From contig JBBQGG010000007.1 in the NCBI GenBank assembly GCA_038322815.1, positions 1,218-65,217 of the forward strand: a stretch of DNA of 64,000 nucleotides, in the 5' to 3' direction. This DNA comes from Candidatus Kapaibacterium sp. Lineage in GTDB: Bacteria > Bacteroidota > Ignavibacteria > Palsa-1295. The translations under genes and the position numbers were made by a program. The notes beneath the pieces are model-generated. The model made no database searches. It worked only from the letters and a program-made list of their open reading frames with translations, and was not told the DNA's origin. Within the stretch, counting starts at the first letter, position 1, and the number at the start of each line of letters is the position of its first letter. Of the stretch, positions 1 through 64,000 are shown piece after piece.

Positions 1-726
1 ATCTGGATTGCCAATATTAACCGGATTAGAATAATCACAAAGAAGTAAACGGTAAATTCCTTCCACAAGATCAGAAACATAGCAGACACTCCGGGTTTGC
101 GAGCCATCTCCAAAAACGGTTATCTCCTCATTGCGCAACGCCTGAGTGATGAAAGCGGGAATAGCTCTGCCATCATGAATTCGCATACGTTCGCCGTATG
201 TATTAAATATACGAATAATGCGCGTCTCAAGCCCATGATAGCGGTGATAAGCCATTGTTAGCGCTTCGGCAAATCGTTTTGCTTCGTCATAGACTCCGCG
301 GATACCGATAGGATTTACGTTACCCCAGTATGTTTCCGGTTGAGGATGAATTGAAGGATCACCATACGTCTCGCTGGTTGATGCCAAAAAGAATCTGGCG
401 TTTTTGGCTTTAGCCAGACCAAGAGCTTTATGAGTTCCGAGCGAACCAACCTTCAACGTTTGTATTGGAAGCTTCAGATAATCAATAGGTGATGCAGGCG
501 ATGCGAAATGAAGTATGTAATCAAGCGGACCATCGACATGAATAAAATTCGTCACATCGTAATGCACGAAAGAAAAATTCGGCTTGCCGATAAGATGGCC
601 GATATTATCGGCACTTCCGGTTACAAGATTATCCATGCAGATAACATCGTGACCTTCTTTGACAAACCTATCACAAAGATGACTACCTAAGAATCCGGCA
701 CCTCCAGTTATTAACGTCCTCGGCAT
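1..726 (-). CDS. UDP-glucuronate decarboxylase / NAD-dependent epimerase-dehydratase (UXS-like); the 3' end runs off the window start
   Basis: Reverse-strand translation starts [21 protein letters not shown] (GxGxxG Rossmann motif) and continues with the dTDP-glucose 4,6-dehydratase/UXS family pattern. ATG at 726..724. Confidence 0.8.
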
Positions 727-800
727 TGTTTTTAATTACGAATTAGAAATTATGAATTATGAATCGAAGAGCTTTTTCTTTAATGTTCGAGTAATTATTT

Positions 801-2105
801 CTATCTTCTTCCAATTCCATAATACTCCAGCCCATGCTCACGAATTTTTTCAGGATCATAAATATTTCGTCCGTCGAAAACTACTTTGTCTTTTAATTTT
901 GCAAGAAGATGAAAATCCGGATTGCGGAATTCATTCCATTCAGTTACGACAATAAGCGCATCAGCACCTTCAAGCGCTGTCATGTTTTTACGGTGATATT
1001 TCAATTGATCTGATTCAGGTAATATTTTCATCGTTGCCGGAATAGCAACAGGATCGCTTGCCTGGATCTTTGCTCCGAATGAAATAAGTGAATTGATTAT
1101 TTCGATGGAGGGCGCATCACGAATATCATCGGTTTTTGGTTTGAATGAAAGTCCCCAAAGCGCAAATGTTTTTCCGGAAATATTGCCGTTGTAATGCGCA
1201 AGAATTTTTTCAACTAAAACTTTCTTTTGCTTGTAATTTACTTCCTGAACAGCTTTTAGCGTTTTGAATTCGTAATTATTTTCAGCAGCAGTTTTTATTA
1301 TCGCGCTGACATCTTTCGGAAAGCAGCTACCGCCAAAACCGACTCCGGGAAAAAGAAATTGCTGACCGATCCGCCCATCAGAACCAATGCCCTTACGTAC
1401 ACTATCAACATCAGCGCCCACGGCATCACAAATATTTGCAATTTCATTCATGAAAGAAATACGGAGTGCAAGCATGGCATTGGCAGCATACTTCGTTATC
1501 TCCGCACTTTTTTCATCCATAATGTAGATCGGATTTCCGGTGCGAACAAATGGCTCGTATAACTCCTGCATTACTTCGATTGCTTCCGGACTCGATGAGC
1601 CAATGACAATTCTATCAGGTTTTAAAAAATCCTGTACTGCAGCCCCTTCTTTCAAAAATTCCGGATTTGAAACAACTTCAACTTTTATTTTTGTCTCCTG
1701 CTCAAATATTGCTTTTACTTTTCCTGCCGTACCGACCGGAACCGTTGATTTATTCACGATCACTTTCGGCTCAGTGATAATTTGCGCAATTTGTGTTGCT
1801 ACGGACATCACACGCGAAAGATCGGCAGCTCCATCTGCTCCCTGCGGTGTCGGAAGCGCAAGAAAAATTACTTGAGCACTAGCGATCGCCTCTTTCAGGT
1901 CCGTCGTGAATAATAATCGGCCTTCCGCAACATTAAATTTTACAATTTCTTCCAGTCCCGGTTCGTAAATCGGAATAATACCATTTTTTAATGCGTTTAC
2001 TTTTTCCTGCATAATATCCATGCAGACCACGTTATTGCCCGTCTCAGCAAAACCTGCACCTGTGACTAATCCGACATATCCTGTACCGACGATTGCGACG
2101 TTCAT
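801..2105 (-). CDS. ugd: UDP-glucose 6-dehydrogenase
   Basis: 434 aa with N-terminal MNVAIVGTGYVGLVTG NAD-binding motif and a central GGSCFPKD catalytic Cys motif typical of the UDP-glucose/GDP-mannose dehydrogenase family. Lies next to uxs, consistent with a UDP-Glc to UDP-GlcA to UDP-Xyl route. Confidence 0.9.
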   Translation of the reverse strand: MNVAIVGTGYVGLVTGAGFAETGNNVVCMDIMQEKVNALKNGIIPIYEPGLEEIVKFNVAEGRLLFTTDLKEAIASAQVIFLALPTPQGADGAADLSRVMSVATQIAQIITEPKVIVNKSTVPVGTAGKVKAIFEQETKIKVEVVSNPEFLKEGAAVQDFLKPDRIVIGSSSPEAIEVMQELYEPFVRTGNPIYIMDEKSAEITKYAANAMLALRISFMNEIANICDAVGADVDSVRKGIGSDGRIGQQFLFPGVGFGGSCFPKDVSAIIKTAAENNYEFKTLKAVQEVNYKQKKVLVEKILAHYNGNISGKTFALWGLSFKPKTDDIRDAPSIEIINSLISFGAKIQASDPVAIPATMKILPESDQLKYHRKNMTALEGADALIVVTEWNEFRNPDFHLLAKLKDKVVFDGRNIYDPEKIREHGLEYYGIGRR

Positions 2106-2140
2106 TTTTTAAAAAATATATCTTACCGGTAGAATTTTAT

Positions 2141-2186
2141 AGTGTCATTGCGAGTATGGCTTTAGCCGAACGAAGCAATGACATTC
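2141..2186. repeat. nested-palindrome repeat family, half copy (A)
   Basis: AGTGTCATTGCGAG...GCTTTAGCC...CGAAGCAATGACAT. Shares the left terminus and inner motif with copies B-F. Confidence 0.6.
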
Positions 2187-2635
2187 ACAAAATTTTATAA
2201 AATCAGAAAACTTCCGAATACTGAGCGATGTATAACTTTCATAATCTCTACTTTGTTCGGTTCTCTGAGATAATTTCTGAGCTTCAAATCTTTTCCCCAA
2301 ACCTCTTAATTCTTTAAACTACTGTTTTAAATACTTTTAAATACAGGTTATTTTAAAGGCTGTGGATATGTAGATAAGAATTTAAATTTCGTGATTATCT
2401 ACGATCCTGTACTAAGAACGACATATAACAAGTTATCCAGTATAGTGTTCGTATGTGGAAGGGTAAGAATTCATCCACATGAAAAGTTATAATCTACACT
2501 CTATCCGCATAGTAAAATAGTTATTGACAAAGTTATGGGCATCATCCACAATTATCGAAGGATAAATAATTTTTACCACGATGTTACCAAGAAGTTTGTA
2601 ATTTTGTGTGAAGAAGCTCATAACATTATTGATTT

Positions 2636-2833
2636 ATGAAATTACTGACACTGCATAAAATCCTAATCGCATTTGCGCTTGCCTTTTTCCTTTTCTTCGG
2701 ATTAAGAGAGATTTTGCGCGAATCGGGCAATGCCATTATAGGCGCGATTGTCCTCGGCATTGCAGTAGGGGTGAGTATTTATTTTGTATGGGTGCTGCGG
2801 GGAGGATATGAGAAGAAAAATAATTTAAACTGA
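2636..2833 (+). CDS. small hypothetical membrane protein (two predicted TM helices)
   Basis: 65-aa ORF with two hydrophobic helices, in the divergent intergenic region. No recognisable family. Confidence 0.3.
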   Translation: MKLLTLHKILIAFALAFFLFFGLREILRESGNAIIGAIVLGIAVGVSIYFVWVLRGGYEKKNNLN

Positions 2834-3229
2834 GGTATTATTTTGCTTAACGGCGCTCGGCAGTTCTGGAATATCATAATTCGTGTCAGATTTTTTTCCG
2901 AGGTTTATCATTATTGGATAGATTAAGAATGATAAAACCAATTGCTCTAATATCCTACAATATATAAAGTCAACAGTTAATAGATTCGAAATCCATTTAT
3001 CTGATGCAAACAAATAATTTACGGTGCTTGTAGTACACATCACAAACATACAAATCAATCCGGCTCGGAATACAGTTGTTGATCGCGCTCGATCATTGAA
3101 AGTCGTATCCTTAGTGAAACGCTGAAATTTAAAATGTTTTGGATAAAATATCAGAGGAAAGTAAATAGCAAAAAGGCCAGTTACAATCGTAAAAATTATT
3201 AATAATAGTACTCGCATGGTTATGGTCAA
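2825..3229 (-). CDS. hypothetical integral membrane protein
   Basis: 134-aa ORF with several hydrophobic segments. No family recognised. Confidence 0.35.
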   Translation of the reverse strand: MTITMRVLLLIIFTIVTGLFAIYFPLIFYPKHFKFQRFTKDTTFNDRARSTTVFRAGLICMFVMCTTSTVNYLFASDKWISNLLTVDFIYCRILEQLVLSFLIYPIMINLGKKSDTNYDIPELPSAVKQNNTSV

Positions 3230-3313
3230 TCAAATTAATACTATATCGAATCTCTTTTTGCTATTTATTGTTCCTCTTCCTGAAGTAAGATTATTAAATT
3301 AAAGGAAAAGACT

Positions 3314-3721
3314 ATGTATGATCCAGTGATGGTTCAGCCGATGAGAGATGAAGTTACCCGTATGGGTATGACGGAAATGCGGACGGCTGAAGAAGTTGAT
3401 AAAGAGTTGAATGCGCCGGGAACGGCGTTCGTATTCATTAATTCAGTTTGCGGCTGCGCTGCTGGCGGTGCAAGGCCGGCGTTAAAGTTGGCGCTCGCTA
3501 ATGCAAAGAAGCCTGAACGTATTACAACGGCATTCGCCGGAAATGATGTGGCAGCCGTTGCAAGGGCACGCTCATTCTTCACCGGTTTTCCGCCATCTTC
3601 GCCGCAATTTGCCATTATTAAAGATGGTAAACTTATCTGGATGATGGAGCGCTGGCAGATCGAAGGCAGAGCGCCGGAGGCGATCGCTGCGGAATTGGTG
3701 AAGGTTTTTGATGCGATGTAA
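3314..3721 (+). CDS. bacilliredoxin-like thiol-disulfide oxidoreductase (YphP/YqiW, DUF1094 family)
   Basis: 135 aa with an FINSVCGCAAG motif (CGC redox motif of BrxA/BrxB bacilliredoxins) and overall thioredoxin-like length. Confidence 0.65.
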   Translation: MYDPVMVQPMRDEVTRMGMTEMRTAEEVDKELNAPGTAFVFINSVCGCAAGGARPALKLALANAKKPERITTAFAGNDVAAVARARSFFTGFPPSSPQFAIIKDGKLIWMMERWQIEGRAPEAIAAELVKVFDAM

Positions 3722-3725
3722 ATAG

Positions 3726-3847
3726 AGTGTCATTGCGAGAAGTGCTTTAGCCTGACGAAGCAATCCCCTGATAGTTTGTAGAAAGCAACAGTCTATAATT
3801 ATTCAGGGGATTGCTTCGGTCGCCTTCGGCGCCTCTCGCAATGACAT
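3726..3847. repeat. nested-palindrome repeat family, copy B
   Basis: AGTGTCATTGCGAG...CGAAGCAATCC...GGGGATTGCTTCG...CTCGCAATGACAT. Starts 5 nt after the bacilliredoxin stop. Confidence 0.8.
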
Positions 3848-3866
3848 AATAGGTCACAGAAAATCC

Positions 3867-3895
3867 CCGCGATTAAATCGCGGAATTTTTTTCTT
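3867..3895 (+). terminator. rho-independent terminator after the bacilliredoxin gene
   Basis: CCGCGA-ttaaa-TCGCGG hairpin followed by AATTTTTTT, immediately downstream of repeat copy B. Confidence 0.55.
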
Positions 3896-3949
3896 TTGTT
3901 TTGAATCTGTTATTGGTATGATTTTTGTATAGTTAACAAAGAACACAGA

Positions 3950-5464
3950 ATGCTTCAGTTACGGCAAAAAATGGGAATGCATCAGAAGATGACACCGCAG
4001 CAGGTGCAATATCTGAAGCTATTACAAACTCCCGCTGCCGAACTCGAAGCAAAGATCAAAGAAGAACTCGATGATAATCCTCTCTTAGAAGAAGTCTCCG
4101 AAGAAGAACAGCAGCAGCAATCGGACCAAAATGAAGTAACTGAGCAGATCGCCGGATCATCCGAACAAGCGGCAACCGAATCAGGAACGGTGCCTATAGA
4201 GCAGGCTGAGCGCAACAATGACTATACCCTCGAAGATTTCATGAACGATGAAACTGAGGGTTTCAAAGCTCCACGCATTTCGCGTTCCGATGACGACGAT
4301 GAAAATTCCGAACGTTTCCAACAGGCATCCGAAGAAAGTTTTACCGAATCTCTTTCTTCACAACTTTCACTTTTAGGGTTATCGCCGCGCCTGCGCGTGC
4401 TTGCCGAAGAGATCATTGGTTCTCTCGATGAGGACGGATATCTGCGTGAGCCTCTTGATCAGATCGTCCGCGATACCAGCATTTATTTTGGTGAAGAATA
4501 TACGGAGATCGAAACTGAACGCCTGCTCAAGCGGATTCAGAGGCTCGATCCTATAGGCGTTGCGGCGCGGAATCTGCAGGAATGTCTGATGGTCCAGCTC
4601 GAAGCGACCCACGAGCATTCACCGGCGCGCGAATTTGCGATGGAGATCATTCGCGATCAATACGAAAATTTCGTGAAGAAAAATTATCAGGTTCTGGCAA
4701 AGAAATTCCGCATGGAAGTTCATGACTTAAAGCCTGCCATTGATCTAATTCAGCACCTCAATCCCAAGCCCGGCGCTCCTTCGCGCCCTGCATCAGAAAG
4801 TGCGCGCTACATAACACCTGATTTTTATATTGAGAAAACTCCGAGCGGAAAAGATTTTGTTATTACGCTTAACGAGCGTGGCATTCCTACTCTTCGCGTC
4901 AATGCTTCCTATAAAGAGCTTGCAAAAAAGAAAGGCAGCAATGGCGCAAAGCCTTTACCGGACGATGCACGGGAATTTATTAATAAGAAATTTGAAGCAG
5001 CAAAATTTTTCTTACAGGCGATCTACCAGCGCCGCGAAACACTGATGCGGGTTATGACGGCACTTGTCCACCGGCAGCACGAATTTTTCGTGAGCGGTGA
5101 GAAGTATCTGAAGCCGATGATCTATAAGATCATCGCCGAAGAGATCGGAATGGATATCTCGACGATCTGCCGTGTTGTCAACAGAAAATATTGCCAATGC
5201 GATTACGGAGTCTTCGAATTAAAATATTTTTTCAGTGAAGCAATTCCGCTCGAAGGCGGTGAAGGCGAAGCAGTTGCGAATAAAGTTGTGAAATCGCGTA
5301 TTAAGGAGTTGATCGAATCAGAAAACCCCGCCAAGCCGCTGAATGACGATAAGCTTGTCGAGCTTCTTCGTGCCGATAGTTATGATCTTGCCCGCCGCAC
5401 CGTTGCGAAGTACCGAGAGCAGATGCATATCCCTGTTGCAAGAATGCGAAAGAAGATAGTGTAG
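3950..5464 (+). CDS. rpoN: RNA polymerase sigma-54 factor
   Basis: 504 aa. N-terminal Gln/Leu-rich activator-interacting region (MLQLRQKMGMHQKMTPQQVQYLKLLQ), acidic linker, and C-terminal RpoN box (ARRTVAKYRE) with HTH. Confidence 0.95.
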   Translation: MLQLRQKMGMHQKMTPQQVQYLKLLQTPAAELEAKIKEELDDNPLLEEVSEEEQQQQSDQNEVTEQIAGSSEQAATESGTVPIEQAERNNDYTLEDFMNDETEGFKAPRISRSDDDDENSERFQQASEESFTESLSSQLSLLGLSPRLRVLAEEIIGSLDEDGYLREPLDQIVRDTSIYFGEEYTEIETERLLKRIQRLDPIGVAARNLQECLMVQLEATHEHSPAREFAMEIIRDQYENFVKKNYQVLAKKFRMEVHDLKPAIDLIQHLNPKPGAPSRPASESARYITPDFYIEKTPSGKDFVITLNERGIPTLRVNASYKELAKKKGSNGAKPLPDDAREFINKKFEAAKFFLQAIYQRRETLMRVMTALVHRQHEFFVSGEKYLKPMIYKIIAEEIGMDISTICRVVNRKYCQCDYGVFELKYFFSEAIPLEGGEGEAVANKVVKSRIKELIESENPAKPLNDDKLVELLRADSYDLARRTVAKYREQMHIPVARMRKKIV

Positions 5465-5471
5465 GGGAAAA

Positions 5472-7154
5472 TTATCTGACTATCGTAAAAGGCTTTGTTA
5501 TTGTATTGGTCGGAGTATGTAATCTCATAAAATAATTTCCTGACGGAAGATTTCCGACATTGTATTTTAAGTCGCCGGTTGAATTACTAAGGGAGACTGA
5601 GGCAATGGTATTGCCCATAAGCCCGACTATGTCTGCTTTGAGTACTTTATCCGAGCCGGAGGAATAGGCAATATTCAACACATTGGTACACGGATTTGGA
5701 TAAAGATCAAGAGCAGCTACATTTACAATATCATTACTATGCACTGCAGCCTGGCCGTCTTCAAGTTTTGCCATATACATTGAGCCACCAAAATCTGGAA
5801 ATAGAGGGGCACCAGTCTCACCGAGTACAACAATCTTATTATCATGCGAAATGAAGACATTTAGAATTTCATCCTTCAAACTATCTACGCCCCAGGTATA
5901 TTGCCAAACTGGTTTTCCTTGAGGATCGATTTTTGCTAAATACATATCCCAATTCAAACGATTATTGTTTATAACGGTAGAGTGATAATCGCCGGCTGCA
6001 CCGCCGAGAATAAAATTACCATCGTTATATGATGTGACACAAATAGGGTGGATATAAGTATGAGAGTCCATTCCGAATGTCTTTTCCCATAATATATCAC
6101 CGCTACTGCTTATCAATGCCGTAAAAACATTTTCTTTGGCTACACCATCGAAAGCTTCACCTGTAAGAAGAATATTTCCATCATTTGTTTCGATAAGTGA
6201 ATTCACGAATAAAGACGAGCCTGATTGTATACTCTTACTCCAAAGTATGTTACCGGCGCTGTCGGTCTTAAAGAGCAGACAATCGGAAATACGTTTACTA
6301 GAATCTATGGCATGTGTCCGTTTTACGCCAAAAACTAAATTTGCATCATGCGTTTCAATAAGTGATATTGCAGATGCATCAATATTAGCCTCTATCGAAT
6401 AAGGGAGAGTCCATTGAATTATACCTGAATTATCTATTTTTGAAACGAATAAACTGTCGTATTTACGCGTCCAAATAGAATTCATTGCCGTGCTGAAATA
6501 CCCGCCATCATGCGACTTAATAAGACTAGAATATCCATTCGGAAAGTAGGAATTGATACTATCCGTGAAATTGGATGCCTGTATATTTATTTCGTTATCA
6601 GTGATAACTTGGCAAAAAAAGCCTGAAGGGATGGCAAAAAAGTTCCTTTTCTTCCCCACAAAATAAAAACCGTTATTGTTTGGCTTCTTTTCTGCTAATG
6701 CTATATCGATAGCAGTATCCGTGCTTCCGTAATGTGTACGTTTTATTTCATTACCAGAAACATCTATTTTTAAAAAATATTTGACATAACCCACATCCCC
6801 ACAAACTGCGAATTTGCCATCATCGGATTCATTAATAGCTTGAGGCACAATCATAGGATTGGAGAAATCACCCGATGTATATGAATTTTGCCAAATCAGA
6901 GACGACGGAGAATTTGGTGGAAGTAATGAAAGGTTGGGCACAGTAAGGGACCTGTCACTTATCTGTATAAGTGAAATAAAATTTTTATTTTCACGGCTGT
7001 ACCAAGTTTCGCCATAATCCGTCGAAAGGTAAATGCTTCCGTCCGTCTTTTTGTGACAAATATTTTTGCATAATGATGGATGAGTTTGAGCCATCAAAGT
7101 GCCGCCTAATAAAATTACAATTACCGGGATAATACTTATGTGAGAATATTTCAT
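5472..7154 (-). CDS. secreted beta-propeller-like protein with T9SS C-terminal sorting domain
   Basis: 560 aa with N-terminal signal peptide and repeated propeller-like blades. C-terminus LYPNPCTNVLNIAYSS...GNYFMRLHTPTNTITKPFTIVR matches the Por secretion tail (TIGR04183-like). Confidence 0.7.
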   Translation of the reverse strand: MKYSHISIIPVIVILLGGTLMAQTHPSLCKNICHKKTDGSIYLSTDYGETWYSRENKNFISLIQISDRSLTVPNLSLLPPNSPSSLIWQNSYTSGDFSNPMIVPQAINESDDGKFAVCGDVGYVKYFLKIDVSGNEIKRTHYGSTDTAIDIALAEKKPNNNGFYFVGKKRNFFAIPSGFFCQVITDNEINIQASNFTDSINSYFPNGYSSLIKSHDGGYFSTAMNSIWTRKYDSLFVSKIDNSGIIQWTLPYSIEANIDASAISLIETHDANLVFGVKRTHAIDSSKRISDCLLFKTDSAGNILWSKSIQSGSSLFVNSLIETNDGNILLTGEAFDGVAKENVFTALISSSGDILWEKTFGMDSHTYIHPICVTSYNDGNFILGGAAGDYHSTVINNNRLNWDMYLAKIDPQGKPVWQYTWGVDSLKDEILNVFISHDNKIVVLGETGAPLFPDFGGSMYMAKLEDGQAAVHSNDIVNVAALDLYPNPCTNVLNIAYSSGSDKVLKADIVGLMGNTIASVSLSNSTGDLKYNVGNLPSGNYFMRLHTPTNTITKPFTIVR

Positions 7155-7190
7155 GCCTCGTCTCCATATAAAATTTTAAACATAGTATTG

Positions 7191-7895
7191 TTAGTGTGTA
7201 AGGGCAGTAGACCCGCAGAATGCCCTGCATCCGCTATGGAAAAGCGCCCCCGAAGGAAGAGGTACAATATCGGAGCTACAATCTGGCGCCGGGTTTTGCG
7301 TTTGAACCCACGTATCAGTCTCTTCATCAGTATGTGTTGTAGTGTTATAACAAAAAGTCGTTTGTAAAAGGCAACAGAGCTGAGTGGAACAAGGTTGCTT
7401 CTCGACTCTTGTCACTTGATGTGCCGGATCGTCGATATAGACCCAGTCAACGCATGATTCATAAGAACCTTGGTAAGTTACAGGTCCGTGATTAGGGCAT
7501 TCATACAGATACTTATACGGCGGAGGTCCTCCAGCATAGGCTTGATCAAACCATTTTTGAGCAATTACATGGAATCCCTCATCAAAAACCCAGGTAACGA
7601 AATCCCAATTTATTGAACCGCCAGTTCCACTAAAAAGAGCGGCGACGTATGTGCTACAAGGGACAGACGGAGTTGCCCAATAAACTTTTGGGAATGAAAG
7701 CGTCATAGTTCCATTTGGGCACAGTTGCCAAGCTACTAAATAGGTTATACTACAGCCTGGAAAACCAGGCAAACTTATTGTTTCGTAACTATGTCCATAT
7801 GTAGCAGAGTCGCAACTTGGAAAGCAATATGTTGGCTCTTGAGCAACAACTGGTGTTACCATGGTTACTTGAACTACGACAAATAAGGCAAGCAT
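7191..7895 (-). CDS. cysteine-rich secreted hypothetical protein
   Basis: 234 aa with a hydrophobic N-terminus and about 15 Cys residues in CxxC/CC-like spacings. No family recognised. Lies downstream of an ECF sigma gene on the same strand. Confidence 0.45.
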   Translation of the reverse strand: MLALFVVVQVTMVTPVVAQEPTYCFPSCDSATYGHSYETISLPGFPGCSITYLVAWQLCPNGTMTLSFPKVYWATPSVPCSTYVAALFSGTGGSINWDFVTWVFDEGFHVIAQKWFDQAYAGGPPPYKYLYECPNHGPVTYQGSYESCVDWVYIDDPAHQVTRVEKQPCSTQLCCLLQTTFCYNTTTHTDEETDTWVQTQNPAPDCSSDIVPLPSGALFHSGCRAFCGSTALTH

Positions 7896-8061
7896 TAAAA
7901 GAAAGAGGCTTCCCTTTTTTTCTGTGACCCCATATAAAGTAAAGTTTTCATAGCACTGTCAGATGAATGATGAATGTTTGAATACCAAAACATTATATGT
8001 CTTTTCTCCTTCAAAAACTGACACGAAAAAAGAAAATAATTTAAATAATTTTCAAAATCGC

Positions 8062-8634
8062 TTATTTCGCTTCGTTTTCGTTTTCGGTTTTCGGTTTTCG
8101 GGTGTAAACGGTTGACCGCCCACTGTCAGCATTCCTATTAGTTCCGCTCATATCTTTTTTTGCAATTACTGATAATCTTTCAATAATTCTTTTATGCCGC
8201 TGTTCCAGTGTATTCTTTTTAATTCCGGTAATTATTGCAATTTCTTTGAATGGAATCTCATCCATTCGCATTTGCAGCAGATCTTTTTCATCTTGCTTTA
8301 GCTCGAGCATCAATTGGTTAAGCGTTTCGGCTACAGTAAATTCTAATTCCAAATCATCCTGAGAAGGGAAGTCAATTCCTCTCGCAGTAAAGCCTTCAAT
8401 GCTTGAAGTTTTTTTCCTCTTCCGGTCAGTCGTCTCATGGTAAAGATTTCTATAGGCAATCGTGTAAAGCAGTCCAGTCGTTTGCTCTTCGGTTGAGTAT
8501 TTCAGGCATACTTCAATTGCTTCGGAAAGTGCATCATAAATAACTTCCGCGTCAACGGTACTGTATTTTCTGTGTAAAATAGCAAATAGCTTCCGAAGAA
8601 TTCGGTCGGCAGAATCAGGTTCTTTAAATATCAT
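8062..8634 (-). CDS. ECF-type RNA polymerase sigma-70 family factor
   Basis: 190 aa. Region 2 then region 4 HTH (IPFKEIAIITGIKKNTLEQRHKRIIERL). The low-complexity ENENEAK tail is encoded by a GTTTTCG heptamer repeat. Confidence 0.75.
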   Translation of the reverse strand: MIFKEPDSADRILRKLFAILHRKYSTVDAEVIYDALSEAIEVCLKYSTEEQTTGLLYTIAYRNLYHETTDRKRKKTSSIEGFTARGIDFPSQDDLELEFTVAETLNQLMLELKQDEKDLLQMRMDEIPFKEIAIITGIKKNTLEQRHKRIIERLSVIAKKDMSGTNRNADSGRSTVYTRKPKTENENEAK

Positions 8635-8755
8635 ATCGTCACGAGTTGATATGTGAATAGCTAATACGAGGCACTAAGGCACTTTTACAAATATAAGCAT
8701 ATTTCGGGATTCTTCACTATACTTCGCGTCGTTTAGCAAGACTATTTATTTCATA

Positions 8756-10036
8756 ATGATGATTTTCAAAAGATCTCTTCTTTTTTTCTTTTTAATCTCT
8801 TTCTTCTTTACTTCTGCAAGCAGCCAAGTCCGCACAGGTCTTGATAATCTCGTTTCGGAGAAATTTGTACAGCTTAAAGGAAAAAAAATCGGACTTATTT
8901 GTAATCAAACCTCACGTACTTTAAATGGTGAATTTGCGCCGAAGCTTTTTGTAAAGCAGAAATCTTTTAAGCTTGTTTCATTATTTTCTCCCGAGCATGG
9001 ATTATTGGGCGAGCGCAAAGCCGGAGTTCCGAGCGATAGCGCGGAAACATTTGAGGGCGTACCTGTCTATTCCCTTTATGGCAGCAATCGCAAACCGGCT
9101 CGCTCGATGCTCCGGGGCATTGATGCTTTAGTTTTTGATATTCAGGATATCGGTGTTCGTCCTTATACATATCTTTCAACGATGATCTATGCAATGGAAG
9201 CTGCGGCGGAAAACAATGTGCAGTTCATTGTTCTCGATAGACCGAATCCGTTATCAGGTGAACGCATCGAAGGAAATATTTTAGATACTTCGCTTCGCTC
9301 ATTTGTAGGCGCAATTCCTGTTCCGTATTTGCATGGGATGACGCTTGGTGAACTTGCAAAAATGGCGAAGGGCGAAAAGTGGTTTCACGGAGCAGAGAAA
9401 TTAAAGCTTACTATTATCAGAATGACGGGATGGGAAAGATCGATGTATTGGAATGAGACTGGTTTGAAATGGACAAGTCCAAGCCCTAACATTCCTACTT
9501 TCGAAAATGCAGTTGGCTGTGCGATGTTCGGCGCGATCGGAGAGCTTGGAATTCTTTCTGTCGGTATTGGCTCCGATAAACCATTTTTAAGGCTTGGTTC
9601 GAAACTTGTAAAACCGGAAATGTTAGAACATGTTCTTGCGTCATCACTTCCTCATGAAATTTCCGCAAAGCGAGAAGATTACACCGTGCCGTATGGAGAC
9701 TCGACTAAAACATTTTTAGGAATGGAGATCGAATTGCCAAAAGATATGCATAAGTTCAAGCTCGAAGAGTTATATGCATCGCAATTTGTTATAATGAATC
9801 AATTACTTGCCGATACAGTGTTCGCAAGATCATTTAAAGCTTTACCGGCAAGTACAAAAAAAATGTTTGAGAAAGTTACCGGCTCCAAACATGTATTTAC
9901 CATATTGCAAATGCCTAAAAAGAATGATGAAGGTTTTGTTCATTGGCAAGACGAAGCTTCACTTTTTCATATAGCTTGGAAAGATGGTCCTGTTACATTT
10001 CGGACCATGCGGAAAAAATATTTGCTTTACCAATAA
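8756..10036 (+). CDS. DUF1343 family exo-beta-N-acetylmuramidase (NamZ-like)
   Basis: Signal peptide. Strong match to the YbbC/NamZ pattern (VPVYSLYGSNRKP...GIDALVFDIQDIGVRPYTYLSTMIYAMEAAAENNVQFIVLDRPNP). Confidence 0.8.
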   Translation: MMIFKRSLLFFFLISFFFTSASSQVRTGLDNLVSEKFVQLKGKKIGLICNQTSRTLNGEFAPKLFVKQKSFKLVSLFSPEHGLLGERKAGVPSDSAETFEGVPVYSLYGSNRKPARSMLRGIDALVFDIQDIGVRPYTYLSTMIYAMEAAAENNVQFIVLDRPNPLSGERIEGNILDTSLRSFVGAIPVPYLHGMTLGELAKMAKGEKWFHGAEKLKLTIIRMTGWERSMYWNETGLKWTSPSPNIPTFENAVGCAMFGAIGELGILSVGIGSDKPFLRLGSKLVKPEMLEHVLASSLPHEISAKREDYTVPYGDSTKTFLGMEIELPKDMHKFKLEELYASQFVIMNQLLADTVFARSFKALPASTKKMFEKVTGSKHVFTILQMPKKNDEGFVHWQDEASLFHIAWKDGPVTFRTMRKKYLLYQ

Positions 10037-10043
10037 TAAAAAA

Positions 10044-10424
10044 ATGGCAGAACAATTCACCTATCAACCCGGTGTTTGCAATATTGATAGGACCGGCATT
10101 CAATGGAGAAAAAGACTTGCGTATATTTGTTTGATAGCAGGGGTACTGTCCCTTCTTCTTCTGTACTTCTTTCATGTAGGACTTATCGTTCGGTTTATTA
10201 TTTCCGCGGGATTCGGATTTACGACTTCGTTGAATTTTCTTCAGGCAAGCGAGCACTTTTGTGTTATCAATGCATCAAAGAGAACATTTGAAAGCTCAAT
10301 GCATCAAACAAAGATCATGGATGATCTTTATAAAGATATAGATATGAGAAAGACACGAAGTATGATGGGGAAAGCGTTGATCTATTCTTTGGCGACAGGA
10401 TGCTTAGGACTTTTGCCCCTCTAA
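10044..10424 (+). CDS. hypothetical membrane protein
   Basis: The ORF track gives 9984..10424. The likely start is the ATG at 10044 (MAEQFTYQPGVCNIDRTG), just after the namZ stop. Has hydrophobic helices and no family assignment. Confidence 0.35.
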   Translation: MAEQFTYQPGVCNIDRTGIQWRKRLAYICLIAGVLSLLLLYFFHVGLIVRFIISAGFGFTTSLNFLQASEHFCVINASKRTFESSMHQTKIMDDLYKDIDMRKTRSMMGKALIYSLATGCLGLLPL

Positions 10425-10600
10425 TTTTTTCTCTGCTGCTTTTTTCTCTGCCCATACATCTTTATAGCAGATATAGATAATCCCAGCCATTCCGGCAACC
10501 ATTCCAAAAAAGAAAATAAGCATAGTAGTTCGTGATAATTAGTTGTTGTGTCAAGATAACGGATTACGTGAGAAATTAGTTTTCTGGAAAATAATATCTT

Positions 10601-10726
10601 CCTCGCAATGACGACTCAATATAACGTCTTTGCGAGCGCAGCGAAGCAATCTAAAATTCAAGGGTTTATGAATCCGAAAGTGTAGATTGCTTCGTCAGTC
10701 GCTCCGCTCCATCCTCGCAATGACGT
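10601..10726. repeat. nested-palindrome repeat family, copy C (rearranged left end)
   Basis: CCTCGCAATGACG...AGCGAAGCAATC...GATTGCTTCGTC...CCTCGCAATGACG. Ends 2 nt before the MFS stop. Confidence 0.7.
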
Positions 10727-10727
10727 C

Positions 10728-12053
10728 TTACAATGCCATAACCTGATTATACATTTCCACTCGTATTGCTTTCGATCCGCTCTTCTCGGCAATGACCGAT
10801 AGACTGGGAAGTTTCCGGACGAAACGGTATGTAAGCGAGGCGACGATTACGAGTATTATTGAATCTGTCCAAAGGGCGACTCCTACTCCATACTCATGCG
10901 CTAAAAATCCTGCAAGCAAACTTCCGAAGGGAAATAATCCGGCGAAGGCAAGTGAGTATATGCCCATCACTCTTCCTCGTAATTCATCGGGTACAAATCT
11001 TTGTAATGTGGAATTCGCTGTGATGAAAAATGTAATGACACTCCAACCTGTAACTCCTAAACAGAAAAGTACGGGTACCGTAGAATTGAAAAGCGGGATA
11101 AGACTGATCGAAGCAATAAATGTTGCAATAGAAAAATACACCATAAATCTGGCGCGCAATTTATTGCTGAATGCAGCCTGTGTTAAAGCGGCGACAAGAG
11201 CACCAAGACCATTTGCTGAGAGTAAAGCCCCATACGTTGCTGAGTTTCCTTTTAATACTTCGACTGCAATCACAGGAAGATTCACGGTATAACTCCAAGC
11301 AAAGAGTGTCATCGCTACTACAAGAACCATCAGTGCTCTGAAATTCGGAATAGTATATAAATAGCGTATGCCAACTTTCATTGATTGCACACGCGACTCA
11401 TCTTTCAATCTTCTGTTGCGCACTTCATGTGGCATACGCATCATGAGTAATCCGATGATCACTGCAAGAAATGAAACACCATTAATAAGAAAGCATAGCT
11501 CGATTGAAACGGTTGCAATGATTAGTGCTCCAAGTGCCGGACCGATGAGTCGAGCAGCATTGAAGATCGCAGAGTTCAGAGCAACGGCATTCGGAACATC
11601 TTCTTTACCGACCATCTCAACAACAAATGCCTGGCGTGTGGGAAGATCAAAGGCAATCGTTGCACCGGAAAGCAAATTTACAAGACCAAGTATCCAAATA
11701 GCGGTCCAGTTTTGCCATACAAAGAATGCAAGAAGAAAAGCAAAAATGCCGAGCAGTGATTGCGTAATGAGAATGATCTTGCGCTTGGGGAATTCATCGG
11801 CAATTGTTCCGGCATAGACTCCGAGGAAAAGAATTGGTACAGCGCCAAGAAATCCCATTAGGCCCAGTGCTCGTGAATCCTTCGTGATCGAATAGACAAG
11901 CCATGCCAGCGCAGTATTCTGCAGCCACGTTCCGATCAGTGAAACGCATTGCCCCAGAAAGAACAAACGGTAATTGCGATGGCGTATCGAGCGGAACGTC
12001 GTACGGAAAAGATCGGAAAAACGTGCAATAGGATGATATGAACTGAAATGCAT
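10728..12053 (-). CDS. MFS transporter
   Basis: 12-TM major facilitator pattern. The ORF extends to 12230, but the MFS-like N-terminus begins at M60 (MHFSSYHPIARF...FRSIRHRNYRLFFLGQ), so the ATG at 12053 is preferred. Confidence 0.8.
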   Translation of the reverse strand: MHFSSYHPIARFSDLFRTTFRSIRHRNYRLFFLGQCVSLIGTWLQNTALAWLVYSITKDSRALGLMGFLGAVPILFLGVYAGTIADEFPKRKIILITQSLLGIFAFLLAFFVWQNWTAIWILGLVNLLSGATIAFDLPTRQAFVVEMVGKEDVPNAVALNSAIFNAARLIGPALGALIIATVSIELCFLINGVSFLAVIIGLLMMRMPHEVRNRRLKDESRVQSMKVGIRYLYTIPNFRALMVLVVAMTLFAWSYTVNLPVIAVEVLKGNSATYGALLSANGLGALVAALTQAAFSNKLRARFMVYFSIATFIASISLIPLFNSTVPVLFCLGVTGWSVITFFITANSTLQRFVPDELRGRVMGIYSLAFAGLFPFGSLLAGFLAHEYGVGVALWTDSIILVIVASLTYRFVRKLPSLSVIAEKSGSKAIRVEMYNQVMAL

Positions 12054-12239
12054 AGTTATTATTACGAAATTATCACAATGAAGTTGCATAAGTTTTGTCA
12101 GCGGAACGGGTGTTACTCCCTTCGTATCTGTGTATTGATGATTATCGCAAAAAACCCTTAAATCCGAAAAATCACGGTTCAGACCATATTTTCTCTGTAT
12201 ATTTGCATTCAGAATATTCACCAAAATCATTGAGAAATC

Positions 12240-13070
12240 GTGGCTGAAATAGCATTATCACATCAAACCGAAGTTCACGAGCATCATACGCCTGTCTATA
12301 CTAGCACCGGAACGCCGATGGGAAAAGTCTTTATGTGGCTTTTCCTGTGTCAGGATGCGTTGATGTTCATGGGACTTTTTGCAGCGTATATCTCCGTACG
12401 CATCGGTCAATCTGCGCTTTGGCCATCGCCGAACTCTGCGCATGCGCCGGGCATGGAGCACTATCCGCTGGATATCAATCTAACGGCTATCAATACCTTC
12501 ATCCTTATATGTTCGAGCGTAACGATGGTAATGGCTGTGCAGGCAGCGCAATCGGTTACGAAAAAAGGGCTTATTACATGGCTTCTTTTTACGGCGCTTG
12601 GCGGTGCGATATTTTTGGGAGTGCAGGTTTTTGAATACCGTCATCTCGTTTTTGAGGATGGCATGGGCATGGAAAAAAGTCTATTCGATGCTACTTTTTT
12701 CAGCCTCACAGGTTTTCACGGATTGCATGTACTTAGCGGAGTGATCTATCTGCTTTGCGTGGTGATCGCAACAAAGCTCGGACCAAAAGAACATTCGGAA
12801 AACGGCTGGGTGATGGCTTTTATGCGCATTGCTGCGATAGGCTTTTCACTATACTTATGGTTCGGACCATTGCATAAATGGCCGCCGCTTCCGCATGTAC
12901 TTGTTTCGATCCTTGCTGCAGCAGTACCATATATCATGATCCGCGGAGTAAAGTGGCTTCGCGAACGTCCGGTATCAGGACAAGGTGATGATGTGGAAGT
13001 AGTCGGATTGTACTGGCATTTTGTGGATCTGATCTGGATCATTTTGTTTACGCTTGTGTATCTGATCTGA
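12240..13070 (+). CDS. cytochrome c oxidase subunit III (heme-copper oxidase family)
   Basis: 276 aa and polytopic. Has the SLTGFHGLHVLSGVIYL motif characteristic of CoxC/CtaE. Confidence 0.85.
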   Translation: MAEIALSHQTEVHEHHTPVYTSTGTPMGKVFMWLFLCQDALMFMGLFAAYISVRIGQSALWPSPNSAHAPGMEHYPLDINLTAINTFILICSSVTMVMAVQAAQSVTKKGLITWLLFTALGGAIFLGVQVFEYRHLVFEDGMGMEKSLFDATFFSLTGFHGLHVLSGVIYLLCVVIATKLGPKEHSENGWVMAFMRIAAIGFSLYLWFGPLHKWPPLPHVLVSILAAAVPYIMIRGVKWLRERPVSGQGDDVEVVGLYWHFVDLIWIILFTLVYLI

Positions 13071-13075
13071 GTATT

Positions 13076-13194
13076 AGTGTCATTGCGAGGAGTCCGCTTG
13101 CGGGCGACGAAGCAATCCAGTATTCTAATATGTCAGTCTCTACCACGATGTAGGGGATTGCTTCGTCGGGCTAAAGCCCTTCTCGCAATGACAC
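13076..13194. repeat. nested-palindrome repeat family, copy D (between coxIII and coxIV)
   Basis: AGTGTCATTGCGAGGAG...CGACGAAGCAATCC...GGGGATTGCTTCGTCGGGCTAAAGCCC...CTCGCAATGACACT. Confidence 0.85.
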
Positions 13195-13212
13195 TTATAA
13201 TTTTTTTGAATT

Positions 13213-13515
13213 ATGACGATGGAACATAGCACAACCAACCATACTAAAACATATTTAAAGATCTTCGCAGCGCTTTTTGTGCTGACGGTTATCGAAGTAT
13301 TGCTTTCGCAAAGCGGAATGCCGCATACGCCGATGGTCGTATTGCTGATCGCGTTCGCACTTGTTAAAGCAGGGCTTGTTGCCGTGTATTTCATGCATTT
13401 GAAATATGATGCGAAATTCCTTTCGATCATTGCCTATGCTCCTCTTGTCGTTGCTTCGATCCTGATCTTCATGCTTGCAATGGAATGGACCTTCCAGCCG
13501 CATTGGCTATTTTAA
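13213..13515 (+). CDS. cytochrome c oxidase subunit IV (caa3-type small subunit)
   Basis: 100 aa with three TM helices, immediately after subunit III. Fits the subunit IV family pattern. Confidence 0.7.
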   Translation: MTMEHSTTNHTKTYLKIFAALFVLTVIEVLLSQSGMPHTPMVVLLIAFALVKAGLVAVYFMHLKYDAKFLSIIAYAPLVVASILIFMLAMEWTFQPHWLF

Positions 13516-13518
13516 ACT

Positions 13519-13647
13519 GTGAATGAAAAGCCGCTGCAGATTGATCGTAACCCAAAATTCCGGCGGTGGCTTGGCATTGGTATAGCGATCTGGGTTTTCC
13601 TAATGTTCGTATTTCTTGCATTTGCTATAGCGGTCGATTGGCATTAG
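13519..13647 (+). CDS. possible 42-aa single-TM small protein (GTG start), coupled to coxIV
   Basis: VNEKPLQIDRNPKFRRWLGIGIAIWVFLMFVFLAFAIAVDWH. Starts 3 nt after the coxIV stop. Not in the ORF track (under 60 aa). Confidence 0.25.
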   Translation: MNEKPLQIDRNPKFRRWLGIGIAIWVFLMFVFLAFAIAVDWH

Positions 13648-13690
13648 GCATAGAGCGCACCGACGTGGCTCAATTTAAAAGAACTTTAAT

Positions 13691-13810
13691 CTTGTCATTC
13701 TGAGCGAGGCAGCGAAGAATCTGAGATTTCGGTTTGTCTGAAAGCTCAGATTCTTCGTTCCGCTTCTGCTCCTGTGGTCGCAGAAGAATGCTTCACTCAG
13801 AATGACAATT
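13691..13810. repeat. nested-palindrome repeat, variant family (copy E) with co-varying arms
   Basis: TGTCATTCTGAGCGAGGCAGCGAAGAATCTGAG...CTCAGATTCTTCG...CACTCAGAATGACAA. Same architecture as B/D/F, but both inverted-repeat pairs carry matched substitutions. Confidence 0.75.
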
Positions 13811-13875
13811 TAAATTAAGCCACTACTGCTCACCGAGTGCAAGAACTTTTTCCTTCCTTTAATACTTTCTTATAG

Positions 13876-14544
13876 ATGAAATCATGTCATGGGAAAATTA
13901 TTTTTCTTCTTTGTATTAGCATTGCATTTATCTCCTGCAATACACAGAATACAGAAACAACTCCCGCGGCTCCGAAAGATTTTCATGGCATTCCTCCGCA
14001 GGGAATCGGCGGAGATAGTTTATTGAACATTGAAAAGAACAGATGGCTTTCTTCACAAAATTTTATTGATGTAAACGTCTCCGATATAATCGGCATTCAG
14101 CACGATATATTATCTGCCATCGGCAGTGAAGATCGCTATAAGTGGACTCCGGTTGCAATGAATCAGGCAGCTTCAGGTGAATTACGTGCCGTTCGTTTGA
14201 GTGGATATATACTAGCCGTAAAAGAAGAAGGTAATGAAAGTTGTAATGGCAATAATGATAATTATCATGATTACCATATTTGGATCACTGACTCTATCGG
14301 CAAAGATAAAAGCAAATCAATTATTGTTGAAGCAACTCCATTTTGGAAAGAACAATTTTCCGGTTGGCAATTGACAAAATTCGAGCAGTTAGTGAGCCAA
14401 CATGCATCCTTCAGAGTTTCTGGCTGGATCATGTGGGATGAAGATCATCCCGAGCAGATCGGCAGGAGCCGTGCATCATTATGGGAAATTCATCCGGTAA
14501 CGAAATTCGAATTCTTAAGCGGCGGAAACTGGCAGACATTATAA
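13876..14544 (+). CDS. lipoprotein of unknown function (paralog 1)
   Basis: Lipobox (LCISIAFISC). Shares a long conserved C-terminal block with 15887..16618 (PAPKDFHGIPP.GIGGD...YHD.HIWIT...I.VEATPFWKEQF..WQL..FE.L......RVSGWI.WDE.H.....SR.SLWE.HP.TKFE..SGG.W). Confidence 0.6.
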   Translation: MKSCHGKIIFLLCISIAFISCNTQNTETTPAAPKDFHGIPPQGIGGDSLLNIEKNRWLSSQNFIDVNVSDIIGIQHDILSAIGSEDRYKWTPVAMNQAASGELRAVRLSGYILAVKEEGNESCNGNNDNYHDYHIWITDSIGKDKSKSIIVEATPFWKEQFSGWQLTKFEQLVSQHASFRVSGWIMWDEDHPEQIGRSRASLWEIHPVTKFEFLSGGNWQTL

Positions 14545-14548
14545 TTCT

Positions 14549-15244
14549 ATGAAAAAAACATTCACATTTTTTGGAGTTTTTCTCTTCGCCACATTTCTTC
14601 TTTCCTGCGATGCAACGCCGGATGGAAAGGTGGAAGAGGCGTTAATGAAATTTCAGAAAGTTGATGATGGATTAAAGGCAAAATTATTCAGCACAACAAA
14701 ACTTTCTCCTGCTATTGCCGATAAAGACCTTACACCCGAATCGAAGTACCGCAATAATAGCTACGATACTGATCGTCCGCCATCGGATACGACACCAGAC
14801 TGGCGGTTGGAAGTTCGGGGCAATGTAAAATATCCGGGGTATTATTCGCTTGATCAAATTAAGACTCTTGGCATGACCATTGAAAATGCAAAGCATGTTT
14901 GCGTTGAAGGCTGGAGCCAGAATGTAAAATGGGGCGGCACACCGCTCTGGAAATTTCTGGATTGGATTGGTGCCGATCCTAAATCACAATTTATCTATGT
15001 GGAATGCGCCGATAAATATTATGAATCCTATGATATCGAAAGCGCGCGTCATCCGCAAACGCTTCTTTGTTATGAATCCTACAATAAACCTCTGGCACTT
15101 GAACACGGCGCACCATGCCGAATCGTCATGCCGACAAAGCTTGGATATAAGAGTGCGAAATGGCTTACCAAACTTGTCGTTACCGATAAAAAGCCCGGAG
15201 GATATTGGGAAGATCAGGGATATGATTGGCATGCAGGAATGTAA
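14549..15244 (+). CDS. molybdopterin-dependent oxidoreductase, sulfite-oxidase fold (MsrP/YedY-like catalytic subunit)
   Basis: 231 aa with an HVCVEGWSQNVKWGG motif (Mo-ligand Cys of the Oxidored_molyb/YedY family). The N-terminus is a Sec/lipoprotein-type signal (FLLSC), not a twin-arginine signal. Confidence 0.7.
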   Translation: MKKTFTFFGVFLFATFLLSCDATPDGKVEEALMKFQKVDDGLKAKLFSTTKLSPAIADKDLTPESKYRNNSYDTDRPPSDTTPDWRLEVRGNVKYPGYYSLDQIKTLGMTIENAKHVCVEGWSQNVKWGGTPLWKFLDWIGADPKSQFIYVECADKYYESYDIESARHPQTLLCYESYNKPLALEHGAPCRIVMPTKLGYKSAKWLTKLVVTDKKPGGYWEDQGYDWHAGM

Positions 15245-15873
15245 TGAAAACTAAATCCGGCAAAGAATATCTTCATCCTCTTATCGTGCGGCTTACGCAT
15301 TGGTTGAATTTTATTGCCCTTTCGATCATGGTTGCAAGCGGGTTGCGAATTTTTAATGCTTCTCCTCTTTTTGATTTCCATTTTCCAAAGTGGATCCTCT
15401 TGGGTGGTTGGCTGGGCGGAGCAAGGCTTTGGCATTTTGCTGCGATGTGGATATTTTTTTTCAACGGAGTTATTGCCGTTACCTATAATATCATTTCAAG
15501 ACACGGGCGCGATACCACGATCTTTCGCAAACAGGATATTCCCGGAGTTCTTCCCATGATCAAATATTATTTGCGGATAGAAAAAAAACCTCCGAAATAC
15601 GGAAAATATAATTCTCTGCAAAAACTTGCTTATACCAGTACTCCTTTTCTTGCGATCGGCGTAACGCTTTCAGGATCGGTCTTGTATCTGCCTGTCCAAT
15701 TGCAGCCCTTAACCTGGATCTTTGGCGGATATGATTTTGCGCGCTGGATTCATTTCCTTTTTATGGCAGCATTTATTTTCTTTTTTCTCGGTCATATTTT
15801 TATGGTCTCCATATCCGGCTGGTGGAATTTCTGGTCAATGATATCAGGATGGAAGAAAGTGTCGGAGCCATGA
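15244..15873 (+). CDS. b-type cytochrome membrane subunit (Ni/Fe-hydrogenase cytochrome-b / MsrQ-like partner)
   Basis: Overlaps the upstream stop (TAATG). Four TM helices with conserved His (LIVRLTHWLNFIALSIM, WHFAAMW, HFLFM). The ORF track starts at 15226; the ATG at 15244 is preferred. Confidence 0.65.
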   Translation: MKTKSGKEYLHPLIVRLTHWLNFIALSIMVASGLRIFNASPLFDFHFPKWILLGGWLGGARLWHFAAMWIFFFNGVIAVTYNIISRHGRDTTIFRKQDIPGVLPMIKYYLRIEKKPPKYGKYNSLQKLAYTSTPFLAIGVTLSGSVLYLPVQLQPLTWIFGGYDFARWIHFLFMAAFIFFFLGHIFMVSISGWWNFWSMISGWKKVSEP

Positions 15874-15886
15874 TTTCGGGGATTGT

Positions 15887-16618
15887 ATGATTAAAGGAAT
15901 GTCAAAAAGTAATAAAATTCTTCTTACCCTCGGTCTTCTTATTGTTATCGTATTGATCTATATTGCGATTCGTAAGAATGAATCGCCCAAAGGAACTGGA
16001 ACTCCTGCTCCCTCATCTATCGGTCCGGCTCCGAAAGATTTTCATGGTATCCCCCCGGAAGGTATTGGCGGCGACCCTGAACTAAATAAAGAAAAGAACA
16101 GGTGGGCAGCGTCCACACAATTTATACCAATTGGTGTCAGTCAGATCATTTCTTTACCTCATGATGCATTGTTTATGATGGGGAAAGAAAGACGCAGCAG
16201 GTGGACATCGGCTGCAATTGAGCAGGCTGCTGCCAATGAAAATCGTGGAATTCAAGTGATCGGATATTTAGCACATGCAAAAGAATCAGGGTCGGAAGCA
16301 TGTAACGGAAAAAGTGATCTTTACCATGATTTTCATATTTGGATAACTGAATTTCCGGGAGAAAATAAAAATAAGGGAATTGTCGTCGAAGCTACGCCTT
16401 TTTGGAAAGAACAATTTCCTGCCTGGCAGCTTCGTGTTTTTGAGAAGCTTGCTGACCAAAATGCGAAGGTCAGAGTCTCAGGCTGGATCCTTTGGGATGA
16501 AGAACATGGGGATGAAGTAGGCAAGTCTCGTGGTTCACTATGGGAAGTTCATCCTTTTACAAAGTTTGAGGTATTTTCGGGCGGCAAGTGGGTTGAACTA
16601 GGGGCAGATGCTATCTGA
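15887..16618 (+). CDS. lipoprotein of unknown function (paralog 2)
   Basis: Paralog of 13876..14544 (see that entry). Completes a four-gene cluster. Confidence 0.6.
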   Translation: MIKGMSKSNKILLTLGLLIVIVLIYIAIRKNESPKGTGTPAPSSIGPAPKDFHGIPPEGIGGDPELNKEKNRWAASTQFIPIGVSQIISLPHDALFMMGKERRSRWTSAAIEQAAANENRGIQVIGYLAHAKESGSEACNGKSDLYHDFHIWITEFPGENKNKGIVVEATPFWKEQFPAWQLRVFEKLADQNAKVRVSGWILWDEEHGDEVGKSRGSLWEVHPFTKFEVFSGGKWVELGADAI

Positions 16619-16680
16619 AAACTTTTAATCCCCTGATTATCGTTACATACGCCGTAATCATTCAGTAATATTCAATTATT

Positions 16681-17367
16681 ATGAGACTCCTAATTTTTGT
16701 ATCGATCTTTTTTTTCTGCAGGGTAGCTTTTTCTCAGGAAGACCCTCATCCGATGATGAAACCCGGGAGGACCATGGCTCCTATAGCTCCTAAATCGTAT
16801 GCCGATAGTGAAGAATTCAAAAAATTGTTCAAAGAATTTTATCCTATTATTAAACCTGCAAAATCCGTCAAAGAACAGGCAGCCCAATATTTTCAGGGTA
16901 TATCGCGTTCGTTTGCAATGCAGGGTATTGATTCTGCCGAAGCTGCAAAGGCAGCATTCAAAAATTTGGATGACCAAGCTTTTGAAAAACTATATTTCGA
17001 TATTTATCGTAGGAATTTAAGCGCAAAAGAATTAAAAATCTATAATGCGTTTATAAAAACCCCTGAAGGAAAACATATTGCAGAAGTATGGACAAATCTT
17101 CAGCGCGCATCAAGCGATGCAACAATGTATATTGCCCGAACATTGAATCTCAATCTTACTCCCATTCGTCAGGCAGCACGCGATAAGATGGAAAAAGAAC
17201 GATCTCAGAAAGGGGAGGAGCATCCGCCAAACATGCCGACTCGACGGGGAAACGTAGATGTCTTTGATCAGAGAAATGCCGGCTCAAAAGATTCGTTGAT
17301 GAATTTGCAAAGGCAGCAAGGCAAAATTCCTCCGGTGAAAATTCCTGCTGTCCCTTCAGAAAAGTGA
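16681..17367 (+). CDS. secreted hypothetical protein (possibly DUF2059-like)
   Basis: Signal peptide, alpha-helical composition, and a charged C-terminal tail. Confidence 0.4.
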   Translation: MRLLIFVSIFFFCRVAFSQEDPHPMMKPGRTMAPIAPKSYADSEEFKKLFKEFYPIIKPAKSVKEQAAQYFQGISRSFAMQGIDSAEAAKAAFKNLDDQAFEKLYFDIYRRNLSAKELKIYNAFIKTPEGKHIAEVWTNLQRASSDATMYIARTLNLNLTPIRQAARDKMEKERSQKGEEHPPNMPTRRGNVDVFDQRNAGSKDSLMNLQRQQGKIPPVKIPAVPSEK

Positions 17368-18185
17368 GTGAACAAAAATGCATCGGTGTCTTCGATTCCG
17401 GTATCGGCGGCTTGACGGTTGTTAAAGAATTATTTTCCAGCGTACCGGATGAGCGTATTGTCTATTTCGGTGATACCGCACGCGTTCCGTATGGCTCGAA
17501 ATCTGTCGAAACTGTTCGCCGCTATGCAAAGGAAGATACGGAGCTTCTTCTTTCACATAAGCCAAAACTAATCGTCGTTGCATGCAATACGGTTAGCGCC
17601 GTCGCTCTTGATGTCGTTAAATCTATTGCCGGCGATATCCCTGTTATCGGAATGATCGAACCTGCCTGCAAAGAAGCGTTACATGTTTCATCATCGGGCA
17701 GAATTGGCATTATCGGTACTGAGGCTACTATCTCAAGTAAAGCATACGAAATTGAATTACAAAGCGAAGCAAAAAGAATCGGCAAGCACATAGAAACATT
17801 CGCAAAAGCCTGTCCGCTTTTTGTGCCGCTTGCCGAAGAGGGTTGGGAAGAAAAAGTTGTTGCTGAACTTGTTGCTCGTGAATATCTGCAATCACTTCAC
17901 GAAGCAAAAATTGATACGTTGATCTTAGGCTGTACGCATTATCCTGTTCTTTCGCACGTCATTCAATCGGTGATGGGTGCAAATGTAACGCTTATCAATT
18001 CCGGAGCAGTTGCAGCACGAGAAATTAAAATATTAGAAGCAAATACTCCAAAAGCAAAACCGGAGCATATTTTTCTCGTCAGTGATATTCCAAGAAAATT
18101 TCAATCGATAGGTGAAAGATTTTTGGGATATGAATTACCGCAAATAAAACAAGTTATCTTTGAAGAAGCATGGGTAACTATCTGA
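17364..18185 (+). CDS. murI: glutamate racemase
   Basis: IGVFDSGIGGLTVVKEL N-terminal motif, the CNT catalytic-Cys region, and a second catalytic Cys in GCTHYP. Confidence 0.9.
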   Translation: MSEQKCIGVFDSGIGGLTVVKELFSSVPDERIVYFGDTARVPYGSKSVETVRRYAKEDTELLLSHKPKLIVVACNTVSAVALDVVKSIAGDIPVIGMIEPACKEALHVSSSGRIGIIGTEATISSKAYEIELQSEAKRIGKHIETFAKACPLFVPLAEEGWEEKVVAELVAREYLQSLHEAKIDTLILGCTHYPVLSHVIQSVMGANVTLINSGAVAAREIKILEANTPKAKPEHIFLVSDIPRKFQSIGERFLGYELPQIKQVIFEEAWVTI

Positions 18186-18262
18186 ACTATTAATTTGGAA
18201 CCCGTTACGGAGGCTATATTTCTCCGTACTTTTGTATTCAAACTTTTGACACAACCATACCC

Positions 18263-19279
18263 ATGAACCCCATTTCAGGACTTTCCATCGGCATTATTGT
18301 TGCCTGTTTATTTTTTCTCATTTTTTTGCTGTATATGGTACCGCTTGGTCTTTGGATCACGGCACTATCAAGCGGCGTTAAAGTCCGTATTTTCGGCGAC
18401 TTAGTAGGAATGCGATTCCGCAAAGTACCGCCGGACGTTATTATCCGCTCAAAGATCACGGCAACAAAAGCCGGTATCAATATTGATATTCCATCGCTTG
18501 AAGCGCATTATATGGCAGGGGGTAATGTGCCGAAAGTGATCAATGCCTTGATCAGTGCGCATAAAGCAAATATTGATCTGGATTTTAATCGTGCCGCAGC
18601 AATTGATCTTGCCGGACGCGATGTGCTTGAAGCGGTCAGGCTTTCGGTGAATCCGAAAGTTATTGAAACTCCGCCTGTTGCTGCAGTAGCAAAAAATGGA
18701 ATTCAGGTTACGGCAGTTGCAAGGGTTACTATCCGCGCGAATCTCGAGCGTCTTGTCGGCGGAGCAGGCGAAGCGACGATCCTTGCAAGAGTTGGCGAAG
18801 GAATCGTGACGACGATCGGCTCAAGCAATTCACATAAAGAAGTGTTGGAAAGCCCCGATAATATTTCGAAAACGGTTCTTGCAAAAGGACTTGATTCCGG
18901 TACGGCGTATGAAATTCTTTCGATCGATATTGCCGATGTTGATATCGGGCAAAATATCGGCGCGAAACTTCAGAGCGATCAAGCCGAAGCCGAATTAAAA
19001 GTTGCCCGCGCAAAAGCCGAAGAGCGCCGCGCCGCAGCTATTGCCTTCGAGCAGGAAATGAAAGCCAGGGTTCAAGAAATGCGTGCGAAGGTTGTTGAAT
19101 CCGAAGCGCAGATTCCGATGGCAATAGCCGAAGCATTCCGCTCAGGAAAACTTGGCGTTCTTGATTACTACAATATGCAAAACGTCCAAGCCGATACAGG
19201 TATGCGTAAAGCCATCGCCGAAAGTGCCTCGCCCGATCAAGGCAATCTCGGCGGCTCCTCGACGACGGGAAATGCATAG
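18263..19279 (+). CDS. floA: flotillin-like protein FloA (YqfA family)
   Basis: N-terminal TM, SPFH-like domain and the conserved YqfA block ([16 protein letters not shown]...[10 protein letters not shown]). C-terminal coiled coil. Confidence 0.85.
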
Positions 19280-19418
19280 ATACAGATAACCGTCTCAAAT
19301 AAGGGAATGATGTAACAAAAAGGTAACTACGAAGGTTATTTTTGGTATCAATACTTTTAATGACTAACTCCTTTAGTCGAGGAGAAGGTCGGGATTTTGT
19401 AGTATAAAAATGTGACCG

Positions 19419-20636
19419 ATGAAACATCTATTCCTTCTTCTGAGTATTTTGTGCCCTTTGAGTTTTGCATCTGCACAAAAGGTATCCGTTGGTACTATCT
19501 CGAAGTTCACAATGTGCACCGGGGATACATTGTTGGTGCCCTTCGAATCAAGCGGTACATTTCAACCTGATAACTTTTTCGCCATTCAGCTCTCCGATGC
19601 AAACGGATCGTTTGCGAAGTTCACGAATATTGGTCATTCAACTATTTCACCGAATACCATTCCGGTGGCAATAGGAATTAAAGGGGATCATTTTCGTGTA
19701 CGGGTAATTGCTACCGATCCCTATACTGTATCCGAGAATACCAGTCCTGATATTCAAGTAGTCAGTTATCCAAGACCTCAACCGATACCTAATGATTATG
19801 CAACTTCCTTTGGTTATGTAGGATTTACCGGAAATGCAGTTCAATTTTCAGATAATTCTTCCGAATCTTCCGGCACCACATATTCTTGGTCATTTGGACA
19901 GGACGCAGATATTACTACGTCTTCGAGTCCATCACCAAACGTCACGTATCATAGCGATGGTGTTAAATCGGGAATACTGACGGTTACTAATTCATTAGGT
20001 TGTACTGCCTCTGCTTCATTTCAAACAAAGATTATTTCCTGTTTTCCGGTAATCCCTGATACTGTACATATAGTGACCGGTACTGAATCCGGGAAATTTC
20101 CTTATGTCTGGGTAAAACCAGGGGGAAATTATACTGTTGAGGGTGGTTCAATCATTGGTAGAAAAACAACCATTGTTTTCGCTGAACCCGGTTCATCGAT
20201 AAGCACTACTTCACAGAGTTTAGGATTTTACTACCTTAAAAAAGATGCATCGTTTAATTGGGATTTCAACAGTAATGCAGTTGTAATACTTAAAAAAGGT
20301 AATGCTATTTCCTATCCATTCGATGTCCTGCATAATATGGATACGCTCTCTTGTGACAACCTTCAATTCGATTATTCCAAAGTCGGCGGAACTTCAGAAG
20401 TTCAACCTACAGAGAATCCTTTACAAATTCTGAACTCGGCTAATAGCCTTCGCATAAGCAATAAGGGGGCGGATATCTCAGCCTCAGTCGTTAATCTCCT
20501 AGGTGTTACTCTCCTTTCGAAAACAGAGTCAGATCAGCTTACTCTCGACTTATCTACTCTCACTAATGGAGTATATTTCGTTATTATTACATCAAATGGT
20601 CAACGAGAAATGAGAAAGATTACTGTTGTGCATTAA
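19419..20636 (+). CDS. secreted protein with T9SS C-terminal sorting domain
   Basis: Signal peptide, Ig/PKD-like middle region, and a C-terminal Por secretion tail (VNLLGVTLLSK...GVYFVIITSNGQREMRKITVVH). Confidence 0.7.
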   Translation: MKHLFLLLSILCPLSFASAQKVSVGTISKFTMCTGDTLLVPFESSGTFQPDNFFAIQLSDANGSFAKFTNIGHSTISPNTIPVAIGIKGDHFRVRVIATDPYTVSENTSPDIQVVSYPRPQPIPNDYATSFGYVGFTGNAVQFSDNSSESSGTTYSWSFGQDADITTSSSPSPNVTYHSDGVKSGILTVTNSLGCTASASFQTKIISCFPVIPDTVHIVTGTESGKFPYVWVKPGGNYTVEGGSIIGRKTTIVFAEPGSSISTTSQSLGFYYLKKDASFNWDFNSNAVVILKKGNAISYPFDVLHNMDTLSCDNLQFDYSKVGGTSEVQPTENPLQILNSANSLRISNKGADISASVVNLLGVTLLSKTESDQLTLDLSTLTNGVYFVIITSNGQREMRKITVVH

Positions 20637-20680
20637 TACCAAGCATGAACTCTTTTGATTTGGATTTTGGTTAGTTTAAT

Positions 20681-20878
20681 ATGTCAGGAATCTTAGAAAT
20701 AAAGAAAGAGAAAGTTCTCGATGCCCTCAAGGATCTGCCTGATAAAGGAGCTCTTCCTGAGTTCATAGAACGACTATATATTCTTTACAAGCTTCAAAAG
20801 GGAATTGACGCAGCAGACGCAGGGAATGTTATTACACTTGAAGAAGCAAAACAGCGGTTTCGAAAATGGCTCGTGTAG
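20681..20878 (+). CDS. putative type II antitoxin (addiction-module component, TIGR02574-like)
   Basis: 65 aa. Overlaps the downstream ParE-like ORF by 13 nt. Has a helical LPD...EFIERL...LEEAKQRFRKWL pattern. Confidence 0.5.
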   Translation: MSGILEIKKEKVLDALKDLPDKGALPEFIERLYILYKLQKGIDAADAGNVITLEEAKQRFRKWLV

Positions 20879-21162
20879 TAATAACCGGACCAGCCGCCGA
20901 TGATATTGATGACATCGCAGAGTTTATTGCAGCTGACGCACCTTTCCGCGCAACTCTTTTCGTTGAAGAATTGATTGAGTCTGCAGAACGTTTAGAAAAC
21001 TTCCCTCTCTCCGGAAGAATTATCCCCGAAATTAATAATCCTGAACATCGTTAAATAATATTCGGAAATTATCGAATCATGTATCGAGTTAGAAATTCTC
21101 TTGTTGAAATTCTGCGGGTTTTTCATGGTGCACGACTATTCGATGAGACGATATTAAACTAA
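20866..21162 (+). pseudogene. ParE/RelE-family toxin gene interrupted by an in-frame TAA at 21052..21054
   Basis: The ORF stops at ...EINNPEHR*. The same frame continues IIFGNYRIMYRVRNSLVEILRVFHGARLFDETILN*, which is the conserved ParE C-terminal core (YRIIYRV...ILRV.H). Confidence 0.65.
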
Positions 21163-21172
21163 TTTTTTTTCA

Positions 21173-22522
21173 ATGCTTATTCGCTCTATCTCAGGTCTTC
21201 GCGGAATCACCGCTGCACCGAACGGCTTCACTGAAGATGCCGCAAAGCTTTATGCCCAAAGTTTTGCCCAGATGCTCGGCAATAACGGGCTTGTTGCGCT
21301 TGGCTTCGACGGACGCCAGGGCGGCAAGCAATATTATGAGCTTATTGCCGATGAACTTCGCGATGCAGGCTGCGATGTGCTCGGGCTTTTAATGGTACCT
21401 ACACCGACGGTAATGTTCGCCGTCGAAACCCATACTTCTGTTAAAGGCGGAATATCTGTTACGGCAAGCCATAACCCACAGGAGTGGAATGGCATGAAGT
21501 TCATCGCACGGACGGGTTTATTTCTTGATCGATCCGAGAATGAAAAACTTTGGAGCATTGCTGATGGCGGCGCAGCAAAACATCACGGAGCTTCCGGTGA
21601 ATTGATTCCCGGTGATGAGGTCAAACTTGAGCATCTTGATTGTATTGTTCATATTCCTTTTTTAAGCATCGATGCTATTCGTGCACGAAAATTCAAGATC
21701 ATTCTTGATGCCGTAAATGCTTCCGGCTCCTTTATTGTCCGTGAACTTCTTGCACTTCTCGGAGTTGTCGATGTTCTGCCACTTCATGCCGATGGCTCCG
21801 GAAAATTTCCCCATGCTCCTGAACCTGTTCCGCAGAATCTAAGCGAGCTATGCAATGAAGTGAAAAAAAATAAAGCCGATCTCGGAATTGCCGTTGATCC
21901 CGATGCCGATCGCTGCGTCTTCATTATGGATAACGGCGAACCCTTCATCGAAGAAAATACGATCGTTCTTGCTGCTGAAGAGGTTTTACGAAATAGCGAA
22001 AGAGCGCAAAACATCGTTGTTAATCTTTCTACCACTCGCGCAATAGATGATCTTGCGGAAAAATTCGGAGCAACGGTTTATCGCACTGCTGTCGGCGAAA
22101 TAAATGTTGCGAAAAAAATGAAAGCTATTCATGCAATCATCGGCGGCGAAGGTTCGGGCGGCGTCATCTATCCGGCAGTGCATACGGGCCGCGATTCTCT
22201 TGTTGCAATTGCTTTGGCATTGAATAATCTTGCATTCAGCAATACAAGTTTATCCGAAAAGAAAAGATCGTTACCGCGATATGAGATCGTCAAATCAAAG
22301 ATCGCTTTAGAAAATGCAGAGCAAGTTGCATCTGTTCTTGCCGCTGTAAAATCAAAAATGGTTGCCGAAGCAATAAGCATTAATGAAGAAGACGGCATCC
22401 GCTTTGACTTTGGTAATAGCTGGCTGCACGTCCGCCCCTCGAACACCGAACCCATCACCCGCCTCATCGCCGAAGCTCCGACGAGAGAAGAAGCAGAGGG
22501 GATTTTGAAGAGAGCGAAATAA
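21173..22522 (+). CDS. glmM: phosphohexomutase (phosphoglucosamine mutase-like)
   Basis: 449 aa. GISVTASHNP active-site Ser loop, a D.DADR metal-binding loop (DPDADRCVF), and the four-domain alpha-D-phosphohexomutase layout. GlmM versus PMM cannot be settled from sequence alone. Confidence 0.75.
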   Translation: MLIRSISGLRGITAAPNGFTEDAAKLYAQSFAQMLGNNGLVALGFDGRQGGKQYYELIADELRDAGCDVLGLLMVPTPTVMFAVETHTSVKGGISVTASHNPQEWNGMKFIARTGLFLDRSENEKLWSIADGGAAKHHGASGELIPGDEVKLEHLDCIVHIPFLSIDAIRARKFKIILDAVNASGSFIVRELLALLGVVDVLPLHADGSGKFPHAPEPVPQNLSELCNEVKKNKADLGIAVDPDADRCVFIMDNGEPFIEENTIVLAAEEVLRNSERAQNIVVNLSTTRAIDDLAEKFGATVYRTAVGEINVAKKMKAIHAIIGGEGSGGVIYPAVHTGRDSLVAIALALNNLAFSNTSLSEKKRSLPRYEIVKSKIALENAEQVASVLAAVKSKMVAEAISINEEDGIRFDFGNSWLHVRPSNTEPITRLIAEAPTREEAEGILKRAK

Positions 22523-22634
22523 TCCTCCAGTCGGTCAATTATTTTTCCCAAACCTATCCTGTTTTTTTGGAGTTTTAGAGGGTTGTAGGGGAACATTCGC
22601 CTTGCTTGTCTCGTAAGGAATCAAAATTAACGCC

Positions 22635-23513
22635 GTGCCGTCTTTATTTCGTCATCTTTTTAAGCCTGAGCCTTATTCGCAAAGCGAAGAAGATAAGCTC
22701 GTCCAGGCTGATCTTCGTGCTGCGGGCGCAATACCTGCGCATGTGGCGATCATTATGGATGGCAACGGGCGCTGGGCTGAAGAGCGCGGCTTTCCCCGTG
22801 CTGCGGGGCATCAGGCAGGGATCTCAAGTGTCCGCGATGCTACACGCGCTTCGCGCGAACTTGGTTTGACGCATTTAACGCTTTATGCTTTCAGCACGGA
22901 AAATTGGAAGCGTCCCCGCCGCGAAGTCGGGATGCTGATGCGCCTGCTTCGCAAAATGCTTCATGAAGAGCTTGAGGAAATGCGCGAGAATGGCGTAAGA
23001 TTGAATACTATCGGTCAGACGAATGCTCTTCCCAAAGAAGTGCAGCATGATCTTTTTGATGCGATCGATAAGACTTCCGATAACACACGGCTTACGCTGA
23101 CGCTTGCATTATCCTATTCAGGCAGATGGGATCTTGTCCGCGCCTCGCAGCTTCTGGCGCTCGATGTGCGCCGCGGTAAAGTATCGCCGGAAGATATTAA
23201 TGAAGAATTGCTTGGCTCTTATCTCACAACCAATGAGCTTCCCGATCCCGATCTTCTGATCCGTACATCCGGGGAAGTTCGGTTATCGAACTTTATGCTT
23301 TGGGAGCTTGCTTATAGCGAGATCTATGTGACAAAAACAAGCTGGCCTGATTTCCGTAGGGAGCATCTATATAAGGCGATCCGTGAATATCAAAAGCGCG
23401 AACGCCGGTTCGGTATGACGGGTGCGCAGATCAAGAAAACCGAAGACGTTCTGAAAGAGCATTCATCGTATGTTAAAGATATTGTCCGGGTACTGACTAA
23501 AGGGACGATCTAA
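22635..23513 (+). CDS. uppS: isoprenyl transferase (undecaprenyl diphosphate synthase)
   Basis: HVAIIMDGNGRWAEERG motif, a conserved FSTENWKRP motif, and the conserved C-terminal RRFG. Confidence 0.9.
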   Translation: MPSLFRHLFKPEPYSQSEEDKLVQADLRAAGAIPAHVAIIMDGNGRWAEERGFPRAAGHQAGISSVRDATRASRELGLTHLTLYAFSTENWKRPRREVGMLMRLLRKMLHEELEEMRENGVRLNTIGQTNALPKEVQHDLFDAIDKTSDNTRLTLTLALSYSGRWDLVRASQLLALDVRRGKVSPEDINEELLGSYLTTNELPDPDLLIRTSGEVRLSNFMLWELAYSEIYVTKTSWPDFRREHLYKAIREYQKRERRFGMTGAQIKKTEDVLKEHSSYVKDIVRVLTKGTI

Positions 23514-23561
23514 AAATAATATTTCTACTCACTAATGATTTTCAAACGTAATAGTGTCATT

Positions 23562-23676
23562 GCGAGAAGGGCTTTAGCCCGCCGAAACAATCCCCTGAGG
23601 GTTAACCGAGAAGCTGATCATAATACCTCAGGAGATTGCTTCGTCGTCGCTGCACGACTCCTCGCAATGACACTCT
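23562..23676. repeat. nested-palindrome repeat family, copy F (contains the bamA start codon)
   Basis: AGTGTCATTGCGAGAAGGGCTTTAGCCC...CGAAACAATCC...GAGATTGCTTCG...CTCGCAATGACACT. The ATG at 23667 lies in the terminal CTCGCAATGAC. Confidence 0.85.
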
Positions 23677-26087
23677 TATTCGTTATGTGTAATTTTTCTG
23701 CAGCATTCTCTCAAACTCCCGGCAGTGAGCAGGAATATACTGTTCTCGGCATCACTGTCGAAGGAAATATTTCCGGCAGTGCGGAGACGATCATTGCGCA
23801 GAGCACGATCAGAAAAGGCGATAAGATCACGATGCCATCGGATGAGATACGCCGTGCGATCACTCGGCTTTGGCAGCAGAATATTTTTTCTGATGTGAAT
23901 ATCGAAGCAACGAAGATCATCCCACAAGATGGCGGAACGTTCGGAGTGTATCTGACGATCAAGGTAAAAGAATTCCAGCATGCTGATTCCATTATTATTG
24001 ACGGATACAAACATCTCTCATTAGGCGACATTCAGAAATCTTTTACGTTTTATAAAAATGATTTCTTGCGTCCGTGGGAAGTTGCAAATATCAGGCAGAA
24101 GATCAGAGCTGCATATATGAAAGAAGGGTATCAGTATGCCGATATTACAACGGAGATCAAGCCGGTCGGCGATGGCACCAATAAAGTCCGGCTGTATATT
24201 CATATCAATGAAGGTACGGAAGTAACGGTTCGTCATATTGATTTTGCCGGCAATGCCAATATTTCTTCAAGTGATCTGCGCAGTGCGATGGACGATACAC
24301 ATGAGAAGCGACCATTCCCCTCAATTATAAGTATCTTTCGAAGTGGAAATTTTGATGAGAAAAAATTTCAGGACGATAAACAACGAGTCCTTGCGTATTA
24401 CCGCACTAAGGGTTACCGTGATGCAGCAATTCTTGGTGATACCATTTGGGTAACTGATAAAGAAGATCTTAACATTCTCGTTTCGGTCTATGAAGGTCCT
24501 CAATATGTTCTTCGAAATATTTCCATCATCGGCAACGAAGTTTTCTCAGAAACTGAGGTTCGCCAAAATCTCGGATTCAAAAAAGGCGATGTGTATAATG
24601 TCGAGAAATTCCAATTGAATCTTAAAGGACCGACTCCTGATTTTATCGATGTTGGTTCATTATACTATGATCGCGGGTATATCGTCAATATCGAACCTGT
24701 CGAAACGATAATTCCGAGAGCTGAAGGCGAGAGCGGACCGGACTCACTCGATATTGCCATTCATATCATCGAAGGCAAACGACATTTTATTCGGAATGTA
24801 GATATTGCCGGTAATACAAAAACAAAAGATTATGTCATCCGTCGTGAGCTTTATACTCGCCCCGGCGACCCGTTCAGCCGCTCGGCGATCATCCGCTCAC
24901 TTCGTCAGCTTGCACAACTAAATTATTTTAATCAGGAAAAACTTGTTCCGGATGTAAAGCCGGTGCCGGACGCAACGCAATTTGATATTACCTATAATGT
25001 CGAAGAAAAATCGAGCGATACATTTAATGCTTCGCTTGGTTACGGAGGCTCTCTGGGTTTGACGGGTTCGATTGGTCTTTCATTTAACAATTTTGATATA
25101 GCTGATCCGCTTCATGGCGGAGCAGGTCAGATCGCAACGATTTCTGCAGAGTTCGGACAGTCGAGCTACCGGTCACTTTCGATCGGCGTAACGGAGCCAT
25201 GGCTTTTTCAGGAGCCGACAGCGCTTGGGTTTACGATCTTTAATCAGCAGAGTAATATTTATTACAGCATCGTCCGCACCGGTGCAACGATCTCTGTCGG
25301 CAGACGCTTTCGTGTGCCGGATGATTTTTTCCGCGGCGATTGGACATTACTCGGGCAGCATTCGAACATTACATCGGGCGGTGGCATCTACAATCCCGGT
25401 GTTCATGATGAAATTAGTTTGCAGCAAGTGATCTCGCGTAATTCGACGGACGACCCGCTCTTTCCCGGAGCAGGTTCCGATCTTTCATTCCTGACCAAGG
25501 TAGCGTTCTTACCATTGAAATCCAAAACTCCGAATGAGCCTGCAAATTATTATAAGGTCGGTTTTTCATTAAAATTTTATTCGACGATCGTGCAGTTCAA
25601 TGCAGTAAATAAAATTGTACTTGCAACAGTTGCCGATGTCGGGCAATTAGGTGGGATCAGCGGATCGCCGTTCGTACCACCACAAGAACGTTTCACCATG
25701 GGAGGTTCGGGTCTTGCAACAGGTTTTTATACGATTCCTCTTCGTGGATATAACGATGCTTCAATAGGCATTCAAACAGCTCCGGGTTCTACATATTCGC
25801 AAGGCGGACTTTTCTACAACCGCTATGCTGCCGAACTTCGCTTCCAGATTGCGCGTGAACCTATTCCTATTTTTGTCGAAGCATTTGCGGAAGCAGGAAA
25901 TGTGTGGACGAATTTTTCTCACAGCGATCCCTTTACCCTAAAACGCGCTGCAGGTGTTGGCGCAAGAGTACAGGTTCCTGCAGTAGGACTTATCGGTATA
26001 GATCTTGGTTACGGTTTCGATGCTAATATACCCTTCGGATCTGTCAGCGGCTGGCATACGCATTTCCAGTTCGGAAGATTTTTCTAA
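23667..26087 (+). CDS. bamA: outer membrane protein assembly factor BamA (Omp85)
   Basis: Five POTRA-like repeats and a C-terminal 16-strand barrel ending HTHFQFGRFF. The ORF track start at 23535 lies inside repeat copy F. The in-frame ATG at 23667 (MTLLFVMCNFSAAFSQ signal) is preferred. uppS-bamA adjacency is typical. Confidence 0.88.
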   Translation: MTLLFVMCNFSAAFSQTPGSEQEYTVLGITVEGNISGSAETIIAQSTIRKGDKITMPSDEIRRAITRLWQQNIFSDVNIEATKIIPQDGGTFGVYLTIKVKEFQHADSIIIDGYKHLSLGDIQKSFTFYKNDFLRPWEVANIRQKIRAAYMKEGYQYADITTEIKPVGDGTNKVRLYIHINEGTEVTVRHIDFAGNANISSSDLRSAMDDTHEKRPFPSIISIFRSGNFDEKKFQDDKQRVLAYYRTKGYRDAAILGDTIWVTDKEDLNILVSVYEGPQYVLRNISIIGNEVFSETEVRQNLGFKKGDVYNVEKFQLNLKGPTPDFIDVGSLYYDRGYIVNIEPVETIIPRAEGESGPDSLDIAIHIIEGKRHFIRNVDIAGNTKTKDYVIRRELYTRPGDPFSRSAIIRSLRQLAQLNYFNQEKLVPDVKPVPDATQFDITYNVEEKSSDTFNASLGYGGSLGLTGSIGLSFNNFDIADPLHGGAGQIATISAEFGQSSYRSLSIGVTEPWLFQEPTALGFTIFNQQSNIYYSIVRTGATISVGRRFRVPDDFFRGDWTLLGQHSNITSGGGIYNPGVHDEISLQQVISRNSTDDPLFPGAGSDLSFLTKVAFLPLKSKTPNEPANYYKVGFSLKFYSTIVQFNAVNKIVLATVADVGQLGGISGSPFVPPQERFTMGGSGLATGFYTIPLRGYNDASIGIQTAPGSTYSQGGLFYNRYAAELRFQIAREPIPIFVEAFAEAGNVWTNFSHSDPFTLKRAAGVGARVQVPAVGLIGIDLGYGFDANIPFGSVSGWHTHFQFGRFF

Positions 26088-26092
26088 GCTTA

Positions 26093-26329
26093 TTGAAAGT
26101 TACATACGATAAAAAGTATAATGTTGCGTACATTCGTTTTCGGGAGAAAAACGAAGAGGTCACCACTATACCTATCGGCGATGAAGTCAATATTGACATT
26201 GCCCCAGACGGGACAATATATGGCATCGAACTCTTAAATGCCAATGAGCAGCTTTACACACAAGATAACGGCAATTTAATTCTAGAGAATGCTTCGCACG
26301 ATCTACATAGCGAGTTGACATTTGCCTAA
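26093..26329 (+). CDS. DUF2283 family small protein
   Basis: MKVTYDKKYNVAYIRF...DGTIYGIELLNA matches the DUF2283 pattern (MKI.YD.E.DALYI...G.LVGIEIL.A). Confidence 0.55.
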   Translation: MKVTYDKKYNVAYIRFREKNEEVTTIPIGDEVNIDIAPDGTIYGIELLNANEQLYTQDNGNLILENASHDLHSELTFA

Positions 26330-26331
26330 AA

Positions 26332-26745
26332 TCACCGCAGATCAATATCAAAGACCAGCCGTGCTTTCAGACATACCAGCATATGAGTCCAACCATTGCA
26401 CTGTCCATACGAACTGACTCTTCCTGTTTCGTCATCATGAAATCCTGATTTGGTGATACGGACAATAGTTGTCGAGTCGTCTTTTTTTACAAAATCGAAT
26501 ACAGTGGTAACATAGTCTGCTTTCCAATGACCTTCTATCTTCTCGTTCTCGGTAACTTTACTTACGACGAATTCCTTTGATCCGTCCGTGACCCAATTCC
26601 AAACGACTGTTGCGCCTTCAACGATTGGTCCACTTGCTGATTTGCAGAAATAAGTTGAAAGAATTTTATCATCCACTACGGCTTGAAAAACTTCGGCAAT
26701 GGGTTTGCGGATGGTTTGGGAAATTGTGTATTTGATATTTTTCAT
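26332..26745 (-). CDS. SRPBCC (AHSA1/polyketide-cyclase-like) family protein
   Basis: The ORF extends to 26835 but would overlap higA. The start at M31 (MKNIKYTISQTIRKPIAEVF) is 1 nt after the higA stop. Confidence 0.5.
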   Translation of the reverse strand: MKNIKYTISQTIRKPIAEVFQAVVDDKILSTYFCKSASGPIVEGATVVWNWVTDGSKEFVVSKVTENEKIEGHWKADYVTTVFDFVKKDDSTTIVRITKSGFHDDETGRVSSYGQCNGWTHMLVCLKARLVFDIDLR

Positions 26746-26746
26746 A

Positions 26747-27040
26747 TCATGCAATCTTAACGCTAACATCTTTTCCGAGAGCTTTTGCATATTTTTGAAG
26801 CGTTGAAAGTCGAATATCTTCGGCGTGATTTTCAATACGGGAAATTGCAGATTTATTTGTTTTAAGTTTCTTCGCGATTTGGCTCTGCGTCATTCCCGAT
26901 TCTTCACGGGCTATTTTCAATAGGATGCCGATCTTGAAGTTACGATAACCTTCTTCATATCCCTCGGCAAATTCGGAATCTTTTCTTTTTCTTTCTTCTA
27001 TATAATCCTTGAAGTCAATCGTTAGTTTACTTTTCGCCAT
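26747..27040 (-). CDS. higA: XRE-family HTH antitoxin (HigA-like)
   Basis: 97 aa with an HTH ([23 protein letters not shown]). Immediately downstream of a Gp49/HigB-like ORF that it overlaps. Confidence 0.7.
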
Positions 27041-27371
27041 AAATAATCTTTTTTTCGCTCTTCTGCAAGTTTAATTTCCTTTTGCGGTACTTTATCTGTT
27101 TTCTTAAAAAAACCATTTGTGATAATAATTAAATCCTTGCCTCAAAGAAACCAAGTAATCGTATCGCGTCACTTCCCAGATGAACTCGTATTTCCAAAAG
27201 CTCATCGGTTCCGGAAAGTTTTTTAAGATATTCTGATGGTACCATTTGAAAATTCTCCACTAGTTCTACCGTCCAAGAAACTTTCTGAAATAACTTTCCT
27301 GGAAGTAAATCCAAAAACTCCTTCACTGGACTACGTCCATTCTTCTTTTCATAAAGTTTAACAGAACGCAT
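27022..27371 (-). pseudogene. higB: HigB/Gp49-like (PF05973) RelE/ParE-superfamily toxin, frameshifted
   Basis: Annotated ORF 27129..27371 ends ...[11 protein letters not shown]. The +1 frame continues [36 protein letters not shown], which is the expected Gp49 C-terminus. A 1-nt loss in a T-run at about 27131 explains the shift. Confidence 0.6.
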
Positions 27372-27421
27372 TTCTGGAAGTTCACATATATGTTAACCTC
27401 AATTCCTTACTCTTAGTTCTT

Positions 27422-28537
27422 TTATTTTGCCGCGACCACTGTATTCGTCAGATCCCCTAAATGCTCGATCGAGCACGTTACTACATCACCGATACCAATC
27501 CAACGATTATCGAAAACTTTCGAGCCGTTAAGTTCTAAGAAACAGCCTGTTCCGACCGTTCCGGAGCCGATGACATCACCGGGATAGAGAGTCACGCCAT
27601 AGCTTGCACGTTCGATGAGCTGGGCAAACGTCCAGGTCATATCTTTTAAGTTGCCGCGCGAGACTTCTTCGTTGCCGATTCGGCAAGTCATTTCAAGGTC
27701 GTAACGATCGCCTTTAGGTCCGGGGATTAGGCGAGATTCAAGTTCATCTTTGGTGACAAGCCAGGGACCGATTGCCGTTGCAAAATCTTTTCCTTTAGCA
27801 GGTCCGAGAGAAAGCTTCATTTCTTCCATTTGCAAATAACGTGCGCTCCAATCATTCATGATCGTGTAGCCGAAAATATATTCATCGGCATTCTCTGCTT
27901 TGATATTGCGCCCTTCTTTGCCGATGACGATCGCTGCTTCAAGTTCGAAATCGAGTTTTTTCAAATGCTCAGGCATTACTTCCATCGGTCCCGGACCGAT
28001 GACAGCCTGATGATTTGTAAAATAGAAGACAGGGAAAAGATCGAACTCCGGGATCATCTCCACACCGCGGTTACGGCGCGCTGCCTCGACATGCTGACGA
28101 AAAGCATAGCCATCACGCATGGAGGTCGGGCGTGGGACGGGGGCGAAAAGTTTGCTGATCTCCGCTAACGACCAAGCAATTGTGAATCCGGTATTAAGCT
28201 CTTCAAGAGTCCGCTTCATGCACCAATCATAAACCTCTCTTGCAAGCTTCAATGAAGTTTCACCCAAAGCCAAAAAAGTCAGAATATCAGATGGAAGCGT
28301 CGGCCGTAATAATTGCTTATCATCGCTGCGCATGACAAACTTCATTGATGCGGCCTCTGCGTCAATAATATTTCCATTGATAAAGAAACCTAATCGCCCC
28401 ATCGGAGCCAACGGATGGTGAACATTTTTCTCGGTTGTACGAAAAAAAGCTTCCCCCATCTTGAGGGTCACCGTTTTTGTAAGGAATGTATTGGCAGTGT
28501 CTTGGGGAGCAGGCCCTTTGTATGTTACAAATTTCAT
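27422..28537 (-). CDS. fumarylacetoacetate hydrolase (FAH) family protein
   Basis: 371 aa. The C-terminal FAH domain pattern (GYTIMNDWSARYLQ...PGDVIGSGTVGTGCFLEL) with metal-binding acidic residues. Confidence 0.8.
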   Translation of the reverse strand: MKFVTYKGPAPQDTANTFLTKTVTLKMGEAFFRTTEKNVHHPLAPMGRLGFFINGNIIDAEAASMKFVMRSDDKQLLRPTLPSDILTFLALGETSLKLAREVYDWCMKRTLEELNTGFTIAWSLAEISKLFAPVPRPTSMRDGYAFRQHVEAARRNRGVEMIPEFDLFPVFYFTNHQAVIGPGPMEVMPEHLKKLDFELEAAIVIGKEGRNIKAENADEYIFGYTIMNDWSARYLQMEEMKLSLGPAKGKDFATAIGPWLVTKDELESRLIPGPKGDRYDLEMTCRIGNEEVSRGNLKDMTWTFAQLIERASYGVTLYPGDVIGSGTVGTGCFLELNGSKVFDNRWIGIGDVVTCSIEHLGDLTNTVVAAK

Positions 28538-28675
28538 AGTTCAAAATTAATAATAAACAGAAAATACTGATCGGGAATGTAACGTCAAAAGGAGAAAGGG
28601 AATTCAATATGGAACTCACATCGCAAATTCTACATTCTTCACTTAGATTTTACCATACATCAAACTTATTATTAT

Positions 28676-29059
28676 ATGAATCGTTTTACTTTTATATTTT
28701 CGCTGCTGTTGGTATTCACCGCATGTTCAAAAATGGATGATAAGCCTGCGCAAACCAATGATTCGTTGCTTTCCAAGAGAATGGATATTGATCCCCTTCC
28801 GGAAATTAAACCCAAGAAAGATACGGCAACCGGACTTCTCATAGATCAATCCAGCCTTCGTACTCCTGAGCATGAAGCAATACTTCAGCGTTTTAACGCT
28901 GTTGAAGTTGCCAGGATCTATCATACATTCAGAGAAATCCGTAAGCCCGGCATCACCGAAGATCAGATTAATAAATTTACTAAAGAGAAAAAGATTACCG
29001 TTGATGAGTTGAAAGCTATCCTCGAAGAAGGTGATAGACTCGGATGGGGAAAGAAGTAA
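28676..29059 (+). CDS. hypothetical lipoprotein
   Basis: Lipobox FTACS. No family recognised. Confidence 0.4.
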   Translation: MNRFTFIFSLLLVFTACSKMDDKPAQTNDSLLSKRMDIDPLPEIKPKKDTATGLLIDQSSLRTPEHEAILQRFNAVEVARIYHTFREIRKPGITEDQINKFTKEKKITVDELKAILEEGDRLGWGKK

Positions 29060-29127
29060 GAAAAGATGAATATGAAATATAAAAAAAATTATTTCTACTC
29101 TAATTCATAATTCATATTTTCAGTAAC

Positions 29128-30048
29128 ATGCCGAATCGGAAACGCCGAGGCTCTCTTTTCATTCTTGCTGCAGCCGTGTTTTGGAGCACGGGTGGATATT
29201 TCATCAAGTATATTTCTCTCGATGCTTTTGGTATTTCACTTTGGCGCTCGTCTCTTGCAGCAATTAGCCTCTATATATTTTACCGTATAAATTTTTCTAA
29301 AAAGACCTCCCACTCCGGACTTCGGACGCCTGAGTCTCGGAAAGATTGGTACTCGCTCCGCACTCTCTCGACTGCAGTGGTATATGCAGCACTTCTTGTT
29401 CTTTTTGTGATGGCAACAAAACTTACAACGAGTGCGAATGCCATATTTCTTCAATACACTGCCCCGGTTTATGTTTTATTTTTTGATCCTATTATCTCCA
29501 GAACAAAGCTCAAACTTGCCGACATCATTGCCGTAGTTATTACGATTGCAGCGATGGGTTTATTTTTTGTCGGGAAATTCGAAACATCTTCTGCGATCGG
29601 AAATATACTTGCGTTAATAAGCGGCGTTTGTTTTGCCGGTTATACATTACTTCTCAAGCATGAAAAGACAACGGAGGCAATGCGGTGGCAATCAGTAATA
29701 GTTGGGCATCTTATTATTGTAGTGGTAATGCTTATCCTCACTCTTACAGGCAATGCTGTTGCGATGCCGAAGAATATAGAAGAGGTTGGAATGCTATGCT
29801 TCTTAGGAGTAATGCAGATCGGCGTGCCGTATGCGCTTTTCACGAAAGGAATTCCGCATGTTCGTGCACTTGATGCATTACTCTTATCTATGTTGGAGCC
29901 TGTTCTTAATCCGGTTTGGGTATATTTTGGTATTCATGAAACTCCAAGTGAGTATGCGATGATCGGCGGCGCGATCATCTTAGCTGTTGTTATTGTTCGT
30001 ACATTTTACGAAGGGAGGAAGCCAACTATTTCAATTCCGATGTCTTAG
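29128..30048 (+). CDS. DMT superfamily (EamA-like) transporter
   Basis: 306 aa with 10 TM helices and a duplicated EamA-like arrangement. Confidence 0.7.
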   Translation: MPNRKRRGSLFILAAAVFWSTGGYFIKYISLDAFGISLWRSSLAAISLYIFYRINFSKKTSHSGLRTPESRKDWYSLRTLSTAVVYAALLVLFVMATKLTTSANAIFLQYTAPVYVLFFDPIISRTKLKLADIIAVVITIAAMGLFFVGKFETSSAIGNILALISGVCFAGYTLLLKHEKTTEAMRWQSVIVGHLIIVVVMLILTLTGNAVAMPKNIEEVGMLCFLGVMQIGVPYALFTKGIPHVRALDALLLSMLEPVLNPVWVYFGIHETPSEYAMIGGAIILAVVIVRTFYEGRKPTISIPMS

Positions 30049-30755
30049 TCCTCATCGCTCGAACTTACATTCTCGGGAACATGATGCTTCATCATCTTTG
30101 CCTCTACGATAAAAACAACATCTTCAGCGATATTCGTGGCGTGATCGGCAAGGCGCTCAACATGTCGCAGAAGAGCCATTGCATGAGCGGCAGGTTCGAT
30201 CTGAATAGGGTCGCGTTTCATTTCAACGATAAGTTTTTCGAATGCGTCACGCGCAAGATCGTCAACGGTATCGTCACGTTCGAAGAGCGAACGCGCTAAC
30301 TCCGCATCATTATTTATAAAGGCATCAAAAGCATCACGAAACATCGTCATGGCTTCCGAAAGCATCTGTGTTATTCCTACGCGCTCTAAGATGGCAGATG
30401 ATCCGCCTAAAGGCTGCACACGTTCGGCAAAATTCACTGCAATATCTCCGATGCGTTCGAACTCACTGTCGATACGCATAGCGGCAATGAGCATTCGTAA
30501 ATCAATAGCAACAGGCTGCGTTAACGCAAGAATACGCTGGCATAATCCATCGACCATCAGATCGTATTCATTTACTCTGGCTTCACGTTTCAAAACAAAA
30601 CGTGCCGCTTCCATATCGTTCTGAAGGACTGCACGCGAAGCAAGCTCAACCTGTTCATCGACAAGGGAGCCCATGCGAATAAGCAAAGCGCGGAGCTTTT
30701 CCAACTCATCCTCAAAATGACGGTGAACACGCGGAGTGTGTAATGCTGTTGTCAT
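30045..30755 (-). CDS. phoU: phosphate signalling complex protein PhoU
   Basis: Two PhoU repeats (HRHFEDELEKLRALLIRMGSLVDEQ... and a second E..D..ID repeat). The ORF extends to 30893; the MTTALHTPRV start at 30755 matches canonical PhoU length. Lies downstream of pstB. Confidence 0.8.
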   Translation of the reverse strand: MTTALHTPRVHRHFEDELEKLRALLIRMGSLVDEQVELASRAVLQNDMEAARFVLKREARVNEYDLMVDGLCQRILALTQPVAIDLRMLIAAMRIDSEFERIGDIAVNFAERVQPLGGSSAILERVGITQMLSEAMTMFRDAFDAFINNDAELARSLFERDDTVDDLARDAFEKLIVEMKRDPIQIEPAAHAMALLRHVERLADHATNIAEDVVFIVEAKMMKHHVPENVSSSDED

Positions 30756-30819
30756 AGGTTGCTCGCTGGTAACTTGTTTTGTATTTAAAAGTTTTGCCCG
30801 TAATGATTTCATATATTGC

Positions 30820-31668
30820 TTATCCGAATCTGCCGGTAATATAATCTTCAGTTTGCTTTTTTTTCGGATTGGTGAACATATCCCGGGTCTCACCGATTTC
30901 GATCAGTTCGCCGATATAAAAGAACGCCGTTATATCACTTACTCGCGCTGCTTGCTGCATGTTATGCGTAACGATAATGATCGTGTATTCTTTTTTAAGC
31001 TCGAATATAAGTTCTTCGATCTTCGCTGTCGAGATCGGATCGAGTGCACTTGCCGGTTCATCCATCAGAAGTACTTCCGGGTTTGTTGCAAGCGCTCTGG
31101 CTATACAAAGCCTTTGCTGTTGCCCTCCGGATAATCCCAGAGCTGAGTGATGCAGTCGATCTTTAATTTCATCCCATAATGCAGCACGGCGAAGACTTTC
31201 TTCAACGATCTCATTGAGTGTCGTTTTATTTTTTTCCCCCAAGATCTTCGGTCCGTAAGCAACATTTTCCCAATTCGATTTAGGAAAAGGATTTGACTTC
31301 TGAAATACCATGCCAACGCGTTTGCGAAGTTCGACAACATCGAGCTTCGGATCATAAATATTGACACCATCAAACAGTACTTCTCCGGTAATGGAACATC
31401 CGGGAATAGTATCATTCATGCGGTTCAACGTGCGCAGATAGGTTGATTTACCACATCCGGAAGGACCAATTAAAGCCGTTACCTGTTTGACAGGAATATC
31501 AAGAGACACATTTTTCAATGCTTGCTTTGTTCCATAGAACAGATCAAGATTCCGCGTTGAAACTTTTGTTTCGTAATGCAGTCCTGCAGTTTTGGGAGCA
31601 GAGCGAACAGCCGTTTTGATATTCGGTGAACCGGTTTCCTGATTTTTTTCCATTTCCATCGTTTCCAT
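30820..31668 (-). CDS. pstB: phosphate ABC transporter ATP-binding protein
   Basis: Walker [10 protein letters not shown], signature LSGGQQQRL, Walker B LLMDEP, and the PstB-specific C-terminus. Confidence 0.95.
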
Positions 31669-31676
31669 AAATCCTC

Positions 31677-32609
31677 TTACTTAAATTTGTTTCTCAGACG
31701 TGAGCGCAAGATAACTGCAGAAATATTCAGTGTAAAAGTCAATAAGAGCAGTACCATCGTCGTTGTGTACTGCAGAGGAATAGTCTTATCGACATTTGCC
31801 GATTGCGTAGATAGAACATAAATATGATATCCTAAGTGCATGAACTGGCTTGTCAGAGCATGGGGGATCTGCGGTAAGAAGAACGCTGCTCCTGTAAAGA
31901 GGATAGGAGCAACTTCACCGGCTCCGCGGCTGATCGCAAGTATCATACCTGTTAAAATACCCGAAAGAGAACCCGGAATAACGATCTTGCGGATCGTTTG
32001 CAAACGTGTGGCTCCTAAAGCAAGCGAGGCATCCTGAACCTCGCGCGGAACAGTGCGGATCGCTTCCTCAACCGAAACAATGACAACAGGCAATGTTAAA
32101 AGACCCATCGTCATCGAAGCCCATAAAATATTTGGCTGCCCCCAGACAAGTGAACCCGGAGTAAAAACATCATCCATTCCTTTACCGACAAACTGCACAA
32201 AAAATCCTAAACCGAATAATCCAAAGACAATCGATGGAATGCTGGCAAGTGTATTGACGGCGAAGCGAATTGTACGCGCAAATCCTGAATCAGGCTTTGC
32301 GTATTCGGATAGATAGATAGCCGTTACTGTTCCAAGAGGTACAGCCATGATCGACATAAGCATTGTCATGATCACGGTACCGAGGATTGCCGGAAATATT
32401 CCTCCGGCAGTCATTCCTTCTGTCGGATCCTGAGTTAAAAATTCCCAAGTGAAATTTTTATAGCCACCAATGATAATAGTAGTAATGATAACGACAACGA
32501 TGGTAATGATCACCAATGCAGCAAAGCCGCTGATGCCTACCGATATATTGCCATAAAGCTTGCGCTTTGCGCTTCCTTTACTCGTGCTTATGAATGCTGC
32601 TTGTTCCAT
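31677..32609 (-). CDS. pstA: phosphate ABC transporter permease PstA
   Basis: 6-TM permease with EAA-like loop. Operon position after pstC. Confidence 0.9.
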
Positions 32610-34075
32610 TACAATCCCTGAAGCCTTCTCAATAATTTTTTACGCACATAGAATTCCACTATGGAATTTAGTGTAAAGGTAAAGATGAACAGCATTGATC
32701 CAATCAGAAACAATACGTTATAATGCTGATCACCGAAAACAACTTCTGCCATTTCTGCTCCGATCGTTGCTGCGAAAGTCCTTACGGGTTCTAAAATGTT
32801 TGCACTTGTCAGCGGAGCATTTCCTGTTGCCATCAATGCGATCATCGTCTCGCCAAACGCTCTTCCAAAGCCAAGAATGATCGCTGCAAATACTCCGGGT
32901 ACTGCTGCAGGCAACACAACTTTGAATGCCGTCTGCCACTTCGATGCACCGAGAGCGGTGCTGGCATCTCGAAGTGCTTGAGGCACAGCCGTCAATGCAT
33001 CTTCGGAGATAGTATAGATGATAGGAATAATGGCAAAGCTCATGGCAATACCTCCGACCAGAGAATTAAGACGGTATTCGTAATGAAAGAAATCCTGAAA
33101 GACCGTTGCCATGACAATCAGAGCAAAGAATCCGATCACGACGCTTGGAAAACCGGCTAATAATTCTATGACGGGCTTAACAATTTCACGCAGCCATTTG
33201 GGAGCAAACATGCTCGTAAATAATGCTGCTAAAATTGCCAGTGGTGCTCCGAAGAGCAACGAGATGAGCGTTACCTTCAGCGTGCCGATGATCAGCGGCA
33301 GCATCCCAAATTTTGGGACAGTCGAAACCGGCTGCCAGGTGTTACCGATAAGCATTTTGCCAAGATTCGCTGAAGATTTCCGTTCTTCTGCTTCACTCTT
33401 TTCCTTGATCGCAGCACTATCAGCTTCAGCTTTTTCCTTAATTATTGCAATGACTTCGGCTTGCGCATGGCTGGCGCTATCATTCGAAAGCTGCGCTATA
33501 GCAGCCTTAGCCTTTCGTATGGAATCTTGTTTTTCTTTTTCAGAGAGTACCGGAATCGCAGGAGCTTTTTTCGGAAGCTCTTTAATGGTGATAGGTTTTT
33601 TTTCAATTTTCTTTATAGTATCGGAAGGCTTCGAATCATCGGCGAACGGATCATATTCTTCCTGCTCGACCTTTCCGCCATTTGTAGTAACTTTTTTGCG
33701 GTTTCCTTTTTCGTCTATTTTAACAAGAACATCTGTACCTTTTAAAGCGCCTTTGCCTTTAATGACCTTTTCTACTTTTTCGTGAACGGTAGATGTAGAT
33801 GTATCGGCGACAGATTTTGATTGCGCGTTGATAACAGAAGCTAAGGAATCTTTAGCAGCAGTTTTTTCCGCTTCGCTTTTTCCGAAAAATATTGGAGAAG
33901 CTTCTTTAAATACGAAGATAAAGATCAGGATGATAGCAGCGAAAGAGAAAAAAGAAAGCGCACGAATACCGGACTCGATGAGCCATTCAAAAAATCGGAA
34001 TTTTTTTCCCAGCGTTAAAGGGGAGCGCTCGGTGGGTAGTTGCTGCATGGTGAGAAGTATGGTTTTCCTTAGCAA
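32609..34075 (-). CDS. pstC: phosphate ABC transporter permease PstC carrying a ~170-aa K/E/A-rich insertion between TM1 and TM2
   Basis: The C-terminal 300 aa are canonical PstC. Residues ~60-235 form a low-complexity charged segment (KEKAEADSAAIKEKSEAEERK...) that is absent from typical PstC. Confidence 0.85.
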   Translation of the reverse strand: MLRKTILLTMQQLPTERSPLTLGKKFRFFEWLIESGIRALSFFSFAAIILIFIFVFKEASPIFFGKSEAEKTAAKDSLASVINAQSKSVADTSTSTVHEKVEKVIKGKGALKGTDVLVKIDEKGNRKKVTTNGGKVEQEEYDPFADDSKPSDTIKKIEKKPITIKELPKKAPAIPVLSEKEKQDSIRKAKAAIAQLSNDSASHAQAEVIAIIKEKAEADSAAIKEKSEAEERKSSANLGKMLIGNTWQPVSTVPKFGMLPLIIGTLKVTLISLLFGAPLAILAALFTSMFAPKWLREIVKPVIELLAGFPSVVIGFFALIVMATVFQDFFHYEYRLNSLVGGIAMSFAIIPIIYTISEDALTAVPQALRDASTALGASKWQTAFKVVLPAAVPGVFAAIILGFGRAFGETMIALMATGNAPLTSANILEPVRTFAATIGAEMAEVVFGDQHYNVLFLIGSMLFIFTFTLNSIVEFYVRKKLLRRLQGL

Positions 34076-34143
34076 ACAATCCCAGAGAGCAGCGGATGGT
34101 TCCGCAAGCTCCCCGGGAATTCTCTTATGTCACTATCTACAAT

Positions 34144-34998
34144 CTATTTAACGGGAAAGAACCCCTCTTTTTCTACAACTTCCTGACCTTCAGATCCAAG
34201 AACCCATTTGATGAATTCTTTTGTATCGCCTGATGGTTTTTCACGAAGGTAGAAATAAAGGAAGCGGGTGATCGGGTATTCGCCGCTTGCAATATTTTCT
34301 CGATGTGGTAAATAGGCATTATCGCCGTCACCTTTTCTTATAGCAGTTTCTTTAACGCCCTTTGCATATCCTGCTCCGCCAAAACCTACTCCGTTCGGAT
34401 CGCGCTTTACTGCGTTAACAACAGCTGCTGTGCCGGGAAGAGCTTGCATGGAATTTGCATAATCTTCATTATTAAGTACGATCTCTTTTAAGAAGGCGTA
34501 CGTGCCTGAAGAATTTTCTCTTCCGTAAAGAATAATATCCGCATCATTTCCGCCGACATCTTTCCAGTTCTTGATCTTTCCTGTATAGATGCCTTTGATC
34601 TGAGCAAAGCTTAATTCTTTTACATTATTGGCTTCGTTGAGATAGATCGTAAGTCCGTCTTTAGCAGTGCGAACTTCGATACCTGTTGAACCGTAGCGCT
34701 CGCGAAGTTTCAGTTTCTCGGCATCTTTCATCGGGCGCGAAGCAGTGCATATATCCGTCGTGCCGTTAATAAGCGCACTGATCCCCGTTCCTGAACCCCC
34801 GCCGGTGACCTGAATATTCACTCCGCCTTCTTCTTTCATATATTTTTCAGCCCAGCGCTGAGCAAGCTGCACCATCGTATCCGATCCCTTGATCGTGATC
34901 GTTGTTGACGGAGCAAAGATGAAGCCGACAGCAATTGCAAAAAGTGCAATAGAGGCAGCAACGATTTTTATTTTATTCATTGACATTATTTTTTTCAT
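34144..34998 (-). CDS. pstS: phosphate ABC transporter substrate-binding protein PstS
   Basis: Signal peptide plus the PBP fold pattern (TGGGSGTGISAL...GAGYA). Confidence 0.9.
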   Translation of the reverse strand: MKKIMSMNKIKIVAASIALFAIAVGFIFAPSTTITIKGSDTMVQLAQRWAEKYMKEEGGVNIQVTGGGSGTGISALINGTTDICTASRPMKDAEKLKLRERYGSTGIEVRTAKDGLTIYLNEANNVKELSFAQIKGIYTGKIKNWKDVGGNDADIILYGRENSSGTYAFLKEIVLNNEDYANSMQALPGTAAVVNAVKRDPNGVGFGGAGYAKGVKETAIRKGDGDNAYLPHRENIASGEYPITRFLYFYLREKPSGDTKEFIKWVLGSEGQEVVEKEGFFPVK

Positions 34999-35023
34999 AA
35001 ATTATCCTTTCGTAAATAGCTAA

Positions 35024-36658
35024 TTAAAATTTGACCTGCATACGGAACGTGAAGCGGTCATCATGTGCATCTTTGACAAGCTGAGCTGCCTGCTGTGCTG
35101 CCGGTAATGATGAAGTTGCAGGGTCAACACGTGTGAAATCTTCAGTCATCGGATGGTCCCAGTCAAACATGATCCTCATAGCGCCTGATATGAAAACATT
35201 CAGATCGACTGAGATCGTATTGAGCGCAAGATCTCCGCCTAAATTTGTGTTTGCGTTTATGCCTTTGAGCTTTGTAAGGCTGCCCGTAGCACCGGTTACA
35301 AAATCAGTACCTTTTACAAGGGTGTTAGGATCGTACGTTTCAAATCGTCCGGCGATCTGGAACATATCCGATAAATTCTGTACGAGCATAATATACATAC
35401 CGGATACTTTTTTGTAGACCGTCGAAGCGATCGGATCGCCGATTGCCGTAAAATCCGAAGTTGAGAAAAGATTAGCCGATCCATAGAATGGAGTTTGGCC
35501 GTTATATAATTCGAATTTTAAGATCGTACCGCCCATGGGAAGAACGGAAAGATATGCCTGAGCATCTACGCCAAGGATATGGCGATTTGTTTCCATAAAC
35601 ACATGGTTTTGTGTGCTGAACGAATGACCGCCGAATGAACCGGTATTTGCAAGGACAAGTGCGCCGTTTGTACCTGTATAGGTTCCGATCACACTTGATG
35701 GCTCTGTAATACCGCCAAGATCATACGAAGCTCCAACATCAAAACTGAATTCATCGCTCAATAAGAAGGGCAGACGGAAATGTCCGATGAATTCTTTGGC
35801 GGGCTGGCCGAGAGGAGTTCCTGTGGTTCCTCCGGGCAATCCGCCCTGAGTAGTGAGAAATAGAGCAGTTTCTTTTGAAACAGCACTGTTAACTTTTAAT
35901 TGAAACAACGAGTCTGCGCCTTTCGGTGAATATGGTGCTACACCTGCAGCTGAACCGAAATTTCCGATCGGTACAAATGTAAAGCCCATCTTATTATTAG
36001 CTCCCGGAGCAGCTCCCGAAGGACCTGTTCCGAAATTATCTGTTCCGTTAAAAATACCAAGTTCAAAAAGTGGTTTAATACTTCCGATAGTCGGAGTAAC
36101 GTTAAATTGTAATCCGAGATCGCGTTCTCCATTGAAAAAATTATTTTCAAACTTGGTGCGCTCAGTTACTTCACGTGCGCTCGATGAATATCCGATTTCG
36201 TAACCGAACGGACGGTTCATTGCACCTAAGCTGATACCAAGAAGATTGCTGCCTCCGCTATGGAGTGCATTCCATGTAGCAAAAACTTCCTTTATCACGA
36301 CGCCATTCTCAGTAATATCCGGATAAAGAAGGTAGCTGACATCACCGGTAGTATAGACAAATTTCACACGGCCGCGGCGAATCTGGAAATAATTTCTGCT
36401 GTTGGCTTGGTTTGATAATAAAGAATCGCCGTCATTCCAAACCCATTGCGGTTGAACATATCCGCTGATCTTGAGCTTTGCCATGTTTGCCACGGTGCTT
36501 TCAAGTGTTGAAGTACGTTCTTCGAGTCCATCCACTTTGCCTTTTAAGGCAGCGGCATCATCAGCGGTTTGAGAAAAACCGGCGATGGGTTTGAAAGAGA
36601 CAACAAAAAGAATGACTGTAAGCAGTCCGAGAGAAAAACGATTAACTGGGGTCTTCAT
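35024..36658 (-). CDS. outer-membrane porin, likely phosphate-selective (OprO/OprP-like), first gene of the pst operon
   Basis: Signal peptide, N-terminal coiled-coil segment (ALKGKVDGLEERTSTLESTV), beta-rich remainder ending in aromatic F. Sits immediately upstream of pstS. Confidence 0.6.
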   Translation of the reverse strand: MKTPVNRFSLGLLTVILFVVSFKPIAGFSQTADDAAALKGKVDGLEERTSTLESTVANMAKLKISGYVQPQWVWNDGDSLLSNQANSRNYFQIRRGRVKFVYTTGDVSYLLYPDITENGVVIKEVFATWNALHSGGSNLLGISLGAMNRPFGYEIGYSSSAREVTERTKFENNFFNGERDLGLQFNVTPTIGSIKPLFELGIFNGTDNFGTGPSGAAPGANNKMGFTFVPIGNFGSAAGVAPYSPKGADSLFQLKVNSAVSKETALFLTTQGGLPGGTTGTPLGQPAKEFIGHFRLPFLLSDEFSFDVGASYDLGGITEPSSVIGTYTGTNGALVLANTGSFGGHSFSTQNHVFMETNRHILGVDAQAYLSVLPMGGTILKFELYNGQTPFYGSANLFSTSDFTAIGDPIASTVYKKVSGMYIMLVQNLSDMFQIAGRFETYDPNTLVKGTDFVTGATGSLTKLKGINANTNLGGDLALNTISVDLNVFISGAMRIMFDWDHPMTEDFTRVDPATSSLPAAQQAAQLVKDAHDDRFTFRMQVKF

Positions 36659-36790
36659 AGAGTATTTTGATTATTTTATATTATGGTAATGAATATTTAT
36701 AGGCAAATATACGAGCGGCACATTTCCTTACTGTTACCCCAATATTATCAAATTATTAACAAGACCCTTTTTTCCGAAACGGGCGTTTTT

Positions 36791-37210
36791 TTAACGAATT
36801 GCAATAGGTGAGACCGCTTTATTATCGGAAAGGATCGTCATTGTATTAATTTCCTGGACCATTACCGATTTTTGCGTATGATTGAGTAAGTCGTATCCGG
36901 ACCACATTTTGCCCATTCCGAGCAGTTCATTATCACCGTTTATCTTCACCGTTTGAAGATAGAACCGGTATTTTTCTCCATACACCGTCACGATTTCGAT
37001 CTTCGTTTTTGGATTGACTGCCAGGCGGTAGATACTTCCGTTTCCATCAACGACCGGAATGCTTGAGATCATAGAACCGCTATATCCCCAATGGACTGAA
37101 TCAGCAAATCGTTTTCTTTCGGATTCATCAGGCAAACGGTAGGTATAGAGCGTTTGGCAGGCAGTAAATAAGAGTAGGGAAATTATCCCATAGAGAAGTG
37201 GTGTTTTCAT
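36791..37210 (-). CDS. hypothetical lipoprotein
   Basis: Lipobox LFTACQ. No family recognised. Confidence 0.4.
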   Translation of the reverse strand: MKTPLLYGIISLLLFTACQTLYTYRLPDESERKRFADSVHWGYSGSMISSIPVVDGNGSIYRLAVNPKTKIEIVTVYGEKYRFYLQTVKINGDNELLGMGKMWSGYDLLNHTQKSVMVQEINTMTILSDNKAVSPIAIR

Positions 37211-37274
37211 CGGCTTTTATATTTGATATACCATAAAGAAAACTACTGAGGGCAAAGTTCCTTTTTACCAAGAA

Positions 37275-39326
37275 ATGTCAAAAACAAAATCTTCATTTAA
37301 TCTCGACTGGAAAAACGTTACCCGTACCGTACTCACTTCGCGTGCAATCGATAAGATCGAAGAGACTGAGCTTGTGCCGAAAGGACTTGTTACCTATCAG
37401 TTCTCCGCATGCGGTCATGATATGATCCAGGCGATTCTATCGGATTGTATTAATCATGAGCATGACGGAGCAACAGTTTATTACAGATCACGTCCATTTG
37501 TTTTAGGGCAAGGTCTGACTGCCGAAGAATCAATGGCAGCTTCAATGGCACGAAGCGGCGGAATTCACGGAGGACGCGATATTGGAGTAGTACATTTTCT
37601 AAGGTCTCGAGGAAAAGCTACTGTCCTTCCGGCTTCCGGTGATGTCGGAGCGCAATACTCTCCTGCTATCGGTTGGGCACAATCGGTTCAATATTTTGCA
37701 AATGTATTAAGCAATGATTCATATAAAGGTGCTATTGCTGTCGCGCTCGGCGGCGATGGCTCGACTGCTGCGAATGGATTTTGGGCAGCACTTAATGCTG
37801 CGACGACGCAGAAACTTCCTCTGCTTTTTTTCATAGAAGATAATGGGTACGGAATTTCGGTAACAAGTGATTTCCAAACTCCGGGACAGAACATCGCAAA
37901 AAATCTCGGCTCTTATACCAATCTCAAGATCTATGATTGCGATGGCACCGATCCAGAAATTGCTTCGAAGAATATTCTTGATGCAGTCGAATATACTCGT
38001 TCATGGCAAGGTCCGGCATTGATACGAATGACGATCCCAAGACTTTCCGGTCATTCATTCGTTGATACACAATCATATAAATCACTTGAGCTTTTAAAAA
38101 CTGAAAGAGCAAACGACCCACTTCCGAAATTAGAAAAATATTGTATTGCAAATAAAATATTTTCTAAAAAGAAATGGGATGCATTTGTTATCGAAGTTGA
38201 AACAGATGTCAACGCTGCTCGTGATAAAGCTCTTGATTCTCCACAGCCTGATCCATCCACCGTTCTCGATCATGTTTTCTCTGCAAGGCCTGTCGAGATA
38301 AATTCTACAAAAGAAGAAGGCATCAGAATGAATCTGCAGGATGCCGTTCGTAAAACTTTAGAAGTCGAACTTGCAAAAAATCCGAAGCTGCTTATTTTCG
38401 GCGAAGATGTCGGCGCTAAAGGCGGCGTGCATGGAGCGACGGTTGATCTGCAAGTCAAGTTCGGCAAAGACCGTGTGTTCGATACATCGTTATCCGAAGA
38501 AGGTATTATCGGCAGAGCTGTCGGTATGGCATTTGCAGGACTGATGCCTGTTCCGGAAATTCAATTCCGGAAGTACGCCGATCCGGCAACTGAGCAGATC
38601 AATGATTGCGGCACAGTTCGCTGGCGGAGTAAATCCCAATTCGCTGCGCCGATGGTCATCAGAATTCCGGCAGGCTATGCGAAGAAGACAGGTGATCCGT
38701 GGCATTCGGTTTCTGCTGAATCTGCTTTTGCTCATCAGATTGGCTGGCGTATTGCATTTCCATCGAATGCCGAAGATGCTGTGGGCTTGCTTCGCACTGC
38801 GCTTCGCGGTGACGATCCCACATTTTTCTTCGAGCATCGTGCCCTGCTCGATACCCCTCCCGGCAGAAAAAATTATCCTGGCGATGAATTTATGGTGCCG
38901 TTCGGCAAAGCACGAATTGTTCAGGAAGGAAAAGATCTCACCATCGTAACATGGGGAGCAATGGTTGAGCGAGCAGTGCTAGCAGCAGAGTCATTTGTGA
39001 ATACAGTGGGGCGGACTCTTAGTTCGCCGGTCAGCATAGAAATTCTCGATCTTCGCACGATCATCCCGTGGGATAAAGAATCCGTTTTAGAATCTATCAA
39101 AAAAACCAACCGCGCCATAATCCTCTGCGAAGATAACTGGACATGCAATTTCGCCGCTGAGATATGCGCAACCGTCACTCAAGAAGCATTTGAATATCTC
39201 GATGCTCCGATCGAACGTATTGCAACACCCGATGTTCCGATACCATATAATGTAGGTCTGATGAATGCAGTACTGCCGGGAGCGGAAGAAATTGGGGCGG
39301 CGATAGAGAGAATAATGAAGTTTTGA
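37275..39326 (+). CDS. 2-oxoacid dehydrogenase E1 component, fused alpha/beta subunits (TPP-dependent)
   Basis: 683 aa. The N-terminal half is E1-alpha-like with the TPP-binding GDG motif (GGDGSTAANGFWAALN). The C-terminal half is transketolase-like E1-beta (FGEDVGAKGGV...). Confidence 0.85.
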   Translation: MSKTKSSFNLDWKNVTRTVLTSRAIDKIEETELVPKGLVTYQFSACGHDMIQAILSDCINHEHDGATVYYRSRPFVLGQGLTAEESMAASMARSGGIHGGRDIGVVHFLRSRGKATVLPASGDVGAQYSPAIGWAQSVQYFANVLSNDSYKGAIAVALGGDGSTAANGFWAALNAATTQKLPLLFFIEDNGYGISVTSDFQTPGQNIAKNLGSYTNLKIYDCDGTDPEIASKNILDAVEYTRSWQGPALIRMTIPRLSGHSFVDTQSYKSLELLKTERANDPLPKLEKYCIANKIFSKKKWDAFVIEVETDVNAARDKALDSPQPDPSTVLDHVFSARPVEINSTKEEGIRMNLQDAVRKTLEVELAKNPKLLIFGEDVGAKGGVHGATVDLQVKFGKDRVFDTSLSEEGIIGRAVGMAFAGLMPVPEIQFRKYADPATEQINDCGTVRWRSKSQFAAPMVIRIPAGYAKKTGDPWHSVSAESAFAHQIGWRIAFPSNAEDAVGLLRTALRGDDPTFFFEHRALLDTPPGRKNYPGDEFMVPFGKARIVQEGKDLTIVTWGAMVERAVLAAESFVNTVGRTLSSPVSIEILDLRTIIPWDKESVLESIKKTNRAIILCEDNWTCNFAAEICATVTQEAFEYLDAPIERIATPDVPIPYNVGLMNAVLPGAEEIGAAIERIMKF

Positions 39327-39418
39327 AGAAGTGAGGTAACAATAATTGACCTATGTTAATGATGCACAGGCAACTTCCCCTGGATTTAGTTGTACTAATG
39401 GGATGTAAGGAATGTCAG

Positions 39419-39450
39419 TATAGCAGCCATAAAATTTTATGGCTGCTATA
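39419..39450. terminator. perfect 32-nt palindrome between convergent genes (candidate bidirectional terminator)
   Basis: TATAGCAGCCATAAAA/TTTTATGGCTGCTATA, a 16-bp perfect inverted repeat with no spacer. Lies between the E1 (+) and ytxH-like (-) stops. Confidence 0.45.
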
Positions 39451-39458
39451 ATATTGAT

Positions 39459-39719
39459 TTATCTTTTAGCTCTTGAAGACTTCGCTACTGCTTTCACTGT
39501 TTTAGCGGCAGACTTTTTTACCGGTTTTGAGGCGGTCTTAATTGTCTTCTTCAATTTATTGGTTGATTTCAAAAGCGAAGTAACGCCATCAGAGGCATCC
39601 TTCATCATTTTCTTGCCTTTTTTTGTTGAATAAAGTGCGGCAGCACCTGCTGCTACTGCTCCAACTGCTGTTGCAACGATCTTTCCGGTATTCGATTTTT
39701 TCTTTGTGAAGATACTCAT
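39459..39719 (-). CDS. YtxH-like small basic protein (Lys/Ala-rich)
   Basis: 86 aa with an N-terminal GAVAAGAAALYSTKKGKK segment (YtxH/DUF948-like) and a Lys-rich tail. Confidence 0.45.
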   Translation of the reverse strand: MSIFTKKKSNTGKIVATAVGAVAAGAAALYSTKKGKKMMKDASDGVTSLLKSTNKLKKTIKTASKPVKKSAAKTVKAVAKSSRAKR

Positions 39720-39910
39720 AATTGTATGGATATTGTTTATCTGTATTTATACGCTATTAAAGGACATACAGATTCCTTTTTTCAAAAAAACTGTCTTTTC
39801 AACGAATATTAAGTATGATCTCCACTGATCAGGAGATGTTTCAAATCTAATAAACGAGTAGCAATTCAAAAATTCCTTGCCTATTAATAAGCAGACCAAA
39901 ATCGCTACTT

Positions 39911-41143
39911 TTACTGGCTCACAATCATTTGCTTCTCAATTCCATCCGCTGTCCGGATGATACAAAAATAAACTCCTTTGGTTAAAAGAGAGCCATCTAA
40001 TTCATAGAAATGATCACCCGTTTCAAGTTCGCCGGAATAAAGATGAGCACATCCCTTTCCGAGAAGATCAATAATTTTCACATCAACAAATTGTTTTCTG
40101 GAAGTAGAAAAAGCTATTGTTGTTTGGGTAGAAAATGGATTTGGATAATTAGGATATAGCACAAGTCCTTGCCCTATGCGGGGCTTCTGATCTACAGTGT
40201 TAAGTTGATTAAGAGGGTATCGCCAAATACCAATGGTATCTGTAGCGGCGAAGAGGTATTTATCATTCAATGTCAACGACCCAATATCTAAATCGGGCAA
40301 ATTGTGAGCCAGTGACTTCCAGGTAGTATCTGAATCATTTAATCGGTAAACTCCGCTTCTTAAAGTACCCACAAAAAGAGTGGTTCCATTTGTTACAAGC
40401 GTTCTAATTATTGTATCACCCAAGCCCGAATTGTGTTGGACCCAAGTCACGCCCTCATCGCTTGAACTGAAGACACCTCTTGAAGTTCCTGCGTAAATAT
40501 CAGGTCCTTTCCGAACCAAAAAAATAGCACCAGTATTTTTTAGATTATTCTTTAAAGAAATCCAGCTTGCTCCGGAGTCGGAGGAGACAAATAATCCGCT
40601 GTCAGTCCCTGCAAGCAAACGGTTACCAATAGGTAGGATTCCACGTGTAGGCCTCTATTGCGGTAATCCTGTCGACACCATCCAACTATCGCCGAAATTT
40701 AGAGATCGAACGGCACCACCAAATTGAGAAAACGCAAAGATGATTTTTCCGCTTACCCCAAGCCACCAAGTGTACATATATTTACTGCCCTTTAAGCCAT
40801 TATTCACAGCGCTCCACGTGTCTCCATGATCAGTCGATCGATTAACCCCACCAGCATCAACTCCTGCAAAAAGCAACGTATCTACTTGAGCAAGTGCATA
40901 TACACCTGTGCCTCTCGGGCCATTCGAAGTCGTCCACGAGTCGCCATCATCAGTAGATCTATATACGTTGCTGCTTGTCGCGTACAGATTAGAACCAAAT
41001 GAGGCCAGAATTTGAACGCTAGGTCTAGGATTATTCACAGGGCTCCATTGCCCTTTGATATCTTCAGTTACCCACGTCGAAGCAGCGATAATACAGACAA
41101 AAAGTATATGTTTCATATTCGTAAAACGCTTACCATATGGCAA
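39911..41143 (-). pseudogene. BNR/Asp-box repeat protein with T9SS C-terminal domain, split by an in-frame TAG at 40655..40657
   Basis: ORFs 40655..41143 and 39911..40618 are in the same frame. Read-through gives ...STGLPQ*RPTRGILPIGNRLLAGTDSGLF... Repeated S.D.G.TW motifs sit on both sides. Signal peptide at the 5' end and a Por secretion tail at the 3' end. Confidence 0.6.
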
Positions 41144-41195
41144 AGTTACAAACTAATGAACGAATACAAACAGTTTTCCGTCGTATTTTTGCATT

Positions 41196-43328
41196 ATGAC
41201 TCTAAAAACCGGCATCTTTATCATCGTGCTTCTGGTCGCCTTTGGCGGTATTATTTATAATAGCCGCAGGCTGCTGGATTTTTTGCGTGTGGGCAAGTGG
41301 GTCAATCGCTTCGATAATATCCCCGAGCGGCTGCGGCGGACCTTTGTTATTGCTATCGGGCAATCGAAGATCATGCGCGATCCGGTTGCAGGTCCTATCC
41401 ATGCATTCATCTTCTGGGGATTTCTCGTTCTCGTTTTTGCTGTGATCGAATCCATCGGCGAAGGACTTCTCGGACGCTTCTCTCTTTCATTCCTTGGCGG
41501 GCTGTATTCGGTCATTACCGTATCTCAGGAAATTTTTATCGCTCTCATTATCGTATCGGTTTTTATTGCTCTCTGGCGTCGTCTGGTTTCGAAGGTCAAG
41601 CGCTTACAAGGCGATGAACATGAGAAAAAAGATGCGCAGCTTATTTTATATACCATCACGCTGATCGTCGTTGCGCTGTTGATAACCAATGCAACGCGCA
41701 TTGCAACAGGAGGAATTTATCCGCATGAAGTTCGTCCGCTTGCAAGCTGGCTTGCGGGTTTTATGTGCCCATGCGATAAGACTCTCGTTTGGTATGAAGG
41801 ATTCTGGTGGGTGCATATCGTTGCCGTGCTTGGCTTCATGAATTACCTGCCGTATTCGAAACATCTGCATGTGATGACAAGCATTCCGAATGTGTATTTA
41901 TCCGACTTAAAAAAGAAAAATTATCTTAAGCCGATCAACTTCGAAGATGAAACACTCTCGCAATATGGTGCGAAAGATATTGAGGACCTGACATGGAAGC
42001 AATTGCTCGATGGCGATACATGTACGCATTGCGGAAGATGCACATCGGTTTGTCCGGCGAATATCACAGGCAAGGTTCTTGATCCAAGATATATCATTAT
42101 TGCTACGCATCAAAGGATGCTGGATAAAGCTCCGTATAAAATTGCTGAAGGCGCGTACGGATTTGAATCATGGGAAGATGCGATCGCAGGGAAGCCGGGT
42201 ATTACGAACCACGAACCACAAACCACGAATCACGAAACCGCCGGTACGCTTTTAGGAATGAAAGCGAACCTGACGCAGGAAGAAGTATCAAATAAAAACT
42301 TCATCGGCGACTATATTCCTCAAGAAATGCTCTGGCAATGCACAACTTGCCAGGCATGTATGACAGAATGTCCCGTGATGATCGAGCATGTTGATGAGAT
42401 CGTCGATCTGCGCCGCAACTTAGTAATGATGGAAGCAAGCTTTCCGCCTGAATTGCAATCCGCATTCAGTTCTATGGAAAATAATTATTCGCCGTGGGCA
42501 TTCTCGCCAAGTGAGCGCGCCGACTGGTCGCATGGGATGGGAATTGAGACAATGGCGGAATACACGTCGACAGTTAACAGTAAACAGTTGACAGAGAAAG
42601 AAGATGTGATTCTCTTTTGGGTAGGATGTGCGGGATCTTTCGATGCTCGTGCGAAAAGCATTACGAAAGCATTTGCCGAGCTTATGCAAATTGCGAAGAT
42701 CAATTTCAAAATTCTCGGTACGGAAGAAAAATGCACCGGCGATCCGGCTCGCAGAATGGGAAATGAATACCTGGCTCAGACGTTGATCAAAGATAACATC
42801 GAAACGCTGAACCGTTACAATATTAAGAAGATCGTTACGACCTGTCCGCATTGCTTCAATGCCATCAAGAATGAATGGGGAGATTTTGGCGGCAATTATG
42901 ACGTCGTGCATCATACAGAATATGTGAACGAACTTCTTGCAAGCGGAAGTCTTGTGATAACCAAAGATCTCGAAGAACGAGTGACGTATCATGATTCCTG
43001 CTACCTCGGAAGATCAAATAATATTTACGATGCTCCGCGAGCAACGCTTGAATCCATTCCGGGACTTGAGATCATCGAAATGGATCGCAGTAAATCCAAA
43101 GGTCTCTGCTGCGGCGCCGGCGGCGGACAGATGTGGATGGAAGAAACGCAAGGCAAACGCATCAACATCGAACGCACCGAAGAAGCACTTGCAACTGAAG
43201 CAAATACTATCGCTTCAGCATGCCCATTCTGTATGACAATGATGACCGATGGTGTCAAAACAAAAGAGCAATCAGAAAATGTGCGAGTGCGGGATATTGC
43301 AGAGATATTGCTGGAGGTGGTGAGGTAA
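41196..43328 (+). CDS. membrane-bound HdrDE-like (Fe-S)-binding oxidoreductase: NarI/HdrE-like heme-b TM domain fused to an HdrD-like domain with two [4Fe-4S] motifs and two CCG motifs
   Basis: N-terminal ~250 aa with 5-6 TM helices and conserved His. Then CTHCGRCTSVCP and CTTCQACMTECP ferredoxin motifs. Then CCG-type cysteine clusters (CPHCFN, CCGAGGG, ACPFC). Confidence 0.8.
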   Translation: MTLKTGIFIIVLLVAFGGIIYNSRRLLDFLRVGKWVNRFDNIPERLRRTFVIAIGQSKIMRDPVAGPIHAFIFWGFLVLVFAVIESIGEGLLGRFSLSFLGGLYSVITVSQEIFIALIIVSVFIALWRRLVSKVKRLQGDEHEKKDAQLILYTITLIVVALLITNATRIATGGIYPHEVRPLASWLAGFMCPCDKTLVWYEGFWWVHIVAVLGFMNYLPYSKHLHVMTSIPNVYLSDLKKKNYLKPINFEDETLSQYGAKDIEDLTWKQLLDGDTCTHCGRCTSVCPANITGKVLDPRYIIIATHQRMLDKAPYKIAEGAYGFESWEDAIAGKPGITNHEPQTTNHETAGTLLGMKANLTQEEVSNKNFIGDYIPQEMLWQCTTCQACMTECPVMIEHVDEIVDLRRNLVMMEASFPPELQSAFSSMENNYSPWAFSPSERADWSHGMGIETMAEYTSTVNSKQLTEKEDVILFWVGCAGSFDARAKSITKAFAELMQIAKINFKILGTEEKCTGDPARRMGNEYLAQTLIKDNIETLNRYNIKKIVTTCPHCFNAIKNEWGDFGGNYDVVHHTEYVNELLASGSLVITKDLEERVTYHDSCYLGRSNNIYDAPRATLESIPGLEIIEMDRSKSKGLCCGAGGGQMWMEETQGKRINIERTEEALATEANTIASACPFCMTMMTDGVKTKEQSENVRVRDIAEILLEVVR
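42204..42239 (+). repeat. imperfect heptamer tandem repeat (ACGAACC x5) inside the HdrDE-like CDS
   Basis: ACGAACCACGAACCACAAACCACGAATCACGAAACC encodes TNHEPQTTNHET. Confidence 0.6.
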
Positions 43329-43331
43329 ATT

Positions 43332-43856
43332 ATGAATAAATACTACGCTCATAAACTTTCATCGGGCAATAATAATGTAGTGGTTGCGCTTTCGGATTCC
43401 GAATGCGGGAAATTATTTTCCGGTGATACCAGAAGCGATATTGGTTCGGAAGCTGAGAAAATGAGATTCGCTAATTCCATTAATGAACTCGTTGTCAAAT
43501 TCAAGCGTCTGGAATATAATGAAGCATCACAATCGGAAATGCTCGTTATGGAGAGGCTTTACCCTCTTGATTATCGCAGTTATGAAGTAGGAAAGCGCGA
43601 GATCATTTTTGAAGTATTTGAAGACGAATTACTTCAATTACATAAAGCCGGTTTTGTGCACCATGATATAAAGCGTCCAATGGGGGAAAGCGGTGAAGTG
43701 TATGACAATGTATTTTTGACGAATAAAGGAATTCGGCTTATTGACATTGGTATATCTATATTGCGCTCTCAGGTTGGAGATAAACTTTTCGACCGCTACC
43801 TCGCAGAAGAACGAAAAGAGATAGAAGAATTCAAGAAATATTTTATCGGACGGTAA
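43332..43856 (+). CDS. small protein-kinase-like fold protein (RIO/Bud32/Kdo-kinase-like catalytic core)
   Basis: 174 aa. LHKAGFVHHDIKRP...NVFLTNKGIRLIDIG resembles a kinase catalytic loop (HxDxK..N) plus a DFG-like DIG. Starts 4 nt after the HdrDE-like stop. Confidence 0.4.
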   Translation: MNKYYAHKLSSGNNNVVVALSDSECGKLFSGDTRSDIGSEAEKMRFANSINELVVKFKRLEYNEASQSEMLVMERLYPLDYRSYEVGKREIIFEVFEDELLQLHKAGFVHHDIKRPMGESGEVYDNVFLTNKGIRLIDIGISILRSQVGDKLFDRYLAEERKEIEEFKKYFIGR

Positions 43857-43944
43857 AGACGATGAAATATTTCTCATCAAGTTTTATTAAACATTTCCTT
43901 GACTGAATGTGTCTATAAGGTAGTAGACAATCATTACCGGAAAA

Positions 43945-44310
43945 ATGAAAACGAAATATTTTTATTTATTATTTGTATTTACTTTTGCTCTGTTCTTAAA
44001 TAGCTGCGGGCCATCTCTTGAGGAGCAGCGTACCGAGATCGAAACCTCAATGAAAAGCTGGATCGGGAAATCCGAGACCGAGCTTGTTGCGAAATGGGGA
44101 CCGCCATCGAATACGTATAAACTTCCTGATGGAGGCCGCGAGTTAACGTATGTTTACAGGCATTCATCTTCCTCGCCGGGTTATGCGTGGAGAGATTACT
44201 GGGGGAATCTGCATTTTTCGCGTCCGCACCGGAATCAATCGAAAACCGAGCGTGGTTTTACGATTGATCAAGCAGGCACGATCATCGCATATCGGTGGGA
44301 CGGGTTTTAG
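43945..44310 (+). CDS. hypothetical lipoprotein
   Basis: Lipobox FLNSCG. No family recognised. Confidence 0.4.
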   Translation: MKTKYFYLLFVFTFALFLNSCGPSLEEQRTEIETSMKSWIGKSETELVAKWGPPSNTYKLPDGGRELTYVYRHSSSSPGYAWRDYWGNLHFSRPHRNQSKTERGFTIDQAGTIIAYRWDGF

Positions 44311-44381
44311 CAGATAACTTTTTTGCTCGTTCGGAAGTTGTAAAGGAGAGTTTAAACTCTCCTTTACTTTTATATACGTAA

Positions 44382-44771
44382 ATGTCATTTACTCAAGAAG
44401 ATCTTCGCAAGCGGCTTACGCCGGAGCAATATCATGTCACGCAGGAAAAGGGCACTGAGCGCGCTTTTACCGGCGAGTATTGGGATAATCACGAGCGCGG
44501 AATGTATCATTGTATTGTCTGCGATACTCCGCTTTTTGCTTCGGAAGCAAAGTTCGAATCCGGCTGCGGCTGGCCGAGTTTTTATCAGCCTACAAAAGAT
44601 GTTATCGTAAAACAGACGAGTGATAAAACATTCTTCATGGAGCGCACGGAAATTACTTGTGCCACTTGCGGCGCGCATTTAGGTCATGTCTTTGATGACG
44701 GACCTAAGCCTACAGGACTTCGCTATTGTATCAACTCCGCCTCACTTAAATTTGTACCCAATGGCGACTGA
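44382..44771 (+). CDS. msrB: peptide-methionine (R)-S-oxide reductase
   Basis: Two CxxC pairs ([25 protein letters not shown]) and an RYCINSASL catalytic region. Confidence 0.9.
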
Positions 44772-45750
44772 ACTAAGCGGAAAAATGCAAAAAAAATTGC
44801 CGGAGCTTGCACCCGAGCTTGGATATGGCACGCGTGCGAGCAAAAGTCATCAAAGGCTGGTCAATCCGGATGGCTCTTTCAACGTTCGCCGTAAAGGCGA
44901 ACGGAAACTGACGCTTGCTGACGCCTACCACACTCTTATTATGCTGGGCTGGTGGAAATTCTTCGGAATAATTCTCGTAGGTTTTGTAGTAATAAATTTT
45001 ATTTTTGGCACGATCTATTACTTGATCGGCACAGAACATCTCATGGGAATCATCGGGGATTCCGCTTCTGATAAATTTTGGGAGTCGTTCTTTTTCAGTT
45101 CGCAGACCCTCACTACCGTTGGTTATGGAAGGATGAGCCCCGTTGGATTTGGAGCAAGTGCTGTAGCTGCAATTGAATCGGCTGTGGGATTACTTTCCTT
45201 CGCTCTTTCGACGAGTTTATTGTGGGGACGTTTCTCACGTCCAACGACAAAAGTGATCTATTCTGCGAATATACTTGTCTCCCCATATCGCGGAGGCAAA
45301 GGGGTAATGTTCCGTGCGATAAATAGCGGTCGGTCGCGTCTTATTGAAATAGAAGCCGATGTGACGATGGCGAGAACAGAAATGATCGAGGGCAAAGAGC
45401 AGCGCCGGTTCTATAAGCTCAAGCTCGAACTTAACCGGGTCAGCGTACTTCCGACAAACTGGACACTCGTTCATCCTATCACTGAAGAAAGCCCGTTTTA
45501 TGGCCGTTCAAAAGAAGATGTAACTCAGGAAGAGACGGAAGTTCTTGTCATGCTAAAGGCATTCGATGAAACATACTCGCAGACCGTGTATTCCCGCACA
45601 TCCTATAAATCACATCAGATCGTTACTGGAGCAAAATTTATTCCGATGATCGAAGATGGTGATGATGGTAGTATCATACTTGATATGGATAGATTAAATG
45701 CTTATGAGACTGCAGATCTGACGGAGGATCTTACTTTGTCATCTCCATAA
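44761..45750 (+). CDS. inward-rectifier-type potassium channel (KirBac family)
   Basis: TTVGYG selectivity filter, two TM helices flanking a pore helix, a KirBac-like N-terminal slide-helix region ([20 protein letters not shown]), and a C-terminal cytoplasmic Ig-like domain. The ATG at 44761 overlaps the msrB 3' end by 11 nt; the ORF track start at 44686 would overlap more. Confidence 0.8.
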
Positions 45751-46393
45751 CTTCATCAACTAATTTTTTTATTCCTTCAAACACTTCGTTGATCGGAGCG
45801 GCGTCATACATATACGCAGGGGTCGTTACGATCTTATTATTTGTATCTATGTGAATTTCGTTTGGCTTCGTTACAAAATGTGTATGTCCTAATTTTCTCA
45901 TCTCTTCGGCTTCATTGCCATCAGCGCCAAGTGTGAGTTCCAGTTTTTTTCCTTTTAATACAAGTCCGATCAGCGCAGGAGCAATACAAATAGCTCCGAT
46001 TGGTCTTCCATCGGAATGTATTGCAGAAATTTCATTTTGTAATTCTTTATAAAGAATTATACCGCCTGCTCCTTCTGCTACGAACGTACAAAGATTTTTT
46101 GCAACTCCGAAACCGCCAGGCATGATCAAGCCGTCGTAATCGTGATCCGGTAACGATGTAAGAGGTTCGATCTTTCCGCGTGCAATGCGTGCAGCCTCTG
46201 CAAGTATATTGCGCGTTTCACCGGTAGCTTTACCGGAGTAATGATTCATCACAATGGTCTGCGCTTGATCAGGTGCAAATATCTTTACCTCAACCTCATG
46301 CTGTGAAAGCGCCCAAAGTGTTGCAACGGATTCGCGAATTTCAGCGCCATCAAGGTATCCGCAGCCGGATAAAACTACTGCAATTGATTTCAT
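45731..46393 (-). CDS. elbB: DJ-1/PfpI superfamily protein (ElbB-like glyoxalase)
   Basis: MKSIAVVLSGCGYLDGAEI N-terminus and a conserved Cys in the ICIAPAL region. The start at M11 is preferred over the ORF-track start. Confidence 0.7.
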   Translation of the reverse strand: MKSIAVVLSGCGYLDGAEIRESVATLWALSQHEVEVKIFAPDQAQTIVMNHYSGKATGETRNILAEAARIARGKIEPLTSLPDHDYDGLIMPGGFGVAKNLCTFVAEGAGGIILYKELQNEISAIHSDGRPIGAICIAPALIGLVLKGKKLELTLGADGNEAEEMRKLGHTHFVTKPNEIHIDTNNKIVTTPAYMYDAAPINEVFEGIKKLVDEVMEMTK

Positions 46394-46528
46394 CTGATCT
46401 TTTATTCGTTCAATTATATACAAAAATACTACTATAGAACAAAAGGCATGGATTTTATCGAGAATTAATAGAATCCAAATGACTGTTCATAAATCCTAGT
46501 ACATATTTTTATTACCGAAGGGATTACC

Positions 46529-48205
46529 ATGAACCGCAGAAAATTCTTCAAACTCTCGCTCCAGGCAGGCTTAGTTACTGCTGCTTCACAGAACGTATCG
46601 GGACTTTTTGCGAAGTCTTCGAAAAAAGATATTCCGCTTGCTACGAATGCACTTCGAATTCCTCCCGTGATCTCCGGCGGTGATTTAGTCATTGCTCCAA
46701 CAACATTTGAGATAAATTCGGGAATACAGACAAATGTTATTTCGATCAATAATTCATTTCCTGCTCCGACGATACGATTAAAAAAGGGTGATACATTTTC
46801 CGCACAGATAAAAAATAATCTGACTGAGCCGACCGTTATCCATTGGCATGGTATTCATGCCCCTTCGACAATGGACGGACATCCGAGAAACGCAATCGCA
46901 CCCGGCGACACATTTAACCTCAGTTATCCTATTATCCAACGTGCCGGCACATATTTTTATCATTCTCATGCAGATATGAATACTGCAAAACAATCCTACC
47001 TGGGAATGACAGGAATGTTTATCGTCGAAGACGATGAAGAAAAAGCATTGGGGCTGCCTTCAGGAGAATTTGAAATCCCATTATTAATTCAAGATAAACG
47101 TTTTGATAAGAACGGTCAACTAATTTATGCACCCACAACTGCCGATATGAGTGCGGGCTGGCTTGGAGATACAGTTCTTATTAACGGCACGCCGCCTAAC
47201 GCTTTTTTAAATGTTGCCAATACGATGTACCGCTTTCGTATTGTCAACGGATCGAATGCGCGTACGTATAACATTGCCCTATCCGATGGAAAACAATTTA
47301 CGATCATCGGCAATGACGGCGGACTCTTAGAAAGTCCTGCAGCCGTTACTTCCGCAATGCTTGCTCCGGCGGAGCGGCTTGATATTGTCGTTGATTTTTC
47401 CGGATATTCCATCGGCGATAATCTTTTCTTAAAAAGCTTATCATTTTTTTACAGTGATGGTCCCGGTTCCGGAACATTACGGCAAGGTGCGGAGATAGAT
47501 CTTCTGCAATTTACTATTGATAGAACTGCCGCTAAAGGAAATCCCATTCCTGCTGCTCTTTCGGCGATCACAAAATTTAATTCATCGGATGCAGTAAACA
47601 ATCGAAGTTTTCAATTAAGTGGGCATCAGTATATTAATTCACAGAGTTTTGATATTAATAGAATAGATAATCATGTTCCGTTTGGTGCTCTTGAGCAATG
47701 GACGATTACGAATCTTAGCGAGAGCGTTCATCCGATGCATGTTCACGGAGTTCAATTTCAAATTGTCAATCCTACCCAGCCTTCGGAAGGCGGATGGAAA
47801 GATGTTGTGCGTATCGAATCATTTGCGACGGTACAGGTTCTTCTTCGTTTCACAGAGTACACCGGTATTTACCTCATTCATTGCCACATTCTTGAGCATG
47901 AAGATATGGGCATGATGTCGAATTTTCAGGTAGAGCAATCGGGGGCTGTAAAGCACGAGACGAACGGACAAAATGAAATAGTGATCTTCCCGAATCCCGC
48001 ATCGGATCATGCTTTCCTGAAATTCCCTTCTCTTGAAAAAGAAGAAATGCTGATGCTCATAGATATAACCGGCAGAGTAATTTCAAAAGATATTCTCGGT
48101 GCAGGTATTACCGATCATAAACTATTGACAGATAAAATTTCCAACGGAAGTTACCGTATTATTTTAGGAAACTATGAAGCTGAGTTGATCGTAATGCGGC
48201 AATAA
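46529..48205 (+). CDS. multicopper oxidase (laccase/CueO-like) with Tat signal and T9SS C-terminal sorting domain
   Basis: Twin-arginine motif MNRRKFFKLSLQAG. Copper sites HWHGIH, HSHAD, HPMHVHG, HCHILEHEDMGMM. C-terminal ~75 aa Por secretion tail (IVIFPNPASDHAFLKF...GSYRIILGN). Confidence 0.85.
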   Translation: MNRRKFFKLSLQAGLVTAASQNVSGLFAKSSKKDIPLATNALRIPPVISGGDLVIAPTTFEINSGIQTNVISINNSFPAPTIRLKKGDTFSAQIKNNLTEPTVIHWHGIHAPSTMDGHPRNAIAPGDTFNLSYPIIQRAGTYFYHSHADMNTAKQSYLGMTGMFIVEDDEEKALGLPSGEFEIPLLIQDKRFDKNGQLIYAPTTADMSAGWLGDTVLINGTPPNAFLNVANTMYRFRIVNGSNARTYNIALSDGKQFTIIGNDGGLLESPAAVTSAMLAPAERLDIVVDFSGYSIGDNLFLKSLSFFYSDGPGSGTLRQGAEIDLLQFTIDRTAAKGNPIPAALSAITKFNSSDAVNNRSFQLSGHQYINSQSFDINRIDNHVPFGALEQWTITNLSESVHPMHVHGVQFQIVNPTQPSEGGWKDVVRIESFATVQVLLRFTEYTGIYLIHCHILEHEDMGMMSNFQVEQSGAVKHETNGQNEIVIFPNPASDHAFLKFPSLEKEEMLMLIDITGRVISKDILGAGITDHKLLTDKISNGSYRIILGNYEAELIVMRQ

Positions 48206-48254
48206 ACGATCGGTTACGGGAGCAAAATCACATCAAAAATGTTTTCTCCCCCGA

Positions 48255-48299
48255 TTAAGAATTAAGAACTAAGAACTAAGCACTCAAAAATAAGAACTA
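48255..48299. repeat. heptamer tandem repeat (TAAGAAC-like x5-6) upstream of the M42 peptidase gene
   Basis: ATTAAGAATTAAGAACTAAGAACTAAGCACTCAAAAATAAGAACTAC. Confidence 0.65.
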
Positions 48300-48304
48300 C
48301 CCCA

Positions 48305-49381
48305 ATGACAAATCAGCAAGAACAATTTTTATCTAAGCTTATCGAATGCCCAGGTCCATCGAACTATGAAGAGAACGTGCAAAAACTTTGGCGCAGCGAA
48401 GTTTCGGCTGTTGTGCCGGATATAACTATTGATGCACATGGTAATAACGTTGCCACAGTAAGCGGCTCGGAGAATATTTCCGTTCTGATCGTCGGTCATG
48501 CCGATGAGATCGGACTTATTGTTCGCTACATAAATAGCGAAGGATTTATTTATGTTTCAAAAGTCGGAGGAGTCGATCCGGCAATTTTGCCGTCGCATCG
48601 TGTCCGTATTCTTTCTTCGAAATCAAACAGTACTGTTCATGGCGTGATCGGCAAAACTGCGCCCCATCAATCGAGTGCAGATGAAAAAGATAAGAAGATC
48701 ACCTATTCCGATGTTTGGATCGATATCGGCGCAAAAGATAAAGCGGAAGCAGAATCACTCGTCGGAATCGGCGACGTCGTGATCTATGGCGAAGGCTATC
48801 AACGATTGACAGGTACAAAGGCAACGGCACGCTGCTTCGATAATCGCATCGGAATTTATGTCGTTGCCGAAGTTCTAAAAAATCTTGTAAAAAGAAAAGC
48901 GGAATTGAAAGCTACTGTGTACGGAGTCAGTTCGATTCAGGAAGAGACAGGCGTATGGGGTGCGGGCAGAGCGGGATATGCTCTGGAACCGACACTTGCA
49001 ATTGCTATCGACGTTACACCTTCAACTGATTCACCCGGTATTTCAAAAGTGTTATGGGGTGAAATTAATGTTTCCAAAGGTGCAGTATTTAATAAAGGCA
49101 TCCGAAGCAACAGAAAGATCACACAGCTTTTTATTGATACAGCAGAGAAACATAAAATTCCTTATCAGATCGAAGTTGATAACGGCCATACTTCCACCGA
49201 TGCCGACCCAATCAGCCAACAGCGCGCCGGAATTCCTATCGGAGTACTCAGCTCCGCCACCCGCTATTTGCATTCATCTTGTGAAGTGCTTGATCTCGAT
49301 GATCTCGATCATTGTGTTAACCTCCTGACAGAATTTATTTTGAGTTTGAATGCGAAGACGGATTTTAGAAGCGGAGTGTAA
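48305..49381 (+). CDS. M42 family metallopeptidase (glutamyl aminopeptidase/FrvX-like)
   Basis: 358 aa with the M42 pattern (VGHADEIGLIV..., metal-binding His/Asp/Glu positions). Confidence 0.8.
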   Translation: MTNQQEQFLSKLIECPGPSNYEENVQKLWRSEVSAVVPDITIDAHGNNVATVSGSENISVLIVGHADEIGLIVRYINSEGFIYVSKVGGVDPAILPSHRVRILSSKSNSTVHGVIGKTAPHQSSADEKDKKITYSDVWIDIGAKDKAEAESLVGIGDVVIYGEGYQRLTGTKATARCFDNRIGIYVVAEVLKNLVKRKAELKATVYGVSSIQEETGVWGAGRAGYALEPTLAIAIDVTPSTDSPGISKVLWGEINVSKGAVFNKGIRSNRKITQLFIDTAEKHKIPYQIEVDNGHTSTDADPISQQRAGIPIGVLSSATRYLHSSCEVLDLDDLDHCVNLLTEFILSLNAKTDFRSGV

Positions 49382-49390
49382 GGGGCAAGG

Positions 49391-50713
49391 ATGAAGGATG
49401 CAGGTAAAAGTAAAGACGAATTAGATAAACTTCGGAAACTCAGTACAGAAATAGATAACTTGGAAAGCCCATACAAAGCAATTGTCTCAGTTATGGTTTT
49501 GCGTGAAGGCTGGGATGTATAGAACGTAACTTCAATTGTCGGCTTGCGCCCTTTTGGTGCGGATAGTAAAATCCTTCCGGAGCAGACGGTAGGCAGAGGA
49601 CTCAGATTAATGTTTCGTGGTTCAGGTGTTCAGGAAAAAGTCAGCGTAGTCGGTACTGCTGCTTTTATTGAATTCGTCGAAGGCATTAAGAAAGAAGGCG
49701 TTGAAATAGATTATGCTCCTATGGGACCGGGTACGACCGGCAAAACTCCATTGATTATCGAAGTTGATAGAGAGAATAAGAAAAAGAATATTGATGCACT
49801 CGATATTAAATTACCAATTCTGCAAGCCCGCATTGCACGAGATTACAAAAATCTTCATGAGCTAAATGTGGCCAACTTCAATTTCCAACCTGCAAAGATT
49901 ATTAGCTTTTCTGAAGCACAGCAGCGGGACATTGTATTCCGAGAAATTGTCGATGGCGAAATAAGTCATACAACACAAATGGATGGAAATCTCGAAATCA
50001 GCCCACAAAATGTTATCGGCTTCTTTGCACAAAATATAAGCCGCGAGCTTCGTCTAGTCGGTGCGAACGATGTACTTTTCGGCAAAGTGAAGCAATTCAT
50101 TACCGGACATTTGTTCGGAAAAGAAGTTGAAATCGCTGATCCAAATATCCTTCGGAATTTATCTGAGTCAGTTACTAAATCCCGGATATATGAAACGTTC
50201 AAAGGTGAGATTAATAAGTTAACCGTTCGGGATTCAGGCACCACGCGCATTTCTTCACACATAAAGTTAAGCGAGGCAAGACCTGTAGTAGTCAACGATC
50301 AGCCGGTTCTCTACCCGAAGCGATCAATTTTTAATAAAGTAGTTGGCAATAATCTTGAACTTGATTTTGCAAGCTTTCTCGATGATGCAAAAGATATTCT
50401 TTCTTTCGCTCGTAACAGGCAACGAGATGGTTTAAGTATTGAATATCAGCCATCGTCAGGTGGTATAGCAACCTATGTGCCTGACTATATCGTAAAAGAA
50501 CGCGATGATTCTATCTGGATAATAGAGACGAAGGGCAGAGAAGATATTGAAGATCCCCGCAAAATTGCCCGACTTCAGGATTGGTGCAAGGATGCAACTG
50601 CGCATGACGGGAAGATAAAGTACCAGGCAATGTTCGTACGGGAAGAGGATTTCAAGAAGTACCAGCCTACGAAGTTTTCGCAGGCGAACGAGTTATTCGT
50701 CAAAAAGAAATAA
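49391..50713 (+). pseudogene. 3' remnant of a type III restriction endonuclease Res subunit gene (helicase motifs V-VI plus C-terminal PD-(D/E)xK nuclease), with an in-frame TAG
   Basis: The frame opens immediately after the M42 stop. ...AIVSVMVLREGWDV*NVTSIVGLRPFGADSKILPEQTVGRGLRL matches Res motif V (ALREGWDNPNV) and motif VI (Q.IGRGLRL), with a stop in between. The C-terminal VPDYIV...IWIIETKG is nuclease-like. The N-terminal ~600 aa of a normal Res are absent. Confidence 0.6.
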
Positions 50714-50720
50714 AAACATT

Positions 50721-51047
50721 ATGGCAAAAGAAAAAGCGAGGCTCACTCTTCGTATCAAGCGCAAATGGCTTGAAGAAATCGTCTTCGGGAAGAAGCGGAT
50801 CGAGTGTCGGGACAATACAAAATTTTATGCGCAACGTCTTCTCGAGACAGACGAAGATGGTGATCTAGTGTGCAGAAAGTTTGATGAAGTGTATTTCTAT
50901 TGCCCAATCGGGCAGACGGGTCAGAATCTTATGGACGTCGTACAATACAAAAAGACTGACTGGAACGAGAAGATCAATCAGATGGAAATTTATTTAGGAA
51001 AGGTCATTTCGCATAATCTGCCGACGCCGAAGGTTAAGAAGAAATAA
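50721..51047 (+). CDS. ASCH domain protein
   Basis: 108 aa with the GxKxxExR signature (FGKKRIECR) characteristic of the ASCH/PUA-like fold. Confidence 0.55.
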   Translation: MAKEKARLTLRIKRKWLEEIVFGKKRIECRDNTKFYAQRLLETDEDGDLVCRKFDEVYFYCPIGQTGQNLMDVVQYKKTDWNEKINQMEIYLGKVISHNLPTPKVKKK

Positions 51048-51054
51048 GCGGGTG

Positions 51055-51141
51055 CGCCCACCTCACCCCAGCCCTCTCCTTAGGAAGGAGAGGGAGTTTT
51101 TTTAAATTCCCTCTCCTTTATAAGGAGAGGGTTAGGGTGAG
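51055..51141. repeat. hairpin repeat element (double copy, cruciform-capable) between the ASCH and DUF559 genes
   Basis: CCTCACCCCAGCCCTCTCCTTAggaAGGAGAGGGAG...CCCTCTCCTTTATAAGGAGAGGGttaGGGTGAGG. Two CCCTCTCC/GGAGAGGG hairpins sit inside an outer CCTCACCC/GGGTGAGG inverted repeat. Confidence 0.75.
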
Positions 51142-51155
51142 GTAGAGCCCGAGGG

Positions 51156-51536
51156 TTAGGGTGTGGTAGATCCCAGAAGCTTTTCTTTTGCTACTCGTTC
51201 TATCTCTGTCAGAACATCATCAATTGTGTTTGTCACTTCGGTATCTGTGAATCTGAGAAAAGTTATTTTATATCCTTCGATAATTTTTTGCCGCCATTCG
51301 TCTTTTCTTTTTGCATCTTCGCTATCGTGCGTTGCTCCATCGAGTTCGATGGCAAGTCTTATTTCAGGCGCATAAAAATCGAGGACGAAGCCGCCGACGC
51401 TGTATTGGCGGCGGAATTTTATTCCGGCAATTTGGGAGTTGCGGACACGTCGCCAAATCAGCTTTTCCGAGAAAGTAGAGTCATGCCTGAGCGCGCGGCG
51501 TTTTTCTTTATGCTCGGATTTGTTGTAGAGTTTCAT
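51156..51536 (-). CDS. DUF559 (Vsr-like endonuclease domain) protein
   Basis: 126 aa. The ...GFVLDFYAPEIRLAIELDGATHD...ITFLRF pattern is typical of DUF559. Flanked on both sides by a CCTCACCCCAGCCCTCTCCTTA hairpin repeat. Confidence 0.75.
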   Translation of the reverse strand: MKLYNKSEHKEKRRALRHDSTFSEKLIWRRVRNSQIAGIKFRRQYSVGGFVLDFYAPEIRLAIELDGATHDSEDAKRKDEWRQKIIEGYKITFLRFTDTEVTNTIDDVLTEIERVAKEKLLGSTTP

Positions 51537-51556
51537 GGTGCAAAAATACGAAGAGA

Positions 51557-51592
51557 CCTCACCCCAGCCCTCTCCTTATAAAGGAGAGGGAG
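51557..51592. repeat. hairpin repeat element, copy 2 (between DUF559 and AlbA_2)
   Basis: CCTCACCCCAGCCCTCTCCTTATAAAGGAGAGGGAG. Confidence 0.75.
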
Positions 51593-51601
51593 TTTGAAGC
51601 T

Positions 51602-52078
51602 TTGATTGCCCAAGGAGAAAGCCATGAATTGGAATTCAAAGAGACTGGACGCTGGGATGTACGGCAGGGAATGGTTAGCCCGGTTATGGGGCAGATACTC
51701 GTGAAGACAGTTGCCGGTTTCATGAATTCAGAATCCGGAGGTTCACTCATCATTGGAGTAGATGATTCAGGAATTGCTATTGGTATCGACCGAGACCTTG
51801 CGACATTCGGGAAGAAGCATAATCCAAAAGATGAATTCGAGCAGTACCTTCAAAATCTCATCCTTTCTCGTTGCGGAAAAGAATCTGCGGCATTAGTAAA
51901 GATTATTTTCCACACTACCCAAGGAAAAGAACTCTGTAAAATCGAAGTAAAGCCATCGCTGAAGCAAGTGTATGTTACCGAAGACTCTGTTGAGAAATTT
52001 TATGTCCGCTCAGGCAATACAACGCAAACACTTTCGATGAGTGAAGCACATGAGTATATCCGTCACAGATTCCGGTAA
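51602..52078 (+). CDS. AlbA_2 (Schlafen-like, 'divergent AAA') domain protein
   Basis: ESHELEFKETGRWDV...QILVKTVAGFMNSESGGSLIIGVDDSGIAIGI matches the AlbA_2 core (E.LEFK...LKTI.AFAN..GG.L.IGVDD.G.VVG). Confidence 0.6.
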   Translation: MIAQGESHELEFKETGRWDVRQGMVSPVMGQILVKTVAGFMNSESGGSLIIGVDDSGIAIGIDRDLATFGKKHNPKDEFEQYLQNLILSRCGKESAALVKIIFHTTQGKELCKIEVKPSLKQVYVTEDSVEKFYVRSGNTTQTLSMSEAHEYIRHRFR

Positions 52079-52091
52079 GGAGTTTAGATAA

Positions 52092-52130
52092 CCTCACCCC
52101 AGCCCTCTCCTTATTTTGAAGGAGTGGGAG
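52092..52130. repeat. hairpin repeat element, copy 3 (after AlbA_2; degenerate right arm)
   Basis: CCTCACCCCAGCCCTCTCCTTATTTTGAAGGAGTGGGAG. Confidence 0.7.
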
Positions 52131-52386
52131 TTATCAAGCTTAAAGCGAAAAGCGAAAAGCTAAAATGGGGAATTGAATTCGGTCCACAATTTTATTTTCT
52201 TTCCTTCCAACCCCGACCCCGATTATTATTCTATAAAAATTATATTTCATTGTATCTTAATCTTTTACAAACTTTTTTATTTTTTTTCTGTGAAATTCTT
52301 GGATTTTCTATTTTTATGTTGTATATTAGTTGGTGCTCTGATAGGCACCTATTAAAAATATATATTATTTTGGCATTCTGCCGAAA

Positions 52387-52520
52387 AGTAGTTAGTAGAT
52401 AGTAGTTAGTAGTGAGGAAAAAGAGTCCGGCTACTTACTACTAACTACTAACTACTTACTACTTACTACTTACTACTTACTACTAACTACTTACTACTAA
52501 CTACTATCTACTTACTACTG
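52387..52520. repeat. heptanucleotide microsatellite arranged as an inverted repeat (AGTAGTT x4 | spacer | AACTACT/TACTACT x~13)
   Basis: Left arm AGTAGTTAGTAGATAGTAGTTAGTAGT (52387-52413) is the reverse complement, with one mismatch, of the distal end of the right array (52494-52520). About 90 nt of TACTACT/AACTACT units lie between. Ends 34 nt upstream of ORF 52554. Confidence 0.8.
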
Positions 52521-52553
52521 ACCAGATTTTTTTAACATTACAGGAGAAATACG

Positions 52554-53357
52554 ATGATACCGAAAGACGTGAAAACAGTATATATAAAGAATATTCCAGT
52601 CGCTCACGGTGAGATCAGCGTTGTGCTGGCTGACGATGCGGAAAAATTGATGCGCCATTCTTGCCAAGTTGGAGAACAAATTAAGCGCGCAGGGCTTGGC
52701 GTCCTTCTCATTAATTGCGGAATGAGCGACCGTCGCTTCCGCAATCATGCGCGTGAAGCAACGACAGCACTGGAGGGTCAGCCGTTCGAGCACATGCCCT
52801 ACGCAACCGGAACCGATGCACCCAAAGAGATGCTGATCCATAGTTCGGTCGCCGGCGATCTTATCGGCGAGATGGATCTGCTCAGCGGACTTGTTGCCCA
52901 GTGCGCGATCGGTGTCGTAATAATCGCCGGATGGGAATGGACTTCATCCGGATATCGCCGGAAAGAACGGCTGCTCTATGCCATACGTGAGATGATGAGG
53001 AAGTATGATGTAGCCGTAGTCATTTATGCATCAGCCAAGACGAATTCGCAGCCCGGCAAATGTGACCGCGGCGGAATCGGCAGATTAGCGATGCTTGCCG
53101 TCTCGATCCTGAATTTGGATGCTGCTGATATGTTAGAATCGGTTTCTCCGAAGCCGCTGCCCATCGTTGCAACTAAAAAAGATTGGGAAGATGCCGAGCG
53201 AAGTGCACAATTACTTGGCAGTAAAATCAATGAGTTAGGGGGGGGTCGATGGTCGATCGTCGATAGTCGGGGAATGAGGGCAAAAGGATTGAAGGCGCCG
53301 GTGAAGTCAACATTATTGATGAAACCGAAGATTTTAACCGGGAATCAGGCAGGGTAA
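52554..53357 (+). CDS. hypothetical protein, possibly a degenerate RecA/DnaB-like P-loop fold lacking Walker A
   Basis: 267 aa. Alternating beta-strand-like hydrophobic runs (GVLLINCG, VVIIAGWEW, VAVVIYASAKTNSQ), but no GxxxxGK[ST] motif. Good RBS (AGGAG) upstream. Lies in the island next to the AlbA_2 and DUF559 genes. Confidence 0.35.
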   Translation: MIPKDVKTVYIKNIPVAHGEISVVLADDAEKLMRHSCQVGEQIKRAGLGVLLINCGMSDRRFRNHAREATTALEGQPFEHMPYATGTDAPKEMLIHSSVAGDLIGEMDLLSGLVAQCAIGVVIIAGWEWTSSGYRRKERLLYAIREMMRKYDVAVVIYASAKTNSQPGKCDRGGIGRLAMLAVSILNLDAADMLESVSPKPLPIVATKKDWEDAERSAQLLGSKINELGGGRWSIVDSRGMRAKGLKAPVKSTLLMKPKILTGNQAG

Positions 53358-53360
53358 CGA

Positions 53361-53397
53361 ATGTAAAATGTAAAATATAAAATGTAAAATATAAAAT
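53361..53397. repeat. heptamer tandem repeat (TGTAAAA/TATAAAA x5) upstream of kdsA
   Basis: ATGTAAAATGTAAAATATAAAATGTAAAATATAAAAT. Confidence 0.7.
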
Positions 53398-53479
53398 TGA
53401 ACTTGTTCTTTGAAAATAGTCACACGGAATAATTCAGGCTTCGTTTTTGTTGGCGCATCACTTGAAAAACCAGTAGTTA

Positions 53480-54340
53480 ATGAAAGAAAAGAAGATCGTA
53501 CGAGTCGGATCTGTTGAATGCGGAGCAGATACGCTGTTTTTGATTTCCGGTCCCTGTGTCATCGAAGATGATACAGTGATGAACCGTACGGCAGAAAAGC
53601 TGAAGATGGTATCTGAGCGATTGAATATTCCCGTTATTTTCAAATCATCATTTCAAAAAGATAATCGCAGCTCCGTAAAATTTTATCAGGGACCTGGATT
53701 AGAAAAAGGATTACGCACCCTTGAAAGAATAAAAAATGATTTTGGGTTTGCACTACTGACCGATGTTCACTATCCCGAACAAGTAAACGCTGCTGCCGAT
53801 GTTGTTGATGTTATTCAGATCCCAGCATATCTTTGTATGCAGACAACACTTACCGTCGAATGCGCGAAGACGATGAAAGTAGTAAATATCAAGCATGGGC
53901 AGTTCATTGCGCCGGAGATGATGATCAAGCCCATCGAAAAATGCTTGGAATCCGGCAACGATCAGATCATTCTTACTGAACGCGGATATGCATTCGGTTA
54001 TAACGATCTTGTTGTTGATCCCCGGAGTTTTTATCATTTGAATAAAACAGGGTATCCTGTTGTTTTTGATATCACCCATTCCATCCGCAAATATGGTATT
54101 CCGAGTTCGGATCCGCGCGGAGGATCAAAAGAATTTTTAGATACGATCGGGCGCGCAGGTGTTGCAGCAGGAGTTGACGGCATATTTGTTGAAACACATC
54201 CTGAACCGGAGAAAGCATTATGCGATGCAGCAAGCCAGATGTGCGTTTATGATCTCGAAGAATTTCTCTTGCCTCTTATTGATCTGCACGAGACCGAAGT
54301 AAAATACAGAAAAAAGACCCACCATGGAGTTATATCTTGA
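53480..54340 (+). CDS. kdsA: 3-deoxy-8-phosphooctulonate synthase
   Basis: 286 aa with the KdsA pattern (LFLISGPCVIE...VIFKSSFQKDNRSS...HYPEQ). DAHP-synthase-like TIM barrel. Confidence 0.9.
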   Translation: MKEKKIVRVGSVECGADTLFLISGPCVIEDDTVMNRTAEKLKMVSERLNIPVIFKSSFQKDNRSSVKFYQGPGLEKGLRTLERIKNDFGFALLTDVHYPEQVNAAADVVDVIQIPAYLCMQTTLTVECAKTMKVVNIKHGQFIAPEMMIKPIEKCLESGNDQIILTERGYAFGYNDLVVDPRSFYHLNKTGYPVVFDITHSIRKYGIPSSDPRGGSKEFLDTIGRAGVAAGVDGIFVETHPEPEKALCDAASQMCVYDLEEFLLPLIDLHETEVKYRKKTHHGVIS

Positions 54341-55349
54341 TTCGGTAAATATTAAAGAAATTGAAAGTGCGTTTAAACTCGGCATTCTTGCCGGGCTTAC
54401 AACAACGCCGACTTTTCTGCATCGCGAAGGCATTACCGATATTGACGGTACGATCCTGAAGCTTGCAAAGATTGTCCCGATACTACAAGTCGAAGCATTA
54501 GGAAAAAATGCCGATGAGATCGTTGCCGAAGCAGATCGTCTTATTAAGATCGGTCTCGATCCGAAAAAAACTGTTTTTAAGATACCTGTATCACTCGAAG
54601 GTATCACGGCATGCAAGCGTCTTCGTGATAAAGGGATGATGGTCAATATTCATCTTGTCTATACATTGCAGCAGGCATACATGGCAGCTACTGCCGGGGC
54701 GACGTATGTTTGCCCGCTTGTCGGAAGATTGCAGGATCAGGGGCATGATGCTCTTGCACTTATTGAGCAATGCGTGAAGATGGTTGACAGGTATAAATAT
54801 GATACGAAGATCATGTTCTCATCGGTACGAAACGTAGAGCATGTGCGCAATGCCATCAATCTCGGAGTGCAGACGATAACCGTTCCGTGGAGCGTTATGA
54901 AAAAGCTGACGGAAAACTCATTCACTGATCTCGGCACAAAACAATTTTTTGATCATACGACGCTGATGACAACAACCGTTGCAGAAGTGATTCGTGAAGA
55001 CAATCCAATTGTAACTCTTGATAGTACAGTACTCGATGCATCGCTGAAAATGACGGAGTCAGGTTTCGGAGCGGTGACAGTTGTAGGAAGCAAAGGAGAG
55101 GTTATCGGAGTCTTTACCGACGGCGTGCTCCGCCGCGAACTCAAAGACAAAGGAAAATCCCTGCTCGATAAGAAAATGTCCGATTTTACATTTAAAGCGC
55201 CGATCACAACTACAGCAGACGATATTCTTGAAAATGCCGTTGCACTTATGAAAACTCATAAGGTGGATAATATTGTTGTGACAACTGATGCAAAGCCTAT
55301 CGGTATGCTTGACGTACAGGATCTTCTAAAACTGGATCTAAGTGAGTGA
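54324..55349 (+). CDS. fructose-6-phosphate aldolase/TalC-family (class I aldolase) domain fused to a C-terminal CBS-domain pair
   Basis: The N-terminal ~215 aa (MELYLDSVNIKEIESAFKLGILAGLTTTPTFLHREG, catalytic Lys in VFKIPVSLEG, YVCPLVGRL) is FSA/TalC-like. The C-terminal ~125 aa is two CBS motifs. Overlaps kdsA by 17 nt and is followed by kdsC. Confidence 0.75.
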   Translation: MELYLDSVNIKEIESAFKLGILAGLTTTPTFLHREGITDIDGTILKLAKIVPILQVEALGKNADEIVAEADRLIKIGLDPKKTVFKIPVSLEGITACKRLRDKGMMVNIHLVYTLQQAYMAATAGATYVCPLVGRLQDQGHDALALIEQCVKMVDRYKYDTKIMFSSVRNVEHVRNAINLGVQTITVPWSVMKKLTENSFTDLGTKQFFDHTTLMTTTVAEVIREDNPIVTLDSTVLDASLKMTESGFGAVTVVGSKGEVIGVFTDGVLRRELKDKGKSLLDKKMSDFTFKAPITTTADDILENAVALMKTHKVDNIVVTTDAKPIGMLDVQDLLKLDLSE

Positions 55350-56022
55350 TTCCTTAAAACATCTTGAGCAGATATTTACTGATGCCGGAGGCGTATTCTC
55401 TGTGCCGATTGCCGCGCTTCAATTAAAACTTCAGTCCGTATCCGCTTTTATTTTTGATTGGGACGGAGTTTTCAACGATGGACGTAAAAGTGATGATTCC
55501 TCCAGCGGCTTCACCGAAACCGATTCGATGGGGACCAATCTTTTGCGCTTCTCATACTGGAAAGATCGCGGCATACTTCCCTTTACAGCGATCTTAAGCG
55601 GCGAAGAAAATCCGGACGCAATAAAACTTGCCAAGCGCGAACATTTTCATACTGTGTACCAAAAAGTAAAAGATAAATCGGAGATCTTCGCACGTTTGAA
55701 AGAAGACTATAATATTGAGCCGAAAAATATCGCATACTTTTTTGACGACGTTCTCGATCTTGCTGTTGCAGATAAATGTGGAGTTCGCATTTGTATAAGA
55801 ACCGATGCTTCGCTTCTGATGCATGATTACATCTCGGAGCATTCATTATGCGATTATCGAACTGCTCTGAGTGGAGAAAATAATGGCGTTCGTGAAGGAT
55901 GCGAACTGATGATCGGCTTACGAGGTAATTATAATGCTATTCTCAAAGAAAGAATAGATTATACGGAAACCTATCAAAAATATTTCTTGCAGCGACAGGA
56001 GATCAAAACGGAAATAGTTTGA
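55342..56022 (+). CDS. kdsC: Kdo-8-phosphate phosphatase-like HAD hydrolase
   Basis: DWDGV HAD motif I. Aligns with E. coli KdsC through the C-terminal ...AYFFDDVLDLAVADKCGVRICIRTDA...GENNGVREGCELMIGLRG (compare GGRGAVREVCDLLL). Confidence 0.75.
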   Translation: MSDSLKHLEQIFTDAGGVFSVPIAALQLKLQSVSAFIFDWDGVFNDGRKSDDSSSGFTETDSMGTNLLRFSYWKDRGILPFTAILSGEENPDAIKLAKREHFHTVYQKVKDKSEIFARLKEDYNIEPKNIAYFFDDVLDLAVADKCGVRICIRTDASLLMHDYISEHSLCDYRTALSGENNGVREGCELMIGLRGNYNAILKERIDYTETYQKYFLQRQEIKTEIV

Positions 56023-56056
56023 TCACAGTGATTCACAATTTACTATATTATTAATT

Positions 56057-56449
56057 ATGAAACGCCAACATTTTTTTATTATTGCCGCTCTTATTGCATG
56101 GCTTTTTGGACTAATGATGATCTTTGTGCCTGATAAGGCACTCGATACCGGTTCTGCAGCGAATCTTGGTATGCAATGGTATGGCATTGCACTTTTTTCG
56201 ATCGGCGTGATAATATTTTTCTCACGCAACGATCCGGGATCGAAAGCGCTGAAGGCAGTAATGATCGGCAATATCCTTTTTCATCTTATTGGAGAAGCGT
56301 TTGATGTATATGATTATACTGCAGGCTTTACTCAGCTTTCGGGAATACTGGCAAGCGGAATCATTCATGTTCTGCTTTTCATAGGTTTTACGTACTATCT
56401 TTTGAAAATTCCAAAAATTTCCGAAACGGAAAATAAAGAGATAGTTTAA
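56057..56449 (+). CDS. hypothetical small membrane protein (4 TM)
   Basis: 130 aa with four hydrophobic helices. Confidence 0.4.
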   Translation: MKRQHFFIIAALIAWLFGLMMIFVPDKALDTGSAANLGMQWYGIALFSIGVIIFFSRNDPGSKALKAVMIGNILFHLIGEAFDVYDYTAGFTQLSGILASGIIHVLLFIGFTYYLLKIPKISETENKEIV

Positions 56450-56573
56450 CTTCTTGCAAATTGTGAGCCAATTTTGCCTAGTATCCATACGGTTATACCC
56501 ATAATTATTAATATGTAATATACGGTTATACCCGAATAAAAGTCCCTCAGTTTTATGGCTTTACCCGTATGAT

Positions 56574-57404
56574 TTAATTGAGCCAACCTTGTAACCAAAG
56601 GATCAAGACCAATCCACCAAAGATTATTCTATAGATTCCGAATCCCGTGAAGCTATGGGTTCGGACGTATTTAACGAGCCAGCGGACGACAGCCAATGCT
56701 GTGATAAAGGCAACTAAAAATCCGATGCCGAGAATTGAGTACATATCGGTACTCAAGAGATCACGATGTTTGAAGAGGTCATACATCGTTGCGGCGATCA
56801 TGACGGGGAAGCTAAGCAGAAAGCTGAATTCAGTCGCTGCCGGCCGCGTCATTCCGCCGGACATCCCTCCGATGATCGTCGCGCCTGAACGCGAAACGCC
56901 TGGAATCAGCGATAGCACCTGTGAGAATCCGACAATGAGCGCATCTTTGATCGTCATCGTCTTAAGCTCAGTTTTTTGTCTGTGAACGCTGATAAAACTT
57001 TCGACATACACAATTATTATTCCGCCAATAATAAGGCTGATCGAAACTGTTAGCGGCGAGAAAAGATATTTCGTGATCGTTGAATGTAGGAAAAATCCGA
57101 TAATTGCAACCGGCAAAAAAGCGACAAAGAGATGTGTGCGCATTCTTCCCGGATCAGAGCTTGTACTGGAAGCATTTATTGCCCGCCAAAGATCGCGCCG
57201 ATAGAGAAAACCGACGGCAAGGATGGCACCGAGCTGGATCACGATCTCAAATAGCTCAGCTTTATCAGTACTTTGCAGAGCTTCTTTGAACTGAAGGAAA
57301 TGATCGGCGATGATAAGATGTCCTGTTGAGGAGACAGGAATGAATTCGGTTAATCCCTCGATGATTCCGAGAATTATTGAGAGCAGCCAAAGTGGTAACG
57401 GCAT
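56574..57404 (-). CDS. uppP: undecaprenyl-diphosphate phosphatase
   Basis: 276 aa. BacA motifs (GIIEGLTEFIPVSSTGHL, PGVSRSGATI). Confidence 0.9.
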   Translation of the reverse strand: MPLPLWLLSIILGIIEGLTEFIPVSSTGHLIIADHFLQFKEALQSTDKAELFEIVIQLGAILAVGFLYRRDLWRAINASSTSSDPGRMRTHLFVAFLPVAIIGFFLHSTITKYLFSPLTVSISLIIGGIIIVYVESFISVHRQKTELKTMTIKDALIVGFSQVLSLIPGVSRSGATIIGGMSGGMTRPAATEFSFLLSFPVMIAATMYDLFKHRDLLSTDMYSILGIGFLVAFITALAVVRWLVKYVRTHSFTGFGIYRIIFGGLVLILWLQGWLN

Positions 57405-57673
57405 GGTTATGATGATTTGTAAAGTGCAAAGTTACGAAATAAACAATATTGCTCACCGTATCTGTAACGAAATCTTTAATGAGAAGGAACTCCGGATGGA
57501 GAGATTTTTCAGGAAATCATACGAAGAATTTGAGTTGCCGGACCGTATCCCAGGTTAAAAAATCTTTGATAAAACAATAATCTGCTGCCTTATTCGTCTA
57601 AACCTTCTCAGCCTCTTCGGCGTTTGTAACGGGCTAAAAATTTTCTCTCTAAAGAAGAAACAGATACCAATTC

Positions 57674-59503
57674 ATGAATTCCTCACGTTCGACGACGATT
57701 GCCATTGCGCTCATAGTAGTTATAGTCTTTGGCTGGCTTGTCTTAAATCAGCCAAAACAGAAGCCCCAGGCTCCAAAACCTGCTCCAATGGCATTAGATT
57801 CATCAAAGATTGAAGCGGTTTCGCCTACGGTTGCAGCTCCGAAACCTGCGGAGCATTCAACGGTTTTTCGGGTCGATACTAGCACTGCCAATCAAAATAT
57901 TCATATCGAGACTCCCCTTGTAACGGCTATTATTTCTTCTAAGGGCGGAAATATCTCAAGCTGGATATTAAAGAATTATAAGACATTCGATAAAAAGCCC
58001 CTTGAACTGGTTGATCAATCGCGTAATGGAAAATCAGGGGATGTGAATCTTCGTTTTGTTGCTTCTGATGGCAAAAGCGTCAGCACAAAAGATCTTGTTT
58101 TTCATTTTACCGATTCAGTTTCCCATCAGCTTGGTGAAAAAGATTCGGTCACATTTTCGGCGATCTGCAAAATTGATTCAGGCGCTTCGATCATTAAGAC
58201 CTTTACTATCCGCGGTGATGATTATACGATCGGGATCTCTTATCATCTTGTCGGTTTGCAGACGAAGGTATCAGGATATAAATACGGACTTGTCGTAGAT
58301 AATGCTCTTCCTTATACTGAGGCATCAAGCAACAATGAATCCACAACGGCGAAGGCATTTGCCGGAATGAAAACCGGTGTCGAAGATATCGATGCAAGCA
58401 AGGTCGGCGAACCGGTTCATAAATCTTTTAACGGCGATCCGGAATTTGTCGCATCGCGCACGCAATATTTTCTTCAGGCAATGATCCCCGTTTCGCCGCG
58501 TCCGGTTGGAACAGATATTTTAGGCACTGCGCATTCAGCACCTGATGGCGGGCATACTGAAGAATATAATCTTTCCGTATCTGTGCCGATCACATCGGCA
58601 GGAAACGATTCCATCTCCACAAGATTTTATCTCGGACCTCTTGAATACAAGCGATTATCACACATGGAGCCATCGCTTGACCGGACAATGGATTTCGGCT
58701 GGAGTTTTCTTGTGCGCCCCATCAGTACGTATCTGATGATGCCGCTCTTTATGTTTTTGCATTCATTCATTTTTAATTGGGGACTTGTCATTATCGTTTT
58801 CTCAATCGCAGTGAAACTTATCACCTATCCTTTTTCAAAAGGGCAGATGAATTCAATGCGAAAGATGCAGGCATTGCAGCCGAAGATCACGCAGATCAAA
58901 GAGGATTATAAAGACGATCAGAAAAAACAGCAGGAAGAGACTTTCAAGATGTATCGCACCTACGGCGTGAACCCTGCCGGAGGATGCTTGCCGCTTCTGC
59001 TTCAGATGCCCATCCTCTTTTCACTGTATGCCGTACTGCGCAATGTTATCGAGCTTCGTCAAGCGCCGTTCTTCTCATGGATACAGGATCTTTCTGTACC
59101 CGACGGACTTTTCAAATTCAGCACAAGCATTCCTATCATAGGCAATCAGCTTTCCGGTTTGACACTGCTTATGGGAATAACGATGGTCGTGCAGTCAGCG
59201 CTAACAACAACTGATCCGCGTCAGAAAAAGATGGCATACATCATGCCGATCATGTTCACGTTCTTATTCAATAATCTTCCTGCCGGTGTTGCGCTGTATT
59301 ATTTTATGTTCAATATTTTCGGAATTGCGCAGCAATTTTACAATAAGAAATTCCTTCCGCCTCTTGATCTCGAACAGATGAAAGCAACTGCCAGCACAAA
59401 GAAAGGCTTCATGTCCAGAATGCAGGACTTAGAAAAAAATGCACGTACAACAAGACAAGGCAATATGGCAGGCCAGCTTCCGGGGAAGAAAAAGAAGAAG
59501 TAA
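57674..59503 (+). CDS. yidC: membrane protein insertase YidC
   Basis: 609 aa. N-terminal TM, large periplasmic domain, then the 5-TM YidC/Oxa1 core and a C-terminal Lys-rich tail (PGKKKKK). Confidence 0.9.
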   Translation: MNSSRSTTIAIALIVVIVFGWLVLNQPKQKPQAPKPAPMALDSSKIEAVSPTVAAPKPAEHSTVFRVDTSTANQNIHIETPLVTAIISSKGGNISSWILKNYKTFDKKPLELVDQSRNGKSGDVNLRFVASDGKSVSTKDLVFHFTDSVSHQLGEKDSVTFSAICKIDSGASIIKTFTIRGDDYTIGISYHLVGLQTKVSGYKYGLVVDNALPYTEASSNNESTTAKAFAGMKTGVEDIDASKVGEPVHKSFNGDPEFVASRTQYFLQAMIPVSPRPVGTDILGTAHSAPDGGHTEEYNLSVSVPITSAGNDSISTRFYLGPLEYKRLSHMEPSLDRTMDFGWSFLVRPISTYLMMPLFMFLHSFIFNWGLVIIVFSIAVKLITYPFSKGQMNSMRKMQALQPKITQIKEDYKDDQKKQQEETFKMYRTYGVNPAGGCLPLLLQMPILFSLYAVLRNVIELRQAPFFSWIQDLSVPDGLFKFSTSIPIIGNQLSGLTLLMGITMVVQSALTTTDPRQKKMAYIMPIMFTFLFNNLPAGVALYYFMFNIFGIAQQFYNKKFLPPLDLEQMKATASTKKGFMSRMQDLEKNARTTRQGNMAGQLPGKKKKK

Positions 59504-59526
59504 CGTTGAAGTGAAATAGACTTCTG

Positions 59527-61188
59527 TTACATTTCCTGTAAATATTTCCTTACAAATCTTATAGCCAAGGCACCTTCGCCTACGGCAGATGAAATACCTG
59601 CAAGCGCTCCGGAGCGGACATCACCTGAAGCAAAGATACCCGGAATACTTGTTTCCGGTATATATGGCTCTCTGCTTAATTTCCAAAACGTATTATACGA
59701 TTTTTCTTTTTTAAGATCACTGCCGGTGAGGACGAATCCCTTTTCATCTTTTAAAACAACATCACTAAGCCACTGCGTACCCGGTCTTACACCAATATAA
59801 ATAAACAAGGCTTTTGCAGACACTGATATTTCCGTATTTGTTTTTGTATTCTTCAGAGTAATGTTTTCCAGTACATCTTTGCCCGTGACCGAAGTTACTT
59901 CAGTATTCGGATGAACCACAATATTTGGAGTGTTGCTGATATTTTGCACTAAATAATTTGCTGCGGCTTGCTTCAAGGTATCCTGTCGGATAAGAATATG
60001 TACTTCTTTTGCAAATTTAGACATATACATTGCAGCCTGACACGCTGAGTTACCTCCGCCGACAATGTAAATATTTTCATTACGGCAGGCATGAGCTTCC
60101 ACTGAAGCTGCACCATAATAGATTCCTGCTCCCGTAAATTTTTCTATTCCCGGTATTTCAAGTTTGATGTACGAAGCGCCGGTTGCAATGACGATCGTTT
60201 TACTATGGACAAGTGAACCATCACTTAATTCGATGATCTTATATCCATCTTGTACCGTAATATTTTTTACTGATTGCGGAGTAAGTATTTCCGTACCGAA
60301 TCGCAGCGTTTGCGAGATCGCTCTTCTGCTTAACTCCGCACCGGATAGACCTGTGGGAAAGCCAAGGTAATTTTCTATTCTTGCACTGCTCGAAGCCTGC
60401 CCGCCCGGATTACTTCTTTCGATAAGGAGTGTTGTCAATCCTTCACAGGAGCCATAGACCGATGCGGTAAGCCCTGCAGGACCTGCGCCGATGATCGCAA
60501 CGTCATACATTTTTGCCGAGGCTTGCTGGCGAAGCCCGACCTGTGCACCAAGATCAGTGAGTGAAGGGTCAACAAGAAATGATCCATCCTTCAATATGAC
60601 AAGCGGAAGTTCTGACCGTGAGATATCAGAACTCGCAAGATATTTTTCTGCATCTTCGTGAGATTCAACATCCATCCACAGGAATGGCACTAAATTTCCT
60701 GAAAGAAATTCTTTTAACTTATGTGATTTTGGTGACCATTGAAAACCGATGATCCTTATTCCTTCATGATCGGGTTTATATAATGCCTGCCAGTCATCGA
60801 GCATATCATTGATCACCGGGTAGAGTTTTTCTTCAGGAGGATCCCACGGTTTGAGAAGATAGTAATCAAGCTTTACAGTATTAATTGCTTTGATCGCCGC
60901 TTCAATATCCGAATATGCGGTGAGCAATATCTGTTTGGCATCGGGAAAAATTTCTCTCGTCTTTTCGAGAAATTCAATTCCTTCCATTTCCGGCATCCGC
61001 TGATCCGAAATAAATAATGCCACAGATTCATTTTTCAGCTTCAATTCTTTAATAAGTTCAAGCGCTTCTGCGGCCGATTCTGTTGCGACGATGCGGTACT
61101 CTTCGCGATACTTATTCCGTATATCGCGGCTGATCGCGCGGAGTACTTGCGTGTCATCATCAACAATGACAATAAATGGAAGTTTCAT
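59527..61188 (-). CDS. response regulator: REC domain, then a CxxC-less glutaredoxin-like domain, then a thioredoxin-reductase-like FAD/NAD(P) domain lacking the redox-active CxxC
   Basis: REC (IVIVDDD...D at ISDQRMP...K in YLLKP). Middle region WSPKS where Grx has CPYC. TrxR-like part with GAGPAG and GGGNSA dinucleotide motifs, but ASVEAHAC where TrxR has CATC. Confidence 0.7.
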   Translation of the reverse strand: MKLPFIVIVDDDTQVLRAISRDIRNKYREEYRIVATESAAEALELIKELKLKNESVALFISDQRMPEMEGIEFLEKTREIFPDAKQILLTAYSDIEAAIKAINTVKLDYYLLKPWDPPEEKLYPVINDMLDDWQALYKPDHEGIRIIGFQWSPKSHKLKEFLSGNLVPFLWMDVESHEDAEKYLASSDISRSELPLVILKDGSFLVDPSLTDLGAQVGLRQQASAKMYDVAIIGAGPAGLTASVYGSCEGLTTLLIERSNPGGQASSSARIENYLGFPTGLSGAELSRRAISQTLRFGTEILTPQSVKNITVQDGYKIIELSDGSLVHSKTIVIATGASYIKLEIPGIEKFTGAGIYYGAASVEAHACRNENIYIVGGGNSACQAAMYMSKFAKEVHILIRQDTLKQAAANYLVQNISNTPNIVVHPNTEVTSVTGKDVLENITLKNTKTNTEISVSAKALFIYIGVRPGTQWLSDVVLKDEKGFVLTGSDLKKEKSYNTFWKLSREPYIPETSIPGIFASGDVRSGALAGISSAVGEGALAIRFVRKYLQEM

Positions 61189-61212
61189 TTTCTCTGTGAT
61201 AACGATTTAAAA

Positions 61213-62634
61213 TTAAGGTGATTCCTGAACTTGTGAAACAGGAATGCAGACGACAAATTCCGTTTTGCCCGGAACAGAATTTACTGTTATAACCCCATGA
61301 TGTCTCGTGATAATTCTTTTGACAACATCCAAACCGATCCCTGTGCCTTGTCCTATTTTTTTTGTCGTGAAAAATGGATCAAAAATTCTGGATTGTATCT
61401 CTTTCGGAATTCCAGCACCGTTATCAATAATGCGGATGGTAATGTCTTTTTTTCCTGATGATGTTTCGATCACTAACTCTCCGTTCGTTTCAAGTGCATC
61501 GATCGCATTGTCGATCAGATTTGTCCAGACCTGATTGAGTTCACCGATGTAAGCCTCGACCATAGGCATCTCTGCGCAAAAAGTTTTTTTCACCGTGATC
61601 TTTTTGTCGCGGATCTTGTATCCCATAAGCGTCAGCGTATTTTCAATATCGGTATGAATATTGGTACGCTGTGCATCATTGGTTCTATCCATGTGCACAT
61701 GACTTTTAATAGCGCCTACTAATGTTGAGATACGAGTTGAAGCATCTGTAAGATCAACGATCAGCCGGTCAGAGATTATAATATTTTCTATCCATCGAAG
61801 CAGATCGGCAAGTGTATCACCTTTGAGCTCGCGGCGGATGTTCTCTAGATCAATAGTTGAAAATCCGAATTCAGAAAATGTCTCGGCAGCGGCGATATTA
61901 TCAGGTATACCGTTAGCAGATAACCAGTCGGCTATCTCATCCTCTTTTTGCATCCGTTCGCGTGCGCTCAATGTCTTTTTTTGTTTTGATTCTTTTTCAT
62001 TTACCAATGACCTGATATTTTCAATATGCTTGGCGTCAAAATTATCGGCAAGAAGTTTGGAGATCAGATCGTAATTTGCATTCAACCTTTTTTTTAATTC
62101 TGCAGCGATTCTTGCGATCGCTGAAGCTGGGTTATTGAGTTCATGTGCAATACCTGCAGATAATTTTCCGAGTGCACTGACCTTTTCATGCTGTAGCTGT
62201 ACCGTTGCAAACGCCTTTGCACGTTCAGTCATATAGCCGATAAGCTTCTGAACAAAATTAGAGTTCAGCTGCTCCAACTCTCCAAAGTAATCCTTATGCA
62301 GACTAAGCACTCTGAGCTTACTAACACTTATGGATTTTCCCGGAGAAGTTTTCATGCGTGAATGGGGGATCAACCCGGTAATGCCGCCGGAGGACCTATC
62401 ATTCTCAAAACTCATATAATAGACTAATGTGCCATTCATATCCATATAGAAATCAAGCTTGCCTTCAAGCAGGATCCACATATACATTGCCGGTTCTCTG
62501 GTATTGAAGAGCACAGTACCATCTTCATATTCATTATACTCAGTACGATCGATGATCCATTGAAGATGTTCATCCGGCAGATCGCTCAGAGCAATTACAT
62601 TTTTTAGTTCTTGGGTCGTTACGTTGTGACTCAT
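61213..62634 (-). CDS. sensor histidine kinase with an N-terminal cyclic-nucleotide-binding-like domain
   Basis: The N-terminal ~120 aa has a cNMP-binding/CAP-like beta-roll (TVLFNTREPAMYMWILLEGKLD). Then HisKA (H-box AHELNNP) and HATPase_c (NLIDNA, GxGxG). No TM segments. Confidence 0.7.
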   Translation of the reverse strand: MSHNVTTQELKNVIALSDLPDEHLQWIIDRTEYNEYEDGTVLFNTREPAMYMWILLEGKLDFYMDMNGTLVYYMSFENDRSSGGITGLIPHSRMKTSPGKSISVSKLRVLSLHKDYFGELEQLNSNFVQKLIGYMTERAKAFATVQLQHEKVSALGKLSAGIAHELNNPASAIARIAAELKKRLNANYDLISKLLADNFDAKHIENIRSLVNEKESKQKKTLSARERMQKEDEIADWLSANGIPDNIAAAETFSEFGFSTIDLENIRRELKGDTLADLLRWIENIIISDRLIVDLTDASTRISTLVGAIKSHVHMDRTNDAQRTNIHTDIENTLTLMGYKIRDKKITVKKTFCAEMPMVEAYIGELNQVWTNLIDNAIDALETNGELVIETSSGKKDITIRIIDNGAGIPKEIQSRIFDPFFTTKKIGQGTGIGLDVVKRIITRHHGVITVNSVPGKTEFVVCIPVSQVQESP

Positions 62635-62804
62635 TGGGGCATAGGTAAATAGTCAGCTTAAAAATTATACCTTGTCTTCAAATTCTTGGCAGCTTTTCCG
62701 ATGCAAAGATACGAAGCCGAACAAGTACGTAAGAATAGTTTGGTTTCTTCGCGAAACTATAGGGAGTATCAAGAGCACTTGGTTTGTTTGCATAAACCAA
62801 TTGT

Positions 62805-64000
62805 ATGTCACTTACCACTCTTCACGATACGATCTTCGCTCTTTCGACACCTCCGGGAAAGAGTGCGATTGCCGTTATCCGCATTTCCGGAAGTGATGCG
62901 ATAAGAATTTCGGCAAAATGTATTAGCGATCCTGATAAAATATTTACTGATCGAGGTGGTGATTCTATTTATACAAATGTAATTGATAAGCATAAAAATC
63001 ACATTGATGATGTGATTGTTACGGTGTTTCGCGCACCGCATTCCTATACTGGCGAAGATTTGGTTGAAATTCATACCCATGGCTCAACATTAATTATTGA
63101 TCTGCTTCAGCACCTTCTCCGATCAAGCGGGGCAAGGCTTGCTGAAGCAGGCGAGTTCTCACGCCGGGCGTATATGAATGGTAAAATTTCGCTTGAAGAA
63201 CTTGAAACATTGGTTCTTCGCATTGATGCATCAAGCGAAAGATCACTATCCAAAGTAGAATTTCTTGTAAAGAAAAAATTCGATACGCTACGTTCAATAT
63301 ATGAATCGCTTATTGCACTTCTTGCTCAAGTCAATGCGCAGATAGATTTTGGCGAATCAGATCACGTCGTTGTTGATGGTTTAGAAAGTCAAGTATATGA
63401 TCTGTGTTCATCGCTACAGCTTTATCTCGATCAGGCTTCAAACAAGTTTGCGAATAAAGGATATTACTCTATTGCTCTTACCGGTCCGCCGAATGTAGGC
63501 AAGAGCAGTCTTTTTAATGCTCTCTTGAAATATGAAAGAAGCATCGTCAGCGACATTCCCGGCACGACTCGTGATTATCTTGAAGCATTTATTATTCTCC
63601 ATGGCTTTCGTGTAAAGCTTATTGATACTGCAGGTCTTCGTGAAGCGAATGAGGAGATCGAATCGAAAGGTATTGCACTTGGTAAATCTGCAACGGAAGA
63701 AGCCGATCTTACGCTTCGCGTTACTGACCCGGGAAGCCGTGCTACCATTGCATTGCAGGACGAGATACTGATTCATAATAAATCTGATCTTGATAATTAT
63801 GATAACGCATTGTCTGTTTCAGCATTTACGGGGAATGGTCTTGATGAATTGATGAATTTTATTAAAGAGCATCTTATCAATTTTGACTCTCAATATTCAG
63901 GATATTCAATTTCCGATTCCGAACGAAGCCTTATCTCCGAAGTGTTAAGAATCCTCGAAAAAGTTTTATCATTCGATGATATTACTTTATTAGCTGAAAA
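62805..64000 (+). CDS. mnmE: tRNA modification GTPase MnmE (3' end beyond the window)
   Basis: N-terminal TrmE domain (DTIFALSTPPGKSAIAVIRISG), G1 GPPNVGKSSL, and G3 DTAGLR. Runs off the window end. Confidence 0.85.
   Translation, partial: MSLTTLHDTIFALSTPPGKSAIAVIRISGSDAIRISAKCISDPDKIFTDRGGDSIYTNVIDKHKNHIDDVIVTVFRAPHSYTGEDLVEIHTHGSTLIIDLLQHLLRSSGARLAEAGEFSRRAYMNGKISLEELETLVLRIDASSERSLSKVEFLVKKKFDTLRSIYESLIALLAQVNAQIDFGESDHVVVDGLESQVYDLCSSLQLYLDQASNKFANKGYYSIALTGPPNVGKSSLFNALLKYERSIVSDIPGTTRDYLEAFIILHGFRVKLIDTAGLREANEEIESKGIALGKSATEEADLTLRVTDPGSRATIALQDEILIHNKSDLDNYDNALSVSAFTGNGLDELMNFIKEHLINFDSQYSGYSISDSERSLISEVLRILEKVLSFDDITLLAE

Follow-up and report, generated by a model that had tools for sequence, protein, structure and literature searches.

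Inverted triplex-motif repeats bound a DUF559 gene and point to a candidate cognate nuclease for the BoxC/PIT/TM family

The window (the whole 64 kb stretch of DNA analysed here) carries a compact cluster of short structured repeats set among an ASCH-like open reading frame (ORF), a DUF559 gene and an AlbA_2 (Schlafen-like) ORF, with the repeats falling at the gene boundaries as an earlier note on this sequence had proposed (Table 1). Its description of the repeat itself also held: CCTCACCCCAGCCCTCTCCTTA, allowing up to 3 mismatches, matched four times (51061+, 51121-, 51557+ and 52092+) against 0 expected from 100 shuffles, and CCCTCTCCTT, allowing up to 1 mismatch, matched 10 times against 2.35 expected, with 8 of the 10 inside 51072-52128. 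The three repeat loci it counted contain four units of ~40 nt plus one partial copy, all within 51060-52130 and absent from the rest of the 64 kb; in this sample of the genome, all 4 copies sit at the DUF559 locus.

In each unit a pyrimidine arm is joined through a loop to a purine arm, and a 3-nt linker then leads to a G-rich tail, the mirror of the purine arm (GGAGAGGG / GGGTGAGG). This third block was missed in the earlier note, and the block CCTCACCC, assigned there to an outer inverted repeat, is instead conserved in every unit. A perfect 10-bp stem had been ascribed to all copies; three stems are of this kind, with 3-nt loops, but in the fourth (52103-52128) the stem is mismatched at one position (AAGGAGTGGG) and the loop is 6 nt long. 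Unit 1 has 10 triplets with 0 stem mismatches and 1 triplet mismatch, and 10 of the 10 triplets of unit 4 are canonical. An imperfect 84-nt palindrome is made up of units 1 and 2, with unit 1 as its outer half; as single-stranded DNA it is predicted to fold strongly, at -35 kcal/mol (z = -10.7; ViennaRNA, hairpin only modelled). An Rfam E-value search of 50-53 kb returned only sub-threshold miRNA-like matches, due to the palindrome, and no family.

Units 2 and 3 enclose the DUF559 gene as inverted 43-nt arms (51101-51143 / 51556-51598) that are 91% complementary and whose tails face the gene. Upstream, the unit 3 tail ends 19 nt ahead of the DUF559 ATG, and downstream, unit 2 starts 12 nt past the stop codon. 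The final DUF559 codons fall within the partial unit, whose TAA linker serves as the stop codon.

Table 1. Genes and repeat units at the DUF559 locus (positions in the window).
Feature	Position	Strand	Remarks
ASCH-like ORF, left neighbour	50721..51047	+	Pfam match below threshold
TM unit 1	51060..51099	-	minus-strand reading CCCTCTCCTT-CCT-AAGGAGAGGG-CTG-GGGTGAGGT
Whole L-DUF559-F unit	51101..51598	-	~500 bp, bounded by 43-nt inverted arms
TM unit 2, downstream ('F') end of DUF559 unit	51104..51143	+	gene-strand reading ACCTCACCC-TAA-CCCTCTCCTT-ATA-AAGGAGAGGG
Partial unit	51151..51174	+	24-nt tandem duplicate (92%) of tail region 51127-51150
DUF559 gene, 126 aa	51156..51536	-	predicted Vsr-like / EDxHD PD-(D/E)XK nuclease fold; Pfam PF04480
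TM unit 3, upstream ('L') end of DUF559 unit	51556..51598	-	gene-strand reading hairpin-CTG-GGGTGAGGT
AlbA_2 (Schlafen-like) ORF	51602..52078	+	5'-truncated exactly at unit 3
TM unit 4, solo copy past AlbA_2 stop	52091..52130	-	one stem mismatch, 6-nt loop

Because the third block, the mirror-repeat tail, is present, the unit can be identified as a known intrastrand triplex motif: the window repeats are members of the G/C-rich family described as BoxC, PIT and TM/TMECO. Known since the 1990s, these elements are among the most conserved short bacterial repeats; they number in the thousands in enterobacteria and in the hundreds in individual cyanobacterial genomes. A TM was taken here to comprise three blocks in succession on a single strand, with stems of 8 nt or more, and all four units have this architecture, with 10-nt blocks, 3-6-nt loops, a 3-nt linker (1 nt as called in unit 2) and at most 1 hairpin mismatch. 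In each unit, 9-10 of the 10 triplets are canonical (G.G-C, A.A-T, T.A-T; antiparallel-compatible), and all other TM matches in the window are AT-rich 7-mers at chance level.

The published TMECO pattern is CCCTCNCCC-N3-6-GGGNGAGGG-N3-GGGNGAGGG, and the names BoxC and PIT refer to this element as well (Holder 2015, PMC4666352). The window units share its three-block architecture and have nearly the same sequence (CCCTCTCCTT-N3-AAGGAGAGGG-N3-GGGTGAGGT); compared block by block, CCCTCTCCT / AGGAGAGGG / GGGTGAGGT agree with TMECO at 8 of 9 positions each, a close but inexact variant. Searches with the window core also recovered exact copies of the TMECO pattern in viral and E. coli sequences, and the E. 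coli hrpB-mrcB pair, found by its similarity to the window, is TMECO 1+2. Both sets of repeats are intergenic and multi-copy, occur singly or as inverted pairs and lie at rearrangement breakpoints. The window set differs in its A/T-extended arms (CTCCTT/AAGGAG) and in its source, an Ignavibacteriota/Kapaibacteria-like genome, TMECO having been catalogued in Proteobacteria. It also differs in that window units form the inverted ends of a protein-coding unit; neither a conserved flanking gene nor a mobility function was reported in the published work on TMs.

Triplex folding has been demonstrated in vitro for the isolated TMECO strand (Holder 2015, PMC4666352; Hoyne et al. 2000). A single-stranded unit can fold as a hairpin plus antiparallel triple helix, and the same fold is predicted for the window variant. 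Published in vivo footprinting did not detect the triplex, and genomic instability has been reported around TM repeats, which lie at rearrangement breakpoints. The 2015 survey found no function, conserved flanking gene or mobility activity for the repeats (Holder 2015, NAR 43:10126, PMC4666352).

The gene between the arms belongs to one of the large nuclease families of 'unknown function'. Its product matches Pfam PF04480 with E=2.1e-27 and 95.6 bits (cut-off 20.6) over profile positions 3-107 of 109, and the catalytic motif is intact, with E64, D66, H70 and D79 (E-x-D-x3-H ... D) invariant among 36 homologs. The AF2 model (pLDDT 92) has 3HRL and 3R3P as its top Foldseek PDB matches; 3HRL is also the PDB match by sequence, and 3R3P, the homing endonuclease I-Bth0305I, aligns with E=4e-4 and a TM-score of 0.80 on target. 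The protein is therefore predicted to be a Vsr-like / EDxHD nuclease. We found no characterised DUF559 protein of the window subfamily in the literature searched.

The earlier note had raised enrichment of the motif beside DUF559 genes as a point worth checking, and the result was strongly positive. Across 80 DUF559 loci that span more than 10 phyla and were sampled from one subfamily (Cyanobacteria, Armatimonadota, CPR, Nitrospirota, Chloroflexota, Poribacteria and others), a GC-rich TM lay within 200 nt of the gene in 74, and TM density was 5.49 per kb near DUF559 vs 0.23 per kb in the remaining flanks, a 24-fold difference. The tail pointed towards the gene for the nearest upstream TM in 50 of 67 loci and for the nearest downstream TM in 40 of 57, with the L-gene-F arrangement seen 35 times vs 9 for the reverse. 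Upstream tails end 11-50 nt ahead of the start codon and downstream heads overlap the stop codon; DUF559 homologs extend into the motif, with protein ends such as ...PHPNPLLGKERE and ...TSP* (ACC TCA CCC TAA).

The linkage was also seen from the side of the repeat. Within 697 kb of motif-anchored metagenome DNA, 6 of 7 DUF559 domains lay within 150 nt of a motif, as did 2 of 2 in viral contigs. The third block covaries with the arms: each arm class has its own mirror tail, and across the 80 loci the own-tail score exceeded the permuted-tail score in 2000 of 2000 shuffles. Of the hairpins, 35% had 90% or more of their triplets canonical, vs 6% for a direct-repeat control. The DNA homology seen in other lineages is limited to the DUF559 gene and its TMs. 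The DUF559-TM linkage is thus tight, oriented and phylogenetically broad. We found no publication linking DUF559 to the triplex motif, in a search that covered few subscription journals.

The position of the units exactly at gene boundaries, and the strong single-stranded fold of the 84-nt palindrome, could suggest integron-like or Xer/dif-like sites delimiting DUF559 and AlbA_2 cassettes, as the earlier note had envisaged. We consider this highly improbable, given that the stretch from 30.8 to 62.6 kb encodes no tyrosine or serine recombinase and no transposase, that RYYYAAC / GTTRRRY attC cores form 0 pairs in 50900-52300 on either strand, and that DUF559 is the only recurrent bracketed gene in the 80 loci. 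The ASCH-like ORF is not part of the repeat system, and the AlbA_2 ORF, judged by homologs that have 25-100 extra N-terminal residues and no such repeat flanking, is a 5'-truncated gene and not a cassette, and likewise lies outside that system.

A 74%-identical DUF559 copy occurs in another genome amid different neighbours, where DNA homology runs from the L hairpin to just past the F hairpin, the only stretch in common. In two relatives (~80% DNA identity), homology stops at 49381, directly past an M42 peptidase gene, with no TM; this shows the segment to be lineage-specific, though the comparison gave no clean empty site. The locus is a decayed, lineage-specific segment in which the other two units and the partial one are solo or junction copies. 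The exact ASCH, AlbA_2 and DUF559 proteins were found in no context other than that of the window, and we saw no recent mobility for the exact protein P0050, whose neighbours were the same throughout (24 contigs read, 10 places shown). Our searches found no pair of filled and empty sites, no identical DUF559 copy in two contexts, and no direct repeat of at least 5 nt around any unit or the whole cluster that would mark a target-site duplication. The idea of MITE footprints survives in part: the units are copies of a dispersed MITE/REP-like repeat family, but they have no target-site duplication and the main unit is coding.

The tightly fixed positions of the flanking TMs, with the upstream tail close to the start codon and the downstream head overlapping the stop codon, would also be expected of cis elements of the DUF559 gene that insulate it, terminate or stabilise its transcript, or silence a potentially toxic nuclease, solo copies then being unrelated uses of the structure. 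Unit 1 in the window does resemble an intrinsic terminator, for the ASCH-like ORF, because TTTTTTT follows its hairpin on the plus strand. We nonetheless think such a role improbable, since a T-run follows only 13% of copies, published assays on PIT/TM elements detected neither promoter nor terminator activity nor any influence on RNA polymerase (Holder 2015, PMC4666352), purine-motif triplexes do not form in RNA according to published work, and the conservation and covariation of the third-strand block would be left unexplained. The shared terminator suggested in the earlier note likewise finds no support, a T-run being present after 1 of 4 window copies (unit 1 alone qualifies) and 10 of 75 metagenome copies and the published assays being negative; nor does its proposal of RBS sequestration hold, AAGGAG being 25-60 nt away from the DUF559 start.

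A more substantial alternative is that DUF559 is a passenger, an ancestral gene trapped between two TMs in a package that then spread horizontally or vertically, with the TMs themselves made or moved otherwise (through slippage during replication, by recombination among copies or by an unknown enzyme). Most TMs are indeed solo: ~95% of motif copies in the metagenome and viral samples lie away from DUF559, and some phage-like contigs have many TMs and no DUF559. Close TM pairs occur as L..F, F..L and direct orientations at approximately random ratios, which suggests that single units are the dispersed entity and also rules against a MITE-by-deletion origin in which L..F pairs are deleted DUF559 units. 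The DUF559 gene, for its part, has a single copy whose position is stable both within populations and between cyanobacterial genera.

The linkage is also seen at E. coli ycjD. At its 3' end this gene continues into a degenerate TM, with a full TMECO ~170 nt downstream; BoxC was first described beside envM/fabI, which is the ycjD locus. Genomes with ycjD have one copy of the gene and 11-26 TMECO places (median 18), and those lacking it have a median of 2.5, a correlation that is confounded by phylogroup. Some genomes lacking ycjD retain 12-20 copies, as a passenger gene would allow; O157:H7-type strains, for example, have 12 TMECO places. In strains lacking the gene, the sapF-fabI gap is filled by a TetR regulator and an RND efflux adaptor subunit, with no empty site in that gap.

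Against a passenger role, the sequence class of the flanking TMs varies between phyla, yet they always match the arm class of solo TMs in the same locus and obey the arm/tail mirror rule, which disfavours a frozen ancestral package. DUF559 is moreover the sole gene to recur inside L..F pairs (4 of 8 pairs spaced 250-700 nt), no transposase or integrase has been reported near TMs, and the nuclease active site is conserved. On balance, we regard the passenger explanation as unlikely. Our preferred reading is that the repeats belong to the TM family, that two inverted units end a ~500-bp unit containing DUF559 only, and that DUF559 is probably their cognate nuclease; to this reading as a whole we assign a probability of about 0.6.

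The arrangement recalls REP/RAYT systems (REPtrons/REPINs), in which a short structured extragenic repeat has many solo or paired dispersed copies and a single-copy, largely vertically inherited nuclease gene lies between inverted copies of the same repeat. The class to which the repeat belongs is lineage-specific and agrees with that of the gene-adjacent copies, and the repeat outnumbers the gene both in E. coli (1 ycjD, 11-26 TMECO) and in metagenomes (~5% gene-adjacent). Unlike RAYTs, which are HUH Y1 (IS200/IS605-like) transposases, DUF559 is a predicted PD-(D/E)XK (Vsr-like/EDxHD) hydrolase with no obvious rejoining chemistry, known here from sequence and a model; the TM repeat adds a triplex-forming third block to the hairpin and is unusually conserved in sequence across phyla. 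Because of its PD-(D/E)XK fold, DUF559-TM would be an analogue of REPtrons and not a member. With MITEs and small IS-like elements the unit shares small size, ~40-nt terminal inverted repeats and non-coding paired derivatives (L..F pairs with up to 60 nt between), but it lacks both a target-site duplication and any DDE, HUH, serine or tyrosine transposase, its units disperse singly and not as pairs alone, and the main window unit is coding.

The catalytic fold and motif are those of Vsr and of EDxHD / Vsr-like homing endonucleases (I-Bth0305I, PDB 3R3P), and Pfam groups Vsr, DUF559 and DUF2726 together. DUF559 resembles homing endonuclease genes in being a small, selfish-looking nuclease gene. 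It differs from them in being free-standing, outside any intron or intein, and in having inverted structured repeats at its ends, a feature that homing endonuclease genes lack; at only 126 aa, it also lacks the large N-terminal DNA-binding region of I-Bth0305I.

DUF559 may be the cognate trans-acting nuclease of TM repeats, analogous to RAYT and REP but of another enzyme class. In such a scheme DUF559 would recognise the folded or palindromic repeat and then nick or cut it, and host repair and recombination would copy, move or delete units in a homing-like manner. A PD-(D/E)XK hydrolase is incapable of strand transfer alone, and mobility must therefore borrow host functions. The proposed cutting by DUF559 followed by host repair would account for the reported instability as well as for the dispersed solo copies. 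More tentatively, and with somewhat less than even confidence, we suggest that DUF559 is the missing trans-acting partner of BoxC/PIT/TM, cutting the folded hairpin-triplex or the palindromic tail-to-tail junction at flanking and solo copies alike, with host repair leading to spread, turnover and rearrangement; this action of DUF559 on the motif is what we infer from the linkage.

The association gives each partner a testable counterpart: the repeat gains a candidate enzyme to account for its origin and dynamics, and the protein a candidate natural substrate, a question for which E. coli YcjD offers a ready model. For annotation, the linkage accounts for the recurrent 'PHPxPLL...GEG / ...TSP*' tails of DUF559 proteins and for assembly breaks at these loci. 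If functional, it would bring a new enzyme class to the REP/RAYT paradigm and a biological role to intramolecular DNA triplexes. If the proposal is true, DUF559-TM would be a second, mechanistically distinct REP/RAYT-type system, spread over more than 10 bacterial phyla, and intramolecular DNA triple helices would gain, in DUF559, their first natural protein client.

Within 51055-52130 of the window, a ~40-nt unit, ACCTCACCC-(CAG/TAA)-CCCTCTCCTT-loop-AAGGAGAGGG-A(G/A)TT, is present in four copies. No further copy was found in the rest of the 64 kb, and a search with the 22-mer core at up to three mismatches gave four matches in the window against none in shuffles. The locus was found in three independent assemblies. 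The units lie at gene boundaries (ASCH-like ORF / units 1 and 2 / DUF559 / unit 3 / AlbA_2 / unit 4), as an earlier note on this sequence had described. That note also gave each unit a perfect 10-bp stem, which holds for three of them (3-nt loop) but not for the fourth, whose stem has a single mismatch and whose loop is 6 nt long; the CCTCACCC block that it took for an outer inverted repeat belongs to the unit itself.

Features of the repeat locus and its surroundings (window coordinates)
Feature	Position	Strand	Remark
Lineage-specific segment	49382-52550		homology to related genomes L342/L344 ends at M42 peptidase stop
ORF	49391-49522		no Pfam match
ORF	49544-50713		no Pfam match
ASCH-like ORF	ends 51047		Pfam match below threshold
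Unit 1	51060-51099	+	
Unit 2	51104-51143	-	
Partial copy	51151-51174		24-nt tandem duplicate of one unit's tail
DUF559	51156-51536	-	Pfam E=2e-27
Unit 3	51556-51598	+	
AlbA_2	51602-52078		Pfam E=5e-18
Unit 4	52091-52130	+	
AAAGCGA x3.4	52142-52165		short tandem repeat directly after unit 4
AGTAGTT x3.9	52387-52413		tandem array
CTACTTA x12.7	52431-52519		inverted tandem array; also period 21
ORF	52554-53357		267 aa, no Pfam match

On its G-rich strand the unit has, in order, the pyrimidine arm (CCCTCTCCTT), which a loop separates from the purine arm (AAGGAGAGGG), and then a linker of 3 nt, CTG or TTA, that leads to the tail (GGGTGAGGT). This tail mirrors the purine arm (reversed, not complemented), with T for some A, and laid antiparallel to that arm it gives a G.G-C, A.A-T or T.A-T triplet at every position. 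A purpose-written detector of this architecture recognised each of the four units, with 10 triplets and no more than one mismatch; the remaining matches in the window were AT-rich 7-mers at the same level as in shuffles. The window repeats are intrastrand triplex motifs (TMs) of the TM/BoxC/PIT type. The E. coli form, TMECO, earlier named BoxC or PIT, follows the pattern 5'-CCCTCNCCC-N3-6-GGGNGAGGG-N3-GGGNGAGGG-3' (Holder et al. 2015, PMC4666352). Rfam holds no model for the ~40-nt unit, and a similarity search with the window core retrieved the E. coli hrpB-mrcB intergenic pair, which is TMECO 1+2 in Table 1 of PMC4666352. According to the same study, the isolated TMECO strand folds stably into a triplex in vitro, none was detected in vivo, TMs have neither promoter nor terminator activity, rearrangement at TM loci exceeds that at control sites, and neither conserved flanking genes nor 'activities that provide genetic mobility' were found (PMC4666352).

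The two window TMs beside DUF559 bound a DUF559 unit as its inverted ends. Read along the DUF559 strand, unit 4 comes first and antisense AlbA_2 second. Unit 3 follows, its hairpin ahead of its tail, and 19 nt separate it from the DUF559 ATG; 12 nt after the stop comes unit 2, its head ahead of its hairpin, and after another 4 nt unit 1. Units 3 and 2 form inverted 43-nt arms, 91% complementary, with their tails towards DUF559; we denote such an upstream TM L and its downstream counterpart, head towards the gene, F. The DUF559 stop is the TAA 'linker' of the partial head formed by the tandem duplicate. Three homologs (P0005, P0013, P0107) take their last codons and stop from a TM head and TAA linker (…TSP* = ACC TCA CCC TAA). 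The DUF559 of a Candidatus Kapaibacterium MAG (loci L124/L128) is 74-75% identical to that of the window and has the same two ends, and its neighbours, an AhpC/TSA-family gene and dus, are unrelated to the window's. The DNA alignment between them starts at the upstream hairpin and ends 3 nt past the downstream one; being confined between the L and F hairpins, it indicates that the inherited or transferred unit is L-DUF559-F, of ~500 bp.

This arrangement proved general and oriented, with co-varying sequences. We surveyed 80 DUF559 loci on contigs at one genome per species (Cyanobacteria, Armatimonadota, Patescibacteria, Nitrospirota, Chloroflexota, Poribacteria, Bacteroidota/Ignavibacteriota and others). 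A GC-rich TM lay within 200 nt of DUF559 in 74, and TM density was 5.49 per kb beside the gene versus 0.23 per kb in the rest of the ±3 kb, which bears out the enrichment next to DUF559 that the earlier note had raised. The nearest TM pointed its tail towards DUF559 in 50/67 loci upstream and 40/57 downstream, and the L-gene-F combination (n=35) outnumbered its reverse (n=9). Upstream tails typically end 11-50 nt 5' of the start, downstream heads begin at -57 to +28 relative to the stop, and the proteins often read into the motif, C-terminally (...PHPNPLLGKERE, ...APHPSPLPGG, ...TSP*) or N-terminally (...PLLYMERAGVR). Reversed loci (head-hairpin upstream, hairpin-tail downstream; L152, L163, L170 and L184 among them), 9 of the 80, occur in Dehalococcoidia and CPR (Spechtbacteria).

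TM sequence classes vary by taxon with the mirror rule retained, arm and tail pairing as AAGGGGAGGG with GGGTGGGGT, AAGGAGGGG with GGGGAGGT and AAGGAGAAGGG with GGGATGAGGT. Arms scored higher against their own tails than against permuted ones in 2000/2000 shuffles, and at least 90% canonical triplets were reached by 35% of hairpins versus 6% with a direct-repeat control. Such covariation speaks for constrained triplex geometry, or at the least for constrained mirror symmetry. In several lineages, inter-locus DNA homology is limited to the DUF559 gene and its TMs (L132/L135, 90% identity from -70 to +66; L195/L198, 95.6% from -60 to +17), and in heterocystous cyanobacteria synteny is kept upstream while homology stops right after the downstream TM. 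Short-read contigs often stop a few hundred bases past DUF559 (L330-L339; L001 starts ~930 nt before it), which fits assembly breaks at repeats.

The core motif was extremely common in viral and metagenome scans. Among the matches listed, ~5% of copies lay beside DUF559 (6/132; 5/89 with enough flank), while six of the seven DUF559 domains in the 697 kb of metagenome DNA examined, and both in the viral set, lay within 150 nt of a copy. Half of the L..F pairs 250-700 nt apart (4/8, metagenome set, among the matches listed) contained DUF559; close TM pairs took every orientation at about random ratios. Many solo repeats with a rare gene nearly always flanked is the REP/RAYT pattern. The reading of the hairpins as shared terminators loses ground here, since only unit 1 in the window and 13% of the metagenome copies resemble intrinsic terminators. 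Three phage-like contigs (L058, L077, L289) carry TMs between many consecutive unrelated genes, with no DUF559 within the stretch examined. At many viral loci (e.g. L014, L047, L068, L076, L118) a 3' arm GGGGCGAGGG opposite CCCTCTCCCC creates a conserved hairpin mismatch, corresponding to 'A mm', the most frequent TM type in E. coli (PMC4666352). A conserved mismatch beside a Vsr-like (mismatch endonuclease) gene family may merit attention.

E. coli gave an independent check. Its DUF559 gene, ycjD, has its 3' end (...RRSPSP*) within a degenerate TM arm, with a full TMECO ~170 nt downstream, before fabI. It is polymorphic (E. coli loci L208, K-12 1351039-1351830, and L341, Nissle), being carried by 3377 of 5426 complete genomes, and TMECO-like places number 1 to 27 per genome. 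With a chimeric ycjD+TMECO query and even sampling down the ranking, 37 ycjD+ chromosomes had 11-26 places (median 18) and 22 ycjD- chromosomes a median of 2.5 (four or fewer in 14), a difference (Mann-Whitney p = 6e-9) for which phylogroup is a confounder. O157:H7-type genomes, although without ycjD, have 12 places. Where ycjD is missing, a TetR regulator and an RND efflux adaptor subunit occupy the sapF-fabI gap in its place.

Cassette boundaries of integron or Xer type, as the earlier note had envisaged around DUF559 and AlbA_2, find no support here: recombinase and transposase genes are absent from 30.8-62.6 kb of the window, and neither attC-like cores nor target-site duplications were found at the repeat locus. 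Compared with its homologs, the window's AlbA_2 ORF is shorter by 25-100 residues at the N-terminus, and homology is lost exactly where unit 3 begins, so that AlbA_2 is a truncated gene and no cassette. Its reading frame runs on upstream into unit 3 (…RPHPSPLLIKEREFEALIAQGES…). In the related genomes L342 and L344 (~80% DNA identity), synteny persists as far as 49381, the M42 peptidase stop, and then differs, and no TM was found in 2 x 15 kb; together this marks 49.4-52.5 kb as a patch specific to the lineage, made up of gene remnants with TMs at the joints. It also contains the ASCH-like ORF, the DUF559 unit and the truncated AlbA_2, and has the look of a decayed island; TMs at its joints fit the published association with instability. 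The two heptamer arrays pair up as one long, imperfect inverted repeat lying just upstream of the 267-aa ORF.

The AF2 model of the window DUF559 is confident (pLDDT 92). Its best PDB match is 3HRL, a DUF559 protein of Neisseria gonorrhoeae that is uncharacterised. 3R3P, the I-Bth0305I (EDxHD homing endonuclease) catalytic domain, comes next, ahead of the PvuRts1I and AbaSI nuclease domains. E64, D66, H70 and D79 are invariant in 36 homologs, and with these fold matches the nuclease is probably active. We propose, at a probability of roughly 0.35-0.5, that DUF559 is the cognate nuclease of the TM repeats: it would act on folded or palindromic units, which host repair would then copy in a homing manner, or rearrange. 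Against this, most TM copies are solo, copies are kept in some ycjD-less E. coli, the DUF559 gene appears stable in position, and we found neither an empty/filled site pair nor a duplicated target; moreover, a hydrolase alone cannot transpose DNA. The main rival reading is that an old TM-bounded package carries DUF559 along as a passenger. Counting against it, the flanking TMs follow the local repeat class, solo TMs farther out in a locus being of the same class as those flanking DUF559.

As a tentative cognate pair, the TMs and DUF559 resemble REP/RAYT in joining a repeat to a nuclease gene and differ in the enzyme class and in the triplex-forming repeat. The repeat itself is already known, and PMC4666352 explicitly saw no flanking partner of TMs. 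With no report of a TM-DUF559 link found within the searchable literature, the proposed DUF559 partnership is the new part.

Follow-up and report, generated by a model that had tools for sequence, protein, structure and literature searches.

In the window, by which is meant the whole 64-kb stretch of DNA that was analysed, one gene is preceded by a long run of seven-nucleotide repeats, and this run is itself preceded by a shorter run of the complementary repeat. The question raised by the locus is what such an arrangement does: whether it switches or tunes the gene that follows, through a change of copy number or an inversion between its two arms, as a preliminary description of the sequence had proposed, or whether it acts in another way, or not at all. 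Taken singly, the locus is one more intergenic heptamer repeat and matters little. Its two arrays are, however, self-complementary, and their hairpin is predicted to be insensitive to repeat number, which offers a testable contrast with the copy-number-sensitive design of the Haemophilus influenzae hmw1A leader.

Repeat structure and its setting upstream of the gene

The repeats are intergenic, lying in the 475 nt between a stop codon at 52078 and an ATG at 52554; the sole open reading frame that overlaps them (52124-52402) is a spurious 92-aa low-complexity reading. All features are given on the forward strand. The left arm, at 52387-52413, is C-free, consists of the units AGTAGTT, AGTAGAT, AGTAGTT and AGTAGT, and is the reverse complement of units of the array that follows; TRF calls it as 3.9 copies of AGTAGTT (score 47). 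After a unique 17-nt spacer, GAGGAAAAAGAGTCCGG (52414-52430), comes the right array at 52431-52519, 12.7 G-free copies of CTACTWA with the unit called as CTACTTA (score 136 at period 7). The preliminary description, with its run of about 13 units and its inverted left arm of four, was correct on both counts. TRF also calls the right array with period 21 (4.2 copies, score 150), a super-period that follows from the TTA/TAA pattern of the units; the score is only marginally above that for period 7, and the longer period was set aside.

Written with T for CTACTTA, A for CTACTAA and X for CTACTAT, the units of the right array run T A A T T T T A T A X T. Variant units thus interrupt the array, and the longest perfect run is of four CTACTTA units plus CTACT (33 nt). 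The rare unit CTACTAT is present singly, at mirrored positions in both arms. The reverse complement of 52387-52413, ACTACTAACTACTATCTACTAACTACT, agrees with the far end of the array at 52493-52519, ACTACTAACTACTATCTACTTACTACT, in 26 of 27 positions, and 79 nt (the 17-nt spacer and G-free repeat units) lie between the two, so that the complementarity and the enclosed length of about 80 nt first described both stand. An inverted-repeat search gives a slightly longer pair, 52387-52416 with 52490-52519 (30 nt at 93%). Pairing with the far end is not unique, since the left arm has about ten alternative registers, among them the near end of the array (27 nt at 93%). Chance is excluded as the origin of the structure, because the pattern CTACTWACTACTWA, with up to one mismatch allowed, is matched 15 times and only at this site, against an expectation of 0.03, and no such arrays appear in shuffled sequence.

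Downstream of the right array are GACCAGA, a T7 tract (52528-52534), a Shine-Dalgarno-like AGGAG (52544-52548) that is 5 nt before the start codon, and the ATG itself. The distance of 34 nt that had been given from the end of the array to the gene holds for the ATG (52519 to 52554), while the AGGAG is nearer.

On the other side, the intergenic region opens with a REP-like, terminator-like hairpin, CCTCACCCCAGCCCTCTCCTT..AAGGAGTGGGAG (52091-52130), just past the stop of an AlbA_2-domain gene (51602-52078, Pfam). Its core, CTCACCCCAGCCCTCTCC, occurs four times in the window, all within 51062-52110, against none expected; the 51062 copy, a hairpin with a T7 tract behind it, likewise resembles a terminator. 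Similar REP-like elements lie upstream of homologues of the downstream gene at four related loci (L005, L006, L008 and L009). REP and BIME palindromes share with the heptamer structure an intergenic position between co-oriented genes and the ability to form hairpins, and a REP-like CTCACCCCAGCCCTCTCC element is found 300 nt upstream of it; the structure differs from them in being made of tandem heptamers whose sequence is unique to the locus and not dispersed.

The REP-like hairpin is followed by a short heptamer array, AAAGCGA x3.4 (52142-52165, TRF), and then by a very A+T-rich stretch. This contains, at 52299-52329, a candidate promoter of Bacteroidota type, recognised by its motif, TTG-N20-TATATTAG. 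Its layout is that of TTG-N20-TATATTTG (TTG-N20-TATATT(T/A)G), which is found at L010, L011 and L018, 101-199 nt upstream of the homologous ATG, and which precedes heptamer arrays at L011, at L018 and in the window. The candidate is the sole intergenic match in the window to a motif taken with one mismatch, and 3.8% of shuffles of the region yield such a match; the composite TTG-N20 motif was not seen upstream of other genes of the window. This intergenic region lacks an exact match to the Bacteroidota -7 box, TAnnTTTG, though the box is enriched in intergenic DNA of the window overall. A consensus scan found no sigma-70 promoter in or after the array.

The 52299-52329 motif is likely to be the promoter, in which case all of the repeats would fall within a 5' leader of about 218 nt. 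As the candidate lies upstream of the left arm, by 57 nt, the repeats would be transcribed leader and not promoter; we infer both the position of the promoter and, with it, the transcription of the array from sequence. The suggestion that the array is itself the promoter was not upheld, as its 89 bp are too long for a -35/-10 or -33/-7 spacer and the candidate is found upstream of it. The predicted leader begins with a small hairpin, GGTGC-TCTGATA-GGCACC (52332-52349); in the leader fold, the stem that is paired here, UGAUAG/CUAUUA, differs slightly. No part of the window has an Rfam match at gathering thresholds.

Heptamer arrays and the downstream gene family

Period 7 accounts for 10 of the 21 TRF arrays in the window (starting at 734, 8074, 42204, 42570, 48256, 52142, 52387, 52431, 53244 and 53360) and for 18 of the 30 in 20 related loci of Kapabacteria/Ignavibacteriota type, which carry homologues of the gene downstream of the repeats. 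An exact-repeat scan of the window found four arrays of period 7 and none of the other periods from 5 to 13, with none in shuffles; a scan tolerant of mismatches found six of period 7 and none of the other periods from 4 to 12. The array at 52431 is the largest local example of a lineage-wide heptamer habit. The unit sequence is a matter of the individual locus: arrays of CTACTWA occur only at this site within the 64-kb window and in none of the related loci. Other units (AATGTAA, AGTGGTC, GATAGTT and CCTACAA) recur across genomes.

The feature belongs to a known kind, the intergenic heptanucleotide repeats. Heptamers are the most abundant class of long simple-sequence repeat in repeat-rich bacterial genomes, and start codons preceded by heptamer repeats have been described in Beggiatoaceae, Cyanobacteria and some Bacteroidetes, whose contigs likewise end within such repeats (PMC4679880). 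With the known examples (cyanobacterial STRR, GGGAATC of Xanthomonas, GGGGAYT of Nostoc, TAACTGA of Beggiatoaceae, Cyanobacteria and Bacteroidetes; PMC4679880, PMC4692102) the present arrays share tandem 7-nt units that are mostly intergenic, an excess of period 7, frequent positions directly upstream of start codons, a length and sequence that vary between close relatives, and assemblies that break within the arrays. They differ from STRR in the strict sense, in which one heptamer is dispersed at many loci of a genome, since in the window and the related loci CTACTWA is locus-specific. Being G-free, CTACTWA cannot form a G-quadruplex, and here the array lies in a predicted leader and faces a partner arm built of the same repeat. 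A literature search found no paper on heptamer richness in the Kapabacteria/Ignavibacteriota-type lineage; the present arrays extend to such genomes a property known mainly from cyanobacteria, Xanthomonas, Burkholderia, Beggiatoaceae and a few Bacteroidetes.

Inverted pairs of heptamer arrays are known from Xanthomonas, in which 70-75 pairs in convergent orientation have the potential to form stem-loops (PMC4692102), and they are found among the related loci as well. At L018, AATGTAA x4.4 faces TTTACAT x3.1 (starting at 5899 and 5968) 60 nt upstream of a Rieske iron-sulfur gene, and the pair has a predicted fold of -31.4 kcal/mol (z -4.2). At L013 and L019, nested arrays in the order A-B-loop-B'-A' lie just after a gene of the family discussed below, with a predicted fold of -109 kcal/mol (z -8). 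Hairpin formation is nevertheless not general for the class: of about 50 sampled arrays, about 40 lack a complementary array within 250 nt.

The gene downstream of the repeats (52554-53357) encodes a conserved protein of 267 aa, whose 65 homologues all come from metagenome assemblies of Kapabacteria/Ignavibacteriota type. Searches of Pfam, NCBIfam and PADLOC gave no match for the protein, and a profile search of PDB sequences returned nothing below E = 0.1. An AF2 model (pLDDT 67.5) has DnaB, KaiC and RadA as its top Foldseek matches (TM about 0.4), which suggests, with modest confidence, a RecA/DnaB-C/KaiC-like fold; a canonical Walker A motif is lacking. The conserved core ends near residue 230, and the alignment has 18 invariant columns. 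The family genes are multi-copy and scattered beside unrelated chromosomal housekeeping genes (kdsA here; gyrA, a Tricorn protease gene and an EF-G-like gene elsewhere), often at contig breaks. Searches of plasmid and phage collections found no relatives.

Throughout the family, the leader sequence next to the ATG is poor in G and rich in C and A, and G-free heptamer arrays (CCACTAA, CCTACAA, AACTATC or ATTTTAC) abut the ATG of homologues at L004, L011, L016, L017, L018 and L019. The closest homologue, P0002, is 62% identical; upstream of the next-closest, P0004 (L021), there is no heptamer array. Among homologues whose proteins are 74-88% identical, leader arrays are quite different or absent; on a longer time scale the arrays turn over quickly.

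The predicted hairpin and changes in copy number

As RNA, the stretch 52375-52560 has a predicted fold of -45.7 kcal/mol (z -5.55), and none of 200 shuffles is as stable. The predicted leader (52336-52575) folds with -57.2 kcal/mol (z -6.2), and at its core the left arm and the right array are paired over about 30 bp. In silico, the stem is A/U-rich, of 27-30 bp, with a 73-nt loop, and the minimum-energy fold pairs the left arm with the far end of the array as RNA and with the near end as DNA. When the left arm is shuffled, 28 kcal/mol of the predicted leader stability is lost. The Shine-Dalgarno-like AGGAG is predicted to be about 58% unpaired.

These properties are best accommodated by a heptamer simple-sequence repeat of the type abundant in the lineage, generated by slippage and most likely placed in the transcribed leader of about 218 nt, where it would form a hairpin; we give this reading a probability of about 0.55. 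In the transcript, a short C-free array would precede a long G-free one built of the complementary unit, and four units anywhere in the right array could serve as partner of the left arm, yielding an RNA duplex of 27-30 bp that is followed by U7, the ribosome-binding site and AUG. The hairpin may then act post-transcriptionally, as an RNase III site or an element of stability or processing, or, with U7, as a weak attenuator in the leader; this role is suggested by analogy with the hmw1A leader, in which RNase III cuts a substrate of this kind. Gain or loss of units would alter the size of the loop and would not switch the gene, the hairpin being buffered provided that the right arm keeps four units or more.

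The closest functional analogue of the predicted leader is probably that of H. influenzae hmw1A. There, the heptamer repeat is transcribed as part of the 5' UTR and contributes to a long hairpin that is cut by RNase III; about ten repeats make up one arm, and both expression and changes in repeat number depend on the hairpin (PMC12721329). In common with the (ATCTTTC)n 5' UTR of hmw1A/hmw2A, the present locus has a heptamer repeat between a promoter (here predicted) and the start codon, and a long, stable RNA hairpin (here in silico) has the repeats as one of its arms. The two differ in the partner arm, which in hmw1A is a non-repeat G-rich region and here is an inverted copy of the same repeat. 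They differ also in the gene, which here does not encode an adhesin, and in the effect of copy number: hmw1A expression falls as copy number rises, whereas here the stem is predicted to be insensitive to it.

This insensitivity comes from a model in which slippage was confined to the perfect CTACTTA run, the total was varied from 8 to 20 units and only equilibrium folding was considered. Over that range the minimum free energy was constant, at -58.5 to -56.4 kcal/mol, and the probability of being unpaired was unchanged for both the Shine-Dalgarno sequence (about 0.58) and the AUG (about 0.50). With energy and accessibility both constant, equilibrium folding does not predict a graded or an on/off effect, and the proposal that slippage in copy number acts as a switch or tuner of expression is to that extent not supported. 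The buffering is attributed to the left arm, for whose four units any four of the right array will serve as partner.

Some support for slippage itself comes from a comparison of sequencing runs, between which the right array differs. Two independent Logan contigs of run SRR24807096 match the window without a mismatch, one stopping at 52463 and the other starting at 52479; they reproduce both ends of the array exactly, and the assemblies break inside it. All contigs found to enter the array stop within it and none spans it, and the total copy number comes from a single short-read assembly. In orientation, the three contigs that reach into the array agree with the window. A contig of run SRR35365629 (L022) agrees with the window at every position of 51078-52456 (1,379 nt) and then has mismatches at 52457 and 52464, 7 nt apart, in the last 8 nt before it ends within the array. 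Units 4-5 are CTACTAA in L022 instead of CTACTTA (T-A-A-A-A against T-A-A-T-T in the window), and the array is the only polymorphic site in the 1.39 kb compared. This is not a path artefact within the repeat, because the 31-mer that carries the first difference reaches into the unique spacer.

The simplest reading of the L022 difference would be a gain of CTACTAA units, with two substitutions as the other possibility. The variability that had been suspected for the array is likely, in that L022 departs from the window inside the array with identical flanks, and its attribution to slippage is plausible, though qualified by the end of the contig within the array and by the possible substitutions. 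Other arrays speak against a general hypermutability: a third run shows no difference in the shorter TAAGAAC array at 48256, and the orthologous loci L013 and L019 have identical copy numbers in their arms, with indels (39 and 21 nt) only in the spacers.

Alternative explanations

All of the sequence data are equally compatible with a purely neutral origin, which is a serious though less probable explanation. According to this explanation, a lineage-specific bias in replication slippage starts and enlarges heptamer runs in any intergenic DNA that tolerates them, the left arm arises by duplication through template switching, and the gene is unaffected. It is in keeping with the locus-specific unit sequences, the coming and going of arrays among homologues of 74-88% identity, the extension of arrays into non-conserved C-terminal tails, and the presence of arrays beside unrelated housekeeping genes (those for an M42 peptidase and a Rieske protein, and kdsA). 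Heptamer arrays in Xanthomonas and Nostoc are likewise without an assignable function (PMC4692102). Some constraint is nevertheless suggested, namely for an unstructured leader; inverted pairs are found at four independent loci, and a 30-bp duplex in a leader would be unlikely to be without consequence for the mRNA.

The explanation that comes closest to the original proposal is a phase-variable or tunable contingency locus, in which slipped-strand mispairing would change the expression of ORF 52554 heritably and reversibly, as in hmw1A. The perfect run of 33 nt, the difference between two runs inside the array beside 1,379 identical flanking nt, the position of the array between the predicted promoter and the ribosome-binding site, and the hmw1A precedent, with which unit length and hairpin are shared, all speak for it. 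It is made improbable by the modelled series of 8-20 units, with its uniform energy and accessibility of the Shine-Dalgarno sequence and AUG, by the variant units that interrupt the array, and by the nature of the gene product: a cytoplasmic-looking RecA-fold protein without a surface or restriction-modification signature belongs to a class that is not usually phase-variable.

Slightly less probable again is a terminator or insulator, whereby the hairpin and U7 (52528-52534) would block read-through from upstream remnants of defence genes, or attenuate ORF 52554. The UCUG/CAGA extension of the stem, seen in the RNA fold, places U7 directly after the base of the hairpin, and the intergenic region is long, at 475 nt. 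The base of the stem is weak, however, with 4 bp after an internal loop, and a consensus scan of 51900-53600 found no terminator; the short G+C-rich stem and small loop that adjoin the U tract of an intrinsic terminator are not what is found here. The AlbA_2 gene already has a hairpin of REP type at 52091-52130, the inverted array pairs of L018 and L019 are not followed by a U tract, and canonical terminators are rare in the window (3 of 62 genes).

Two linked readings, doubtful to a similar degree, go further than the hairpin itself: that the arrays are coupled to the RecA/DnaB-fold family, and that the leader is an RNase III-dependent, variable 5' UTR of hmw1A type. In the former, the family protein could act on repeat hairpins or propagate them, by analogy with RAYT transposases and REP sequences. 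Within 300 nt of family genes the density of arrays is 1.67 per kb, against 0.079 elsewhere (about 21-fold; binomial p about 3e-13), an enrichment estimated at about 4-fold after correction for intergenic position. If the latter were true, an RNase III-dependent variable leader would operate in a free-living bacterium of the Bacteroidota/Ignavibacteriota group; and if the repeat does tune expression through RNA processing, repeat-based variation would not be confined to host-adapted pathogens.

A site bound by the adjacent RecA/DnaB-fold protein, similar to an iteron or operator array, is very unlikely. The 21-bp super-period would correspond to two helical turns and scores 150 in TRF against 136 for period 7, there is an AT-rich stretch upstream, and heptamer arrays are 21-fold denser within 300 nt of family genes. 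That enrichment, however, largely reflects intergenic as opposed to coding DNA, being about 4-fold by estimate once corrected. The units are wholly different between paralogues, many of which have no array, and arrays are also found beside unrelated genes; the protein is without plasmid or phage relatives and its neighbours are chromosomal housekeeping genes. An iteron origin or Rep operator is likewise rejected, since the basic unit is 7 nt, unlike the 17-22-bp direct repeats beside an initiator gene on a plasmid or phage replicon that define such elements.

An invertible promoter, in which recombination at the inverted arms would flip a promoter-bearing segment, has only the presence of 27-30-bp inverted repeats in its favour and is rejected, because the segment between the arms (52414-52492) consists of spacer and G-free repeats with no promoter-like site, and no integrase, invertase, transposase or other tyrosine or serine recombinase was found by Pfam within 8 kb, among the 18 ORFs scanned between 43.9 and 61.2 kb. 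The inversion first proposed is further discounted by the arms, whose tandem repeats allow many registers and do not resemble defined recombinase sites, and by the product, since flipping would regenerate a similar structure with the arm lengths swapped. The likeness to the E. coli fimS and Bacteroides invertons goes no further than inverted repeats upstream of a gene; here the arms are degenerate and tandem, the segment is of 17-79 nt, no promoter lies between the arms and no recombinase was found among the 18 ORFs scanned nearby.

In practice, heptamer arrays break short-read assemblies of these genomes and create artificial C-terminal tails on neighbouring gene calls. Two arrays near the end of the 267-aa ORF may be compared: GGTCGAT x3.7 (53244-53269) lies inside its variable C-terminal tail, and AATGTAA x5.4 (53360-53397) begins 3 nt past its stop and gives TAA in three frames. 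The AATGTAA unit also follows a homologue at L006 and flanks genes at L018.

Gene family and associated heptamer arrays

A homologue search with the 267-aa protein of ORF 52554 (52554-53357, forward strand) returned 65 matches, only in Kapabacteria/Ignavibacteriota-type assemblies. The family is uncharacterised, with no match in Pfam, NCBIfam or PADLOC. It has a predicted RecA/DnaB-C/KaiC-like fold and an invariant GWEW..RRKERL motif; a canonical Walker A motif is absent. Genomes carry two or three copies, frequently at contig ends, and downstream of family members, in the same orientation, lie housekeeping genes that have nothing in common with one another: kdsA, gyrA, a gene for Tricorn protease and an EF-G-like gene.

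In the window and the related loci L002-L021, heptamer arrays with three or more copies of the 7-nt unit reach a 21-fold higher density in the 300 nt around family genes than elsewhere (1.67 versus 0.079 per kb); with intergenic DNA alone as background, the enrichment is estimated at about 4-fold. Individual units also recur, as AATGTAA, AGTGGTC, GATAGTT/AACTATC and CCTACAA are each found again next to family members of different genomes.

In two of the related loci (L019, 858-1085; L013, 372-570), complementary arrays are nested inside one another directly 3' of the family gene and form a composite hairpin. In order, this consists of an AGTGGTC array, a G-rich stretch, a GTTGATA array, the loop, an AACTATC array, a C-rich stretch and the complement of the first array, and its predicted folding energy is -109 kcal/mol (z -8). 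Between these orthologous loci, indels of 39 nt and 21 nt are confined to the spacers of the hairpin, while the arms carry none.

Arrays also enter the non-conserved C-terminal tails of family ORFs (window 53244-53269 and 53360-53397; L013 29-535; L019 840-1085), and SGQLPVASDQ in one such tail is a translation of an AGTGGTC array. Slippage of the GGTCGAT array (3.7 copies) by one unit would shift the frame of the window gene's tail. The AATGTAA array, lying 3 nt 3' of that gene's stop codon, offers a TAA in each of the three frames. Artificial tails are probably present on gene calls of these Kapabacteria/Ignavibacteriota-type genomes.

Leader and REP-like elements upstream of family genes

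Three different genomes (L010, 3120-3157; L011, 2679-2716; L018, 2737-2774) share a conserved promoter-like motif, (GGGCATC)TTGCA-N18-TATATTTG, 101-199 nt ahead of their family genes, which implies that genes of this family would have long structured leaders. A leader hairpin, GGGCA(C/T)-loop-(G)TGCCCCTAC(G), recurs immediately 5' of the G-free stretch, at 30-80 nt from the start codon of the family gene; L007 and L017 have the exact pattern, and L004, L010 and L015 have variants judged by eye. It may represent either a cis element specific to the family or a further repeat of the REP type.

A REP-like element, CTCACCCCAGCCCTCTCC..GGAGAGGG, is present in four copies inside 1.1 kb of the window (51062-51079; 51124-51141, minus strand; 51558-51575; 52093-52110), beside each small gene there. 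One copy is followed by T7 in the manner of a terminator, and L005, L006, L008 and L009 have related copies upstream of their family genes.

Other features of the window

The region at 49391-52078, upstream of the array pair, has the appearance of a defence or restriction locus in decay, and its base composition shows no distinct difference from the remaining window. It contains a C-terminal fragment (49544-50713) which weakly matches a type III restriction enzyme, is preceded by a 43-aa ORF and gave no match in a Pfam scan. Also within it are an ORF with a weak ASCH-domain match, a minus-strand gene resembling DUF559 endonucleases, and a gene for a 158-aa AlbA_2 (Schlafen-type) domain protein.

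An imperfect TAAGAAC array (6.3 copies, 48256-48299) stops 5 nt short of the start codon of a gene for an M42 aminopeptidase, and no Shine-Dalgarno sequence precedes this ATG. It does not differ between the window and a contig from sequencing run SRR19962015. Two further arrays, ACGAACC (4.7 copies, 42204-42236) and ACAGTTA (3.6 copies, 42570-42594), lie inside a 710-aa ORF whose translation, rich in cysteine motifs, looks like that of an Fe-S/CCG-type membrane oxidoreductase. The ACGAACC array encodes a TNHEPQTTNHET linker and thus stays in frame by repeating every 21 nt.

Follow-up and report, generated by a model that had tools for sequence, protein, structure and literature searches.

The gene that lies between kdsA and a kdsC-like gene in the window (the whole 64-kb stretch of DNA analysed) encodes a transaldolase-family barrel fused to a KdsD-type CBS pair, and is probably a non-orthologous replacement of KdsD that arose by domain swap and supplies D-arabinose 5-phosphate (A5P) to KdsA. 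Most diderm bacteria need Kdo synthesis for their lipopolysaccharide, KdsA being the consumer of A5P, and to our knowledge KdsD is regarded both as the universal first step of Kdo synthesis and as an antibiotic target. The present analysis establishes the architecture of the fusion, its conserved residue signature, its operon slot and the origin of its CBS pair (Table 1), while we infer that its product is A5P.

Table 1. Features of the kdsA-fusion-kdsC-like operon; positions are those of the window and residues those of the encoded protein.
Feature	Position	Strand	Details
kdsA, Kdo8P (3-deoxy-8-phosphooctulonate) synthase	53480..54340	+	NF003543; Pfam DAHP_synth_1
TAL_FSA-CBS fusion gene	54324..55349	+	ATG ORF, 341 aa plus stop
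(beta/alpha)8 transaldolase-family barrel	54324..54953	+	residues 1-210; Pfam PF00923 over residues 3-202
Thr28 codon	54405..54407	+	stands for Asn28 (TTNP motif) of all reference transaldolases and FSA
Lys86 codon AAG	54579..54581	+	predicted Schiff-base lysine, KIP motif
His110 codon	54651..54653	+	stands for the catalytic-water Thr of transaldolase/FSA
Cys130-Pro131-Leu132 codons	54711..54719	+	Ser-Pro-Phe in transaldolase, Ala-Pro-Tyr in FSA
Inter-domain linker	54918..54977	+	residues 199-218; AF2 pLDDT <50
KdsD-type CBS pair (Bateman module)	54966..55346	+	residues 215-341; TDG(D/V)LRR motif
KdsC-like HAD phosphatase, YrbI family	55342..56022	+	226 aa, GTG start

The preliminary description of this stretch had reported a fusion of an aldolase-family domain with CBS domains, and the reading frame proved to be exact. 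The protein matches Pfam TAL_FSA (PF00923) with 126 bits (cut-off 27) and contains two CBS matches (53 bits, cut-off 24), and its N-terminus (MELYLDS) agrees with that of the family. The identical protein is present on other public contigs, and a search at E ≤ 1e-10 scored over 3,800 homologs, so that the gene can be taken as real. In the AF2 model the core of the barrel has a pLDDT of 80-96. The top Foldseek matches of this model (target TM-score 0.85-0.9, probability 1.00) are three short (subfamily 4/5) transaldolases of the same fold and length and 33-35% identity, namely TM0295 of Thermotoga maritima (1vpx), the enzyme of Bacillus subtilis (3r8r) and TacTal of Thermoplasma acidophilum (3s0c).

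The two flanking genes had been named as kdsA and as a clear kdsC homolog. The first assignment holds at the equivalog level, with 326.7 bits for NF003543 against a cut-off of 242; the protein is 76% identical to the KdsA of Thermonema rossianum, and the 3′ end of its gene overlaps the start of the fusion by 17 nt. The second holds as a likeness to KdsC only, and 'clear' is somewhat overstated for the window. The downstream protein, whose gene overlaps the fusion by 8 nt, is KdsC-like and has an intact HAD DxD motif (FDWDGVF), kept in 61 of 61 orthologs, but it is divergent, with an N-terminal extension of about 30 residues, and reaches 54 bits against a KdsC cut-off of 208 and 45.5 bits against a TIGR01670 cut-off of 106.95. 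A scan for promoters and terminators around the operon found sites no more numerous than in shuffled sequence.

How widespread this arrangement is had been put forward as a check on the fusion. The family was found in no fewer than 482 reference species, most of them Bacteroidota and largely uncultured, where its members bear only generic names such as 'transaldolase family protein'. Its carriers include Thermonema rossianum DSM 10300, Thermoflexibacter ruber DSM 9560 and bacterium 336/3 (GCA_001281695.1). We sampled 81 reference-genome loci and scored adjacency in the 76 that had room for it: the KdsC-like gene lies directly downstream of the fusion in 59 of them and kdsA directly upstream in 30. 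At five loci kdsB and waaA are followed by kdsA, the fusion and the kdsC-like gene, that is, by all Kdo genes but kdsD. The synteny with kdsA, kdsB, kdsC and waaA recurs in lineages in which KdsA is merely 43-46% identical. It extends to a deep clade that carries other MAG labels, in which the fusion is just 42% identical, retains the signature residues and stands in the order kdsB-kdsA-fusion-kdsC, this time with a bona fide KdsC (TIGR01670, 154 bits against a cut-off of 107). The fusion stands alone, with no Kdo neighbours, in 13 of the 81 copies, and likewise in one copy labelled Spirochaetales. Carriage on plasmids was rejected, since no match in the plasmid collection covered 80% or more of the fusion protein.

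The C-terminal CBS pair had been described as KdsD-like, and comparison with profiles bears this out. The tails of the NCBIfam models for KpsF/GutQ/KdsD (TIGR00393, NF008581 and NF008141) match it with E values of 1e-11 to 1e-14, whereas no other CBS family does better than 1e-7; the CBS pair of the deep clade reaches 7e-26 with the same models, and the CBS domain of an A5P isomerase (PDB 4o9k) matches the fusion with 3e-11. When the CBS pair alone was searched against 1.8 billion proteins, the full-length matches that were not fusions and had an assignable N-terminal domain were nearly all SIS+CBS KdsDs. With the KdsD/GutQ/KpsF pairs it shares 36-51% identity and the TDGDLRR motif. The fusion becomes homologous to KdsD from about residue 215 onwards, the BLASTP boundary joining residue 215 of the fusion to residue 205 of KdsD, in the linker between the SIS and CBS domains. 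A KdsD origin of the CBS pair is thus strongly supported.

The same grade applies to the two claims that follow from its position, that the gene occupies the KdsD slot of a Kdo operon and that its architecture results from a catalytic-domain swap in which the CBS module was kept, as had been suggested from the window. Canonical KdsDs hold the slot kdsA-X-kdsC in comparator operons, and have a similar total length (about 330 aa) and presumably the same role in the pathway, but their catalytic domain, a Rossmann-like SIS isomerase, is unrelated to the TIM barrel found here, which is of the class I aldolase kind and has a Schiff-base lysine. We compared one fusion operon (L090) with canonical kdsA-[SIS-CBS]-kdsC operons (L101-L106), and found identities of 42-50% for KdsA, 44-51% for the CBS pair and 47-48% for KdsC. 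This similar divergence (42-51%) indicates that the catalytic domain alone was exchanged. Together with the synteny across distant lineages and the boundary at the KdsD linker, it strongly supports both claims. The sequence of events would be that an ancestral kdsD between kdsA and kdsC retained its CBS pair and exchanged its SIS domain for a short transaldolase-type barrel, whose active site was remodelled afterwards.

The lysine of the KIP motif had been singled out as the Schiff-base residue. Indeed, Lys86 aligns with Lys86 of TacTal, Lys85 of FSA and the Schiff-base lysines of solved transaldolases, and is unchanged in 81 of 81 reference loci, as are Asp6 and the phosphate-site residues Arg135, Ser167 and Arg169. 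The barrel has these in common with the short transaldolases, together with Asn108 and Glu57 (Glu60 in TacTal numbering). Where a bona fide transaldolase (EC 2.2.1.2) has Asn28, Thr110, Ser130 and Phe132, however, 228 of 241 members of the clade that contains the window protein have Thr, His, Cys and Leu, and carry the full signature D6/T28/E57/K86/N108/H110/C130/L132/R135/S167/R169. Among the reference loci His110 and Leu132 are found in 81 of 81 and Cys130 in 77 of 81.

The label of FSA/TalC-type aldolase is not supported in the form given. The barrel matches short transaldolases (E 1e-36) more closely than it does FsaA of E. coli (1l6w; 26% identity, E 7e-16), which belongs to the same family but has no CBS pair, and it scores 167.3 bits with the FSA equivalog model TIGR00875, against a cut-off of 245.95; it also falls below every other curated transaldolase and FSA cut-off. 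Of the Lys85/Tyr131 dyad, the Gln59-Thr109-Tyr131 water triad and Asn28 of FSA, only the lysine is found. Gln59, Leu107, Thr109 and Tyr131 of FsaA correspond to Glu57, Asn108, His110 and Leu132, and a non-Ser residue in the donor pocket (Ala129 in FsaA, Cys130 in the fusion) is common to both. In FSA, Tyr131 is the proton shuttle and Thr109 the catalytic-water residue (PMC13259622), while Asn28 is said to stabilise the aldol oxyanion, the N28X variants tested being inactive (PMC6099348). As the fusion has Thr28 and Leu132 at these places, FSA-like catalysis is not to be assumed. Judged on its residues, the barrel fits neither FSA nor the ordinary transaldolases, and its signature and confident model predict a catalytically competent domain with a new specificity.

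A5P is fructose 6-phosphate minus its C1, and hence fits a transaldolase site; it is reportedly bound covalently by transaldolase (an observation ascribed to Light & Anderson 2014). In the reading we prefer, A5P would be bound to Lys86 as a Schiff base through C1, with its 5-phosphate in the phosphate site that Arg135, Ser167 and Arg169 still provide. The favoured chemistry is a class I aldol addition of a Lys86-bound glycolaldehyde enamine onto D-glyceraldehyde 3-phosphate (G3P), in which His110 and Glu57 would assume the proton-shuttle role of FSA Tyr131, and Cys130 and Thr28 would fit the donor pocket to a donor lacking the C1 hydroxymethyl. The fusion would thereby carry out the first committed step towards Kdo and provide KdsA with A5P, KdsA and KdsC would draw the reaction forward, and the KdsD-type CBS pair presumably retains the same feedback input from the pathway. 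This chemistry is the one described for FsaA, which converts glycolaldehyde and G3P into A5P (PMC9947464), an activity exploited in synthetic pathways only and not known to serve Kdo synthesis in the cell. Since the FSA label is unsupported, such a synthesis is one plausible chemistry and is not implied by the family, and both the substrates and the residue roles given above are speculative. Among the neighbours of the fusion there is no recurrent gene for glycolaldehyde production. Glycolaldehyde is scarce in free form and toxic, and the demand for Kdo lies far above its known by-product sources. A PGK gene adjoining the fusion at 12 loci was considered as a link to G3P and dropped, since all 12 loci come from a single clade with fusions 90-99% identical and the adjacency is local synteny. 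Two further routes were rejected: Schiff-base isomerisation of ribulose 5-phosphate (Ru5P) to A5P, the chemistry of which gives an Amadori/Heyns amine adduct and no releasable sugar, and release of A5P from an octulose phosphate in the manner of a transaldolase, as no such central metabolite is available.

The supply of A5P may also proceed by other chemistry on the same scaffold, a narrower version of the proposal above that we hold to be a real, if rather unlikely, possibility. Pentose phosphates are abundant and would make a source of glycolaldehyde unnecessary, which fits with there being no extra conserved gene in the operon. One option is epimerisation of ribose 5-phosphate (R5P) at C2, in which Lys86 would form an iminium at C1 and C2 would be deprotonated and then reprotonated; in a variant, the C2-C3 bond would be cleaved and formed again after a flip of the bound glycolaldehyde enamine. 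TalB-F178Y yields both A5P and R5P, its C2 epimer, so that a transaldolase barrel can handle both through one enamine (PMC9947464). The replacement of Asn28, which FSA needs for the aldol oxyanion (PMC6099348), points the same way, as does the new invariant His110 beside Glu57 and Lys86. In the other option Ru5P would be isomerised non-covalently via an enediol, with Glu57, His110 and Lys86 resembling the Glu/His/Lys triad of triosephosphate isomerase, but the Schiff-base lysine, which is strictly conserved, would then lose its customary function. Chemical reasoning also speaks against the simple epimerisation, in which loss of the C2 proton from the Lys86 iminium at C1 could end in an unproductive Amadori adduct. 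We know of no enzyme of the transaldolase/FSA family that epimerises or isomerises, and our search of the literature found none.

In a second alternative, which we consider improbable, A5P comes from a canonical SIS isomerase encoded elsewhere and the fusion is an accessory enzyme of the Kdo operon that balances A5P or makes another precursor; it could, for example, remove excess A5P by cleaving or transferring sugar phosphates. A5P reportedly inhibits transaldolase. FSA-type enzymes also cleave A5P, a direction in which a synthetic pathway of KdsD and FsaA runs (PMC6900487), and the several copies without Kdo linkage would suit an accessory function. Bacteroides-type isomerases are moreover single-domain, and hence could be unlinked to the Kdo operon; the isomerases found in the plasmid collection are of the Proteobacterial KpsF and Bacteroidales single-domain types only. 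Against this, an A5P-degrading enzyme co-translated with KdsA would compete for its substrate, and the fusion stands in the exact position of kdsD with the CBS module of kdsD, which implies that the swap destroyed the ancestral kdsD at the locus. The fusion protein itself has no match to a SIS domain in Pfam or NCBIfam. The lack of a SIS isomerase in the window, noted previously, is upheld by tblastn with E. coli KdsD, which matches nothing there but the CBS tail of the fusion (residues 217-324). No SIS gene was found within 10 kb of the fusion at the 81 sampled loci, and a SIS gene and the fusion reside together in 0 of about 100 loci examined.

It is very unlikely that the fusion is an ordinary pentose-phosphate transaldolase paralog with a CBS pair, next to kdsA and kdsC by chance. 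Its top matches in sequence and fold are real transaldolases, databases call it a transaldolase family protein, and Asp6, Glu57, Lys86, Asn108 and the phosphate site are transaldolase-like; yet four positions invariant in transaldolases are changed, all curated transaldolase and FSA cut-offs are missed, the Kdo synteny spans distant lineages, and the CBS pair is specifically of the KdsD type. Unlike the short transaldolases, the fusion carries this C-terminal pair and lies in a Kdo operon, not in a pentose-phosphate context. Least credible of all is a non-catalytic protein that regulates or scaffolds the Kdo pathway, a pseudo-enzyme acting as a sugar-phosphate sensor: a sister class of the same architecture (P0127, P0136, P0137 and P0139) has lost Lys86, Asp6 and Arg135, so that the scaffold is able to persist without Schiff-base catalysis, but the Schiff-base and phosphate-binding residues are all kept in the 228 of 241 members bearing the signature, and the single lysine-less member inspected sits outside Kdo operons.

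On balance we lean, from sequence comparison, towards the view that A5P for Kdo is made without any SIS isomerase in many Bacteroidota and here and there in other phyla, by means of a Schiff-base, KdsD-derived enzyme that would be either a natural Ara5P aldolase or a new R5P 2-epimerase. The fusion thus points to an undescribed way of making A5P; neither a TAL-CBS protein nor an isomerase-independent route to A5P in Kdo synthesis was found in the literature searched, largely that outside subscription journals. If the proposal is true, it would give the first entry to the synthesis of Kdo and lipopolysaccharide that needs no isomerase, and would add a new class of reaction to those of the transaldolase family; R5P epimerisation, should this be the chemistry, would be a new enzyme activity. 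A widespread replacement of the isomerase domain would also revise the Kdo pathway and constitute a blind spot for annotation and inhibitors based on KdsD. The fusion further offers a clean natural example of a catalytic domain swapped while the CBS module and the operon position are kept. Judging by its PDB titles (8bc3/8c4i; PMC7491151), the sulfofructose transaldolase BmSF-TAL, which acts on a sulfosugar and has neither a CBS fusion nor a Kdo context, is a documented precedent in which such a short barrel of the transaldolase type was taken over for another substrate and pathway.

The fusion gene encodes a TAL_FSA barrel (Pfam, residues 3-202, 126 bits against a cut-off of 27) followed by two CBS repeats (Pfam), and its position between kdsA and a KdsC-like gene is as the preliminary description had reported. 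In the AF2 model the barrel is confident, the linker (199-218) is disordered and the CBS module stands separate. The upstream neighbour is a standard Kdo8P synthase, requiring arabinose 5-phosphate (A5P). The downstream one had been called a clear kdsC homolog; a KdsC-like gene is indeed there, but it scores well under the NCBIfam KdsC cut-offs. As had also been noted, the window holds no SIS-domain isomerase: tblastn of E. coli KdsD (from NC_000913.3) over all 64 kb matched the CBS tail alone. The window also encodes BamA, RpoN and two proteins with type IX secretion sorting domains; the organism is therefore a diderm of Bacteroidota/FCB type and should need Kdo.

Features of the fusion locus and its surroundings (window positions)
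Feature	Position	Strand	Remarks
ORF	49544-50713		no Pfam match
ORF	50721-51047		no Pfam match
DUF559/MTES_1575 restriction-endonuclease-like protein	51156-51536	-	
Schlafen/AlbA_2 protein	51602-52078		
ORF, 267 aa	52554-53357	+	no Pfam/NCBIfam match
kdsA	53480-54340		upstream of fusion; KdsA 327 bits, cut-off 242; 17-nt overlap with fusion
TAL_FSA-CBS fusion	54324-55349	+	341 aa
YrbI/KdsC-like HAD phosphatase	55342-56022		downstream of fusion; 8-nt overlap; DxD nucleophile motif kept
Response-regulator receiver domain fused to thioredoxin-reductase-like pyridine-nucleotide disulfide oxidoreductase	59527-61188	-	553 aa
Histidine kinase (HATPase_c)	61213-62634	-	adjoins the receiver-oxidoreductase gene

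The C-terminal ~125 residues of the fusion match the tails of the NCBIfam KpsF, GutQ and KdsD models (E 1e-11 to 1e-14) ahead of all other CBS families. When residues 212-341 were searched against 1.84 billion representative proteins, nearly all full-length matches whose N-terminal domain could be identified proved to be TAL+CBS proteins or canonical SIS+CBS KdsDs (at least 35 KdsD representatives), the closest KdsDs lying in lpxK-kdsB-kdsA-kdsD and kdsB-pyrG-kdsA-kdsD-kdsC operons. Aligned by BLASTP, the fusion and these KdsDs become homologous from the SIS/CBS linker onwards (fusion residue ~215, KdsD residue ~205), with 36-39% identity from there to the C-terminus. Most tellingly, when metagenomes were scanned with KdsA from L090, a fusion operon of the deep clade (fusions ~40-50% identical to the window protein), six loci (L101-L106) carrying kdsA-[SIS-CBS]-kdsC came back, L101 stopping within the CBS region. 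Compared with L090, their KdsA proteins are 42-50% identical, their CBS pairs 44-51% and their KdsC proteins 47-48%. The CBS module has diverged in step with its neighbours, next to an N-terminal domain of a different fold, a pattern that in-place replacement of the kdsD catalytic domain would leave. Judged from these alignments, the CBS pair very probably derives from KdsD and the catalytic domain alone was swapped, as first proposed.

Neighbourhoods were compared in 81 loci (the best 80 from a scan of one genome per GTDB species, plus bacterium 336/3), with adjacency counted in the 76 having enough flank. A KdsC-like gene lies directly downstream of the fusion in 59/76, kdsA directly upstream in 30/76, and both in 29. 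KdsB is nearby in nine loci, across diverse members, and the Kdo transferase WaaA in five; all five genes occur together in five loci, as in L028 (waaA-kdsB-kdsA-fusion-kdsC-like). The fusion stands alone in 13 of the 81, and none of the 81 has a SIS-type gene within 10 kb. In the deep clade, P0244 lies in a kdsB-kdsA-fusion-kdsC operon whose KdsC is above the curated cut-off, a Nitrospirota-labelled fusion is arranged alike, a member with Asn28 overlaps kdsA, and a Spirochaetales-labelled copy is unlinked. The KdsA of the P0244 lineage is 46% identical to that of the window and 56% to that of a lineage with canonical KdsD; the fusion therefore occupies the kdsD slot in distantly related operon backbones, and its proposed place in a Kdo operon holds across lineages.

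We infer that the A5P source has been replaced, since the swap would have destroyed the ancestral kdsD at the locus, none of the ~100 neighbourhoods examined contains a SIS gene, and complete Kdo operons lack kdsD alone. Against this, Bacteroides-type A5P isomerases are single-domain and could sit unlinked in fusion-bearing genomes.

The barrel had been labelled FSA/TalC-type, and this label is not supported as given. Its nearest matches in sequence and in fold are short transaldolases (3r8r, 1vpx, 3s0c; E 1e-32 to 1e-36; target TM-score 0.85-0.9), with E. coli fructose-6-phosphate aldolase (FSA) much more distant (E 7e-16); its top model, TIGR00875 (fsa/talC/mipB, NCBIfam), scores 167 bits, under the cut-off of 246. 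The Schiff-base lysine (KIP) noted earlier is retained as Lys86, together with Asp6, Arg135, Ser167 and Arg169.

Active-site residues of the fusion barrel and its relatives (fusion numbering)
Position	Fusion	Short transaldolases	E. coli FSA
28	Thr	Asn	Asn
57	Glu	Glu	Gln
108	Asn	Asn	Leu
110	His	Thr	Thr
130	Cys	Ser	Ala
132	Leu	Phe	Tyr

Studies of FSA assign the catalytic dyad to Lys85 and Tyr131, the positioning of the catalytic water to Gln59, Thr109 and Tyr131, and a place in the donor-pocket wall to Ala129 (PMC13259622). Its Asn28 is credited with stabilising the aldol-step oxyanion, and the N28X variants that were tested had lost activity (PMC6099348). Of 241 full-length members, 228 carry the full signature of the fusion, the entire deep clade among them; three deep members retain Asn28. 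Four of seven core positions are thus altered and fixed family-wide, beside a covalent lysine and phosphate site that are kept. This pattern indicates a putatively functional enzyme of new specificity, and is not what a decaying paralog would show. Fold and Schiff-base lysine make the fusion a member of the transaldolase/FSA superfamily, but at residue level it matches the definition of neither enzyme, and it scores under every curated cut-off; it resembles KdsD in pathway terms, but without a SIS domain is not a member of that family.

On function, we infer, with somewhat better than even confidence, that the fusion supplies A5P to KdsA: the gene expected to supply A5P keeps its regulator and operon place and has acquired a new catalytic domain, which on the simplest reading takes over that supply. 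Being fructose 6-phosphate minus C1, A5P would fit a transaldolase site, and, to go by the title of a 2014 paper by Light and Anderson (cited in PMC7895386), it reportedly binds transaldolase covalently. The single most likely chemistry, held with less than even confidence, is aldol addition, in which a Lys86-bound glycolaldehyde enamine would add to glyceraldehyde 3-phosphate (G3P) to give A5P; His110 and Glu57 would stand in for the Tyr131 proton shuttle, and Cys130 and Thr28 would reshape the donor pocket for a donor without hydroxymethyl. The preliminary description had suggested this reaction from an FSA-type barrel: the precedent stands, as FsaA makes A5P from glycolaldehyde and G3P (PMC9947464), but the barrel, not being FSA, does not imply it. 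The main weakness is glycolaldehyde supply. No candidate supply gene recurs near the fusion in the 81 loci, and known by-product sources of glycolaldehyde are small relative to Kdo demand. Because of this doubt, real weight goes to C2 epimerisation of ribose 5-phosphate (R5P) on the same Lys86 iminium, which would require no unusual substrate; TalB-F178Y, yielding both A5P and R5P, hints that the scaffold is capable of it (PMC9947464).

The literature searched contained neither a TAL_FSA-CBS fusion nor an isomerase-independent A5P route for Kdo, and an aldolase route to A5P is found there in synthetic pathways only. We regard the fusion as a non-orthologous domain displacement inside a known pathway, and as a new subfamily within an established family of enzymes. 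The non-orthologous A5P route first proposed is partly supported, through the kdsD slot, the KdsD-type CBS pair and the domain swap, without the FSA/TalC identity.

Among 5.8 billion proteins searched, over 3,800 proved homologous to the fusion (E <= 1e-10), the best 120 of which are all full-length TAL_FSA+CBS proteins (64-98% identity) named solely 'transaldolase family protein' or 'CBS domain-containing protein'. Relatives occur in at least 482 species of the GTDB scan. The best 80 are mostly Bacteroidota, with the isolates Thermonema rossianum DSM 10300 and Thermoflexibacter ruber DSM 9560 and MAGs labelled Bernardetiaceae, Raineyaceae, Cytophagales, Chitinophagales and Bacteroidia. Seven MAGs among them (L011, L012, L014, L017, L023, L028, L029) are labelled Desulfobacterales or 'Deltaproteobacteria'; they carry a kdsA-fusion-kdsC-like module 64-71% identical to that of the window, with kdsB and waaA nearby in five. 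The seven may be mislabelled FCB-group bins, or the operon may have been passed from one phylum to another. Deep-clade MAGs are labelled Nitrospirota, Spirochaetales or 'bacterium', plus two archaeal labels that we do not trust: P0300 and P0319, from 'Candidatus Thermoplasmatota archaeon' (89% identical to P0244) and 'Candidatus Helarchaeota archaeon', could be mis-binned bacterial contigs or reflect a transferred Kdo-type operon. A sister class of the same architecture (P0127, P0136, P0137, P0139; barrel 22-40% identity) has Lys86 changed to Arg or Ser, Asp6 to Glu and Arg135 lost, and its members are probably catalytically dead pseudo-aldolases. For P0136, the sole context examined, the neighbouring genes encode peptidase M61 and phosphodiesterase, not Kdo enzymes.

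The KdsC-like partners of the Bacteroidota clade (window gene and orthologs in L005-L084) stand out as divergent (25-30% identity to standard KdsC, below curated cut-offs) and carry a ~30-residue N-terminal extension with a conserved GGxF motif; deep-clade KdsC is ordinary (164-174 aa). Fusion and phosphatase may have evolved together. In 12 loci (L018, L038, L045, L047, L048, L053, L058, L059, L061, L062, L065, L079) the gene immediately upstream of the fusion encodes phosphoglycerate kinase; as these loci form one clade (fusions 90-99% identical), this is probably local synteny and was set aside as a functional link. In the window, the 267-residue ORF directly 5' of kdsA has a counterpart in 0/81 related loci, and a small defence or mobile-element-type cluster (51156-52078) lies just upstream of the Kdo genes.
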